Source: Podospora anserina
Taxonomy: Eukaryota
Direction of reading: 5' to 3'
DNA length: 64,000 nt
Assembly: GCA_017654855.1 (NCBI GenBank)
Contig: CM030332.1
Coordinates: 4,216,001 to 4,280,000 of the forward strand
Made by a program: the position numbers and the translations under genes
Part shown: positions 1 to 64,000 of the stretch, piece by piece
Position numbering within the stretch: the stretch's first letter is position 1
Layout of the letters: each line of letters begins with the position of its first letter
Notes under the pieces: model-generated
What the model saw: only the letters and a program-made list of their open reading frames with translations
Databases searched by the model: none
What the model was told of the DNA's origin: nothing

Positions 1-1613
1 ATCATCATGTACTCGGACCTGATTTTGATGGCAAGTTTCAAGATGATTTGGAATTGTGAGATCATCTGGTCTTGCATCAGAGGGTTCTGCTGTGCCGAGT
101 CCTTCATCTTTTTGGCATAAGCTAGCCGCACCTTGATGATTTCCTCAATAAGTCTTGAGGGAAAGCTGATCAAGGTGAGCAGCTCCTCGATATAAGGGGG
201 GAGATGGCGCTTTTGAAAGCCCTGGGCCTTGTCGATCAAGGTGCGCTTCGCCTTTTCGATAACTCGCGAGATTCCGTCCAGCATGCTCCTCCTCCTGAGA
301 TTTTTGCCATCAGCACCATTGTCCTCATGAAGCGACTTGAGGCCCTCTTCCTTCAAGAGACGGTCCATGAACGAGGTATCATCGCCCAGACCGTTTCCGC
401 CACCTGGCTTGTGGAAATCGAGGGCTTCATTGCCAACCCATCTCTTCAAGATTGACAATTCCGTGTTGATCATTTCGTTGACGTTGTACCAAGATATAAC
501 AGATTCACATGTTTCTTCGTACGCCTCATAGGTCCCGGGCTTAAGCGCCGCAACGAGGGCTGTGCTGGAGGGATAAAGACTCTCGATCTTGTCAATCTTG
601 GCGATGGCGTCGCGGACCTGGCCGATGGGAGGTTTTCCGGCCTCACTCTGTCCAGCAATGGAGAAATTGATGACCTCATTGACCAAGCGGTCCAAGCCCG
701 CCTGAGCCTCCTCGGTCATCCTCTTTTGAACCGGCAAGTGTCTGTCGCATATTTTTGCGCGGATGGCCAACCATAGCTCAGCCTTGTGAGCGCTTCTCCC
801 TGCTTCCTCATCCGCCGAACCGATAAGACGCTTCTTCTCCTGGCGGACAACATCGCCAGTCAGTACCGCCTCGAGCATGCCGTGCCATTCTAACCGCTCC
901 CGATTCTGGGGATCCCTTAGGTCCTCTTCTGTGATCTGACTCTCTTCGCTGTTGACAAACATGATGTGCGCATCTTCGTAGCTGTCGAATGGACCCTCTG
1001 AAGATGGGGTTTCGCCCTCAGAATCTGAATCGTACTGCTCGCCAGAGCCGTAAGCGTCGAAGTAGTCGCTGTTGCCGTGGTCTTGCTGGCGTAACCTTCG
1101 GACGTACTCTCGCTCCTGGGCTCGGAATGTCGAGCTTCCTGCTAACGGTCGTGGTCGCGATCCGTCTCGGGGGTGGGTTGGAGTAGCTCCTATGTAGGAC
1201 GAGGGTGGGGGCTGTTGTGGCCTTCGCGCGGTATATGGCTGGTAGGTATTCGAAGGTGTTCTAGCAGGTCCCGTGGGGCGTTGAGGTCGTGGAGTAGCGC
1301 CATTCCCATAGTGAGCCGAGTCGGCCGTGCCACGTTGGCGACTGGCCGCGCCGTTCGCGAGGCCCGTGGAAGGATGTGGCTGCACGATGCCGGAGTGGAC
1401 TGGAGCGTCGGCATAGCGAGCCAGAGAGCCAAGTTCATCATGCTGTTCTAGCACATGGCGATCTGTAAGCAAATGCAGATCTCCCGATGATACCGCAAGC
1501 TCCGAGTCAGATGGCACCGCTATCGGACGGCCATTGAACCTCTCGGGCCGCACAAACTGGTCCTCTTCGGTCTGCGAGAAGCGGACGGTACGGGGTGACG
1601 TTTCGCTGGCCAT
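1..1613 (-). CDS. SSK2: MAP kinase kinase kinase of the HOG/osmosensing pathway (Ssk2/Wis4/OS-4), N-terminal part; runs off the window start
   Basis: Manual translation gives an uninterrupted minus-strand frame from ATG 1613 (MASETSPRTVRFSQ...) to the window edge. It contains RERLEWHGMLEAVLTGDVVRQEKKRL and RHLPPYIEELLTLISFPSRLIEEII, typical of the fungal Ssk2 N-terminal region. It is absent from the ORF track because there is no stop codon in the window, and the kinase domain lies outside it. Confidence 0.85.
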   Translation of the reverse strand, partial: MASETSPRTVRFSQTEEDQFVRPERFNGRPIAVPSDSELAVSSGDLHLLTDRHVLEQHDELGSLARYADAPVHSGIVQPHPSTGLANGAASRQRGTADSAHYGNGATPRPQRPTGPARTPSNTYQPYTARRPQQPPPSSYIGATPTHPRDGSRPRPLAGSSTFRAQEREYVRRLRQQDHGNSDYFDAYGSGEQYDSDSEGETPSSEGPFDSYEDAHIMFVNSEESQITEEDLRDPQNRERLEWHGMLEAVLTGDVVRQEKKRLIGSADEEAGRSAHKAELWLAIRAKICDRHLPVQKRMTEEAQAGLDRLVNEVINFSIAGQSEAGKPPIGQVRDAIAKIDKIESLYPSSTALVAALKPGTYEAYEETCESVISWYNVNEMINTELSILKRWVGNEALDFHKPGGGNGLGDDTSFMDRLLKEEGLKSLHEDNGADGKNLRRRSMLDGISRVIEKAKRTLIDKAQGFQKRHLPPYIEELLTLISFPSRLIEEIIKVRLAYAKKMKDSAQQNPLMQDQMISQFQIILKLAIKIRSEYMM

Positions 1614-2375
1614 TGCGATGGCAGGTTGCTGTTGGTGAATTCGAGGCCCAGGTACGATGATCGAGCGAGGTAGGTACGGTGATCAATCGATCGTATGCCC
1701 ACTGCTGGCGGAAACCAAGCTATTGAGGCGGCAATTCGTCCTGGCCATCGGCGCACAGAGGGAGAAGGGGGGATTAGTCGGCGGTATGTGGGCAATTGGC
1801 CCAAATGTCGTCTGATTTATGGCTGGGATATTCAATGGAAAGAGCCGTCAAGACGAGCTGGTGATGGACGTTACACTAACGGCAACAAAAGCGGGCCCGT
1901 GGCAAAAGATGGCGAGCAGAAAGGCGGCCAAGAAAGGTTAAGGAAGCTTTGCAAGGAACTCCCTGACAGTGCATCCAAGGTCTCATTGGCCAAAGTCGAA
2001 CAGCTTAAGCAACTGGCACACGAGGAGAATTTGTTATCAGCGGCTCAATAAAAACATGGTGGTTCGAGCTGATCGAAGCTTGAGTAGGCTCATCGGGATC
2101 GGCTTGGTAGTGCAACATCTGCCAAGCATCTCCAACGCTGGGTGCAAGTTACACAGCGCTGTTTCAGGAAAGGAATGATTATGTATGAAGAGAATGCGCT
2201 AGTACACACATGCTCTCCACTGGCCCATGTGAAACAGATTCTCCCAAAGATCAGCAGTCTCGAGATGGGAATGCGGATTTAAAGATGTTTCGTTTCTCCC
2301 GCCTCAGGGTTCAGGTTAAGTGAAGACAGGATGGCTTGTGCGGGGGACAGGGGTTCTACGCCGTTGGCTGAGGGA

Positions 2376-2416
2376 ACGCGTCTGTCGCGCTGGGTTGAGC
2401 ATGGATCACAACGCGT
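2376..2416. promoter_or_regulatory. Two MluI cell-cycle boxes (ACGCGT) upstream of SLD3
   Basis: Exact ACGCGT at 2376-2381 and 2411-2416, about 190-225 bp before the SLD3 ATG. MCB/MBF control of replication genes is established in ascomycetes. Confidence 0.55.
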
Positions 2417-2600
2417 GACGCCAGAGCCAGGGCGGGACAAGCATCTGCCAATGAACATTTTTGGAATTCGAGATTCGAGAGACTTACACATGAGCCTGAC
2501 AACACCTGCGTCCTAACATTGGTTACCACCGTTCACAGTTTACCAGGTGTCTATATTCTCAACATGTACCGCTAGCCGACTCATTCCCGTTTTTATCAAT

Positions 2601-5600
2601 ATGTCCTCCGCAGTGAGGCCGAGTTCTGGCGGCGCGTCACTGTCGCACTCTCGTTCAGACTCCATTTCCACCTCGATCTCACTGCCACCCCTCCCTTTGT
2701 CACGGCCTGCGAGCCGGGCTTCAGCTGGTGGTGGCATACTCACACCGGCCCGCGATGCCGAGCTCAACCAGCCAGGTCGTCGCCAGAGCATCCACGATCA
2801 AGATGTCTTTGGTTCAAGAAAACGGAAGCGAGATGTCTCGACACCAGGACTGAGCACTGACAGTTTACTAAAAGCTCCAATTGTTTTGAAGGTATTGCCT
2901 TTTTTTTATAAACCAGTCTCAATCCCTCATGTTTGACGGTAGCTAACCTTTGTATAGCCCCATCCGTCTAGCCTTACATCGAGACCGTGTATGCTCCACC
3001 CGCTCATGATGCTTCCCCGCGAGAGCCTACCGCTGTCCGCCCTCGACCTCGTCAAGCCACACGGAGAACTTTCATCCACCCGTCTTTTTGAGTCCAAGAT
3101 TAAGATTCTCGACCTCGAGGGACGCCTGGGCCACAGTGTCCTCATTGCCCGTTCAGAGATCACCAAAATGGTATATGCCGTCGAAAGCGAAAGCCCTGGG
3201 TTATACGTGCTGTGCAAGCTGGGCTCATGGGTGGATGTTGGAGAGCTCAGTCATGATGCTACCGTGGTCTGCAAGGAGAGATTGAAAGGCCCAAAGCAGG
3301 TCAAAGTCGAAGATCCGGCCGGCGCGCCTTTTATAACACCACAAATGTACAAGGAGAACAAGAGGAGGAAACTCGCCATCGAAGAACTCCAGGCCGCCAC
3401 TCGCAGACGATCAGGAACTCTCACCGATATGGACTCTCACAGTCAAATTTCGGCATTGCCCAACTCTAGGCCTGCTTCAAGAGGAATCGTTGAGTCTAGA
3501 CCGGCCTCCAGAGGAGTTGGAACTCAAATTGTTCAGCCACCAGAGGAGATTTTGGCCGACTCTCTCACTTTGCTATCCAGCACGCGAGACAGCACCCAAG
3601 CCCCTCTTCCGGTCTCAGATACTGGTTGCCAGGCAGAGCCACAGTCACAGCCACAGGAGCAGGAGCAGGATAAGCCGACCGCCGAAGGCATCATGGACAA
3701 CATTAGAACACAGTATCAAGAAGCTCTCTATCATTCAAAGGTAAGAATCTTGGTGTCCGACCTACTCGTTTGTCAATATGCTCACTGGCCTAGGGATCGC
3801 TGGCATATTTCGCAAAGGGCCCACTGTCCAGGGCTCGAGCCGCCTTCCACCCCGATACAGGCTCCGATCTCGAAATGGCTGACTTGGTAGAGTTTTTGAA
3901 GAGTCTCATCATGACAACTATCCTGGTGGACAAGAAGTACCGCGAAACAATTCCCGCTATCATCGAGAAAATGAAAACGTGCCTCGAGGACTCGGACAAC
4001 GCCCAGACAAAGCGCAAGAAACGGAAGGTGAAGAAGCCCAAGATGGGGAAAGATGGCTTGTACCCAAGTGAAGTGGACCACGTTAAGAGGTGGTGGACTT
4101 CACATCTGCCGATTGCTGTTGGGAATGAAGAGGAAGAAGCAAAGACCGTTTCCCAGACCGAAGCCAGGTATCACGTCTCCTGCCTTCGACGGAGAGAAAC
4201 TCAGTTGCAGATGATCCTAATCATGGAAATTCTGGCGCTGGAACCATTGATACGGCCAAAGGATCCTGTTGGTGACTACCTGCTGCCTGGCGAGTCTCGA
4301 GCACCATCCCGCGAAGCAAGTCAAGAGCCGACAGCGAAGAAACGGAACAAGCACAATCTTCCTGTACTTTTGGATGTTCACGCTGATCGCCTTTGTATTT
4401 GGCAGTCGGTAACACTGGATGAGGTCAAAGCGCTGGCTGAGTCTCAAGCACCCAAAGAGGGTGCCAGGCCCGAGCGAATCGACTCTGACCCCCTGAAGGA
4501 CTTTTGTGTGGAAATCATCCTACCCTTTTTCGCTGCACGTCTCCCAGAGCTTTGCGACTCCATCAACCGAAAGTTGGGTGGCCCTGTGGCTCAGTCGCCA
4601 CCGAAGAAGGAGTTTGTGAAGCCGGCTGCTGTCTCAAAAGCGAAACCTGGTGCGCTAGCAAAGCGGCCTGCCGCCCTGAAGAAGGACAGCGATCGATCGC
4701 TCCAGCGAGCGCTTTCCAACGAGCGTATGAGACGTAGTGTCTCAAGAGAGCCATCCAAGGCGATCGCCCTCATGCGATCTGCGAGCGCGACGGCAATTCC
4801 TGGACTGAAGCGGGAGGGTAGTGAGCCCCTGCTCATGGGAATGGTCCCCCGCCAAGACAAGAGTTTGAAGGAGAAGCCAACAAATGTCTTCCCACGTGGG
4901 GAAGATCTCAGAGCGAGAAAGAAGGCCCAGGTAGATGCCGAGTTGAAGGATGCCATCTCGGCGCTTAAGAAGCCAAACCGGGCACTGGCTGTGAAAGAAT
5001 TTGCTGACGCAGTGGACAAGAGAGCTTCTGCGGGTGTCAACCAGGTGAAGAAGGTGAAGAAGCCGCGGACACCTTCTATTGTCAAAGCAACTCCAGCAAA
5101 CGGCCGCTTCAAGGATGTCCTTGCGGGCGACAATGCGCGTGGACAAACATCTCTATCTTTTGAAGCCATCCCACCATCAAGCGCCTCCATGATCCCAGCA
5201 TCGACATTACCTCGCAAGTTCACCAATGCATTGGCACCACCGCCATCGTCAACACCGATCAGGATCAACGCGACTCCGGCCCGCAAACCAGCCGCGGTCA
5301 GCACCTTCCACACCCTGCGGGCAATCCAGGAGACACCGGGCCCCATCTTGGCCTCGTCACCCATCATGGCAAGAAAGGCAGCGCCCGCACCGACTCAGGG
5401 CCAAAGAGCCTCTACACAATTCCTATCTATACCTCAGGAAGCGATAGACCACTTCCTCTCCTCGCCCGGGCTACCGGCGCTCTTTGAGACACCGGTCAAC
5501 CCTAAATTTCATAAAACGGCCACGGCTATCAATGACAGCCCTATTCGGTCAAAGCTATTCACGTTGGCACCAGCCCAACAGAAACAAAAGGAGAAGGAAG

Positions 5601-5698
5601 CCCCACCGCCGGGGACACTCGGACAGACAGTTCTCACGAAGGAGACAGCGAGCATATACGCCCAACTCGGGTGGGACGACGACGATGACATTATATAA
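2601..5698 (+). CDS. SLD3: DNA replication initiation factor Sld3 (3 exons: 2601-2891, 2958-3740, 3794-5698)
   Basis: GT..CTAAC..AG and GT..CTCAC..AG introns join ORFs 2547, 2991 and 3875 in frame. Sld3-domain motifs RETQLQMILIMEILAL, LLDVHADRLCIW and DFCVEIILPFF are present, followed by an S/TP-rich C-terminus. Confidence 0.8.
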
Positions 5699-6058
5699 TG
5701 AACCTGACATGAAACAATCAACATCACAGCATAAGCAAAATTTCGCATGGCATCAGGGGTTTACTGAGCAGGTTCGGGATTGGGGGAAAGAAGTATTTCG
5801 CTTGGGAGCGTTGTCGGCAGAAGAGGATACCTTAGTTCATAAACTTTGTGTTGTATAAGTCACGTATATAGATACCCATTAGCTGGCACAAAAAAGGGAA
5901 TGGGTAATAGGTAGGGATGTCAAGATATTAGCGGTTAAAGCATGGCGTCTAATGGTATTATTACTTTTGATTGTTAATTCCCTCTCAACCCTCTCGTTGT
6001 TATTATCATTACCATTTTCAACAACCTATCTTACCACCCAGCAGCCCCTACCTACCCT

Positions 6059-7965
6059 CTACTCCCTCCTCCTCACAACCACCAAAGGCAACTCCCTCAC
6101 ATCCACATGCTCCTGACTCCCCAAATCGACCACCTTCACCGCCTCCACCCCAACAACCCCCTCCCTCAACGCCAAAAACCTCAACTCCACCACACTACAC
6201 GCATTCGCCGCCAACGGTCCGACCCTCACATCCGCCGACAGACACACCACCTCGGTATTATCCACCCCCCCAGCCTTCTGCATCGCATAAACCACATTCT
6301 CATCCAGCACCGCATCCGCCATACCACTGTCCTTCTTCCCACCCATATTCCCCCTCATCGTCGGTCTCCCCAACGCCCCCCCCTCGTTCCTCCTCCTGTG
6401 CGGCACCACCAAAAGCATCAACTTCCTTGCCTGGGACGATGCCGTCATGGAAGCCGTCATGGACGAATACGACAAATGCATCCCAGCAGGAGCAATCATC
6501 GACGTGGGACGGGAGCGGTTAACAACAAACACCGTCCAGACAAACTCCTCGCCTACATACACCGGTTTATCCGGCCCGGTAAAGGTGAGGGTAATCCCAA
6601 AGTCGGGGAGGGTGGTTTCCGTTGCTGATCTAGTTGCCGCTTCGAGAGAAGGAAGCGCGTCCGGGCGGATGACTGAAGGAGAAACCAACGGTTGGGAGTC
6701 AACACCCCCCGAAATGGACAGCTGACTTGGGCGGTGGGACCGCTGGATGGGTTGCGTCATTGGTTGGCCGAAGCCGGGGTTGACGGGGAGGGTAAAGTCT
6801 AGGGGTGTTGTCCACGTCATGGAGAGTTTGGGGGTGCAAGGGTTTGATTCCGAGTCTGGGCGGACGAGGATGGAGATTTCGATTGTGATGACCAGGTCGC
6901 GGTCTCGGATGGGGCCTTTGGTGGTGGCGAGGTCAAGGGAGGAAGGGGTGAGCTTGTAGAGGAAGGTGAGGTGGTCGTGGGCGACGCAGCTTAGGGGGAG
7001 GCGCATCCCGGGTTGGTTGTTGAGGTCCTCTGCGGTGCCGTTGGTGACGTCGAGGGAGATTTTGTTGAGGGAGGCTTCGCAGTCGAAGTAGGGGGTGAAG
7101 TCGGTTTCGACGAGGGCGATGAGGGCTGGGCTGGGGGGTGAGGTATTTGGTCGGGAGAAACGGACTCGGCAGTGGAGGAGGGGGAAGATCTTGAGTTTGA
7201 GGTTTTGAAGGCCCGGGATGCGACGGAGGGATTCTTTGGATTGGGTTGCTGGCGCTACTCGGGATACTCTCTGGGCTGAGAGATGGGGCTTGATGCCGCC
7301 CAGCATTGGGTCGCTGGCAAAGGAATCGAGCATATTCATGCCGGAGGGCACACAGCTTAGCATGTAGCCATCTCTTTGGTCAGGATTGTTTTCTGGGTCT
7401 GCTTGCTTGAGACCTGCTGTCCCTGAAAAGACAACCGACGGAATCTGTAGCCGGATCCTGGGACGACCCAAGAACACTGACAGTTTCCAGACAGCATAGA
7501 CAAACTTGGTTCCATCTTCGACCTCGTCTGGCACTATGAAAACGTCTTCGACATCCTCCACTCCACCACTAAATATGATCTCGGACGCAGGGGGGCTGTT
7601 TAGGTCTTGCGAATGGCTATTGACGATCTGGGCATCTAAGGTGATGACGAGTCGTCGCAAATGTAGGCGGAGCGTCTGTTCGTCGGCGCATTGTGTTCGC
7701 AGTATTAAGTAGACATCGACGGTTTCATCTGAAGTGAAAGTGAGTAAGATGGGCGTGGGAACAAGAGATGTTGCGCGAACCTCATACCGAAGAACAACTG
7801 GTCGCGTAGCTCGATGCCAGCGAGTTTACTTTCGAAGGAGCCTTCACCTTGCCGGAGGGCTTCGTCAGGGTTGAATTTTGTAGTAAATGGTACAATGTAG
7901 GTTAGGTGTGCGTTTTCGAGGAAGACATCGTTGGCATCGCGCCCTGGGGCATCCGGTACCGCCAT
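6059..7965 (-). CDS. TRS65: TRAPP II complex subunit Trs65 (exons 7965-7788, 7728-6059)
   Basis: An intron (GTATGA...TTCAG) joins the two ORFs in frame (LFF-D-ETVDVYL). The C-terminal LSADVRVGPLAANAC..VELRFLAL..G...VEAVKVVD motif matches the Trs65 family. Confidence 0.8.
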
Positions 7966-8568
7966 CGTTCTCTCTTGGACTGGGTGTTGGGCTCTGCAAT
8001 TATAGGGAGCTGTTTCTCAGGGGATCATGAGGTTTCGAGGTCGTGACTAGGCGCATGAGCTGGTGGGAGTCGAGGCGATATATAAACAAGGTTCCGATTT
8101 CTCTGGCTACTAGTTCCTGAATAACAGTAGGTAATGTGTTCTGTCAGCTCAGTAACAGCTTAAAAGACAATGTGAAGACGGGCTTGTTCATGATAGTTGA
8201 AGTCCCAAGCTGGTGGAGCTTCACAGCAGCTCCAACGGTCAGGGGTGCACTTGGCATCTGATGTCAAGTATTAGCGTGGCGCGAGGTAAAAAGAGGACCG
8301 TGCGTTAAAGCCTGTGCTTGGCTTTTTATGATTTTACCAGCCCGCGTCGACTTCAAGCTTGCAATCCTCTCGGTTGTTGACCACGGGTTTTCTTCGCAAC
8401 CCGAGTGCCAGAGTTATTTCATCACGAATACCCCCCTGGGACGACCTCTTAATCCTATTGACATTCTCCGCTATTCGTATTTTGTAATACGACAACTTGC
8501 CTGTCGCCGACGACTTCGATATCCATCCGCAACCAGCAAGCCAGCGAGCGCATCACGATCCGGTCGCA

Positions 8569-11345
8569 ATGAATGGACATTTTGCACCGCCGGGGGCGCC
8601 CGCAGTTTGGACAGAACACAAGACTCCCGATGGCCGTACATACTATTACAATACCTTGACCAAGGTTACGCAATGGACCAAGCCGGAGGAAATGATGACA
8701 CCCGCCGAGGTATGTGCCCTATGGGAGTCTGAAGAGATCGCAATATATTAAGCTAACATATATTACTCACAGCGCGCGCTGGCAAACCAACCATGGAAGG
8801 AGTACACGGCAGAGGGAGGCCGGAAGTATTGGTATAACACTGAAACAAAGCAGAGCTCCTGGGAGATGCCCGATGTCTACAAACGAGCCTTGGGAGCTGG
8901 TGATTCTGCTGCCACCACACCTACGTAAGTTTTTACCTTGTCCTGATTGTGACATATTGTACTAACTTATTTACAGAGGCCCATCAGCTTCATTTGGTGC
9001 GGCTGGAGGAGGTAGTGGTCATCATGGCGGTTCGTATGACCACCACCACCAGCAACGCGATCATCGGGATTATCGCGACCATAGGGAGCCCATGGGAGAG
9101 TCCAGACAACTCACCTATGGCAGCAACATTCAGGCGCAAGCCTTCGTCTCCGCCAGCAACGATCCTGAGTATGCCACCGCCGAAGAGGCAGAGGCGGCGT
9201 TCGTGAAGCTCCTTCGCAGTAGTAAAGTCCAGCCTGATTGGACCTGGGAGCAGGCTATCCGCGCCATTGTCAAAGATCCCCAGTTCCGCGCCATCAAAGA
9301 TCCGAGGGATCGCAAAGCTGCCTTTGAGAAGTATTGCCACGATGTCGTTGTGCAAGACAAGGAACGTGCCAAGGAAAGACTGACTAAACTTCGCGCTGAC
9401 TTCGCCACCATGCTCCGGAGCCACCCAGAGATTAAGCACTACACCCGGTGGAAGACAGCCCGGCCCATGATCGAGGGCGAGACCATCTTCCGCTCGACTA
9501 ACGACGAGAACGAGCGCCGTCAGTTGTTCGAGGACTACGTTAGTGACCTCAAACGGGCTCACAAGGAGCAGCAGGTCACAATGCGCAAGAGCGCTATGGA
9601 TGGTCTGATCGAACTGCTTCCCACTCTCAGTTTGGAGCCCTACACTCGCTGGGCTGAAGCACAAGGTACCATCCAGAACACCCCCTTGTTTCAAAGTGAT
9701 GAGAAGTACAAGACACTCAGCAAGTTTGACGTGTTGACCGTCTTCCAAAATCATGTCAAGTCCTTGGAACGTAACTTCAACGACTCAAAGCAGGAAGAGA
9801 AGAACAAGAAATTCCGCCAGGAGCGGAAAGCTCGTGATAACTTCAAAGTCCTCCTCACAGAGCTGAAGAGGGATGGCAAAATCACTGCCGGCACCACCTG
9901 GACCCAGATACACCCCCTGATCGCAGACGATGCTCGCTACAGAGCTGTCGCCGGTAATCCCGGGTCTACTGCCATGGAGCTGTTTTGGGATGTTGTTGAG
10001 GAGGAAGAGCGCGCTCTCAGGGGCACTCGCAATGATGTGCTTGACGTTATTGGTGTAAGTGCTCCCGATATGGATTCCAACAAAATGCAAGCTGACAAGT
10101 CGATTCAGGACAAACGGTTCGAAGTCACCCCGAAGACCACTTTTGAAGAGTTTGAGGCAGTCGTCAGGGGTGATGCTCGTACGGCTAACATTGAACGGAA
10201 AATTCTTGAGCTTATTTTTGAACGGGTAGGTTCTTTTCATCGCAAATCGACCATGACGAACAGGGCTGACGTTTCCATGACAGGTCCAGCAGAAGCGCAC
10301 AAAGCGCACAGACGAAGACAAGGTGCAGCGCCGCGCTCTCGATGACCTTCGTGCAGCCATGAAACGGTTGGAGCCTCCCATCACCGTCACTGATACTTAC
10401 GAACAGGTGAAGGCCAGGCTTGCCCAGTCTGAGGCATTCCGGACTGTGAACTCTGAGGAAGCTCGTCGGGGCGCCTTTGACAAGTATATTCGTCGCCTTA
10501 AGGAGAAGGATGAGGAAAATGAAAACGAGCGCCAACGCCGTCGGGAACGCCCAGATGGGCATCGTGATAGAGGTGAGCGATCCTACCGAAGTGGACGTTC
10601 TGCTAGGAGCCGCAGCCGCAGCCCCGAACACAACACCTACGAGGCCGATCGTCGCCACGCCATGGCCGACCGCGAGCGTAACTACAGAAAAACCAGTGCG
10701 GCCGAGGTTCTACTTTCAGATCGTCGTTCTGCCGATGGCCACCACGATTCAGTGCGTGATCGGGAACGTGACAGGGACCGTGATCGGGATCGCATCTCTG
10801 AGCGTGATCGTGAACGTGACCGCGACCGCGACCGCGACCGTGAGAGGGATCGTGATCGGGCCCGCGATTATCGGGATCGTGATCGTGACCGGGACCGTGA
10901 GCGAGATCGCGACCGGGATCACGGCCGTGACCGCGATAGAGACCGTGACAGAGACCACCGCGACCATCGCGACTATGACCGGCGCTCTCGCCCCGCCGAC
11001 GACTTCAACCACTACGATCGTGAGCGCCGCACACGTGAGGAGGATCGGGAACGTATTTATCGCAGGCGAGTACTTGAGCGCGACGTTGATGAGCTGCCAT
11101 ACGGTGACGAGCGGCCCAGTTCCTCATCTAGACGCCCGCGCCCCGAAGAAGACGACCACGACCGAAGGTCTCCCCGGCAGGCGAAGCGCATCAAGGTTGA
11201 GGGTGACCGTGCCGCTACCCCCTCGGCCGCCACCGCCACCGCCCAGCCTAAGTCTGCCGCTGCAGCTCCGGCAGCTATCAAGGAAGAGAAGCCCTCCCCC
11301 AGTGTCCGCGCTGGTAGTGAAGAGGGCGAGATAGAGGAGGATTAA
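8569..11345 (+). CDS. PRP40: U1 snRNP pre-mRNA processing protein Prp40 (two WW domains, FF domains, RD-rich tail), multi-exon
   Basis: WW domains [26 protein letters not shown] and [26 protein letters not shown], plus FF repeats (e.g. [17 protein letters not shown]). Canonical introns start near 8710, 8925, 10055 and 10226. Confidence 0.92.
10755..10980 (+). repeat. Coding low-complexity (RD/RE)n dipeptide repeat in PRP40
   Basis: Degenerate CGTGAC/CGCGAC/CGGGAT hexamers encoding [10 protein letters not shown]... Confidence 0.9.
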
Positions 11346-12354
11346 ACACCTGCCAGTTCGCCTTGTACTCTTGCTGGCAGCCCTTCTACCCTTGCTGGCA
11401 GCAAAGAGGATGAAATTGTGAACGCCCAGACGCCAATTCTCACAGCCGCGTGAGCTTCCTGCTCAACTTGCCTCTGGTTCTCGATATGGGGGAAGTTCGG
11501 CCGCAGTATACACTGTACAAGTACGTCTCTGTCACCCGCAAAAAGATGCTCTAACTCGGCTTGAGTAGTCGGTGTTTTCTTTCTCATACTCTTATTCTGT
11601 CATGGTATTCATTTTGATCAGCAGTGGCTGCTGGTTAGGTAGTGTAGTTGAAAGTACAAAACGTTGTGTAGTAGCTTTTTAATACCAAAAAGTCCTTGTG
11701 TTGTACCATGTGTCTTTCCACATGGCTGTTGCCTGAGTGATTCCTATCCTGTAATCCAAAATGAATGAGTCAAGGGCCTGCACTCATATCGCCAATTGTG
11801 TCCATATTTACCAGAAATCAACATCAAACACCACACCTTTAACCGTGTTTTATCACTAAATATGGCAAGATTCACCGGGTATGCAATATCAGCATTTCTA
11901 ACCCTTTATATATTTCTCTAGAAGAAACGGCGACTATCTAATCACAGCCCACATAGCTAGGTAAATCACCTTTCACCTCGTGCGGTCCCTTTTGCAGGTC
12001 AGGAATACCCTGCTCAGAAACCTGGCGGCGGTCACCCGCTTGTCCCATTGCCCCTCAATCTACCAAGATGTGATCCATCTGCGACAGAAGACATACTTGC
12101 CCACTACTTCCCGGAAGTGGCGTCTTGGTAGGACCAGGCAAGAGGGGATAGACCGCCACCGCTGTCCTATGTCGGGATCGTCGTCCTCGGACGTGCCCCC
12201 TTCCTCAGATACAACCCCTAAACCTCCCCGGGCGCCGCCGGTTCGATTTATACAGGTATCACCATTTTGTACGCCTAAAACGCCAGGATCCGATGCATCG
12301 TCATGAGGAGGGGGAAGAGAGTCTTGTTTCTTGTTGTCCTTTGGGATGCCCTTT

Positions 12355-14820
<2,466 letters not shown>

Positions 14821-16963
14821 GGTGCCGCAATATTTTCCCCAGCTTCGTAGGCTGGAACCTGCTTGGTTTTTTTTTTTGGTGGTCTAGGAATAAAAGCAAG
14901 ACTTGCTACGAAGGGACAACTTGAAGCGCAAAAAACGCCAACTCCGGCAGGATCTGGAGGAGTCCGGGGATGCTCGGCGCAGGTCGACTGTGATCAGGAT
15001 TGGGTAGAGAAATATGGAGGCCAGACGAGGGGCAACGTGGGTCAGACGGTTGCCGCGAAAATGTTACTGGTGTCGCCAGTTGTGGAGGAGGGGCAGGGCA
15101 AGATTATTACCAGGGGGGTGCAACTCTAAAATCAAGTTGAACGGTTGTCCTCGCCACAAACAGCAACGGGGCTTGGCGGCAAAGTCAGCTACAATCCATG
15201 CTGGCTGATAGGCCAGCTGCCCTGTAACTGCTCTTTCGTAGGTATCCAGCAGCAGCCTTGTTGGTGACCTTCGATACCAAGCACAATGACCAAGACAATA
15301 GGAAGATCAATGGAACCTACCTACCTTGGGACAAAACACCAATCCCATTTGTTGTCTTTATTCTCTTTTAATGGCGTGTTTGCAGTCATAGTTTGTTTGG
15401 TTTCAAGTGATTGGTACTTTTCCTACCCCGCTGTGGTTGGCTCCTGATCCCACCTCCAAGAGAGCTTCATATATATCACACGCGTAGATCGAGTCTTCAA
15501 AGGGACAACACTGAGAAAAAGAAGAGGCCGTAGACCCATGGAACATCATTGGCTTTCATTTTTCTTGTGACACGTACTTTCACTTGCTATTCTCGAGGGC
15601 AACTTTGCTGCGCCCACTGTTGACGGACTTTTAGATGCATCCCCGAAGCGAAAGACCGAGAGCTTGGGTGATGATAATGGAATGGTCGGACGAGCTGGAG
15701 AAAAAGATCGTTGCTTACGACGTCGTCAGATTGGGGCTTTTAGACTCTGTCGGCGTTGGACTCCAGCAAGCTGGCATGCACGTCGGCAACGACGGAAGAG
15801 TGACCGGTGAATGTGGCACATCCACTTCAGGCCACCCTCGCTGCCCTCGGGTTGGAACCACAAAACTCCATTTCACGCTGACTTCCTTTTCTCACTTGAC
15901 CACCACCCATCACTCACCTACTGGCTGCACCTTCATTGCAGACACACGATATTCTTCCTTGTCCTTGGCCAACAAGCTGTTGCTACGCGTGCTATTTACT
16001 GTCCGGGAGATATTGAGGTACTCAGTAAGTCTGTCTCTCTTCGATTTTCATTGCATTCCCTTGGCCCCTAAAAAGCAAAAGGGCCAACGCGTGACCGTGG
16101 GGCGAGCTGTGCCTGTTGGTTCGACCAAGCGGCGACATCGCGGTCAGCTTCGATGGCGAGGCTGGCAACGGGAAGACGGCGAGTCGCAGGCCGGACCAGC
16201 TGTCAGCCTCATCGAATGAGCGAGTTGGTGCATCCAAAGACCGATCCGGTGGGTGGGTGGGAGCTAACCTGACCGTCAGGTGGGGCTTAGGCTCGACGCA
16301 AGCACGGACCACGGATACCTGGGCTCCGTCCACCATAGGTTTTCCAATCTTCTCCTCTGACACCCACCCACTGCGAAATTCAGCGACACCATCATCACTA
16401 AACCACACCGGGGTCTCCAGCTCTGCACGCAACCCCACCCCAGCACCGTCGCTACAGACCAAGAGCAGAGCTGTAATACATTCTGCTGCCTGGAGGGCAT
16501 GATTGGATGACCTGTAAGTTGCTACATCGCCTGCATTTGCGCGCTTGCCTACGCGGTGAGCTCGCCGCGTCTTGTCCATCAAACCTATCATCAAATCGGG
16601 CACATGCCCATCAACAGCTACCCCTTGCTGCCTCCCTGGTGTCGGTGACGCCTGGTTTTCGATGGATTCCGCTGTCCGCGTTGTCCTCGATGCCATAGAA
16701 CCAACGTACACCGCTCCCACGGTCGCTGGGACACGCAATCGTTCCTGTTCATCAACCCAGCCTCGCCTTCATCACTTACACCCCTCCTTATGCGACAAGC
16801 ATCATTGAAGCACCGTCCTGGCCCATGACATGTAGTTGTTGAGTGATTTTGGGTCGCCCAGGCGGCCTCTCCACGACCCCCCAATTCGCGACTGGTCTAC
16901 TGCTAGAGAATCTCAACTGACATCGTCGCCATGTAGCAGGCAGCTTGCGGTCTGAACTTCACA

Positions 16964-19900
16964 ATGTCAACATCTCCAGAACGGAGCCCTGTCAACGGGC
17001 ACCACTCGCCCTCGCCGGACGAGAACACTTCGTACTATGGAAACGGCCACCAAAGCGATAGCGATCTCTCCGACGTTCAGCATGCGCCAGCCGACGCTGG
17101 CTCCCCGGAGTATCACGATGCCGACGCGGACGCGGATGCCGATGACGTCGAAAACCCGGTGGAGCACCCCGAGGTGACCTTTCAAGGGCCGTCCGACTCG
17201 GAGGACAATGATGCGTCAGACGACGGAGATTTTGACGCGGCGGGCAGTCCCGCCTCTGTTCAGAGTCACGATGACCATCCCCGCCGCACCATGTCGGTGT
17301 CAGAGCGACCCGCCCCGAAGCGGAAAGCTGCCCAAGTAGTCGAGGAAGATTTCATGAGGGAGAATCCAGAGTTGTATGGGTTGAGACGTAGCGTACGGCC
17401 TTGCCAATTTCCTCAGGGTAACTTCACAGCTAACATCCCTTTTAGTCGCGTCCTACACAGCGCCGCAAGGTCGTAAGTACATGGTCGCCCTCTGGAAACC
17501 TGGTATACACCCTAACCTGATGACACAGGTCGATTCAGATGAGGAAGAAGATGCGTCCGATTCGGATGCTACACCAGCTCCGCGTAAAGGGAACAAGCGA
17601 CGCCGGCTGGAACGCTCAGCTCCTGGTATGTTGAAGACCCTCGACGAAGAAGCAGTCTATATAGGGCATGTCGCTGACGATCAATCAATTAAACAGTGTC
17701 CAAACGCGGCACACCAATGCGCCAAACTTCGGTTGACGACTCGGAATCAGACACGTACGGCGGCGCGAGAGCCCGGAGCTTTCAGAAAAAGGCTCGGCGG
17801 CAACAAGAGTTGCAGCCCGCCCTCGCCTTGGCGGAGAAGCGGTGGTCGAGCCGGCGTGCTGCCCAAGTATCCGCCGGCGCCTACCAAGAAAGCGAAGCTG
17901 AAGAAGAGGACGAGTCAGAGCTCACACCAAACTACTGGGCCCAAGACGTGGAGGACAATTCACCATACATTGAAAAGATTCTCCGTCACCGTCTAAAGGA
18001 GGGATTGGAGTATTCGGAAGACACGAACCGCAACGACTTTGAGTATTTCATCAAATGGCAGAACAAGTCACATCTCCATGACACATGGGAGACCACTGCG
18101 ACTGTTGCCGGATATCGTGGCTTCCGTCGTCTCGAGAACTACTACCGAAAGGTTGTCGAGTACGACATAGAGATGAGGCTTGGTGGAGACGATGTAAGCC
18201 CTGAACAACGCGAGCAGTGGCTTCTAGATCGCGAGCGTGAGGAAGAGGCTCTCGCAGATTACACAAAGGTTGAGCGCATCGTCCACGTCCGCGAAGGGGA
18301 TGAGGAGACAGAATATCTTGTAAAGTGGAAAGGTCTTCAGTATGACGACTGCACCTGGGAAGTTGAATCCTTGGTGAGCGAGCAGGCTCAGGACAAGATC
18401 GACCAGTACACTGCGCGCTCTCAACGGTCTTGGCAATCGGACCGCAAAGAAACCAACCTCGAAACCCGGTCACGAATGGAGAAGCTTGAGGAGCAGCCAG
18501 ATTACATCCAGGGAGGTCAGCTTCGCGAATTCCAGCTGAAGGGGCTTAACTTCCTTGCCCTGAACTGGACCCGCGGCAACAATGTCATCCTTGCCGACGA
18601 GATGGGTCTCGGCAAGACGGTCCAGACAGTGTCGTTTCTCAGCTGGCTTAGAAATGAACGCGGGCAAGAAGGGCCGTTCCTGGTTGTGGCACCCCTCAGT
18701 GTTATTCCGGCATGGTGCGATACTTTCAACCACTGGTCTCCCGATATTAACTACGTCGTCTACCTTGGCCCAGAGGCGGCGAGATCCAACATTCGGGAAT
18801 ATGAACTGTTTGTCGATGGCAACCCAAAGAAGCCAAAGTTCAATGTTCTGGTCACGTCTTACGACTACATCTTGGCAGATGCGGATCATTTGAAGGGCAT
18901 CAAGTGGCAGGTTCTGGCTGTGGACGAGGCGCATCGCTTGAAGAATCGCGAGTCCCAATTATACGTCAAGCTGAACGGCTTTGGTATACCCAGCAAGGTC
19001 CTTATCACCGGTACGCCCATTCAGAACAACCTCGCCGAGCTTGCGGCTCTTTTGGATTTCCTGAATCCAGGCAAGGTCTTGATCGACGAGGAGTTGGAGC
19101 TTCTATCTACGGCCGACAGCAAGGAGCCGGTCGACGAGCAGCTGGACGAGGCCAAGCGGCTGAAGACACAGGCCAAGCTTCAGGACCTGCATAAATCCAT
19201 CGCGCCGTTCATCTTGCGTCGTACAAAGGAGACTGTCGAGTCAGACTTGCCACCAAAAACGGAAAAGATCATTCGCGTCGAACTTTCCGATCTTCAGCTG
19301 GAGTATTACAAGAATATCTTGACGCGAAACTATGCAGCCCTCAGCGACGCTAGCAACGGTCACAAGCAATCGCTCCTGAATATCATGATGGAACTCAAGA
19401 AGGTCAGCAATCATCCATACATGTTCCAGGGTGCCGAGGAGCGTGTTCTCGCCAACGGTTCCGGCCGCCGGGAGGATGCGGTGAAGGGTTTGATCACAAG
19501 CAGTGGCAAGATGATGCTCTTGGACCAGCTTTTGGCAAAGCTCAAGAAAGATGGCCATCGCGTGCTTATCTTCAGCCAAATGGTCAAGATGCTCGACATC
19601 CTGGCAGACTATTTGCGGATTCGCGGCTACCAGTTCCAGCGTCTTGATGGCACGATCCCTGCTGGACCTCGTCGTCTGGCTATCAATCACTTCAATGCTG
19701 AAGATAGTGACGACTTCTGCTTCCTGCTGTCAACAAGAGCCGGTGGTCTCGGCATCAACCTGATGACAGCCGATACTGTGATTATCTACGATTCGGACTG
19801 GAATCCACAAGCAGATCTGCAGGCGATGGCTCGTGCCCACAGAATCGGTCAAAAGAGACCTGTCAATGTCTATCGTCTCGTTGCGAAGCAGACCATCGAA

Positions 19901-22303
19901 GAGGAGGTCGTGAAGCGCGCCCGAAACAAACTGTTCCTTGAGTACCTGACCATCCAGGCCGGCGTGACGGATGAGGGCAAGGCTCTTCGCGAGCAATTCA
20001 AGGAACGGGGCATGAAGATGGACGAAGCCAAGACAGCCGAGGATATATCGATGATTCTGAAGATGCGTTCACAGAACCTGTTTGAGCAGTCGGGCAACCA
20101 AGAGAAGTTGGAGCAGCTCGATATTGACGCCATCCTCGAAAACGCCGAGGTCACCAAGACAGATGTTGACGACAAGATCAATCTCAGCAGTGGTGGTATT
20201 GATTGGGACAACTGGATGCACTTCACTGATGTCAAGGTGGACGATCTGGCTCTCGACTGGGACCAAATCATTCCCGCCGACCAGCTCGCTGCCATCAAGG
20301 CAGAGGAGGACAAGAAAAAGCATGAAGAGTATCTTGCCAAAGCCATGGAAGAGTCTGCACCACGCAAGGCCGCCATCAAGGGCTCTAAGAAGAATGTTGA
20401 GAACGAACGGGCCGAACGTCTTGCCAAGAAGCGACAGCGCGAAAAGCTGGAGTTGGAAGAGTTCGAGGAACAGCGTGCGCAGGCTTCCGATCCTCGGCGC
20501 CCACTTAATGAGAAGGAAACGCGCAATCTTATCCGAGCATTCTTCCGGTATGGCGACTTTGATGACCGAGAAGACGAACTCGTTCAGGATGCCCGTCTCA
20601 GTGACCGAGACCGCGAGTTTTTGAAAGGTATCATTGACGATCTAGTGGCCGTGAGCAAGCAAGCTGTTGACCTCAACAACGAAAGGCTTCGCGGGGAAGA
20701 AGAACGAGCTGGCAAACCGCTTGCCAAGAAGGACAAGAAGGCCGTTCTGGTGGACTTTGGCGAGGTTAGGAAAGTCAACGCCGAGACGGTGGTGGAGAGA
20801 CCCCCTCAGCTTAAGCTTCTGCGTCGCGTGCTTGCAGAGCACGGCGACATCCTGACCTTCCGTCTTCCTGAGGCAGCCAAGTCTGCCGCCTACAGCTGTG
20901 AATGGGGTGCGCGGGAAGATGGCATGCTTCTTGTCGGTATTGATCGATATGGGTTTGGTGCCTGGACTCAGATTCGAGATGACCCGGAGCTGAACATGCA
21001 AGACAAGTTCTTCCTCGAGGAGCATCGTGTCGACAAGAAGGAGGAGCGTCGCAAAGGGGATGAAAAGGGGATACAGTCTCCCGGTGCTGTCCACCTGGTT
21101 CGGCGGTCCGAGTATCTCCTTTCAGTGCTTCTGGCCAAGTACTCCAACGACGCCAATGCCAAGAAGGCCGTCGAGAACCACCATCGCAGTAAGAAGCTAC
21201 TGATGAACGGCGGTCGCCGCGCTGATGGGGGGTCTGTCTCGGCGTCTCCTGCCCCGCAGATGTCCAAGAAGAATAGCCGTGATCGTAACTACTCCCATGC
21301 CGAACACCATCGGTCTTATAGCAACGGGAATGACCGCGGTACGCCCCGACCCGACAAGCGGAAGTATGCCGATGACTACGATGATCGCAACTCCAAACAT
21401 CGTCGTGTAGAGGTTGATGCGAAGCACGACAAGAAGCCCCGGGAGAAGGAGAGGCCCAAAATGGATCCTGAGACTATGGAGAGGTACAAGCGTGACAGGC
21501 AAAAGGCAGTAGATCGGTTCTGGGAACTGGCGAACTTGAAGGACGAAGAGATCAACCACTCGGACAACCTTCAGCTGGTGTGGTCGCTTCTTCGCCCGCT
21601 CAAGAAGAACATGGAGCGTATCATGTGTTCCAAAGAGCTCTTCCCTGCCGCTAAGCAACGGGCCAAGGTTCTCGGTGCGGAGATCCGCGAGTTTGGCAAC
21701 TTCCTGAAAGATTTGCGGGCCAAGAACCCAGAACTTGAGGGAGAGGGCCTCGAGACGCAGTTTTGGTAAGTCTGGTCGACTCGTTGGACCTGAATTGAAT
21801 ATTCTGCTAACATTTCCATCAGGGAATTCCTGTCTTCGATCTGGCCTCTTGGCGACGTGAAGGTCTCGGGCAAGAGGCTTCAAAAGATGTACGGGGACTT
21901 GGAGGAACGGGGCAGCAAGGACCGTCATGACGAGAAGCAGCCCACAGAACCAAGACGAGGCAGGCATCCGGATCTTGAGGATGGCGAGATCGCAAGCGAC
22001 CGTGACGATCGCCGGGCGCGCCACCCTTACCGTGATGACCGCCGTGAAGAGCGCAGGGAGGAACGCAAGGATCGTCGAGATGACCGCCGGGACGACCGTC
22101 GCGATGACCGCCGCGATGATTATCGTCGTGATGACCGCCGGGATAGCCGCCGGGATGAGCCGGCACGCCGCAGCAACTACTATGACGACGACCGTCTCAA
22201 CTTCCACAGGCATCGTCGGCCAGCGGAGAACAGTCAGGGGCAACCTGCCCGTCACTCACGGCAGCAGAACCGCAGCCCAACGACCCGTCACAGTCCCTAC
22301 TAG
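16964..22303 (+). CDS. CHD1: Chromodomain-helicase-DNA-binding remodeler Chd1/Hrp1-Hrp3 (exons approx. 16964-17392, 17446-17472, 17529-17625, 17696-21765, 21823-22303)
   Basis: Tandem chromodomains (IKWQNKSHLHDTWE, YLVKWKGLQYDDCTWE), SNF2 ATPase motifs (ILADEMGLGKT, DEAH, DWNPQADLQAMARAHRIGQ) and a SANT/SLIDE-like region. Canonical introns keep the frame. Confidence 0.96.
22033..22158 (+). repeat. Coding (RDDR)n repeat in the CHD1 C-terminal tail
   Basis: Repeated GATGACCGCCG units encoding DRRDDRRDDRRDD. Confidence 0.8.
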
Positions 22304-24165
22304 TAGGTTTCTTGAGCGATGGTCGAAAGGCGACGTCTTTCTCTGATATTAAGAAAAAATAGGGGGGGATGGACGTTGGCAATTGTTTATTGAGCATTCA
22401 ACCGGCATTTATTGCATTCGTCTGGCGTACTGGGCACCATAAGGGAGTGTGTTTTAACGCGAGGGGTTGTGTTCATCTCGTCTCTTTGCTCACACATATG
22501 CGAGAACTGATAAACGTTTTTTACATACCCGGGTATTGCATTTTTGGGGTTCAAAATAAGGAGTGTTTTTGGTGGGTGTATCGAGAGGTTTTTACCATGA
22601 TTTGACGGGTCGAGGAAAAGAGAACCGAGAGAGAGAGCAGGGACAACAAGAGTGGAGGGGGATGTTTATTGATCCGGCATTAGCGATGAGTTCTCTTTGC
22701 TTTCTGGTAGTTTTTTGCTTCTATCTGTAATTTTTTTTCTCGTTGTCTTTTTGTGGGCACTTAGAGCGTGTTGTGTGTGTGTGATTTGTTTTTGTTTATC
22801 TTGTCTTGCAGGGTGAACATATGACGGGGTGAGGGAGAGAGGTAACTTGAGAGTTTCAAGGGTACCTGCCTACCTACCTACCTAGTATTCTTATTGTTGT
22901 CTCTCTGTCTATCTTGTCTACTGTCTGGGTGGTGGTGGCAGGGCTTGTATTCGCCTTGAGACTCTATAATTTTTGGGGGGAGGTCATTTATTTACTTTTT
23001 TTTTGTCATGGGAAGATGAACGAAAAGGTGGGTTGGTTGGTTGGTGTTTGGTGTGTGTGAGTGAGTGTGTGCGGTGTGGTGCAAAAGATCATGATAAGTA
23101 TACAGACGTGAGATGAGATGAGAGGGAGGTATGGATGTCATTTAGAGTATAGCTGGAGATGTGAGATGAGAAGAGATAGATACAAAGTCTCGAAAAAAGA
23201 GAGAGTTATTGTTACAAATAATGAGAAGATGGTAAAACAATTAATATCTGACTATCTATCTATGCTGTGTTGGCGGCGGCTGATAATGACGCTGCCGCCG
23301 TCAACAACAAAGTCACGTGAATTATTTCGACGCTGCCGTCGTCGTCCCTCGCTTGCAACAGGATCAAGTGATGATACCACACTGACGGTTTTATTCATTA
23401 TCTCCCCTTGTAATCGTAACAGTAAGTGATAAAAAACCAATAATATTTTGTTCTCCTTCCAAAAAGGTGAAAAAAGGCTGAATCTAATAAACTCCAAGTC
23501 TCCCGAGTAATGGACCCCATAAGACAAATAAAGGGCGACTGAACCACTGCTTCTTATTGTTCCTATCCCCTCAAACTCCATAAACACCAGACTTGACTTC
23601 TTCTTCCCTGTTCCGCTCCCATATATGTGATGATCTCTCTCTCCCTCTTGCGGAGAAAGGTGAATAAAAACGGTATGTACCAAGTTCGGGGGTATGTACT
23701 ATATGTGTAAATGTGACGATGGAATGTAATGGACGTGTGTAATCGAAATTTTCATGTACCCTGTTTTTTGCTCCCCAACACTGATAAGAAATCCACGGAG
23801 TTTGTGTTCCATCCTCCCCTGGAAAGACGAGACCCTGCTGGCTTGACCTCCCAGTTGACAGTACGCTGCCTCAATAATACCGCCAATGCCTGATAAAAGA
23901 AAAAAGGCCACCCGGACAATTAATAAACCGACCAGCTTCCAGTTTATTTTTTCCCTCTCTCATGTCGAATGTGAAACAGAAACTCCATCTTGTGCAATGG
24001 GAATGATGCGACGCCGGGCCATGATGGGATCGGAAAACACAAAGCCAACCGGTTTGTTGCTTATAAACAAAAGAATGCCGTGAGTTGTCGAAAAAAAGCG
24101 CCAATAGAAACCAAGTGATTTGCTCAAGGGAGAAACTGAACAACAACCCCCACCACCGAGGCCAG

Positions 24166-26162
24166 TCAATCAATGAGATGGCCCATACTCCTCGGCTTGC
24201 TACCAGGGGAGATCGTCTTCATAGCGGAAGCGACAAACTCTTGGTTGGTAGGCGTGGTCGGTGGACTAGATGTAAGCCCAGCAGCTGGGAGTACAAGCGG
24301 TTCTGGCCGTCGAACTTGATCCTTGGGCCGTAATGATGGGAGACCGGCAGGTGAGTCGTCTGGCGGGGAGGACAAGTCGGATGAATCGGGGTCCAAAAAC
24401 TGCTTCTTAGGGGTCTTTATTTCCCTGATTGGCACCGCTTTGGTAGCTTTGAACGTCTGGTTGATCCTGTTCTTGGGCTTGGGGGCTGCCTTCTTCGGTT
24501 GTCTCGGCTTTCTCTTGGGGGCGGCCTTTTGCGTCGCAGGCGCGGGCTCGGCCGCTCTAGTGGTGCTAAAGCTGAGCGTGCTCTGTTTAGGGGGTCTGCC
24601 CCTCAGCCTGGGCGCTGGAAGGAGGGCATTGCGAAGCTTGGGACTGGCAATCGGCGTCGGCATACCGCCTTGCTCGGAAAGTTTCGACTTGCGGTTGCCG
24701 GGAGTCTGTACTTCCTGCGAGGACCGCGAAGATTGAGATGGTTGCGAAGACTGCGATGACTCGAACCCATCGTCATCGTCTTCTGTCCTTTTCCGCTTGC
24801 GCTCAAGTAGGATGTCGATTCTATTGCGCTCTAGGTTGGCGGCGTAGCGCTTCTCCTTCAGCTCATCCCCAGTGACCATGTAGGATTCCCGATCTCCTAT
24901 ATCTTGCTGATCCCAACGTGGCAAGTTGACCAATTCCGCGACGTCGTCACACTTCGCTTTGATGACCAGATCCCAGCAATCCTTGAATTCGACGCCCTGT
25001 GGCTCCGGGTCAAGATTGATCCAGGCAGTAAGGCCGTCTCTCTTGCTCCGGGTCAGCTGGCATAGCTCCTTGACGAGTCTTCGCACGCCAGGGATTTTGA
25101 GCGTAGTCCCCACCACAACAACAGCGTCCGGAACTCTCCGTAGATCTGCCTTTGAAACCATCCCGATCGCATCCTCGTCGGGGTTGTATTCGTTGTATAG
25201 CACAATCCGTGGGCGTAACTTGCCGATGCCGTGACTTCGCTTCCCCGCAAAAGCGGTTCGTACTTCGTCCTGCTCCTTGCACTTCTCGCAGAGTGGGGGC
25301 TCCGGGCCCTGAAACAGCGACGGGTTGAAGGTCTCCAAGTGGTTGCATTTTGTGCACACCATTTTCTCCAAGCCGCCATGGAGTTGAATCGTCGTTGGCC
25401 ATGGGCCTTTGCTGTTCAGGGGAACATTCGTCGCGAGCGGTGGCATCTGAGTATCTAAACTATCGATATTCTGAGTGTACAAGCGCATGAGCCGGCCCTC
25501 TGAGGCAATGGATGCCAGCATGTGGTGGAACGGCGTTGGCTTGGCTTCAGATGCCATCTGCGACAATTCGCGGACCATGTCGTGGAAGGAGGTGGTGGAG
25601 GAGTCGTGTTTGTAGACGGAGGCATCAAAAAGGTGCTTCCCAGACGCCTTGAGCTTGTGTTGGCCGCGCAGTGTCGTGAAGAGTCCTGTCGATGAACGAA
25701 AGTCGGGAACTGGGGGTCACATCTCAGTCAGCATTAAGGGGTACAGATGTTGGGTGGATGAAGGGTTAACCTACTGCCTGCAGAAACAGAGATTCCAGCG
25801 CCCGCAATCACCACAATCTTCTTCTTCTTTCTCAGGGCTGTCAACAGCCTCTGAAGATTCTCTTGGTCCTCATTGTCATAATTCTCCAGGTCGACATACT
25901 TGGTTGTGCGGGGCCGTGGGGCTGCGACGCGACGGCGCTTGGTTGGTGGGGGACCGTCTGTCCGCACCTGGATCTCTCCCGAAAGGTCTGGCATGTCGTA
26001 TGACTTCCGTGGAGTTGCGCTGCCCGAGGTAGTTGCGCTAGCACTCGGTGATGGGTATCGATTGGAAACATCCATGGCGGGTGAAGGGGGCGAGGGAGAC
26101 TGTGAAAGGACCGAGAGAGGTGACGATGGAGGGGACGCTGTTGAGCGTCTGGAAAACGCCAT
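24166..26162 (-). CDS. HST4: Sir2-family NAD-dependent deacetylase, Hst3/Hst4 class (one intron, approx. 25711-25773)
   Basis: VVIAGAGISVSAG|IPDFRSSTGLF, RLYTQNIDSL, catalytic QLHG, zinc motif CTKC...CEKC, LRPRIVLYNE and VVVVGTTLKIPG. Confidence 0.88.
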
Positions 26163-27742
26163 GGTGGCGGTCTAAGTTGGCGTCAGAGCGAAGAAAACCC
26201 AACAGTCTGTCAATGGTGTGGCTGGAGCAGAGTTTGTGGGTTTCGCAGGACCCTCGGGGTGAGAGGAGCAAGCCGAGCGGAGGGCGGTCGGTGTTGGCCA
26301 AGTGTTGGTTATATCATGACGAGATGCCAAAGCCCACAGTGTGTAGAAAAAGGTTTTCCCCCAGGGTTGGGCGGATAATAGCAGGTCGCGTGGACAATAG
26401 GTGAAAAGGCGCGCTCGGTGGGCCGTGGTTCACGCGTCGTTGGGTGAAATGGGACAAAATGAGGGTGGTTGAGTGCCTGAGGCTTGGAATTACCCACGGC
26501 TGGGCATTGTTCGAGGTTGACGTTCGTTCTTTGCCGGGGCGCAGAAAGCGCAGAAAGGGGAGGATGCGAGTTTGCGATTGGCGGCAGATGCAGGCCGTAA
26601 CAGCCAAGCAAAAGCCCCAGAAAATACCGCTCCCCTGGCACCTACGATCCACTGTGCGTTCATCGGGGCAACGGTTAGAGGTATCCATCCACATGTATGT
26701 AGATCCAGGGATGGCTTAGATATCGGATGCCCACCTTAGGTATCTCGTATTATGGACGAGAAGAGAGAAAGGACTCTTGGAGCAGTTGTGGTTATTTAGG
26801 CCCAACCAAGGCCCTTCAACTATGGCCTTTCACCTCGACACTTTTATGGACGTGCCACGATGGCTCGGGCTATGTCTTTGGGCACTGAAGTGGCCCGTGC
26901 GAGGCTCGGGATGTTAAGAACCAAATTCCTCAGGTAAGAAGGTCACCAGCACTTTGATGCTTGGTTGGGCCAACCCATCATCTTCTGGCGATCTTGCTCT
27001 CCTTATCCATACATCCAGGGCGGGCAGGTAGTTTTCCGAGCTGTGACTACCCGAAAAGCATTTTGAGATTCAGCAATGTCAACTAGGACAAAATGTGAGG
27101 ATAGCTGATCCTGACTACCCAGAAGCAAGATGACGTGCGTGTGCTGCGTGGGTACAAAGGTACGTACCTTAGCTGGGTGGGTGACCTAGCGTTGCTCGGA
27201 AACCAGGCAGCTTGGCATGCAGCACTTGCAATGGGCGGTGGGCTGGCAGCCACAACGTGTGGCTTTGTTCCCTTCAGCCTGCCAGGTGCCATTCACTTCA
27301 CTCCGGGTGCGTTCTCTCAGTGGCTCTACAAGGTGTACGCAGTACATGCTGCAAGCCGCCACAGCACACTCACTCAGTAAGTATCTATGAGAAGCCATCT
27401 TCATCTTGCAGCCGCGTAGAACAAGACGATCATCAGCATCCATCATCAACTTCCATCAGTGTTCCATAAGCTCCATCATAGATACTGAAGTCCATCATCG
27501 CGCCAATACCATTTCAGTCACTGCTGCTTCACGTCATACACACCTAGCAAGTGGGACCTTCAACATAAATACAGCAGCAGCTTTTATTTCACGGTAATTC
27601 CATAGTCTGAAACACTCTCAAGCACACGTGAACCCAAAGCTCATTATCGTATCAGAACAGACTTGCCAAGGTAACCCACCAAAACGGTCGACGGCGTTGA
27701 GTTTGAAGCTTTCCCAACAAGCCGAGGGCGGCGGCCCACATC

Positions 27743-30700
27743 ATGAGTGCCCATGACATGTCCCTCCTGGGCGGGGATTCCATGAGCATCGACTCTGGAA
27801 TCCAGGTGATGCAGAGCATTCAAGGCATGGACGGTGCCATGGCTCTCGATGATGTCGACCTCTTCGGAGATCCTGTTATGGACAATGCTCTGGGTACCCT
27901 GCCCCTGACCTCTCGCCCTCCTCCAAGTAAGCAGCTTCAGCAGCGGCTGGACCAACTCCGAGCCCGTGGTTGCTGTCAGGGAATTGCTTGGGGCCGCTTG
28001 GGGAACATAGCCTGCGTCTCCAAAGATGGCATGTCGGTTGACATTCGCTACATGCGTTGCAATCCCGAGAACGGTGAATGGGATATGAATGATCCAAGCT
28101 CTTCTGCCACCATTTCACTGGTTCATGGTCCGCCCTCGTTCATCTCGCTGCCTTCTGCCGGCGCCCCCATAGTCCACGTCGCCTGGTCCCCTACCACGCA
28201 TATGGCTGACTTGGCCGTCATTGATGCTCTCGGCCGCATCAGCATTCTCTTCTTCCCACTGCAGATCAACAGACCCTATCCTATGAGAAAATGGGATTCC
28301 GATCCTGTGGACGACCTCCACAGCGTCGTCGGTTGTCACTGGTTACCAATCGGTAACGCAGCAAGCCAGAGCCGAGGGGTATGCCGTTCTCTTTCAGGGC
28401 CACATTTTTGGCAGTCTTGCTTACACTCGGTAGTTTCTCACCCAATGCAGTGGTGCACACTGGGCAGGGTCTGAATACAAATACAACCACATGGCTCAGC
28501 CGGCTTTTGGGCCGTCACATCCTCACCCTGGAAGGAGCGCGCTGGTGTGTGTTACCACAAATGGTCTTCTGAGGCTGTTCTATCAAATTAGCAGCCGGCA
28601 TGAGGAAACGGCTCTCGAGCTCGAGAGTGTGACAGCCGCCGATGATCTCATCACGCACGCCTCTTTCTGCTGTGATAAACGTAAGACCCCGCCAGACTCG
28701 AAATGTGTTGCAGCAGAACTAATCTTTTTGGTCAGCAAACACCCTTCTCATAGCTCTCGCTACGGCGTCGAAGCAGCTGAGGGTAGTGCGTGTTGGTGTG
28801 AACTGGGGGAATCCCCCAAGTGATAAGCAGGTGCACCCAGGCAGTATACAGTTAAGACCATCGATGAAAGAGGTACATGTAGCCACCACCAGTTGGCTAC
28901 AACATGGCCCGAGCGAGTCGACTCTAGACTTTTCCATGGCACAGCTCTCTCACCTCCTAGTACTCCCGTCTTTCATGGAGACCAGTAACCCTCCAACCTT
29001 CGCCCCAGCAGTTGTTGTCACGGTGAGATCATATCTGCCAAACGAAACCTCGCCCTACGATCAGGAAACCCAGAGCATCATCGATCGCTGGGAGGTTCTG
29101 AACGATCAAGCCCAAGCACCACATCCCGCGTTTGAGCAGCTGGGTCCCCGGAACGGTGCTGGAGCTGCCCCCCCGGTAAGTTTCTATGAACTTTGATGAT
29201 AGGAAAGCCGCAGCTAATGGGTAAATCAGACCATGACTAGGTTGCGGAAGCTGGAGCCAGTCACAATCCCCAAAGTGGTCATCTCGATGCAAACGACCAC
29301 CATACAGCTGGGAAGAGTCGTTTGTTTCACCTTTAGCGACGGCACCGTTCAGTACCGTGACAGGTTCACCATGGCTGAACTTTACAACGAGCATAACACC
29401 GAGAACATCAACAGCCCTCACCAGGTTGGGTTCCAGTTTGACGATCCGACGCCCTGTAAGTCCTCCATACTAGTGTGTTTGCAGGTACTAGCTCCATGGT
29501 GACTAATTTTCCCACTGTTCAGGTCTTCAGGTCGCTTTCTCTCCGAGCAACTTTGCATTCGTCCAAGTGTGTGAGGATAACACATTGAAGCTGAGAAAAC
29601 TCCATTATACAATGGGTGATTTAGGTTCCCTTCAAGACGGTTAGTGTGGTGATGCTTCCTTCGGCCCATGTGAGAGACCCCAAACTAAATCTGTGATCTA
29701 GTCCAAGCAAGGGCTGTTCTGGCATCTCTCACAATGCCCATCTCTTTTGCCTGGCAACAGCAAATGACCTTTGATGACATCCTGGCGGTTGTCCGTCCCT
29801 TGACCCAGCATCCGAGTAAGTTTACCCCCTGGAAGGGTTGGTCACGCCTGGATCTAACAAAAGTTCCATTTCAGAGTTCACAAATGCCTTGTTTAAGGAA
29901 ATCATAACTCTGCTTCGGACTGTGGTCGACTACTCGGAAGAACAGCAGCAGCTTGTCGACACGCTCATCCGGAACAACCAGCTGCAGTCCTGTCTGAGCC
30001 TTCTGAACCACTTTGGCTTCAATGGGAACTTTGAAGCCAGGTCTTTCCACGGAAAGTTCGCCTCGGTCGCCCTCAACCTGAGAAACATCATTGTTCTCAT
30101 TGTGCTTGCGAACCACAGCCCACAAAAGTCCAACGGGGTACTGAACCCGCTCGATGAATCAGAGGTGGTCGAGACCCTTGTCGGGTGCGCAGAATGGGCC
30201 GTCAGCTTGTTCTCGTGGCTCATCGACTCGCTCTTCAACCTGCTCGACGACCCCGAGTTCATGGCGCTCCTTTCCGACCAGAGACGATTCCAGGAACTGG
30301 CGAACTACCTCCACACCCGCAACGACGTCTCGGTCTATCTTCTCCTCTGCTCATCAACACGCAGCTTGCTCCAGGTTGCCTGCCGTCGGGTCGCGGGCTT
30401 GGAGGAAATCAGCAGCCGCGCGCTCACGTACTACAAGACTCACAGCGTGACTGAGACAGGGGCTGCTCTTCACCATGCCTATCAGAGGATGTACCGCACC
30501 AGCTCCAGCAGCCCGGTTAAACCCCAGGATTTTGAACGCCTCTTGAGCACCCTCGGCAGGGACATTTCCACTGCCTATCAAAGAACGCTCACGGCGATGG
30601 CCAAGTCCAAGGACCAGACCCAGCCCGGGGCCACGGAGCAGCAGCAGCAGCAGGCCCAGCAGCGGGTGGAGCTTTTTGTAAAGTCGGCGCAGAACCGGTG

Positions 30701-31358
30701 GGAGCTGGAGATGCTGTCGGGGGCTAACCCGCCTAATATCTTCCGCGAGGTGCTCGCTCGCCTTTTTACGAGCACGCTGACGACGTTTAAGGCATTGACG
30801 GACCCCGCGAAGCTGTATTTTGCCAATTATGACCTGCTTGAAGTCAATGATGATGCGAAGACGTTGAGGGCGAGGAAGAAGGCGGGGAAGTATGTGGATG
30901 TTTTTAAGAGGGTGGAGTTGGTTGCTGGGCAGCAGCAGCAAAACACGCAGTCTTTCCCTCCTGCTGCTGTGACGAATGGGGCTCAGGGGAAGGGTGGTGG
31001 TGGGGAGAATGTCAAGACTGAGGCTGGTGTGTGGGGTGCGGCAGGTGTGAAACTGGGGGGCACGCCTTCGTTGACGTTGGGGTTGGCAGGGGGTGGTGGT
31101 GGTGGTTCTGCCGGTGCTGGCAATGGGGCGAACGGGGGTGCTGCTGTTGCCATGACGCAGGTTCACAGCCCGAGGGATGAGGGAGCGGGAGGGGCGGGAG
31201 GTGGGCATGCTATTCGGTGGAGGCGGTGTGTGAGGTGTGCTTCGGTTATGGAGGACATTATGAACCAGCGGCCTGGGTTTACATATGTGCTGGCGCAGCA
31301 GCGGAAGTGCTGTTGTGGAGGGGCTTGGGCGCTGGTTGCGAACGGGGCTTTGGGGTAG
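27743..31358 (+). CDS. MED16: Mediator subunit 16 (Sin4), multi-exon
   Basis: N-terminal beta-propeller-like exons (GCCQGIAWGRLGNIA, IVHVAWSP..DLAVIDALGRISI) and C-terminal YVDVFKRV...WRRCVRCASVMED...QRKCCCGGAW are typical of fungal Med16. Several canonical introns. Confidence 0.88.
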
Positions 31359-31567
31359 AAGAGATGGAAGTTTATGCGCTTGGATAGATCGTTCACAAGC
31401 TCACGGTCAAATTGTCCGTTCGTTGGGGATACGAAAACTGACGTGTGGCTGCCAACCTGAGCATGACCGTTTCATTTCGTGTATACACAAGCCAGTTCTA
31501 ATGAGTTGAAATCACTTCTTTTCTTTTTTCACCATAACCAACCCCTATTTTGCTTTGCCTTTTTGTC

Positions 31568-32904
31568 CTACGGTTCCCAAAGATACCTCTGCTCCACCAC
31601 CCCCTCCTTCACCAACCCCCTCAACGCCATCCCATAATCCCCCCCATTCGGCGTCCTAAGCAGCGTATGAATATGAAACTTTGCCGGCTCCTTATTCGTC
31701 AAGAAAACCCCCGAGTGGTGATCAAACTCGACCAAAATCACGGGGCTCTGAACCCGGTAGTAAAACGCATCGTGATCCCCAAACCCGCCAATCCAACAAA
31801 AGTACGTCTCGTGAAACCACTCCTTCAGCTGCTCAAGTCTGATCTTCCTCGCAGTGGAGAGGAGGTAGAGGAGGTACTCGTCCAAGATCTCCGCAACGAG
31901 ATCCTGTTGGGACTGGGTCATCTCCGAGACTAACACCCCCTCATAAGGAACAACCCTATTGTCCCGATAGGCACCGCAAAGGTGGCGTTGGTCGTCGTGG
32001 TTCCACCTCCCCTTTGGCATGGCGTCATCTTCTAAATTCTTATACACCTGCGCGAGTGTTTGTTTCTCGGCCGGTAAAGACTGCATCAGCTGCAACCCCA
32101 ACTTCTCCTCCCGCTGCAGAATTTGGGTTCCTTTGTAGGGGCCCGAGTCAATCATGTTTGGCTCTGCGCCTGTGAACCACGGGCTTATCACCACTTGGTC
32201 TTTGTAGAAGAAGAGGTTGAGGCAGAGGTGGTGGCCGTAGAAGGAGTAGCCCCAGGGTGTTGTGGTGGAGGGGGAGCCGAAGAGGACAAAGTTGTAGGAG
32301 TGCTCGTTGCAGATCTTCGGGGCGGAGACGAGCTCGCCGAGGAAGTGGTTGATGCGCATGGCCGAGAGGGCTTTGTGGTAGCCCTCGGGGGAGAGGGAGG
32401 ATTGGAGGACTGAGAGGACGGCATCCCGGATTAGGGGGGTGAGCTCGTCGAGGCGGATGCCTTTGTTGGAGAGGAGGAATTCGGGGTTGGACCAGGTGCG
32501 CCATTCGGGGGAGTCGATGTGGTAGAGGGTGGATTTGAGTTGGGAAGGGGACAACAGGGAGAGGAGGTTGGTGGTGGCGGTGACTATGGAGGAGATGGGG
32601 ATTTCTTCTGGGGAGAGGTGGAAGAGGTTTGGTTTTACGTTTCCTGGGAAGCGGGTTAGAATGGACGGCTCTGAATGAGCGTTAAAGGGTTGTGAAACAG
32701 ACCATCGCTGGTTACGCCCTTGAAAGGCTCCTGGTAGAGCTTCAGCCAGTGAAGGTAGAGGCCATGAAGCCATGGGGGGTTCCCCCCTTCAATGAATGCT
32801 TTGGCGTATTCATGGGCATCCTGCTTTTGCATCTCAGTGAAGCGGGGGATGGACAAGTCAGGGAGGTGCTTATGGTATGTCTCGATGTCTGGTTGGTATG
32901 CCAT
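31568..32904 (-). CDS. DUF3500-family protein (exons 32904-32703, 32643-31568)
   Basis: An intron (GTCTGT...CTAAC...CAG) joins MAYQPDIETY...VTSD-G-NVKP. Motifs WRTWSNP, GHHLCLN, YYRVQSP..LVEFDHH and HIHTLLRTPNGGDYG match my recollection of DUF3500. Confidence 0.75.
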
Positions 32905-33395
32905 TTTGACTGTCTGGTGTAGTGCTCGCAACTAAGATTACTAGATTGTCACAATGACAACAAAGACTGAAGTGAGTGATGAGGTGAAGTGAGAATAGAA
33001 TAAGAAGTTGAGGTTCTGTCACTAGGCATGTAGGTCTAGACACGGAAAGGCCCAGCCGGTGGTTGAATTGATGCCGGGTAATGAGGTAAAACTATCTCCC
33101 GGTCCCTGCAGCCACCTCGGCGTACCAGACATCGCCAATGGCGGATTGAATTAGAGAAAGACGGACGATAACCCGGATGTGTGGGGTGATCAAGATGGTG
33201 GAGTTGGCTGCCCCTCCCCCGCTTCCCCAGCTCCCCGCTCTTGACTACATGCCTCCCGGGCACATGGGAGATGGGCGATGTGTGGTGGTAGATTCATATT
33301 CTCATAAGGGAAATGCTGGTGAAAGTGCAATTCAAAGCTATTTGCCAGATGCCAAAGACAACTCAAATCCATTCCGTGAACCAAATCCCACCACA

Positions 33396-34109
33396 TCACA
33401 GCTCCTTAAAGTTAACATGGAACAAATCCACCCCCTTCCTCTTCGCTCTCAACTCCCCAATATTCTCCTGAATAGCTACACCACACATATTAGCCACCAT
33501 AGCCACCATCAACAAAGACATCATCACGACACTCACCTCCCGGCTTCCCCTTAGCCTCAACATGCGCCTCCTTACTGACCCACCCAATAACCATCCTCAC
33601 ACTCTTCTCCCCAGCCCCATCCCCATCAACCTTCACCTCCGCCCCATAATCCGCACCCTTATACCCCTCCAGCTTATCCCCCTCAACAGCACTGACAAAC
33701 CGCGCAACCTGCTCCTCAAACCCCTCCTCCGTCTCAAAAGCAGTAAACACCTCAGTGCATGGCGCCTTCAACACAGCCGTGTCAAACTGATAAACAAATG
33801 TCTCTTGAGCCCTGACATGATCCTTGATTCTGGTGATGCACTGCTTTGCTGCAGAGGCGGATGACCATTCTGTATATGCGTTGTCAGTACCTCGTGACTT
33901 GGAAACAGAATACCGAGAAAAATGGGGGCGAACAGACCAGTTGCCAGCACCCAGGTCTTTGGATCCTCGAGCTTTTGGCCAAAGAAACCTTGCTGGAAAT
34001 CAGGCTGGGACTTGACTTTGGCCACAGCATCTCCCGGAAGTTGATTGCCAGAGTCGAGAGACTCGACGTCGAGTGTTTGGAAGAGTGTGACGGTGGCGGA
34101 CGATGGCAT
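33396..34109 (-). CDS. Small protein with a probable dimeric alpha+beta barrel (ABM-like) fold, 3 exons
   Basis: Three ORFs (34109-, 33774-, 33587-) link through canonical introns: MPSSATVTLF...FFGQKLEDPKTWVLAT|EW...KAPCTEVF...MVIGWVSKEAHVEAK...|AIQENI...FHVNFKEL*. The G..lEdp...W and iGW.S.eaH patterns are ABM-like. Confidence 0.6.
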
Positions 34110-35070
34110 TGTTGAGATGTTTGGGCGTGGATGACTGTTGGTTTTGGGTTGATGATTCTGGTTGAATGAAACTGTAATTGGGAAAGCTGGCCAGCTGAGA
34201 AACACAATGACGTATTAACTCAACTAACCTGTCAACTTGATAACTTGCCAGACTGGACACCGTCAACAGCGGGATCCTTCACTTTCTTTAGGACCAGTCA
34301 CAAATTGTCTACAGATCACGAGCAATGCACAAAGGAGCTAAAATGGGAGAAACGGCGAGTTTGTTATTGAGAGTGTTCTATAAAACCTTGAACACAAATC
34401 CACAACCCGAAACTCCCGGTTGCCGGTACGCATATGGTGTGTGAGACGGCGCGAAGTGCGAGAAGGGCACGGCTTTGCGGACAAGAACGACATGTAGCGC
34501 GTTGCCCGCTGGGAGACGCGACCAGCCCAGCCCAAGCCACCTCTTGGCCCTTGCCCTAGAGAGAGTGTGGGATAGTCGAACCAGAGCGGGAACGAACATA
34601 TCCAAGTGAATCTTCCTCGGCCGAGTCCGAGATGCTGGCTCCGGAGCAAAGTAGCTTCTGCACGAGTTGTTCCCCCGCCTTGAACTTGGCCTGTGGCGGG
34701 AAAAGACACCGGCGCATTGCCCTTACCATCGCGCTTGCCTCCTTCAGAAAAGATTCCAGTCTCAAAAGGGTGCTGGAGTGAAGTAGGTGATCTTCAGTAC
34801 AGACGCGACGTCAGTTATCAACCTAGTTACTCCCGAACACGCATGCCTGAGCACGCGCAGTCGTTGCAATAATATACCCTCTCGATAACCGTCCTCACAG
34901 CCAACGCATATGCTCTGTTGAAACTGCTGGCGGACTTAACATCGATTTGAATGCGTGAGATATAACCTCGATGTACCCTGTGACGCAAGGGCCCAAGGCA
35001 AGACTGCCGGCGGGATGAATACCAATCCCTACAGAGCGTGAAGAGCAATCTCTGCTGGGGCCACGCCGAC

Positions 35071-35371
35071 GGGGCCTTTTAAAAGGTCATGCCCAGGACT
35101 TACTTCTCAACATCAGTTGAAAACAGTCGATGTCGAAAGCAGTCGAGCTGACGGAGGAACACGCAAATGGCAGTTTCAAAGTCATGCCTAGGACAACGCA
35201 AGAAGTCACCGTGTCAACGGGTCCAATATGGACACACTCTAGGGTACGCCAACACCTAGAGCGGACTGAAGCAGTTTAACTGTCATGCCCAGGACTAACT
35301 GCTAGCCTGTCGTTGGCTGAAGAAACGATGCGCCTATCGCAATCGGGGCCTTTTAGAGTCCTGCCCAAGAC
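35071..35371. repeat. Four dispersed direct repeats with core GTC(A/C)TGCC(C/T)A(G/A)GAC
   Basis: Cores start at 35086, 35181, 35282 and 35358. Copies 1 and 4 are preceded by GGGGCCTTTTA, copies 2 and 3 by GCAGTTT. Confidence 0.8.
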
Positions 35372-35865
35372 ACGTGTGGAATCGTATTGAAGTCGAAGAT
35401 GGGGCGGTGACAGGAGCCGTTTTCAGGGCTGACATGTTGCCAAGATGTTGGTGTTAACAGGGCAATATGACGGGGCCAACTCTCTGGGAAGAGCGACGAC
35501 GCCTCGGCACAGAGTATGCTGATCGGCTGACATTCATGTTACTGAACTGGCGACTCGGATTGGCGGGGGCGTGTGCGCGAAAAAGCTGAAAGCGTCGAGG
35601 GTCATGTTGACCGGGCGCAGACACGCTTCAGGTGAATAGAAGGGTAGCCATGATCTAGATGGAACAATTTGTTGTTATACTCAGGCAATGAACCAATCGA
35701 CAGAATGACCTACTAAGTTGACAACGAGATCATGTCAATATTCTTGATGGCCTGTAACTTCGGAATAGCATGTTGCCGAGGGGCGCAACAGCTGGTGGTG
35801 GTGATGATGGCTGTTCAAGGTGATGTGAACCGGAGAGGGAAAAGAGGAGAAGCCGGAGAAAGACA

Positions 35866-36424
35866 ACATTGAGGCAGGATCTGCAGGTTGACGGTATTCG
35901 AGAGTCCACATCATACATCAAATCTGTCATGGATGAAGAACTCGAGTTGTTGAAAGGCCGCTCCGACAAGCTGGTGTTGAGGGGAAATCAGCCAAGGGGG
36001 AGCCATCGCCATGTGGACATTGTTATGCCAAACAAGGCTTGACAGAAGACTAGGAGGGTTGGTAGCGACTAACACATGGCTTCCGTTCGCCAAGAATATC
36101 GAAAAGATTCTTGCTGGGAGAGGAAATGCTTCACAGGACGACAGGTCTGATTCGGATGCTTTTGTGGAGAGCATGACATCGGCATGGATCACGGCACCAA
36201 GCCGCTCTCTCTTGTCAACACCTATCTTTCTAGGCCACGGGACCGACGATGCTATGGTTGATGTTCAGCTCGGACGTGAGGCCAGATATGTGCTCTCCAA
36301 AGTAGGGTTTCGGGTTGAGTGGAAGGAGTACTTGGGTGCAGAGTTGGAAGGTCACTGGATCAAGGTGCCAGAGGAGGTTGATGATATCACGGCCTTCCTG
36401 AAAAGATTTACCGGTAGTGATTAA
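35866..36424 (+). pseudogene. 5'-truncated, frameshifted phospholipase/carboxylesterase (acyl-protein thioesterase-like alpha/beta hydrolase)
   Basis: Frame A reads TLRQDLQVDGIRESTSYIKSVMDEELELLKGRSDKLVLRG. One extra A near 35985 shifts to frame B: ISQGGAIAMW...TPIFLGHGTDDAMV...EGHW...FL*, containing the GxSxG, Asp and His triad motifs. No N-terminal half is found upstream. Confidence 0.7.
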
Positions 36425-36651
36425 TATGTAACGGTACTTTCCATAGGAAGATGCAAGACCAGTCGCTCTTTCCAATGACAGGGAGTGGTCGGGTGTGTTG
36501 TGAGTGCCTTCCATGATTACTGCCTCGGACGGGACCAAAGATGCACCTTCCTTTTAAAAGTTTTTGCCATGCCCTACATCAGACTCATGTCAAAATTTCA
36601 AGCAACATTTTGTGCGGTGCAAACCATAGGACCACCCATCAACAATCCCAA

Positions 36652-37971
36652 TATGGAGTGTACCAAGGACACCACCCAGGACACAGGTCCAGACCAGCTT
36701 CAACAATCCGTTGCCACCGGCTGGGCTACCTTTCTCGCTGCCCAGCATTGGTCCCGGGAAGTAGATGCCCTCAGAAGGTCCCTCAACGAGCACATCAAGC
36801 AGACAAGCACACAGCATGAGCTTTTGTCCGTTGCTGTTGTGCAGTCCAAACCAAGCTCTCCTGTTACTGAAGCCAGCCTTGAAAACCACCTCGAATCATT
36901 GCGGCAGGAAATGATGGAGAGCATGTCTCAGCTCTCGCAAAAAATTACATCTCACGAGGAGAGAACTGAACATCTCCGGTCTCTCACATCTGATGATATC
37001 AAGGACGTTCAAGAGAAGTACTTATCAGCGCTCGGCATGGTCGAATACCTGCAGGGGGAGCTACGAGACATGAGATCAGACAAGGTCAACACTGAAAACA
37101 AGCTCACGGCGCTAGAGCGAGATACTGAAAACAAACTCACGGCATTGGGACGCCAGATTGCTGCTCTACTACCGCCTCAAACACCCTTGCCCGACGAGGC
37201 CGTCAGTTTCCTCAACCAGCTCGTCTCTCGTCGTGCTGAAGTGATGAGAATCCTCAGCCTCCCCTGCCATGAAGAGTTCACACAGTTGCGGCAAACCCAT
37301 GGTGAGAGAACGCCTGAACAAATCTCCATCAGACCTTGGGCTTACCTCCTATAGTCACTGGAGCCACTGCCAACCCCGAACCTACTACCATACCGACAAA
37401 CCCGCCTAGGCTCGATAACACAAACACCACACCCACTTCAGCACCATCCATCACAGACATTCAAATCCACGTGCCGGACAGAGGGCAGAGGCAGAACACA
37501 GTGAGCAAACACAGTCAGCCCCGCATGGCGGTTATCACTCGAAAGCAGCCCAAACGGAAGGCCGCAGAGCCTCCCCAGACACAACCCAGTCCGAAAAGGG
37601 CCATGCCACTGGGGACATCTTCAACCAAAACCAGCCTCGTTAACCCGCCAAAGACGGCCCCTGCTGATGCCCAGGACACCAAGGATCTCTACCACCGGTT
37701 CCGGAGCCGGTATGACACCAACCCGCCCCAGGATCAAGTAAGGGGCATCTGGAGATTCATCAACCAGATAAAGAATCCCGACGTCGCGAAGCATCTTCAG
37801 GAGTCTCTTGTCATCTCCCTGCCCGAGTACGTGAAGTTGGGTTCAAGAAGTCGACTGGCGACACAAGTCAACGGCGTCCAGAGAATTTTCATTACGATAT
37901 CCGGGAAAGTGACCTGGAAGATGTTCTCTGAGGCGTTTGACAAGTATGCGGCTTTGCATTTGAAGGAGTGA
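36652..37971 (+). CDS. Hypothetical coiled-coil protein (intron 37302-37354; start could lie further upstream)
   Basis: An intron (GTGAGA...CTTAC..TAG) joins the 289-aa and 211-aa ORFs in frame. Heptad-rich N-terminal half and a basic PKRK motif; no family recognised. Confidence 0.6.
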
Positions 37972-38415
37972 ATGTGGCTACCAGGAGATTGATGACATTG
38001 ATGATGATGAGAATGGTGCGGTGGATGGAATGATACGAAGTATGAGCGAAACGAAAATTTGCTGGAAATTTGCTTCACATAAGACGATGTAGCTTGGCAG
38101 ATATGGGTGAAGGATGGATGGGGGTTGTAGGTATGGGGGTTTCTGTGGTCCATGTACATTATCGACAGCTTTGCTATTTAGGCCACTTGCAGGAGCTTTT
38201 TCATCCACAATGGCTGTATCATAACATCCTTGACAAGCAGTCCACTTATAAGTATGGGAAATATTATTCAAATGTTTTTAAAAATACCTCATGCGATGTG
38301 TATGTACCGTTTTCCAGTTGGTGATTCAAATATCCTATGCAAACCAACCCCCTCTCTTCCGCACTCGAACCCCTGTTACTATCTTCAACTCCTGTAACCA
38401 ACTCCCTCCCTCCCC

Positions 38416-41400
38416 TCAGTCCGCAGACCTCAAGCCATTCACCCCCACAAAGTTGGTGTACTCACACCTGCAACCCCCAGTACCACCATCCATCCCCCCA
38501 AAGCTCGGGTTGAAGAACCCGCCCGGGTTGACCAAATCCCCCGTGTTGTTCATCTGATTGAGGAACAGTTTCGCCTCACTGGTGACAACCCTCCGCCTCT
38601 CATCCACCCCCCTCATAAAAACAAATTTATTCCCCGGGATACCCCCGTGCGTATCAAGCGTGACCGTAATCGGGTAAGGGAACGTGCCGGGCTGTGTCCC
38701 GTTTACATTCGCCTCCCGACCGCCAAACCCGCCGATTAGCTTGGTGGTGTTGGACTTGCGAGTCCAGATCTCGACTTTATACCGGACCGACAGCCAGGTA
38801 ACGACAAATTTCGCTTCTGAGATGGGGGAGCCGCCGTTGCGGTCGATGGAGGGGGGAAGCCGCTCGTTGAGGGAGGAGAGGTAGATTGTTTTGTTGTAGT
38901 ACGAGTAGAAAGAGTATCGTTCTGTTGGTAGGCCGCGGTCGTAGAGGCGGAGGGGTTGCTGAGTGGGAAAGTGGAGGTGGTTGGCGGGCGCGGCGGTGCC
39001 GTCTTTGTTTAGGATGGGTGGGGGGACGAGGTCGGAGATGTTGAGGGCGGGGGAGAGGTTGCCTGAGGCTTGGCGGGGTTGGTTTTGATGGTCGTCAAAT
39101 CCCCCCCTGCGGGTGAGGAGGTTGGGGCCGACGGTGGAGTTCACGGAGCGGAGGATGGAGATGTAGAAGGGGGTGGGCTCGCCGGCTTTGTCGTCAGAGA
39201 CAACACCGTCGGTGGTGTTGCCTAGGAAGAACATGTCTTGGAAGGTGGGGGGGTCGGGGACGGGTTTGAGGATGAGGTTGCCGGGGGTTTGGCGGGGTGT
39301 GACGAAGAGTCGGCGGAGGATGGTTGAGAAGCTGATGCCGTTGCTGCGGATGGAGACGGAGCGGGTGGTGGTGCGGTTCCGGCCGACTGTGCGGTTGAGT
39401 TCATCTAGGGGTCTTCCGGTTCCGAGGTCTATGGGGGTAGGCCGGGGGGGTTCTTGACCGGTGACGTTCCATGTCTGTCTGGTGTTGTTGTCGAACTGGA
39501 TTTGAAGGATGAAGCTTGGCTGGTCCGCGTTGAAAGGGGCCACGGAATCGGCCTCTTCTTTTGGGAGCGAGCAACTCCAAAGTGTTGCCGGTTGGATACA
39601 GACTGTGCTTGAGTCTGACTGAGTTCCTATCACTGTCGAAATGCCAGTGGGCATTGGTGGGAAGTCGGTGAGGTTGAGAAACCGTGATGGGATGCTTGCT
39701 TCGGCCACTGTGCGCCGTGATAGAACCACTCCAAGGACAACCCCCAAAATGATCATGGAGATGAGGGCAGCAAGGATGCCAAAGCACACTCGTCTCCGCT
39801 TCCGTCCCTCGGGCCCTGGCTTCCCAAGAGCACCGCAGCATGGGAAACACCCACGCCCTACTTTCCTCGCCACAAAGTCTTCTTTCTCGTGCCTCCTTCG
39901 CTTTCGTTCTGCCGCCAAGTTGGGCAAATAGTTTGCTGGGAGAAAAGACCCTATCGGCCGGTCTGGCAGCCGCATCTGTGTCGGAGGTGGTGTTAGAGGA
40001 ACATTTTGGAGACCGATGGCGCCTTGGGATGTCATTGTCTGCGATAAACCAACAGGGACGGGACCTGGTGATGGGGGGAACATGGTGGTCGCAGCGTGGC
40101 CTGGAGGAAGCACCGCCTGGTAACGAACATTCTCCTGTCTATGTGGAGGTGAATAGGGAGGCGGGAACTCGGGTGTTCGAGATTCCTCAACCAGGATGCG
40201 TGACTTTTCTGTTTGGGTCTCGGGTTGAGACACTACTGTTGATGCTGGTACCGGTGTCGGAGCTGGAGCTGGAGCTGGGGCTGCTCTCGGGGCTGTAATA
40301 GGTGTCGGTACTGGTGCTGGTGCTGATCCTGGCGGGTTTGGAGTTGATTGCGTGGGCTCAACTGGTGAAAAGTCCTGAACAATGATGCGTGGCGGACGTT
40401 GCTGTGGAATTGTCTCAATCTTCGAACTGCTAGACTGGCCAAAATTGGACCTCGTGAGAACAGGCGAGAGCCCCGTCTTTTGGTTTGTCGTTTCCCACCA
40501 TTCAGTATTCACCTTTGGCTCAGCAGCTTCTCCTACAGTCGGGAGTCTTGGTGTTGCTGGGGTTGGTACAAAAGGGGAAGTGACTTGATCCCACCATCCC
40601 TGAGATCGCGTACTCCCACCAGTATTTGACCTCTGCCTGTTAGTGTGGCTGTATGACTTTTTGGTGACTACTGGACTGCCATCTTCCTCAAAAAGCGTCA
40701 CGGGTGTGTCCATATCGCTGTCATCGTCACTGACATAAAATGCAGTTGTTGCCGTGTCTCGTCTGTTGTTGCCCTCTTTGCTCATCCCAAAGCCATCCAC
40801 ACGATCGCGGTCAGATATAGGAGAGAATTCCTGACCTCTGTAGCCAGAAGGGATGGATGGAACGGCTGGGACATAGGCCGTTTGTGGAAGGATCATGCCA
40901 TCGAGACCCCGAGGGGAGAAATCGTCCTCGGTATCCGGTGACCATGCAGATACCGGCTGCTTTGATGGCGGTGATGTTGGTGGTTGGCGAAAATAGGGGG
41001 GCAAGTCCACTGGTGTCTCGACCACAGCTGTATGGGGGCTGATGACTACATCCGAGTCTGTAGGCATCTCGAAGCCGATCATAATAGGCCCGGCACTAGG
41101 TGAGAGATCAACCTGCGGCGAAGACTCAGCAACTAGCCTATCGACTCTTTTGCCTTTTGTCGGCTTCCGTTTCAGCCAGCCGAAAGTGCTGCTAGATTCA
41201 CCGTTCTGTTGCCCTTCCAAAGCTAACAAGGCGGCGGCATCAACGAATTTCCCTGTTCGACTCTCGCGATTTGCCGAATTCAGTTTCATTTGGTTGGCGA
41301 TATGCTGCTGCTTCTGTTGACGGAACTTGGACATGTCGGTGACCAGTTTGATGCCCGCCCTTGCGTTTTGTGCCTTTTGTCTATGTCGAGATTTTAACCT

Positions 41401-41634
41401 CTTCACCTTCTGTACGGACAGGCGTGGTGCTAAAGAGGCGGTTGTTGTCTGACTTGGCTGTCCAGATGGAAATGGGTCTGTGTTGATGTCCACCAAGGGG
41501 CCGTCCATGGGGGCAGCTGTCATGGGAGTCAACACTTCATCATCCTCCCATTCTTCCCAGTCCTCCTTGGTCCTGCCAGTGAGGTGGCTGCTGGGACGAT
41601 AGGGAGGGGTCCGTAAGTCGTTCGTGTTGTCCAT
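38416..41634 (-). CDS. Large single-pass membrane protein of unknown function (about 1070 aa, intronless)
   Basis: Long ORF with a likely start at MDNTNDL (41634). It has a disordered Pro/Ser-rich N-terminus with PPPY, then GCFPCCG, a basic stretch and one hydrophobic helix (VCFGILAALISMIILGVVLGVVL), then a domain with Cys residues and many NxS/T sequons. Confidence 0.8.
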   Translation of the reverse strand: MDNTNDLRTPPYRPSSHLTGRTKEDWEEWEDDEVLTPMTAAPMDGPLVDINTDPFPSGQPSQTTTASLAPRLSVQKVKRLKSRHRQKAQNARAGIKLVTDMSKFRQQKQQHIANQMKLNSANRESRTGKFVDAAALLALEGQQNGESSSTFGWLKRKPTKGKRVDRLVAESSPQVDLSPSAGPIMIGFEMPTDSDVVISPHTAVVETPVDLPPYFRQPPTSPPSKQPVSAWSPDTEDDFSPRGLDGMILPQTAYVPAVPSIPSGYRGQEFSPISDRDRVDGFGMSKEGNNRRDTATTAFYVSDDDSDMDTPVTLFEEDGSPVVTKKSYSHTNRQRSNTGGSTRSQGWWDQVTSPFVPTPATPRLPTVGEAAEPKVNTEWWETTNQKTGLSPVLTRSNFGQSSSSKIETIPQQRPPRIIVQDFSPVEPTQSTPNPPGSAPAPVPTPITAPRAAPAPAPAPTPVPASTVVSQPETQTEKSRILVEESRTPEFPPPYSPPHRQENVRYQAVLPPGHAATTMFPPSPGPVPVGLSQTMTSQGAIGLQNVPLTPPPTQMRLPDRPIGSFLPANYLPNLAAERKRRRHEKEDFVARKVGRGCFPCCGALGKPGPEGRKRRRVCFGILAALISMIILGVVLGVVLSRRTVAEASIPSRFLNLTDFPPMPTGISTVIGTQSDSSTVCIQPATLWSCSLPKEEADSVAPFNADQPSFILQIQFDNNTRQTWNVTGQEPPRPTPIDLGTGRPLDELNRTVGRNRTTTRSVSIRSNGISFSTILRRLFVTPRQTPGNLILKPVPDPPTFQDMFFLGNTTDGVVSDDKAGEPTPFYISILRSVNSTVGPNLLTRRGGFDDHQNQPRQASGNLSPALNISDLVPPPILNKDGTAAPANHLHFPTQQPLRLYDRGLPTERYSFYSYYNKTIYLSSLNERLPPSIDRNGGSPISEAKFVVTWLSVRYKVEIWTRKSNTTKLIGGFGGREANVNGTQPGTFPYPITVTLDTHGGIPGNKFVFMRGVDERRRVVTSEAKLFLNQMNNTGDLVNPGGFFNPSFGGMDGGTGGCRCEYTNFVGVNGLRSAD

Positions 41635-42781
41635 GTTGGGTGTATTGATTAAATTGTGCTTGATTATGTAGCGATGGTTGGTGTGTGATGGGCTCTTGTC
41701 AGAAATATTATTAGGAAGAGGAAATTTGTTGCAAGTCGAAATGGAACCAGGCCATTTGGCAACAAGACCTTTGTAGAAGACTTCGATATGGCCACAGGTG
41801 AGTGGCAACGTGATTGAATTGTGTCCCGGTGATTAGAATCCTTCCAATCAATAGACAATAGAAAAGAAAGGAGCACCTTGAGGAAGAACCGGCATTTCTC
41901 GGTGCAGGTGGCTGTTTCAAAGAAAGCCAACAATGCAAGTCCACCAGGAACAATGGAGCCAGAACAATAGGAACAATGGAGAGAGAAAACCACGAGAAGA
42001 ACGACAGATAGAAAAGAGAGGCAAGTGAATAATTTGCAAGGAGAAACCAAACACAGTCACCACCAGCCATTTCACCACCACCTAACCGGGAATCCGACTC
42101 ATGGATCCATTCGCGGATGTCTGAGTGGCTCGCCTCTGGCCGGACTGCATCTGCCCATGTTTGCGAGAAAGGGCTCGTCGTTAAGCAGAGCGCTCTCTGT
42201 GGACAGAAGGAAATGCCCCATTTGATGGGGCATGAGAACTGTGTGGAATAAGCGCTGCGAGGTTGCTTCGCGCCGAGGGATTGGCCACGGCGAAGCGCCC
42301 ATGTATACCCATGGTCTTGAACTTGATGTTGATTGGTTCCTAGTCGCGGCTGCATTCAGACCCGTCCATCCAATTGTGCTCATCGTGTCGCTTCGCAGCG
42401 CAACACGGAGATTGAAAGCTCCACACAGCTAGTGAAGAGTCCAGAACAACAAATCTGTCGCGTCATGGCATTTGATGAAACCGAAGCTGGCTGAAAAGAT
42501 GGTGACTGGTTTCCAGTGGATTTGTTTCCGCCTGTTCGTGAACTGTGGAAGGTGGGTGGGATACGGGTGTGGCCCGTGCGTCCCGCTCAAAACCCACAAC
42601 AACACAGGCGAAGTTCGAGATCCTTGAACAAATCACCATCTAAACATCACAGCTTGATGGTTTCTCGAGCTGTCTACTGACTGATCGTTAGGTAGACACG
42701 GCCCATATTTCTAGTAACACCAGTCTGTACTCTCACCTAAACCCACAGGCAGCTTCTCTGCTGAGATTCCAGGCAAGCGCT

Positions 42782-42827
42782 GCCAAGTCCGCCAAGCGTC
42801 CAGCTCTTGCCAAGCTTTATTGCCAAG
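42782..42827 (+). promoter_or_regulatory. Cluster of four GCCAAG (PacC/Rim101 consensus GCCARG) sites
   Basis: Exact GCCAAG at 42782, 42791, 42809 and 42822, all in the same orientation. Confidence 0.55.
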
Positions 42828-43018
42828 CCGTCAAGGGCTGCAAGAAAGACGTCACTAAGGTCCCTTGCAACTTAAATCTGTGTTGGCTGCAACATATCTT
42901 GATCGATTAACCTCAACGACACATAAATGAACATAGATCAATGACATGATATTTTGATAACCACATCCTTGTTTCCAGCGAAGTTCCACTACCTCCACTA
43001 TCTCGTTTCTCCAGGTAT

Positions 43019-43212
43019 CTAGCAACAAACACACTCCTCGCCGCAGCAACAGCAATCGCACTCTTCCACAAATCCACCACGCATGCCCACTTCAGGTTGA
43101 GGTTCCGCACTCTGTTGACAAAATGAGTCAGGCATGTGAGATATATCCAACATCATCTCAAGAGACTCACAGGTTGCCTTGTTACCAGACCGTCGAGTGG
43201 AATAGCCTCCAT
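43019..43212 (-). CDS. Spliced 44-aa Cys-rich microprotein MEAIPLDGLVTRQP|SAEPQPEVGMRGGFVEECDCCCCGEECVCC
   Basis: Exon 1 is 43212-43171 (42 nt). The 59-nt intron 43170-43112 has a GTGAGT donor, CTGAC branch and CAACAG acceptor. Exon 2 is 43111-43019 (93 nt including TAG). The join is phase 0 and in frame. Confidence 0.65.
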
Positions 43213-46084
43213 GGGCTGCTTTGTTGAGGGTCATCATCGGAGGGCATTATCTTGGTTTTGAAAGAGACTGGCTTCAAGAGCTGATGAAGATGTAGGTAGG
43301 ATATGATCTAAAGACGACGGCGTGCACACTAGGCCCCATTTATCACATTTCAGCATCCTACCTATTAGGAGACTGTAATGGGCCAGAAGCCAACAAACCG
43401 ATGAAAACCAGACTGCCGTGCTTTCCGTATTTCGTCATCCTTTAGCTGTACGTTTCTCAACAGCCAAAATGATGCTGTTTCCGGCCATCGAAATAACCGG
43501 GTATGTTAAAACGCCAACAGCGGCCTGTGCGTGAGCGAATTTTCATAGGATGAACAACCACAACACCGGAGCTGGTTGTGCGTTTTATGCATGGCTTACT
43601 GATATAAGTCACAAGGACTGACATCTCCAATCAGGTTGAGGGCTTCATCGCCAGTGGCACTCGAATCAATTATGGTGTCAGACGAATATATGGATGTCGT
43701 ATCCACCGGCACTTGAATTCACCATCGATTACGCCCTTACGAACCGCTGGGCCCGGTCTGGCAACCATCCACACCAAGTAGACTGTCAGAACGGCGTAAA
43801 AACGGGAAACGGCGCCCAACCCCCTCAATGATCATGCCCCGACAAAGAAGGCTAGCACGGGAAACTGAAAACCCATGCCAACACATGTTAACGATGAGGA
43901 TTGTACCTTGTGAAGAGGTTAGAGAGCCGAGAGAGAGGTCAAAGCCTCCAAGACAGTGAATCAGTCACTCGAGTGGCTCGATAGAATCGTCTTCTATCAC
44001 AGTGATGACTGTACTAAGATGTCAATATGTCCAGAAAGGCAATCTGGAAGATGTAGTATGATATCTCGATGCCAAGTGAAACAGTGTTTCAAGGTAAAAA
44101 CGATGTTTTTTTGCATTCGACAATCCCGCCAGCATTGTCATGCCGTCTTGGAATCGCCCCAAACTCGGAACAGACAGTTTCTAGAAACGCCGGCAAATGT
44201 TCTATCACGGGGGCCAAACCCCAGGAAAATGTTTGCTTGGCAAGATCATCTCGCTCACATTTCATTGTTCCGCGTCCTGGTATTTGGCACTCTGCAATAT
44301 TTCCGAAAGTTTGGATGTCAGATGCTGGTCGGCGGCTCAGCACAACTCATAAGTCTCGTGCCAAGAAAATGTCCATCTTCACAAACATGAAGACCATCAA
44401 GGAGTCCAGTAAAAGAGCCAACTTAGTGTTCAGATGTGAGCTTTTCCGGCCCACCTAGGTATCTTACCGGCAAGCACTATCACGGCCGTTTTGCCTTTTA
44501 AGATCTGATGCTGCAGAACGCCACCGAGGAACCATTTTCAATTGGGGCGCTGAGAGTTGATAGTGGGTAAGATTACGCAGCCTTGGCACCTTTTCAACAA
44601 CGACTTGAAGGAAAAGGGGATGCGATGGAGTGACGGCCAATAGGTATGGAAATCCGAACCTCATCTGTCACCTCTCTCCCTATCCCAGCTTTCATGTGTC
44701 CGGATCCGGTCTACTGCTGTTCTACCGCTGATCCGAACCGGTGTCTGAATTCGTCGGATACACGCGTAAACATGGCCCCGAATCGCGTCACCCGCAACCT
44801 GGAACTTGTCAGGGGATTGTCGTGACTTGAGGACTTCTGGAGAAATGGAGAAATTGGTGATGGCGTTTGTGAACGTTGGGGTCTTGGTTTCTAACCCCCC
44901 CTGAAATTGAACGGTTCTGAGAGATAAGGTGGACGCTACCCGACGTTTAGCGTGTTGCAGACAGGTTGATCTCTGGCAATGATTTGTCCCATGTTTCCAT
45001 CTGCGACCTTGAAAATCCTGAGAATCCCGTCCTACGCTGCAAACGGAGAGACAGTGACGGGATGGAAACAAATATGGAGTTGAAGACAACAAGCCAGCTG
45101 TTTCTCGTATATGTGCTCACAGTCAGAATCAGAGGCTCATCAGGACTGGCAAGCATCGGGGTTTTACCTCAGCCCAGGGAGTTGAAGAAACAGGGGCCCT
45201 CCACGGGCCCCAGGCCAAGGAGCGAGGACCCTGCCGAACAAACAAGGGGGGAGGAAAAAGCTGGCTGACCGCTGCCGAAAAAGTCTTGGCTTCACAATGT
45301 CCACTCTGGCCAAATCCTCAACAACAATTGTTTGATAATTTCGAACAAACTCGACATCCACCGCCCCTCAAGCATACCTATGAATCCCAATCCCGCTCCT
45401 TCATCTGCACCGACGACCAAACCCCGCAGCGTCGCCCCGCGTGGATCGAGGCGCGCACAGAGCGTCCAGAGGGAGTGACGAAGAGACGACAGTCTTACAG
45501 CACCACCACATCACTGGATCTGCCGTTTCGGTAGGCGGTACAGCAGACGCCTCGTCGTTTATTCGGCTGCAACTGCGAGTTTCACCAGCTGCAATCGCAA
45601 TCAAGACTGGAATAAATCCCCCCCACAAATCGAAAGCTTGGTGAGGTGGCTCCCGTCCCTCCCATTCAACCACCCAATCGCCAGCGCCCCATCCCCGTAC
45701 GACGTTGAAGAAAAACCCACAAACTGGCGTCCTCCCAGAACGGCGGAGCGTCGTCGTCGTCGTTCAGCGACCGACCGGTACGGTCCCATCACCGAAGACG
45801 CTCATCCGCCGCCGGACCCAGTCCAGGTAGTCTGCGATTGGACAACCGACGCTCTCCTTCGGCCTATTTGACCGTCCAGCCTCAGCATCAGCCTCAGGGA
45901 CCTCTCTCGCCGATTCCAGGTACGTGGCTACTATCCACCTGGTCCTCGTGTTCCCCCTTCGGCCGCCAGCAGCCACGGGTGACAAGCACTCTTTGTGTTT
46001 GCGCAAACCCTTGTGTGGAATGTATATCACACAGCAACAAGCTAATCCCTCCTCCTTCGATTTCTAGGCACACCCAGTTTCCCG

Positions 46085-47586
46085 ATGTCCTTGTCTCGCA
46101 GTCCATCTCCCGTACCTGGCGGCGGTTGGGCCAGCCCAGGTCTCAACATCGGCAGCGGTCGATCGAGTCCAACCAGAGGATACACAGGGGGGTCGAGCAG
46201 CGCAACGCCTGTCATGTGGGAATCATCAAGACTAAAAAAGGCTGGCGGGTCCGGGTACCCTTCCTTTGCGACGCAGAACTCGGGCTTCCTGTCAAAACAC
46301 ATGCGCAAGATATCGAGCAGCCTCCCCCGTTTCAACAGCTCCAGCAGCTCGCCCTATTCCGAGAAAGAGAAGCTTGGCCGTGGTAGATGGTCGGCTCAAA
46401 ACGTACCGTTGCTGGGAAGATTACGGGCTCTCATGGGACGCATGGGCCGGAAGATGAAGATACGGCTACTCATTTTGCTTATGCTTTTATTTTGCATCAT
46501 CGTATTTTACAATACTCGTAAGTGGACATCTAGGGACGGGTAGCTCGGACGAGCCGCGGTTAACAATACGCCCAGCTTTGGTATATCACTGGAGAAGAAC
46601 GTCATGGCTTGGCGGCGGTCAAAAGTTTGTCATCATATTGGCTGCCAACGTTGGTGGCGGTGTCATGGAGTGGAAGGGAGCACGAGAATGGGCGATTGAG
46701 CGAGACTCGGTTAGGAACAAAAAGAAATACGTGGGCAGATGGGGATACGATCTGGAGATTGTCGACATGAGCACCAAGAAACGGTATGCCCACGAATGGC
46801 GCGAGAGTTGGGAGAAGGTGGATTTCATTCGCACAGCGCTCAGAAAGTACCCCAAGGCCGAATGGTATGTCTGGTTGCTGCTTCCTGTCCACTCGTCCGA
46901 TGGTAGCTAACGCATATTCTAGGATCTGGTGGCTTGATCTGAACACCTTCATCATGGAACCAAGCTATTCACTCCAGGACCACATCTTCGACAACCTTCA
47001 CAAGCATGTCTACCGTGACATCAACGAATACAACCCGCTCAACATCACACACCCGATGACGGACGAGTACCTCGACGCTGATTCGCGAAGCCCCGTGGGT
47101 GATGGCAACGTCAACTCGGTGAACTTGATCCTGCCCCAGGACTGCTCTGGATTCAACCTTGGCTCCTTCTTTGTTCGCCGGAGCCCGTGGACTGACCGGT
47201 TGCTGGATGTCTGGTGGGATCCTGTGGCATACGAACAGAGGCACATGGAGTGGGAGCATAAGGAGCAGGATGCGCTGGAGCAGCTGTACACTACTCAGCC
47301 CTGGATCCGGAAGCACACTGGTTTCCTTCCGCAGCGCATGATCAACAGCTTCCCACCGGGGGCGTGCTCAGAGAACGGCAACGACACCCGGATCCACTAC
47401 GATCAAAAGGACCGGGACTTTTTGGTCAACATGGCTGGTTGCGAATGGGGCCGCGACTGTTGGGGAGAAATGTACAATTACCGTGAGCTCAGCTACTGGC
47501 TCAACCGAAACCCCTGGGAGCTCTTCAAGGAGGAGTTTGTGGCTGTCATTTGGTTCAAACTCACGGGCCAAAAGGTCAAACTTTAA
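46085..47586 (+). CDS. MNN10: GT34 glycosyltransferase, Mnn10-type (mannan polymerase II subunit / galactosyltransferase-like), 3 exons
   Basis: Type II membrane anchor (IRLLILLMLLFCIIVFY) and motifs WEKVDFIR..LRKYPKAEW|IWWLDLNT, GFNLGSFF, EQDAL and DFLVNMAGC. Introns at 46518-46575 and approx. 46865-46922. Confidence 0.88.
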
Positions 47587-50222
47587 GAAGGCTGGTTTGG
47601 AAGCCTTTCTACGAAGACACGATCACGATATTCAGGATCTACGAGCTTCCGTTTCTACATTTGTCCCTTGCCGAATTATTGACGAGCAAAGGGACGTTAC
47701 ATAATCTTTTGGCCAATAGAAGCAAGAGGGGTATTTGTCCCTTCTCTGCGCTGTTTTTAGTATATTCACATCATCCTTGTTTTGCATAGCCGTCGCAACA
47801 CTTGAAAGGAGATTACAGGCACGCATCTCTTCTTCAATGTTACTTTTTTGTTTTCTCTCTTACGAGGGAGATGTTCGCATTTGAGCGGCTGTGGCAGGCA
47901 ACAGTGTTTCGACCCATTTTTTTTCCCTTTGCAAGCTCATCTGTCCCACGCGGTGCCGTATTGCTTGTGACGGAGGAGGCCATTTGATTCTTTGGTGGGG
48001 AGGGGGGGCGGACGGTATTTTCTGTCATGGATTGACAATTAAAAGGCGGGCGGGCAAGGGAGAGTTGGAGGACAAATGGGAGGGGGAGGTCTGGGTGGGT
48101 TGGGAGTACAGGGTTTTGGATAGGGTTGTACATAACATCACACACATACACACAAGTTATAGGGACTTTTTTACATGATGCATCATGTGTATCCATGGAG
48201 AGTATCTTTGCTACCTACTACCGGGCACGGGATATAACATACACGAGAGACATGGTTGTTGTAACTTGGGGGCTTAAGCCTCGGAAACAGCAATGATTTT
48301 TCAAAGATGAGAGCTGGAATCTGCTGAGGGCCGACAGAAAGCTGACGATCGAACCCCGGGTTACTACTTTCATCTCAGGTCTAGCATGGTGGAGAGAGGG
48401 GTGGAACATCAGATCACGCAGGCTGTCAAAAAAGATTTGATGCTGTGTGACGGGGCACGTTGTGTGTCTCTGATGATGATGATGATGATGATGGACGGGA
48501 GTGATGCATTGTTGAAGACATTACCGAGGTTCGGCGGTATTGCTTTAGGGGGATTGTACCTGACTTGTGGAACGTTGGATGTTATGAGGGTTGGAATCTC
48601 GGCCGAGCCGGGGGAGGGGAGAAAAAGGGCAATATATTGTCTGAAATGGATGGTTGATGAGATTTCGAATGCTGGCCAAACAAGGAAGGAAGGTAAAGAG
48701 CGAGGGAAACGTAACATGAAACTTTACAGACTTTGATTCGGAGAAATAGCCAGAGATGGAATGTGATGAGGATGGGTAGAGAGGTAAAGGTATGGATGAT
48801 ATACGTGAGCTGAGGTTGAGGTTTTTGTGAGGCTGAAAGAGATGCAGATGGTGGTGTGGGTGAGGATGATGGTTTGACCAGATGAGGAAGGCGCACGGAC
48901 CAAATGGTGTAAGTGGTTTCACTGGACTGCATCGACCAAGAGTCTGAGTGGTGATTGGTTGAATTTCAAGCGCCAGACCTGGGACCACTCGATTGGCTTT
49001 GGCTTCTTCAACCTGGCGCAGAGAGAGCAAACTCTTGGAAAACAGACCAAACCCAGTGAGAGGTTTTGCTTTGGATGGTAATTTTCCCATGACTGGTTCC
49101 TGGCTTTTGGAGCTGCGATCTTCCAAGACTTTTGCCGATGGGTCTTGACCGTCTCTCGGCCTCCCATCTGATGCTTTGTGTATACTATCGGGGGAAAGCA
49201 ACGTTTCGTTGCTCACAGGTACTGCCACCTATTACCCGCGCTCTCCGATTCAAGGGGTTCATGGAAGTGTGTGGTGGGGGAAAGGGAAAGAACCAAGCAC
49301 TGGTTTTGTCTCGCCTGGATATGTTCTATCCTGAGCGGCTGGTGAGAAGGGCAAGCTCTGACAACCGCGCGTCGTGGTGTATGGCAGGTCCGGTTGCATG
49401 GACCCCCTTGTTGCTGGTAGTTTACGTTTTTGGAAAACCTTACAGTTTGAGGTTCCCCCTCAGCTTGGCAAGCAACCCTCTTTCTTTTCTTGACTGACTG
49501 ACTGGGTAGAGACACTCTTGATATTAGGTGTTGAGTCTGCAATTTGGCGTCTCCGGGGGGAAGGATTCCCTGTCTGCTGGGCTCAGGCAGGACTGCCAAG
49601 TGGCCGAGATGGGGGAGAGCTGTCCAGTGTTTTGGGTGTGAGTGGCACTTTGGCCTTGTCAGGGCTGGATGGGGGGGAGGATGGATCGCGGGCTTTTTGA
49701 GAGACCCGAATGAGTGGGTTGGTGTGTACATGCAGAAGTCTGCATTGGAGTCGAGGGGGTATTTGACTAGACTGTATCTCCTGCTTTGGGGCGACCTTCT
49801 TTTTGGGCCACGCTAGAATTCATCCGGTCTTTACTCGACTTGCAGACGCAGTTTGCTACGTTCTCTTGTTTTCACTTTTTGGGGTGCCATTCATTGTAGT
49901 GACGGTCCAGCTGGTTATCGTTGGTTCTCCTATTGTCTGTTGTTGGTTGCTCTACACAAAGGGGCCCACGTCTTCAGGACGACAATAACCATTGTTTGTT
50001 GAGAATACATTGTCCTTATCGGTTGCCCTTCACTTATACCACCCTCGGAGACCACTGTCATTTCGCATATTTATTTTCAACATCTACAACTCAAGGCAAT
50101 CTCAGCGCTCTCTTAGCAACACACAACAAACCCCAGAAGCAGGTCTTCTTCAGCAAATAGTTTCACACAACGAATAGATCAGCACACCATACCCCTGGAA
50201 AAGACGTCACGACAGTACTGAA

Positions 50223-51302
50223 ATGGTCAAACCAACAGCTTTCTCACGAGGAGCCCTCCTGGCCTCTCTGGCCCAAGCCACGATAGCAGCATCTACCTCG
50301 AGATATACACTCACCCAGGTCTTCAACGCCACCAACTTCTTCTCCGAATTCACCTTCTTCGACCAGCCCGACCCGACCCACGGGTTCGTAGAGTACGTGG
50401 ACGCACCCACCGCCAACCGCCTCTCCCTTGCCGGCTACAGCCAAAATGGTGTCTACCTTGGTGTTGATCACACCAACACCACCACAACCGGCCGCAAGTC
50501 TACCCGTGTCACCTCCAACCAGGCCTTCACCAAGGGTCTGTTCATCGCCGACATAGCCCACATGCCCGGCTCGGCATCATCGTCTTGCGGACTCTGGCCG
50601 GCCTACTGGATGTTCGGTCCTGACTGGCCCACCTCTGGCGAGATTGATATCCTGGAAGGCATCAACACCCAAAAGTCGAATTCGATAACATTGCATACAG
50701 CCAAGGGGTGTGAGATGGCCAACACTGGCTCGCTGGGGAGCACCAAATTGGCAAATGGCAATTGCGAGGGTAATACTGGGTGCGGCCAGACGACATCAGC
50801 TACCAATAACTATGGTGCTGGGTTCAACGACATTGGCGGCGGTATTTATGCCTTGGAGTGGACCGATGACCACATTGCTGTGTGGTTCTTCCCGAGGAAC
50901 TCCAACACTTGCAAGTCCTTGGCCGCCGCATCTCCTTCGTCAGTGCCGAATACCAGCAACTTTGGGACGCCTCTCGCAAAGTTCGTCGGGAATGGATCAG
51001 GGAACTGCTCTATTCCTAACCACTTCAAGGACCACAACATTGTCTTTGACACGACGTTTTGCGGTGATTGGGCTGGACAGGTCTGGGGACAGGATGATAC
51101 CTGCAAGAGTCTGGCTGACACGTGCGAGGACTGGGTCGGGCAGAATCCAGAGGGGTTTCAGGAGGCGTACTGGTTGGTGAATGATATCAAGGTTTATCAG
51201 CAGGTTGATCAGGGGCCGGCTGCTGGGCAGACGGATGGGGGGTTTGGGGTTCAGAGGAAGCCGGATGAGGAGAGGAGGAGGGCGAGGAGTTTTGAGGCTT
51301 GA
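50223..51302 (+). CDS. Secreted GH16 endo-1,3(4)-beta-glucanase
   Basis: Signal peptide, DPTHGFVEYV, CGLWPAYW, catalytic WPTSGEIDILEG and NIVFDTTFCGDWAG. Confidence 0.92.
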   Translation: MVKPTAFSRGALLASLAQATIAASTSRYTLTQVFNATNFFSEFTFFDQPDPTHGFVEYVDAPTANRLSLAGYSQNGVYLGVDHTNTTTTGRKSTRVTSNQAFTKGLFIADIAHMPGSASSSCGLWPAYWMFGPDWPTSGEIDILEGINTQKSNSITLHTAKGCEMANTGSLGSTKLANGNCEGNTGCGQTTSATNNYGAGFNDIGGGIYALEWTDDHIAVWFFPRNSNTCKSLAAASPSSVPNTSNFGTPLAKFVGNGSGNCSIPNHFKDHNIVFDTTFCGDWAGQVWGQDDTCKSLADTCEDWVGQNPEGFQEAYWLVNDIKVYQQVDQGPAAGQTDGGFGVQRKPDEERRRARSFEA

Positions 51303-51760
51303 TTTTCTTTCTTTCAGCCGGGATGGACAGGAGTTTGGGGATGGGTTGGTTTTGCATTAGAGATGGATATAGGTTGGGTGAAATAAAAGGGTATATAGAT
51401 GGGTATCTGATCTGATGGGGGCTGGATATGTGGGTGTATTGTGTCATTTTTTCCGTGTTCTTGACCATGCATTTTTCTTGAAGTTTATGAGAACATCCTA
51501 CTTATTATTCGTCTGTCAATAATTGCCACTTTTTCTCTTGATGTATTTTTTGGCTGACCCGTGGTGGTAAGGTGTGTAAGTGAGATACGGGCGGGAACGG
51601 TCCGCCGTCAGCTGGCAAGGGGTGTCAGACAGCCAAAATCTTGACCTATTCAGCTTGTCCACCTTGATGGTTTCACTCATTGGCACTTCAATGACACTTA
51701 TATCACAAATATTCGAAAGGTGGGTATACCTCAAATATTAATCAGTTCAAGCAGCTGATA

Positions 51761-51770
51761 AAAATTTTCA
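51761..51770. promoter_or_regulatory. RRPE-like element (AAAATTTTCA) upstream of QRI7
   Basis: Exact reverse complement of TGAAAATTTT, about 80 bp before the ATG of a tRNA-modification gene. Confidence 0.35.
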
Positions 51771-51847
51771 GACAGCATAAACGGCTTTTCCCGTCATTTC
51801 ATTTTCAGGCCAACAAGTAAAAACCAAACCATGAGATCAAAGCCAAC

Positions 51848-53401
51848 ATGAGATTCTCAACCACCCTGTCCAGTGGGCCACCAAGATATACACTGAGAAC
51901 AAGGCAGCCATTATCATTCAACAGACACTGTCGATACTTGAGTAGCGGCACTCACCACAAATCTCTCCTCACTATTGCCATAGAGACATCATGCGATGAC
52001 ACCTGTGTCGCTATCCTCGAAAAAGCAGGCCCAGCAGCACGCTTACAGTTCAACAAGAGAATACCATCAAACCATGTTGAATTCAAGGGCATACATCCTA
52101 CAATAGCCTCCAAATCGCACGAGATTCAGTTGGCTAAGCTGGTCAACGAAGCTGTACAATCACTACCAGAGCACACCAACCACTCCCCAGAGGTCAAAAC
52201 CATTTCTATCCGCGACCCACAAACAGGCAAATCCACCCCCCGACGACTTCCTGACTTTGTCTCCGTGACAAGAGGCCCAGGCTTCCCACGATGTCTAGAC
52301 GTCGGCCTCGGAGTAGCCAAAGGCCTCTCTGTCGCCTGGCAGGTCCCCTTCCTAGGAGTTCATCACATGCAAGGCCACGCCCTCACCCCCCGCCTCGACC
52401 ACGCTCTACAACAACCCTTCCCCCCTTCCTCCTCAACCCCCTCATCAAAACTCTCCCCTAAATTTCCCTTCCTAACCCTCCTCGCCTCAGGAGGCCACAC
52501 CCAGCTCCTCCTCTCCACCACCCTAACAACCCACACCATCCTCGCAACAGTAACCAACATCTCCCTAGGCGACATGCTCGACAAAGCCGCGAGGGAAATC
52601 CTCCCCCCCTCCCTCCTCAGCTCCCTCCCAAACATAGCCTACGCCGCCGCCCTGGAACAGTTCGCCTTCCCCTCTCCCTCCTACAAGTATACCCCCCCTC
52701 CCAACCGGCACTCCGAAACCCTCCCCTCCCCCCTCCCCTCCCCACCATTTGAGCCCGGGTGGTCCCTCACCCCCCCTCTCCCCCTAAGCAAAGAAATGAC
52801 CTTCAACTTCTCCGGCTTCGGCGGCCAAGTCCAGGAACTAGCCCAGTTCTACCCCCACACCAAACTCGACCGCGTCAGAGCCGAGGAATCCAACCAAATA
52901 CTCTCCCCCCCATCCCTCACAACCGAACAGCGCCGGATTTTAGCAAGAGAAACAATGAGGCTGGCATTCGAGCACCTCGCTTCAAGGGTCGTTTTTGCGC
53001 TGAGGGAACTCCAGCCTGTGAGCGAGGCTGACAAGAGGCATGGTACCGGGAGGAATGATCTGAAAAGATTGAAGGGGCTGTTGAGGGGAGGACAAAAGAT
53101 CGAGACGTTGGTGCTGTCGGGGGGTGTGGCGTCGAATAAATTCCTGAGACACGTCCTGAGGAGTGTCCTCGATCAGAGGGGGTGGCCTGATATAAAGCTG
53201 GCTGCTCCGCCTGTGAGTCTTTGTACCGACAACGCGGCCATGATTGCGTGGGCGGGGATGGAGATGTTCGAGACGGAGGGGGTGGAGACTGATTTGGGAG
53301 TGAGGTCGATTCAACGCTGGTCGTTGGATGGGAGTCTTGGAGAGGAGGGGACGAGGGGGGTGATGGGGGTTGACGGGTGGCTCAAGAGGCAGAAGATGTA
53401 A
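51848..53401 (+). CDS. QRI7: Mitochondrial tRNA N6-threonylcarbamoyladenosine transferase (Kae1/TsaD/Qri7 family)
   Basis: Arg/Ser-rich presequence-like N-terminus and motifs AIETSCDDT, VTRGPG, HHMQGH, LASGGHT, GDMLDKAAR, SGGVASN and CTDNAAMIAW. Confidence 0.9.
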   Translation: MRFSTTLSSGPPRYTLRTRQPLSFNRHCRYLSSGTHHKSLLTIAIETSCDDTCVAILEKAGPAARLQFNKRIPSNHVEFKGIHPTIASKSHEIQLAKLVNEAVQSLPEHTNHSPEVKTISIRDPQTGKSTPRRLPDFVSVTRGPGFPRCLDVGLGVAKGLSVAWQVPFLGVHHMQGHALTPRLDHALQQPFPPSSSTPSSKLSPKFPFLTLLASGGHTQLLLSTTLTTHTILATVTNISLGDMLDKAAREILPPSLLSSLPNIAYAAALEQFAFPSPSYKYTPPPNRHSETLPSPLPSPPFEPGWSLTPPLPLSKEMTFNFSGFGGQVQELAQFYPHTKLDRVRAEESNQILSPPSLTTEQRRILARETMRLAFEHLASRVVFALRELQPVSEADKRHGTGRNDLKRLKGLLRGGQKIETLVLSGGVASNKFLRHVLRSVLDQRGWPDIKLAAPPVSLCTDNAAMIAWAGMEMFETEGVETDLGVRSIQRWSLDGSLGEEGTRGVMGVDGWLKRQKM

Positions 53402-53620
53402 GATAGGTGTACATTAGCGTTCCAAATCTATGAGATATAAGCTTGAGGAGCTAAAAAGCAATCAGGGTGGTGGTAAAGAGTGCCGTGGTTATCATACACA
53501 CGCATCCTCTTTATTTAACGTCTTGATTGCTGCTTTAATTCATCGTTTCATGCATTACCAACGCCCCTAATTTACCCCATTTCTTGTGCAAGTAAAAACC
53601 AGAACGCTCCTCCCTACCCT

Positions 53621-54552
53621 CTAAACCTCCTCCGAAAAATCACTCGTAACATTGCTAAACTCGCCCTTCTCCAGCTTCGTCTTCCAAAACACCGGGTTCG
53701 TGTCCGTAAACCCGTGCTTCTCCCACCCGCTCTCCTTGACATGATACAAGTTGATAAACCCACCCGAGTACGCATCCCTGTGCGTGGCAGCCAAGATACT
53801 CCTGCTCCCCAGCTCCAGCGCCTCCTCCACCGTCAAGTCGTACCTGTACTCGGCATCCAGCACGCCATACGCAAACGTCTGGCCGGACCCGACGCAAAAC
53901 AGGTTCCCCGCCAGCCTCGTGCCGTCGCTGTCAATATAGTACAGCGCCGGCCCTTCCTCCTTGGTGACGCCGGCGCACATGGTGCCCATCGACAGGCCCT
54001 TGCCCTTGTACTGGTACACCAGGTTGGCGAGGATCTTGCTCGCGGCCGCGACAGAGATTCTCCTCTTGTGGCGGAGCTCGTGGAGGCGGCACTGCATGCC
54101 GAGCCAGGCGAGCCAGTACTGGCAGTCGGCGGCGCCGCCGGCCATGGTGCCGAGGAGGTCGGAATTGATCTCGATGACCTTTTTGACCGTCTGGGAGGCG
54201 ATCCAGTTGCCGGCCGTGGCGCGGGAGTCGGTCGCGACGATGATGCCGCCCTGGAAGCGGAAGGCGAGCGTGGTGGTGCCGTGGGCGATCTTGATGGGGC
54301 AGTGGGGGTTGGAGCGGTCGTCGGTTGCTGCGCGGAGCCAGGCCGAGGGCTGGAATAACGATGGGTGATTAGTGTGATGTTTGGGTTTGGTACAGAGAGA
54401 GAATAAAGACATACCTGAGCTACGGGCGGCATGGCAAACTTCAGCGAAAGGTTGGGAATAGACCCGGCGGCGAACTCCTCCTGCTCCTGCTCTGTGAACA
54501 GCTCATTCTGGGTGTAGGTCGGGCGGCTGTACCGCGCAACGAGGGTGTCCAT
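53621..54552 (-). CDS. PRE2: 20S proteasome beta5 subunit (exons 54552-54415, 54349-53621)
   Basis: Propeptide followed by [25 protein letters not shown], plus GSGQTFAYG and HRDAYSGG. Confidence 0.97.
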
Positions 54553-54691
54553 CTTTGCGTTCTGTGTTTTCTGTGTCGATCGAAGCCGTAAATTCTGTTG
54601 ATTTGTTGTCGTCGATGAAGGTGGGGTTGGTTTTGGAGTTGAGGGAACTGTTCAAGGGTACTGGAAGTTGGCTGGCTTGGTTGTTCAGGTC

Positions 54692-54759
54692 GGAGCTCAA
54701 GGCAGCTCCCGGTGCAACGCGTTCAGCCCACACCACACAGCCTTGGAGGTCTGAGCTCC
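54692..54759. promoter_or_regulatory. Three GGAGCT elements upstream of PRE2 (candidate Rpn4-type proteasome control elements)
   Basis: GGAGCT at 54692-54697 and AGCTCC at 54704-54709 and 54754-54759, 140-210 bp upstream of the proteasome gene. From memory, GGAGCT is the reported filamentous-ascomycete variant of the Rpn4 site. Confidence 0.55.
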
Positions 54760-55962
54760 CCCTCCGCAGTTGAACACCCCCCACCACCACCCACTCGCTT
54801 GGCAAATGGATTCCACGCCTTCCCCAGGTTTTCGAGAAGTCCTTATGCTGGTTGGACTTTGGCACATGCCATGTCGCAGGTAGAGAGAGAGCACCTCATT
54901 TGATTCTGGCGATACTACAAGTTTAATTGTCTTGATTATTATTATTACCATTAGGATAGTCTATTAAGTAGACTCGTGCTCAGCCAACCAACGCTCCTTT
55001 TTGCACGCTCAACCCCAACCCTAACAGACCATTCATGATACCTGGTAGAACTATACACAACGTCAACTCAGACTCGCTCAGCACGCTATCAACACCAAAA
55101 CCCGATATCGCAAAGACAGCAACGAAGCACACAGTTATCAAGGCACAAAAAGACACATTGGACGCAGTCGGAAAAGCGCACAAAACACAAACACCCCACG
55201 CTGGAGCAACCATAACATCATAAAAATCAGGAGACTCGATTAGGTGCCTCGAAAATATTTTGTGGTCACCCATGTTCCTTTTGTCTTCCCTATACTCCCG
55301 CGATGGCGGATGACCCAACTCCCAAGACCGCCCAAATTAGATATATAGTGCCTTATTGGAGGGTGCGAGGCTTCCCAAACTCCCACCAGTCGGTGGCCCA
55401 GTGTCCGCACCTCACACACCAACCAACCCAAATGCACATATCGCGAGCCCATTGCTGAGTAGGTCGTCTAGCACAAGCCTTTTTTTTCTCCCTATTCCAG
55501 TTTGCCCAGCCAGATTGAGCAACCGGCATCAGTGAGGTCTGATTGCCTCCCTGATAAATAAAAACAAAAAAAAAACAAAATGATCTCGAAACACCCCAGC
55601 CAATGCATATTTCGTTGTCGTGATTAACCCCTTGAAGCCAAAAATTTTAATAACCCTTCCCCCATGCGAATACAAAATGGCTTTGCCGTTTTTTTTGCGG
55701 GATATTGGATGACGATGATGAAAAAGATAATGAGGGGTAGTGGTCCGTTTGTGTGTGCGTGTGTCGCAGCGTGCCCATTTTGTGAATCGTCATCCGAAAA
55801 CCAAAAACAGGGCAAAATGGCCCAACGCACCGCAAAGTATGTCTTTATCGTACATCTTCAAAACTTTTTCGGACTGGGGCGAAATCGATGGGTATTAAGC
55901 GCAACCTCCTTCTGGAAAACACAGGATTGGTTAATAAGAAAGGTCTCGCCACAAAAAGAGTA

Positions 55963-57796
55963 TTATTTCCTCCACCCAACATTCCAGATGACGTGGACAA
56001 TGTCCCGGGCCGTATTTACCGTATCAATAACCCGGCCGATGAGGCCGGTTCCGCTCGATGATTCCGAATCTCCTTCTTCGTAAGGCATGAACATCCCCGA
56101 CGATGTTCGTCGCATCCCCACTGGTTCTGCCGAAAGACTGGATGTCGAGGTTGACCGACGCAATCCAGAGCCGCCTTCACCAAAGCTGGCCCCGAGACTA
56201 GAGCTGGTGCTGGCGCTGGTGCTCTTGCTGCTAAACCGGACGGGCTCGTCATCGTCATCGTCACTGACGTCGTCGTCGTCGTCGTCGCTCGCAAAAAAGA
56301 GCTTGCCGGACTTCTTGGATGGCCGCAATGTCTCCTGAGAGGAAGATGGGGATACCGGCGAGTTCTTGTAAATTCCCGTGCTGTGCTTCATGGCCGTCTC
56401 CGTCGGCTCCGGCGTGTCGTCCCGGTATTTCAACGTGGTCGACGGCAGCATGGCGATTGTTTTGCTTTCCATGTTGCCAGCATGGCTCGCGGCCCTCCTC
56501 ATGGTTGGTCTTCTCTTTTTGATGGCTGATCGCTTCATCATGATGGCACCGTCATCCGAGTCACTGTCATAGCGGACAGGCTCGTCGTCCTCGTCGTCGT
56601 CACCCTTGATCTCAACCGCAATGCACTGCTCCACTTGCTCGTTGAAATGGATGTGCTTCTTCTCGTTGAATGGAGATGTGATGCCGGATGATCTTGTGGA
56701 AGGGAACAGGCTGGTACCGTCATGGCTGACGCCTCGCGAAGAGAATGGGAAGCCGACAAAGTCAGTGGTGGCACGCTCGAGTCCTGGTCGTTGACCACCT
56801 CGCTTCAGCCCACCCTTCTGCTGCGCCTGCACTGCCGCCGCTGCTTGCTTAACCAGCGATGACGTTGACAGGGACCTCTGAAGCATGATTTCTGACATGG
56901 TCCTCTTCTTCAAAATGGTCTTCTTCTTCTCTTGAGGGGTCGATTTTGATAACCGCGAGCTCGAGTTTTTCAATCTCGGGTTTGACATGGATGCACCAGA
57001 CTGTAATGGGCCATAAAGCCACGTTACATCGCAGTCTTTGAGCCTGTTGTGTGTTAGGGATTCAGTAGCAAAAACACCCCCATGTCAATTGTACGCACCA
57101 GTTAAGCGTCTCAGGCGAGACTGTGCTCAGCTTGTTTTTCGCCTTCATCCATGTTCGCCAGGAAGCATTTTCTAACCGCGCAGAGTCGCTGTAATCGCCT
57201 CTTCTTGAGACGATCAGCTTCCACGACGACCAGATATCCTCCTCACGCCAGTTATGCGAGAGGTAGTCCACATGTCGAGAAGGCCGGACCTTTAGTGAGA
57301 TGTCATCCTCGGCTCTCTCTGATATGTCGGGTGTCCCCGGCCGTGAGGTGGCTGCCGAGTTCTCATCGTCGTTTGGTGACGAAGTGTATGAGTAACCCGC
57401 CTGAGGACTTGGTGCAGGCTCAGACACCTCAATGCGGCCGAAGTAGCCACCCCTCTCCTCGTACTGCGGGAAAATGATGTCGTCCTCCGAGGTTACCGAC
57501 TCGGCGTTCCTGACTTCCTCACAACCTGACACCAGGGAGAATTTTGTCCCAGACTTTGTTGACCGCAGCTGGTCTGATGAGTCAATGCGAATAATGCGCG
57601 GCGAGGATGGCGTGGAAGACACGCTCGAGCTTGAATAGCTTCTTGTTGACTCTGGGTAAAGATCTGCTAGCCGTGAAGTGGAGGATGAGGTATGGAATCC
57701 CGAGTTTTTTGTGACGAATTTTGGTTGCGAGTGAGAGCGGCGCAACGTTGAAGCAGAGAAATAGTTATTCTCTTCGGATGAAATAACCACGGCCAT
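55963..57796 (-). CDS. REG1: Protein phosphatase 1 regulatory subunit, Reg1-like (glucose repression); intron 57098-57044
   Basis: RHVDYLSHNWREEDIWSSW, RLENASWRTW, PETLNW|LKDCDVTWLYGP and the PP1-binding RVxF-type motif KHIHFNEQVEQC. Confidence 0.85.
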
Positions 57797-60667
57797 GTTG
57801 AAAGCCTGAACCCTGATGATCAATGGAGCGCCGTCCAAAGTCACCTTCTATCCTTCAACAAGCAACCCAGAGGTCCTCTCATGGAGCAATTAAACGTCGA
57901 AACCGTCTGGGCCGCGGCGGAAGATGACGCGATGTGAGGAAGAGCGAGAGACAATGCCCTCGACTTCTTTCTGCTATGGTGTGAGCGGGAAAGCGTCCCG
58001 GTGGCTGATAGGGCTTCCGAGAACAAAGACGGCGGCCGGGTTGAAGGGCTGCGCGGTTCCTTGACGTCGGGACAGGTCGTGTTCGGCGAAACGAGACGGC
58101 GCTTTTCTCGGTAAGCTGCAAAAATCACGATTAGACGGGTCCCAACAACGGAAATTTTGCTTGAAGATCGTGGTGTGAGGTGTGGCTTGAGCGAAAGCGG
58201 AATTTTGAAATCACTTCGTATGCTGTACCCGAGGTGAAGAGAGAAAATGGGCCTGGAGGTCTGGAGGAGCGAGAAGGTGTACAGATAAGTCACCGGCTCT
58301 TCGAGGTCTGGGCACCTTGTGCAGACTGAGCGGAAGTGGGTTTTGCAATATCGACCAGCCAGCTCCTACCCTGACCCCCCTGCCGGTGTGCCGTCAAAAC
58401 GTGGGATGCGTGACCCGAAGAGGGGTGGATTTGATGCTCAAACGGGGGTGTGGGGATTGGGGGTTCGGTTTGGCAATCATGGGGGTTCCACAAGGCTTTT
58501 GCCCTCGCTCTCCCCATTATCAAGCCAAAAAAAGGTGAGCGTGAGCTTGAGAGAGCGTGAGCAGGTGAGGTGAGGGATTGGAATTCGGCGATGCACTCGT
58601 GTACCCCATCGTCATGTGCCCCCCCACCCGTTTTTGTTCAATGGGATGTGCAGGCGCACAGGCAGCCAGCAAACCAGCAACCATCGAATGCCTTCTTCAT
58701 TCGTCCCAGCTTTTTTTGCCCAGCCCAGGGGAGTGGAGGGGACGAAAGCGGTAGGTAAGGTATGTTACCTTGGAGTAAGAGAGGCAAACAGGCCGTGGAA
58801 TGGCAATTGGAAACACTGAAATGAAAAACTGGTCACGTACCCTTTCTAGTTTTATGGACTACCGGTAGTTGGCTGGGGATGTGATGAATTTTATTTTGTT
58901 TCGTGGTTGACCCCCCGCGCCCCTCGTTCCTGGGGAATTGCGTAGGGCGGTTCGTTGTTGGGTTTGGAGTCTAGGAGGTGAAGCAAGGGATGGAGAGGCG
59001 TTCGTCGCAACAATCGATGCCGTCGTAAGGGGGAGAAGAGGGCGATTGTCAAAGTCGGAGGGCCATGGTGGTCATTGCCGTCGAAGAGGTCTCGAGTCTG
59101 TCTGTTGTCGAGGGGGACAAGACAATGGATTTTCTCTGCAGACGTCCAGGGGCCGGTGGACGGGATGGGGAAAAAACAAGGTGGTAAAAATGCAAGTTGG
59201 GGTTCTGTGCGACGATGCCCGCCGAGAATTTGGAGCTGGACAACTGGAGGCGGTCTGGGGGGGGGGTGCCCGGTGGGCATTGACTTGACTGCACAGTGCA
59301 GGCGCTGCAGGTCACCAGGGAACCAAACCAAGGGTGGGCGTGGGAGGAAGGACGGACGCGGGCGAGGCGGGCAGACGGGGGGCAGACGAATCGCTGGGCT
59401 GGAATGGGCGACCAGGGTTGCGCTTGTGACCTCGTCCGGCGCCTCTCCTTGGTCGGTGACGGTTCCTGTTAGTCAAGCCGTTCAGTCTTTTGAATTGGCA
59501 ATGGCACTCGAAGGGCAGGATGGTTCAAAAGGCAGCCGAACAGTCGGTTTGAATAGCACCGGGTCCTCCGGCAACTCAGCAAGTATAATCTCGAGACTCT
59601 GCGACTCCCGTCTCTTCCTTTCCACTGATCCATGATCTACCTTTTACAGACATTGGTTGCCCTGTGCCCTGTGCTGACTGGCTGTGGACAGTGGACACTC
59701 CCAGGCTCGCCAGGCTGAGTTAAACACGGGGAAATGGAGAGAGTGGCCCATGGATCGACCGGAAAGTCTGATTCAGGTCCCTCTCCTGCAGGCGGCCCCG
59801 CGAGAGGTACCTTTGCGCTACAACTCGGCGTCCCGTGCACCGGTTGCTTTCACCAGCACCAGCAGTCCAGAACACTCTGATGCTGTCAGAATCCCTCCCC
59901 ACTCGGGGCTGTCCCATTGCGTTATCATTCCCAAAAAGTCTGGTGCTGAACATGCTGAACAAGACGCCATCTTGTCTTCGTGTCTTCCAAGTCCTGTGCT
60001 CCACCGCAGCCTTCGCCTCTCACGCGGGGTCGTCTCTGGGCGTTCTTCTGCTCTCCACTGACAAGGCCGGCCGGAGCCTTCGATCTTCGAGAGTTACCCC
60101 GTGGCAGCGCCCTTTATTTGTCGGCGAGGCGAATTCATCTTCATCGATCAACAAAAAGGGCAGTTCGGATCGGCAACTGGCTCGCTATGCTCCTCTGTTC
60201 CGGAACATCCTCGATTCAGCGGCTCCTCCGGCTTCTCCCGCGTTTCTGCAAACAGCGTCAAAGCCACCCCGAGTGAGGAGAGAGCTTTCCAATGCATGGG
60301 GTGGGACTTGGCTCTGCTTCCATTGTTTCGACCTCAAGCTTCCAGACGCTCAGCAGGCTGGCTAGCTCGGCGGTGCTGGAAAGTGGGACCTCATCAGTCA
60401 AGCCGAGGCGAGTGCGACGGCCTCATCCATTCAAACCGGTGCACAATCTCTGGCACAGACTGTCAATGCGTGGAAGTGTCCATTCCCGGGATCAGAAGTT
60501 GGAACGTTTGATGAAAGGCCCAAAGTCGAGTGGCTTTGGTATCAACCATCACACCGTGGTATTGTTTCAACCTGTTTCTGCTCTACATCGGAGATCTCTT
60601 CAGAAATAGCCCATCTCACCAGCGGACATTACCGCACATATTTCTGCAACACTAGTCTGTCCCTGTC

Positions 60668-60694
60668 AAAAAAAAAAAAAAAAAAAAAAAAAAA
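60668..60694 (+). repeat. Poly(A) tract, 27 nt
   Basis: Direct reading. Confidence 0.95.
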
Positions 60695-62584
60695 GGCTCT
60701 TCACTCCAATCCAAACAAGGACCAGCAGCCGCGTCAGGTTCTTCAAAGCGTCGACAGCAAATCCCGCCCTAGGGGAAAGCCGGAACGGGTGGAGAAGTAC
60801 GAACAGGTTTCAGTTATTCCTACATCATCACGCTTCGTCCAAGCTGCAGGAGTTCTTGAGATGCAAGATAGCAGCAATGCAGGGACTTTGGACATGAACT
60901 CTCCGGATGGTTTGGCAGATACGAGTGTTTTTAACTTTGACTGAAGAAACGGGACCCAGACAAGTACCTTATTCTCGTGGTCCTCAACGGTCGCCTCAAG
61001 ATATTCTTAGATTTATCCGTCACCGTTATGGTAGTTTCAACAAACATCAACTTGCAAACTCAATTCAAGTCTGCATGCATAGTCCCAGATTGGCTGCTGA
61101 TGCCCTCCAATAGAGTCCTATCATCTGGCAACGTTCATGTGGCCATTGGACACAACAACCCACCGATCCGGAACCATCTTCCCGGCGCGCCCTCGAGAGC
61201 TCCAGCAGCAATGTCACCTGCGGCCTGCCGTCGACAGCTATTGTTGGCTGCCGACGCTGCAACTATCTTCACGATCCGGGCTTGGCAGTCCACATCGGAA
61301 GCTGTCTCGTTGCTATCTCGCATCTTGCCAAGCATGCCGCCGACAATTTCCTTACATGGCGGGCTGAGGCGTATCCGGAGATATGTCCGGGGCTTCTGGC
61401 GGGGAGTACCGGGCCATTCCCGGGGGTTCTTGCTTTGCAGGTCGGCATGAGGTGCTATGGAATGGCAATTGCTCGCTGAATACACGGTTGAATACACAGT
61501 TCTAGACCTTTTGAAGGATATCTCGGCATTGCACGTTGGAAGCGGGTCAAGCAGACGTCGTGTGTAAGTGGATGTTTAATCAACAAGCATTTTCCTTTGA
61601 CCTCTTTACATTCCACCCAGGAACTGATCATGAGTTAAGTTTATGCTTCCCCATTCAGTAAGTAGCCTTCAACCCAGACGACCGAGAGTAACCATTGACT
61701 TCCGCATCCCACGATATCTTTAAACCCGTCTATCCCTATCTCTCCATCTCACCTTCCCTCTCGTGACGAGCTGCATATCTAGAAGAAATCCGGGTATCCC
61801 ACGCTACATACATACCTAGTTCGCACTATACAGTACGACCGGTTAAATCGGTGGCGTTTCCTGTCGTGTCCCAGTTCTTTGCTCCCCTTCTCTCGCATCT
61901 TTCACACCGTTGTTGCAGCTGCAAGAACAGGGCATGGCAGTGTAGCTATGACAGCTTGCTTATCTCCCCGCCCCCGCCCTTCGGGAAGCTCGTTGATAAG
62001 ACGAACAACAACGACACCAGAGACCGGTGAACAAGGAATTGGGAAATTCTCTTAACCTTTTTACGACTAGAATGGCCCGGAACCGGATGTGGTTGAGGAA
62101 GATGCAACTGGGAATTGGGGAGGGAGGTAGGGAGGGGTGTTGGCATTCTTGGTGACTTGGTCATCTCCCGACCAGGTTATGTCATCTTTTTTTTCCATGA
62201 GGGGGGACCAATTGGGGTGATTTAAACACACACACGCCATAAGAATCTAGAATTCCATAAACCTCCTCTAAACAAAGAGATATGCTGCGGGGGGAGTTCT
62301 TGACCGAGTCGACAGCCACGTCTCTTCGGACCGAAATGTTTTAACTGCCGGTTTAACGTGGGGGGGATGGAGGATGGGGACGGGAAGAGTAACTAACCCC
62401 TCCTCTTGAGAGCTCATGGGAGAGCTGTTTCGTGTCACCACCACCCAACTTTGAAGCTTTTGCTCACCGAGGGGCTTGGGCGAGGTAGGTCGTAGCTTTA
62501 GAAGTTCCAACATGCGGGAGAGGGATGGATTGCGTAGCGTAGCAGTACAGTCGGTCTGTAACATCCCTGGTGTGCAGGTGTGTC

Positions 62585-62585
<1 letters not shown>

Positions 62586-62620
<35 letters not shown>
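62586..62620 (+). repeat. (GT)17 microsatellite
   Basis: Direct reading. Confidence 0.95.
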
Positions 62621-62621
<1 letters not shown>

Positions 62622-63354
62622 CCTCATCCGACGAAACTTTGACATAGGTAACAACACACACACAATGGGATGGGAGGACGGATCGGACGATGTGCTGCCA
62701 CCACCTCACCCCTGGGATTTTGGCAGCCCCCTCCCCACTTTCGTTTAAGCAAGAGTTGGGGTCTTGATCCGATGTCATTCATGGTGTGCCGTCACTTACA
62801 AGAAAAACACACACAATGAGAGAAGATTTCCCGGTGGGAACTTTGTCCAGAGGTTTGGTTGATGTGAGCTGTTATATGTGCGTTGTATGGTGTGAGTTAC
62901 ATCGGGTGGGCCTCCCGTGCAGCCGGGGTGGTTTGTGTGTGTGGTAGGGTGTGTGATGTGATCTTTGCCTGCCGGGCAAAGAGAGATGGGATGGGGATAC
63001 ACTGGGGGTGTGGGGGTTGTTTTTTTGAGGGAGGTGTTGATAAATTGGTTGTTGTTGTGAGATGCATATCCTTTGGTTTGATCTCACCCTGTCAATTCGC
63101 GAGTTTGGGGATGCCACTGATGGTAATGAGGACGTAAATGTCGCGATTATTCGGTTTGATATCATGATCACCTATTCGAGCCCTGGCCTGGACGGTATCA
63201 TGATGCCAGATGAACATGAGCATGATGTGAAAGTAGCCGAAATCTTAGTTGTAGACTTTTCCCCTGCAGCCCGCCCTATGTGCCCCTGAACACCATGCTT
63301 CCCTCCTATGTTGCCAATGCCCAAATGAACCCATCATAGTCATGAACAGCCAAC

Positions 63355-64000
63355 CTAGTCCCTCGCCGCAAAAGCAACGGCAGCCGGAAGACGGAATGTA
63401 GCGCAGTACATGCTCTTGGCCGGCGCAACGTCTCTCACATTGTGAACAGCAACCTCGCCTTCCCCATTGAGATTGTAGTCAATGTTACCCGGCTTCATGG
63501 GGAAACCAAGATACTTGGTAAGCCTTTCGCAGATATCAATCAACGGTCTCTCGTCGTCGGCCTTGAGCGCGAAGCAGTGGACGTGAACAAGAGGCAGAAG
63601 AGTCTTCGTGGTGGGTGCGAAGAGGTTTTCTTGCAATTGATAGATTCCCTTGAACGAGCCGACAAACTCGATTGCCGAGGCTGGCAGGTTCATGACGAAG
63701 TGCGAGATGGTGGGAGGGAGAGGATATGTTTCTGTGATTAAGGGCTTTAGCGGCTCCGGTACAAAACCGGGCGTGGTGGGCTTATCCGTCTTCTTGGACT
63801 TTGATCTCGGTCCAGGTTTTGTGATGACGACCTTTTCACCCTTGAGGGATGCCGCTAGAACTTCATCCGTCGCTTGACGGATGAAGCCGAGGCCATCCTC
63901 GCAGAAGGGACGAACAAAATCCTGGACCTTGTTCTTCTGGATGTTGGCCTTGAGACACTTGTAACTTTCGGGGTTCTTGTCGTTGGCCCAGACAAACACA
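63355..64000 (-). CDS. TRM5: tRNA (guanine-37-N1)-methyltransferase Trm5, C-terminal part; starts beyond the window end
   Basis: VWANDKNPESY..L..N...NKV, HFVMNLPASAIEF, VHVHCF and VRDVAPAKSMYCATFRLP. Confidence 0.9.
   Translation of the reverse strand, partial: VFVWANDKNPESYKCLKANIQKNKVQDFVRPFCEDGLGFIRQATDEVLAASLKGEKVVITKPGPRSKSKKTDKPTTPGFVPEPLKPLITETYPLPPTISHFVMNLPASAIEFVGSFKGIYQLQENLFAPTTKTLLPLVHVHCFALKADDERPLIDICERLTKYLGFPMKPGNIDYNLNGEGEVAVHNVRDVAPAKSMYCATFRLPAAVAFAARD

What the first reader, a model, noticed from the sequence alone, without database searches (positions are those of the whole stretch)
43019..43247. Hidden spliced microprotein: QP-rich leader, ubiquitin-like RGG, then a 17-aa tail with 8 cysteines
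Seen: a canonical 59-nt intron joins two tiny exons into MEAIPLDGLVTRQPSAEPQPEVGMRGG-FVEECDCCCCGEECVCC*. The tail after RGG has 8 Cys and 5 acidic residues and ends in CC. Out-of-frame ATGs lie at 43247 and 43237/43234; the latter reach the same tail if the intron is retained. Known: ubiquitin-family precursors are cleaved after LRGG by deubiquitinases; Cys-dense peptides act as metallothioneins or are lipidated (CYSTM-like palmitoylation, C-terminal CC prenylation). Inference: this may be a precursor processed at RGG to release a small metal-binding or membrane-anchored peptide, an uncharacterised leader/core system below normal gene-calling size. I recall similar QP...RGG-Cys-rich hypothetical proteins in filamentous ascomycetes but know of no function.
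Basis: partly seen in the sequence, partly recalled or inferred. Interest (0 to 1): 0.75.

Follow-up and report, generated by a model that had tools for sequence, protein, structure and literature searches.

The report
Conserved fungal cysteine-tailed microprotein gene
This is a real, spliced fungal gene for a tiny acidic protein that ends in a cluster of cysteines; it is conserved across a whole class of fungi, its usual start codon is out of frame in this genome, and its function is untested but probably concerns metal or stress handling.

Summary
On the minus strand, ATG 43212, a 59-nt GT..AG intron (43170-43112) and exon 2 (43111-43019) give the stated 44-aa ORF. Contigs of 2 of 4 laid RNA-type runs carry exactly this splice.

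It is not an orphan. It belongs to an uncharacterised 54-64 aa family found in 10 orders of Sordariomycetes. All NCBI names are 'hypothetical', 'uncharacterized' or 'unnamed'. In 39 of 39 aligned members RGG is invariant. The tail after it is 17-20 aa with 6-8 Cys and no basic residue.

Intron position and synteny are kept. Synonymous sites are saturated while pN/pS is 0.07-0.35.

New points:
- The family starts 12 codons upstream (MP...QQQP-ME), at window ATG 43247.
- Here that ATG is out of frame through a one-base deficit in a CAG run, and RNA contigs agree.
- The leader is conserved, not divergent.

No Pfam family matches (0 of 39). The architecture and language-model features point to CYSTM-like proteins, but the tail is acidic, not transmembrane.

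The best guess is a thiolate metal/stress module. Cleavage at RGG is neither tested nor excluded.

The parts
43245..43247 (-). Start codon of the family (AUG1, Met-Pro...). In this genome it is out of frame with the rest of the gene.
   Evidence: 39 of 39 aligned members and 15 of 15 metagenome loci start here, reading M-P/A...QQQ.P-M-E. A is at -3. The 91 nt upstream hold no ATG, as in all 8 other loci examined, where the nearest upstream ATG lies 91 nt or more away.
43182..43247 (-). 21-codon ORF opened by AUG1. Its first 9 codons follow the family N-terminus, then it runs out of frame to a TAA.
   Evidence: MPSDDDPQQSSPWRLFHSTVW plus stop.
43220..43221 (-). Place of the one-base deficit in the CAG/CAA run. 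There are 35 nt between AUG1 and Met13, against 36 (39 in L008) in the 7 relatives of alignment A4.
   Evidence: DNA alignment A4: window CAACAA-AGCAGCCCATGG against the A4 consensus CAGCAGCAGCAGCCCATGG. Four RNA-type contigs of four runs cover it with 0 gaps and 0 other letters (table 8).
43171..43212 (-).
   Evidence: M13, Q25 and P26 are invariant in 39 of 39.
43112..43170 (-). Phase-0 intron, 59 nt, GTGAGT..CTGAC..CAG.
   Evidence: The joint is seen in contigs of X3 and X8. GT follows the QQP codon in 14 of 15 loci; candidate 3' splice sites were worked out for 9 loci (7 distinct sequences), giving introns of 61-118 nt.
43019..43111 (-). Exon 2: the end of the leader, RGG, the Cys-rich tail and the stop codon.
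   Evidence: The 30 residues are identical to P0003.
43073..43081 (-). The codons of the invariant Arg-Gly-Gly.
   Evidence: R37, G38 and G39 are invariant in 39 of 39. The Arg is the only basic residue in 32 of 39 members.
43022..43072 (-). 17-aa acidic Cys-rich tail (8 Cys, 5 Asp/Glu).
   Evidence: This is the most constrained part of the gene, pN/pS 0.07.
42922..43353 (-). Smallest span covered by RNA-type contigs that carry the gene. The strand is known only for the spliced ones.
   Evidence: table 8: X8 42925-43315 and X3 42939-43502 (both spliced); X6 42985-43353 and X1 42922-43499 (both unspliced).

Best explanation
Shown: this is the local copy of a protein-coding micro-gene conserved across Sordariomycetes.

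Gene structure in the family:
- Two exons with a phase-0 intron after an invariant Gln-Pro.
- A product of 54-64 aa: a Cys-free, nearly Lys-free, acidic, Gln/Pro/Met-rich leader (MP....PQQQ.PME...VVTQQP.AEPQPEM..), an invariant [L/M/I]-R-G-G, then a 17-20 aa tail with 6-8 Cys, 2-5 Asp/Glu and no basic residue. The tail ends in CC in 38 of 39 aligned members.

Shown for this genome: one base is missing in the CAG run at codon 10. The strong family start codon (43247) therefore gives only a 21-aa out-of-frame peptide. The conserved part can be made only from the invariant internal Met13 (43212; 44 aa; weak context with C at -3), by leaky scanning past three ATGs, or as shorter or longer variants (re-initiation at ATG 43084, or ATG 43237 on unspliced RNA).

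Inferred: the tail is a thiolate module that chelates soft metal ions (Cu(I), Zn, Cd) or buffers redox stress. It would act in the cytosol or, after S-acylation, at a membrane face. This would make it an acidic, non-transmembrane counterpart of CYSTM and metallothionein-type proteins. The conserved leader would serve recognition or self-association, and RGG would be the hinge between the two parts or a processing site.
For: Gene reality:
- The splice joint stands in contigs of 2 of 4 laid runs.
- 2, 5 and 65 database relatives were found. Nine representatives scored at E<=0.001 among 1.84 billion.
- 15 metagenome loci were confirmed out of 409 pattern matches.
- GT follows the QQP codon in 14 of 15 loci.
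- Both flanking genes are kept in L003, L005, L006, L012 and L013.
- Within 41650-45050, only the micro-gene's exons and one piece beside the downstream gene find relatives.

Selection:
- Window against 9 loci: pS 0.76-1.03, pN 0.07-0.23.
- By region, pN/pS is 0.33, 0.32, 0.26 and 0.07, with the tail lowest.

Frameshift: shown by alignment A4. RNA contigs cover the site with 0 gaps.

Anatomy:
- Invariant columns.
- Tail and leader composition: net charge -6 to -11, Lys-free in 35 of 39, Met 8.9% of the leader.

Function (inference only):
- 6-8 thiols flanked by carboxylates, with no hydrophobic core.
- The nearest named clusters by language-model features are all CYSTM-type, at 0.84, 0.78 and 0.77. 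All are below 0.9, so these are leads.
- UniRef names two members 'Metallothionein' and 'Cysteine-rich transmemb...'.
- CYSTM proteins have been tied to heavy-metal stress (PMC2804304 text; PMC10217909 abstract).
Against: Against the functional inference:
- No experiment or expression condition bears on function.
- No Pfam family matched in 0 of 39 members at E<=10. That includes CYSTM and the metallothionein families.
- The profile found nothing in the PDB.
- No shared promoter word rose above shuffled controls, and no consistent metal-, zinc-, iron- or Yap1-type site was found upstream in 9 loci.
- Cys spacing is not fixed across orders: there are three tail types.
- Five database models with the family leader carry no Cys tail: P0010, P0011, P0042 and P0048 keep RGG, and P0054 reads RGD. 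Three (P0012, P0036, P0069) continue past the CC with a Gly/Pro-rich extension.

Against function in this genome:
- The frameshift may mean that this copy is a recent relic.
- The deficit leaves the rest of the N-terminal codons family-like, so it may be young.
- Contigs give no strand. The unspliced ones (X1, X6) may be antisense RNA, since X1's contig carries a plus-strand splice.
Confidence: 0.55

Rival explanations
1. The protein is a precursor cut after [L/M]RGG by a deubiquitinase-like or other Gly-Gly/Arg-directed protease, which releases the 17-20 aa Cys-rich peptide (and a leader that ends in LRGG).
For: RGG is invariant in 39 of 39 members. The residue before it is L in 26, M in 12 and I in 1, so P4-P1 copies ubiquitin's LRGG. 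The Arg is the only basic residue in 32 of 39. All Cys lie behind the motif and none lie before it. The leader is conserved like a recognition sequence.
Against: The leader is 37-47 aa, Gln 16% and Pro 15%, with no ubiquitin-family match in 0 of 39. From general knowledge, not tested here: deubiquitinases bind the ubiquitin fold, and the bare LRGG peptide is a poor substrate. The residue after GG varies (F19, E9, C8, L1, M1, G1). No protease gene is a conserved neighbour. The structure prediction that could have shown a fold in the leader could not be run.
Confidence: 0.15
2. The tail is a multiply S-acylated membrane anchor: a CYSTM-like or cysteine-string-like tail protein at the cytosolic face of a membrane, not primarily a metal binder.
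For: The architecture matches the CYSTM description point by point, except for the helix. It has a Pro/Gln-rich head, a short hydrophobic element (V/I-V/I-T-Q-Q-P), a linker of variable length, and a Cys module at the extreme C-terminus with an acidic residue near its end (PMC2804304). The Atlas's nearest named clusters are CYSTM-type. The CC end is kept in 38 of 39.
Against: The tail has 2-5 acidic residues and no basic one. Its mean Kyte-Doolittle value is 0.29-0.82, and the best 17-aa window in any member is 1.07, so no transmembrane helix is expected. A net charge of -6 to -11 would be repelled by an anionic membrane face (inference). The Pfam CYSTM model matches 0 of 39. Three relatives continue past the CC.
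Confidence: 0.2
3. In this genome the gene is a recently inactivated relic. It is transcribed and spliced, but it makes only the 21-aa out-of-frame peptide.
For: AUG1 has A at -3 and Met13 has C at -3. Two more ATGs (43237, 43234) lie between them. Apart from the missing base, the N-terminal codons still read family-like, which suggests a young lesion. No protein for this locus was returned by the database searches.
Against: Everything downstream is intact: splice sites, frame and stop. Exon 2 is 30 of 30 identical to P0003, and the exon-1 part from Met13 is 13 of 14 identical. Met13 is invariant in 39 of 39 within an otherwise variable stretch, as expected of a second start codon. A young lesion would leave the same picture, so this does not decide the matter.
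Confidence: 0.35
4. It is a non-coding transcript with a chance ORF, or the precursor of a ribosomally made, enzyme-modified peptide (RiPP).
For: Non-coding reading: the ORF is tiny, and a second, plus-strand spliced transcript overlaps or abuts it. RiPP reading: a conserved leader with a more variable Cys core and a Gly-Gly boundary.
Against: Non-coding reading: codon-level constraint with saturated synonymous sites, and conservation across 10 orders. RiPP reading: the conserved neighbours are a GT34 glycosyltransferase and a 1072-aa protein without a Pfam match, so no known fungal RiPP enzyme lies beside it. The leader starts MP plus acidic/Gln-rich residues with no hydrophobic stretch, so no signal peptide is apparent by eye; no predictor was run.
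Confidence: 0.05

Closest known systems
CYSTM (cysteine-rich transmembrane module) tail-anchored stress proteins (Pfam PF12734; Venancio and Aravind 2010, PMC2804304)
   Same: Small size, a Pro/Gln-rich non-globular head, a short hydrophobic element, a variable linker, and a Cys-rich module at the extreme C-terminus with runs of consecutive Cys. It is the nearest named family by language-model features.
   Different: There is no hydrophobic helix: the tail is 17-20 aa with 2-5 acidic residues. The Pfam model matches 0 of 39. Only 15 of 39 tails have 3 or more consecutive Cys. The invariant RGG and the conserved MP...QQQ.PME leader are not mentioned in the text read of that paper (parts 1-2 of 3; its alignment figure is not held).
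Fungal metallothioneins (for example the Neurospora-type copper metallothionein; M. oryzae MMT1, 23 aa per bioRxiv 10.64898/2026.05.04.722827)
   Same: A short Cys-dense stretch with C-x-C and C-C motifs and no His. One member is auto-named 'Metallothionein' in UniRef.
   Different: No metallothionein Pfam family matches (0 of 39). Cys is confined to the last third. There is a long conserved Cys-free leader, Phe in the tail of many members, and a strongly acidic charge. MMT1 and F. oxysporum mt1 are other genes, judged by length and primer sequence. Their protein sequences were not compared, because Tucker 2004 is not held.
Ubiquitin fusion precursors (ubiquitin followed by a Cys-rich ribosomal extension protein) and other ...LRGG-X precursors; recalled, not fetched
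   Same: [L/M/I]-R-G-G directly precedes a Cys-rich C-terminal extension.
   Different: There is no beta-grasp domain. The part before RGG is 37-47 aa and Pro/Gln-rich, with no ubiquitin-family match. Processing is untested.
Cysteine-string and C-terminal CC palmitoylated proteins (recalled)
   Same: A run of Cys and a terminal CC.
   Different: The context is acidic rather than hydrophobic or basic. Nothing was tested here.

Membership tests
CYSTM (PF12734) | Match to the family's profile HMM | tested here: not met
   0 of 39 members at E<=10. The window's exon 2 and its 72-aa ORF gave no family at E<=1. HMMER filters drop most hits above about 0.1.
CYSTM (PF12734) | C-terminal transmembrane helix carrying 5-6 Cys (PMC2804304) | tested here: not met
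   The tail's mean Kyte-Doolittle value is 0.29-0.82, and the best 17-aa window is 1.07 or less. There are 2-5 Asp/Glu in 17-20 aa. The usual cut-off of about 1.6 is recalled.
CYSTM (PF12734) | Module at the extreme C-terminus, with a Pro/Gln-rich disordered head upstream | tested here: met
   The tail ends the protein in 39 of 39 aligned members. The leader is Gln 16.3% and Pro 15.3%. Three dropped relatives (P0012, P0036, P0069) continue past the CC.
CYSTM (PF12734) | Patch of 3-4 consecutive Cys | tested here: inconclusive
   15 of 39 tails have CCC or CCCC. The other 24 have only CC (tails listed).
CYSTM (PF12734) | Membrane location | not testable with these tools
   Needs microscopy or fractionation.
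Metallothionein | Match to a metallothionein sequence family | tested here: not met
   No metallothionein Pfam family in 0 of 39. The profile found no PDB relative.
Metallothionein | Cys-rich with C-x-C / C-C motifs and few aromatic or His residues | tested here: inconclusive
   The tail has 6-8 Cys in 17-20 aa, and 38 of 39 members are His-free. But Phe follows RGG in 19 of 39, and Cys makes up only about 10-15% of the whole protein.
Metallothionein | Metal-thiolate cluster | not testable with these tools
   Needs metal-binding assays. The complex prediction with Zn was never accepted by the queue.
Ubiquitin-like precursor | Beta-grasp (ubiquitin) domain before the Gly-Gly | tested here: not met
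   No ubiquitin-family Pfam match in 0 of 39. The leader is 37-47 aa and Pro/Gln-rich. No structure could be predicted.
Ubiquitin-like precursor | C-terminal LRGG followed by an extension | tested here: met
   [L26/M12/I1]-R-G-G in 39 of 39, followed by 17-20 aa.
Ubiquitin-like precursor | Cleavage after Gly-Gly | not testable with these tools
   Needs tagged constructs or mass spectrometry.
Fungal RiPP precursor | Conserved neighbouring modifying enzyme | tested here: not met
   The conserved neighbours are a GT34 glycosyltransferase (PF05637, E 1.2e-46) and a 1072-aa protein with no Pfam match. Only the immediate neighbours were looked at.

The most novel reading that the evidence does not exclude
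The Lys-free, disordered, Gln/Pro-rich leader that ends in invariant [L/M]RGG mimics the ubiquitin tail without the ubiquitin fold. It would be cut from its Cys-rich extension by a Gly-Gly-directed protease. The result would be either a free metal-binding or lipidated 17-20 aa peptide, or a small LRGG-ended peptide that can itself be conjugated (a eukaryotic counterpart of the disordered bacterial modifier Pup, recalled). The invariant Met13 would give a second, shorter isoform. That isoform is the only one this genome can still make.
Probability: 0.1. Interest if true: 0.85.

Novelty: new variant of a known kind. Interest (0 to 1): 0.5.

Why it matters
A roughly 56-aa protein kept across ten orders of Sordariomycetes, including model and crop-pathogenic species, has no name, no Pfam family and no paper in the library searched.

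Its build is unusual: a single Arg, almost no Lys, and all Cys behind an invariant LRGG. With a single Arg and almost no Lys, trypsin would cut it about once (inference), and it lies below many gene-calling size limits. That may explain why it has gone unnoticed.

It offers a compact test case for three questions: how Cys-rich tails act without a membrane helix, whether LRGG can work outside a ubiquitin fold, and whether a conserved internal Met serves as a second start.

This genome carries a natural N-terminal knock-out that could be used to address the last question.

Tried and rejected
- Whole genome of the window: none is held, so paralogues and other strains could not be checked.
- RNA holders: 'no RNA holder listed'. 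The runs used are only guessed to be RNA.
- Parts of the stretch without contig cover (42289-42796, 44067-44320) were not interpreted.
- Pfam on the window's ORFs and on 39 members gave only sub-threshold DUF hits: DUF4726 in 3 members (best E 0.025), and DUF4258 and DUF4106 in 1 each.
- The PDB profile search gave one hit at E 0.46, judged noise.
- Rfam on 41600-45100 gave one hit at E 0.6, judged noise.
- Promoter word search and known metal/stress site scan over 9 upstream regions: nothing above shuffles.
- The genome search with a locus handle: the record is not held.
No fold search was possible.
No verdict.
- A direct profile comparison with CYSTM sequences was not made, because no tool gave me CYSTM sequences.
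- Papers: no hit for three family peptide strings. The searches gave nothing on this family. Tucker 2004 is not held.
- Earlier findings of this scan: nothing.
- Rejected idea: that the N-terminal 12 codons had drifted after the frameshift. The DNA alignment shows they read family-like once the one-base gap is allowed.
- Rejected idea: a CaaX or Rab-type prenyl signal as the conserved feature. Cys at -4 is absent from all 9 type-c tails.
Full report
**Observation.**
- ATG 43212 opens 14 codons, MEAIPLDGLVTRQP.
- A 59-nt intron follows at 43170-43112. It has GTGAGT at its start, a CTGAC branch-like site, and CAG at its end.
- Exon 2 (43111-43019) reads SAEPQPEVGMRGGFVEECDCCCCGEECVCC plus stop.
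- ATG 43247 opens a 21-codon ORF in another frame.
- ATG 43237/43234 reach the Cys tail only through the retained intron, giving 72/71 aa.

**RNA.** Fourteen runs guessed to be RNA hold a quarter to a half of the sampled words of 42400-43900. I laid the contigs of four of them, from four studies.
- The joint 43111>43171 (59 nt skipped, GT..AG on the minus strand) stands in one contig each of X3 (42939-43502) and X8 (42925-43315).
- Contigs of X1 and X6 cover the intron unspliced.
- All four runs also show a plus-strand splice, 43501-43634 (GTATGT...CTGAC...CAG). It belongs to a second transcript reaching about 44018.
- Contigs carry no strand. X1's unspliced contig, which carries the plus-strand splice, may therefore be antisense or a merge of two RNAs rather than intron-retaining mRNA.
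- These canonical joints show that the material derives from RNA. No DNA run was laid as a control.

**The family.**
- The 72-aa ORF found two annotated proteins, from Podospora australis and Triangularia verruculosa (2 of 2 candidates).
- The Triangularia protein found 5 of 5 candidates.
- An exhaustive phmmer search found 9 representatives at E<=0.001 among 1.84 billion proteins.
- A 10-sequence profile found 65 proteins at E<=10 among 1445 candidates.

NCBI's names for them are all of the 'hypothetical', 'uncharacterized' or 'unnamed protein' kind. UniRef auto-names one 'Metallothionein' and one 'Cysteine-rich transmemb...'. Ten names that I looked up fall in ten orders and three subclasses of Sordariomycetes.

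Of the 68 proteins retrieved, I aligned the 39 that are full length with a canonical structure (A2). The 29 dropped rows were:
- one unrelated 1120-aa hit;
- nine ORFs that hold exon 1 and run into the intron;
- seven prokaryote-style ORFs with the intron read through or starting inside it, all of which keep RGG and the tail;
- one model with an upstream extension;
- two cut at a contig end;
- three with a Gly/Pro-rich extension after the CC (P0012, P0036, P0069);
- six models with no Cys tail: P0010, P0011, P0042 and P0048 diverge after RGG or RGGEE, while P0008 and P0054 lack RGG.

Over all 68 proteins, 56 have [LMI]RGG and 50 have it followed by 6 or more Cys within 20 aa.

**Anatomy**.
- Invariant in 39 of 39: M1, Q10, M13, Q25, P26, R37, G38, G39 and three Cys columns.
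- The residue before RGG is L in 26 members, M in 12 and I in 1.
- The leader has no Cys. It is Gln 16.3%, Pro 15.3%, Glu 9.5% and Met 8.9%.
- 35 of 39 members have no Lys. In 32 of 39 the Arg of RGG is the only basic residue.
- Net charge is -6 to -11.
- The tail is 17-20 aa with 6-8 Cys, 2-5 Asp/Glu and no Lys/Arg/His.
- The tail comes in three forms:
  - F.EEC.CC...EEC.CC (Sordariales, Coniochaetales, Magnaporthales, Ophiostomatales, Cephalothecales);
  - CGE[ST].DCCG.TESCGCC (Diaporthales);
  - EEAGCE.CCG.C.C.E.CC (Xylariales, Glomerellales, Hypocreales, Thyridiales).

The first form reads as two E-E-C-x-C-C units joined by three residues.

**Start codon.** That start is window ATG 43247.
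- It has A at -3 here and in the 7 loci of alignment A4.
- The 91 nt or more upstream of it are ATG-free in all 9 loci examined.

In the window, 35 nt rather than 36 (39 in L008) separate it from Met13. The alignment puts a one-base gap in the CAG run: CAACAA-AGCAGCCCATGG against the A4 consensus CAGCAGCAGCAGCCCATGG. With the base present, the N-terminus would read MPSDDDPQQQQPME, fully family-like.

Four contigs of four runs cross the site with no gap and no other letter. The deficit is therefore real in the material sequenced, though the strains may be the same.

Consequences in the spliced RNA:
- AUG1 gives 21 aa out of frame.
- 43237 gives 22 aa.
- Met13 (C at -3, G at +4) gives the 44-aa form.
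- ATG 43084 would give MRGG plus the tail.

**Selection and synteny.**
- GT follows the QQP codon in 14 of 15 loci. L004 has the two exons contiguous, and I cannot tell whether that record is cDNA or an intron-less gene.
- In the loci where a 3' splice site was worked out (7 distinct sequences), introns are 61-118 nt. Mean pairwise identity is 0.54, against 0.75 for the coding sequence.
- Nei-Gojobori counts, window (from Met13) against 9 loci: pS 0.76-1.03 (saturated), pN 0.07-0.23.
- Among 8 loci (28 non-independent pairs), pN/pS is 0.33 for codons 1-12, 0.32 for 13-26, 0.26 for 27-39 and 0.07 for the tail. The N-terminal dodecapeptide is therefore also coding.
- Loci with long flanks (L003, L005, L006, L012, L013) match the window on both sides, in the GT34 glycosyltransferase gene (46066-46866; PF05637) and in the 1072-aa gene (40925-41391).
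- Between the two flanking genes, only the micro-gene's exons and a piece at 42102-42428 find relatives. The plus-strand transcript does not.

**What it is like.** No Pfam family matches any of the 39 members at E<=10. The profile finds nothing in the PDB.

I read parts 1-2 of 3 of the text of the CYSTM paper (PMC2804304). It defines:
- a small tail-anchored protein;
- a Pro/Gln-rich head;
- a short strand with hydrophobic residues;
- a variable linker;
- a C-terminal helix with 5-6 Cys, 3-4 of them consecutive, and an acidic residue at its end.

This family has the head, a V/I-V/I-T-Q-Q-P element, a linker with indels, and the terminal Cys module. But the module is acidic and too polar for a helix in a membrane (best 17-aa Kyte-Doolittle window 1.07). 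Only 15 of 39 tails have 3 or more consecutive Cys.

By language-model features, the nearest named clusters are CYSTM-type, scoring 0.92 for an unnamed-Pfam ascomycete cluster and 0.84, 0.78 and 0.77 for named ones. The tool rates scores under 0.9 as leads. I therefore file it as working like a CYSTM/metallothionein-type thiol module, not as a member of either family.

**Mechanism.**
- Shown: a conserved, expressed, spliced coding gene with the anatomy above.
- Inferred: six to eight thiols set among carboxylates, in a protein with Met-rich surroundings and no hydrophobic core, fit best with chelation of soft metal ions or thiol redox buffering.
- S-acylation at a membrane is the main alternative.
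- The RGG motif is far too conserved to be a mere spacer. It copies ubiquitin's last four residues and is the single positive charge. Cleavage there stays possible, but it lacks the fold that known Gly-Gly proteases use (recalled knowledge).
- No shared upstream motif or metal-type site supports any regulation model.

**This genome's copy.** Either Met13 serves as a start (its invariance suggests a second initiation site in the whole family), or the copy is a young relic. The data do not decide; I put the relic reading at about one in three.

**Literature.** I found no paper on the family. Three peptide strings gave 0 papers, and the searches gave nothing relevant. M. oryzae MMT1 (23 aa; passages of the bioRxiv preprint) and F. 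oxysporum mt1 (passages) are other genes.

- A structure prediction.
- A complex prediction.
- Cluster member names.
- The window's own genome.
- Strand-resolved RNA evidence.

Noticed in passing
window 43379-44018 (+), intron 43501-43634: A second spliced transcript on the plus strand, divergent from or overlapping the micro-gene, seen in all 4 laid runs. An alternative donor at 43577 appears in X3. It holds a small spliced ORF starting at ATG 43469 (read by eye). No relative was found in the 15 loci at the DNA or peptide level.
   Followed up: partly
window 42782-42834; L014 855-908: A 54-nt stretch 185-237 nt downstream of the stop codon is 85% identical to L014 (52 matching bases in the window). 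It contains AATAAA and lies outside the RNA contigs. The database model P0008 of a relative seems (read by eye) to take the corresponding region as a coding exon in place of the Cys tail.
   Followed up: partly
window 42102-42428 (-): A stop-free frame upstream of the 1072-aa ORF's ATG (41634) is 35% identical over 79 aa to L003, L005 and L006. The neighbouring transcript reaches only to about 42170. It may be an upstream exon or a longer N-terminus of that gene.
   Followed up: no
window 45098-45167 (-): A minus-strand GT..AG intron is spliced out in the long contigs of X1 and X3 that begin at about 44750-44940 and run on beyond the laid stretch towards the plus-strand GT34 glycosyltransferase gene. 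This suggests an antisense or upstream minus-strand transcript there.
   Followed up: no
L004 158-328: One metagenome record has the two exons contiguous, with no intron, and an ATG-free 157-nt leader. It is either a cDNA-like record or an intron loss.
   Followed up: partly
P0012, P0036 (Diaporthe amygdali), P0069: A variant with an F.EEC-type tail is followed by a 35-50 aa Gly/Pro-rich extension, in an order (Diaporthales) whose usual members have the CGES-type tail. It is probably a paralogue. Cryphonectria parasitica also has two copies on one contig (P0035, P0038).
   Followed up: no
P0010, P0011 (Daldinia), P0048 (Clonostachys), P0054 (Xylaria): Database models of EEAGCE-type lineages diverge within or right after RGG/RGGEE(AG) and lose the Cys tail. 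This may reflect a second intron that the models miss, or real decay.
   Followed up: no
window about 62557-62620 (+): A simple repeat gives Cys/Val-repeat frames (CVCVCV). It accounts for 3 of the 9 Cys-dense windows in the six-frame scan.
   Followed up: no
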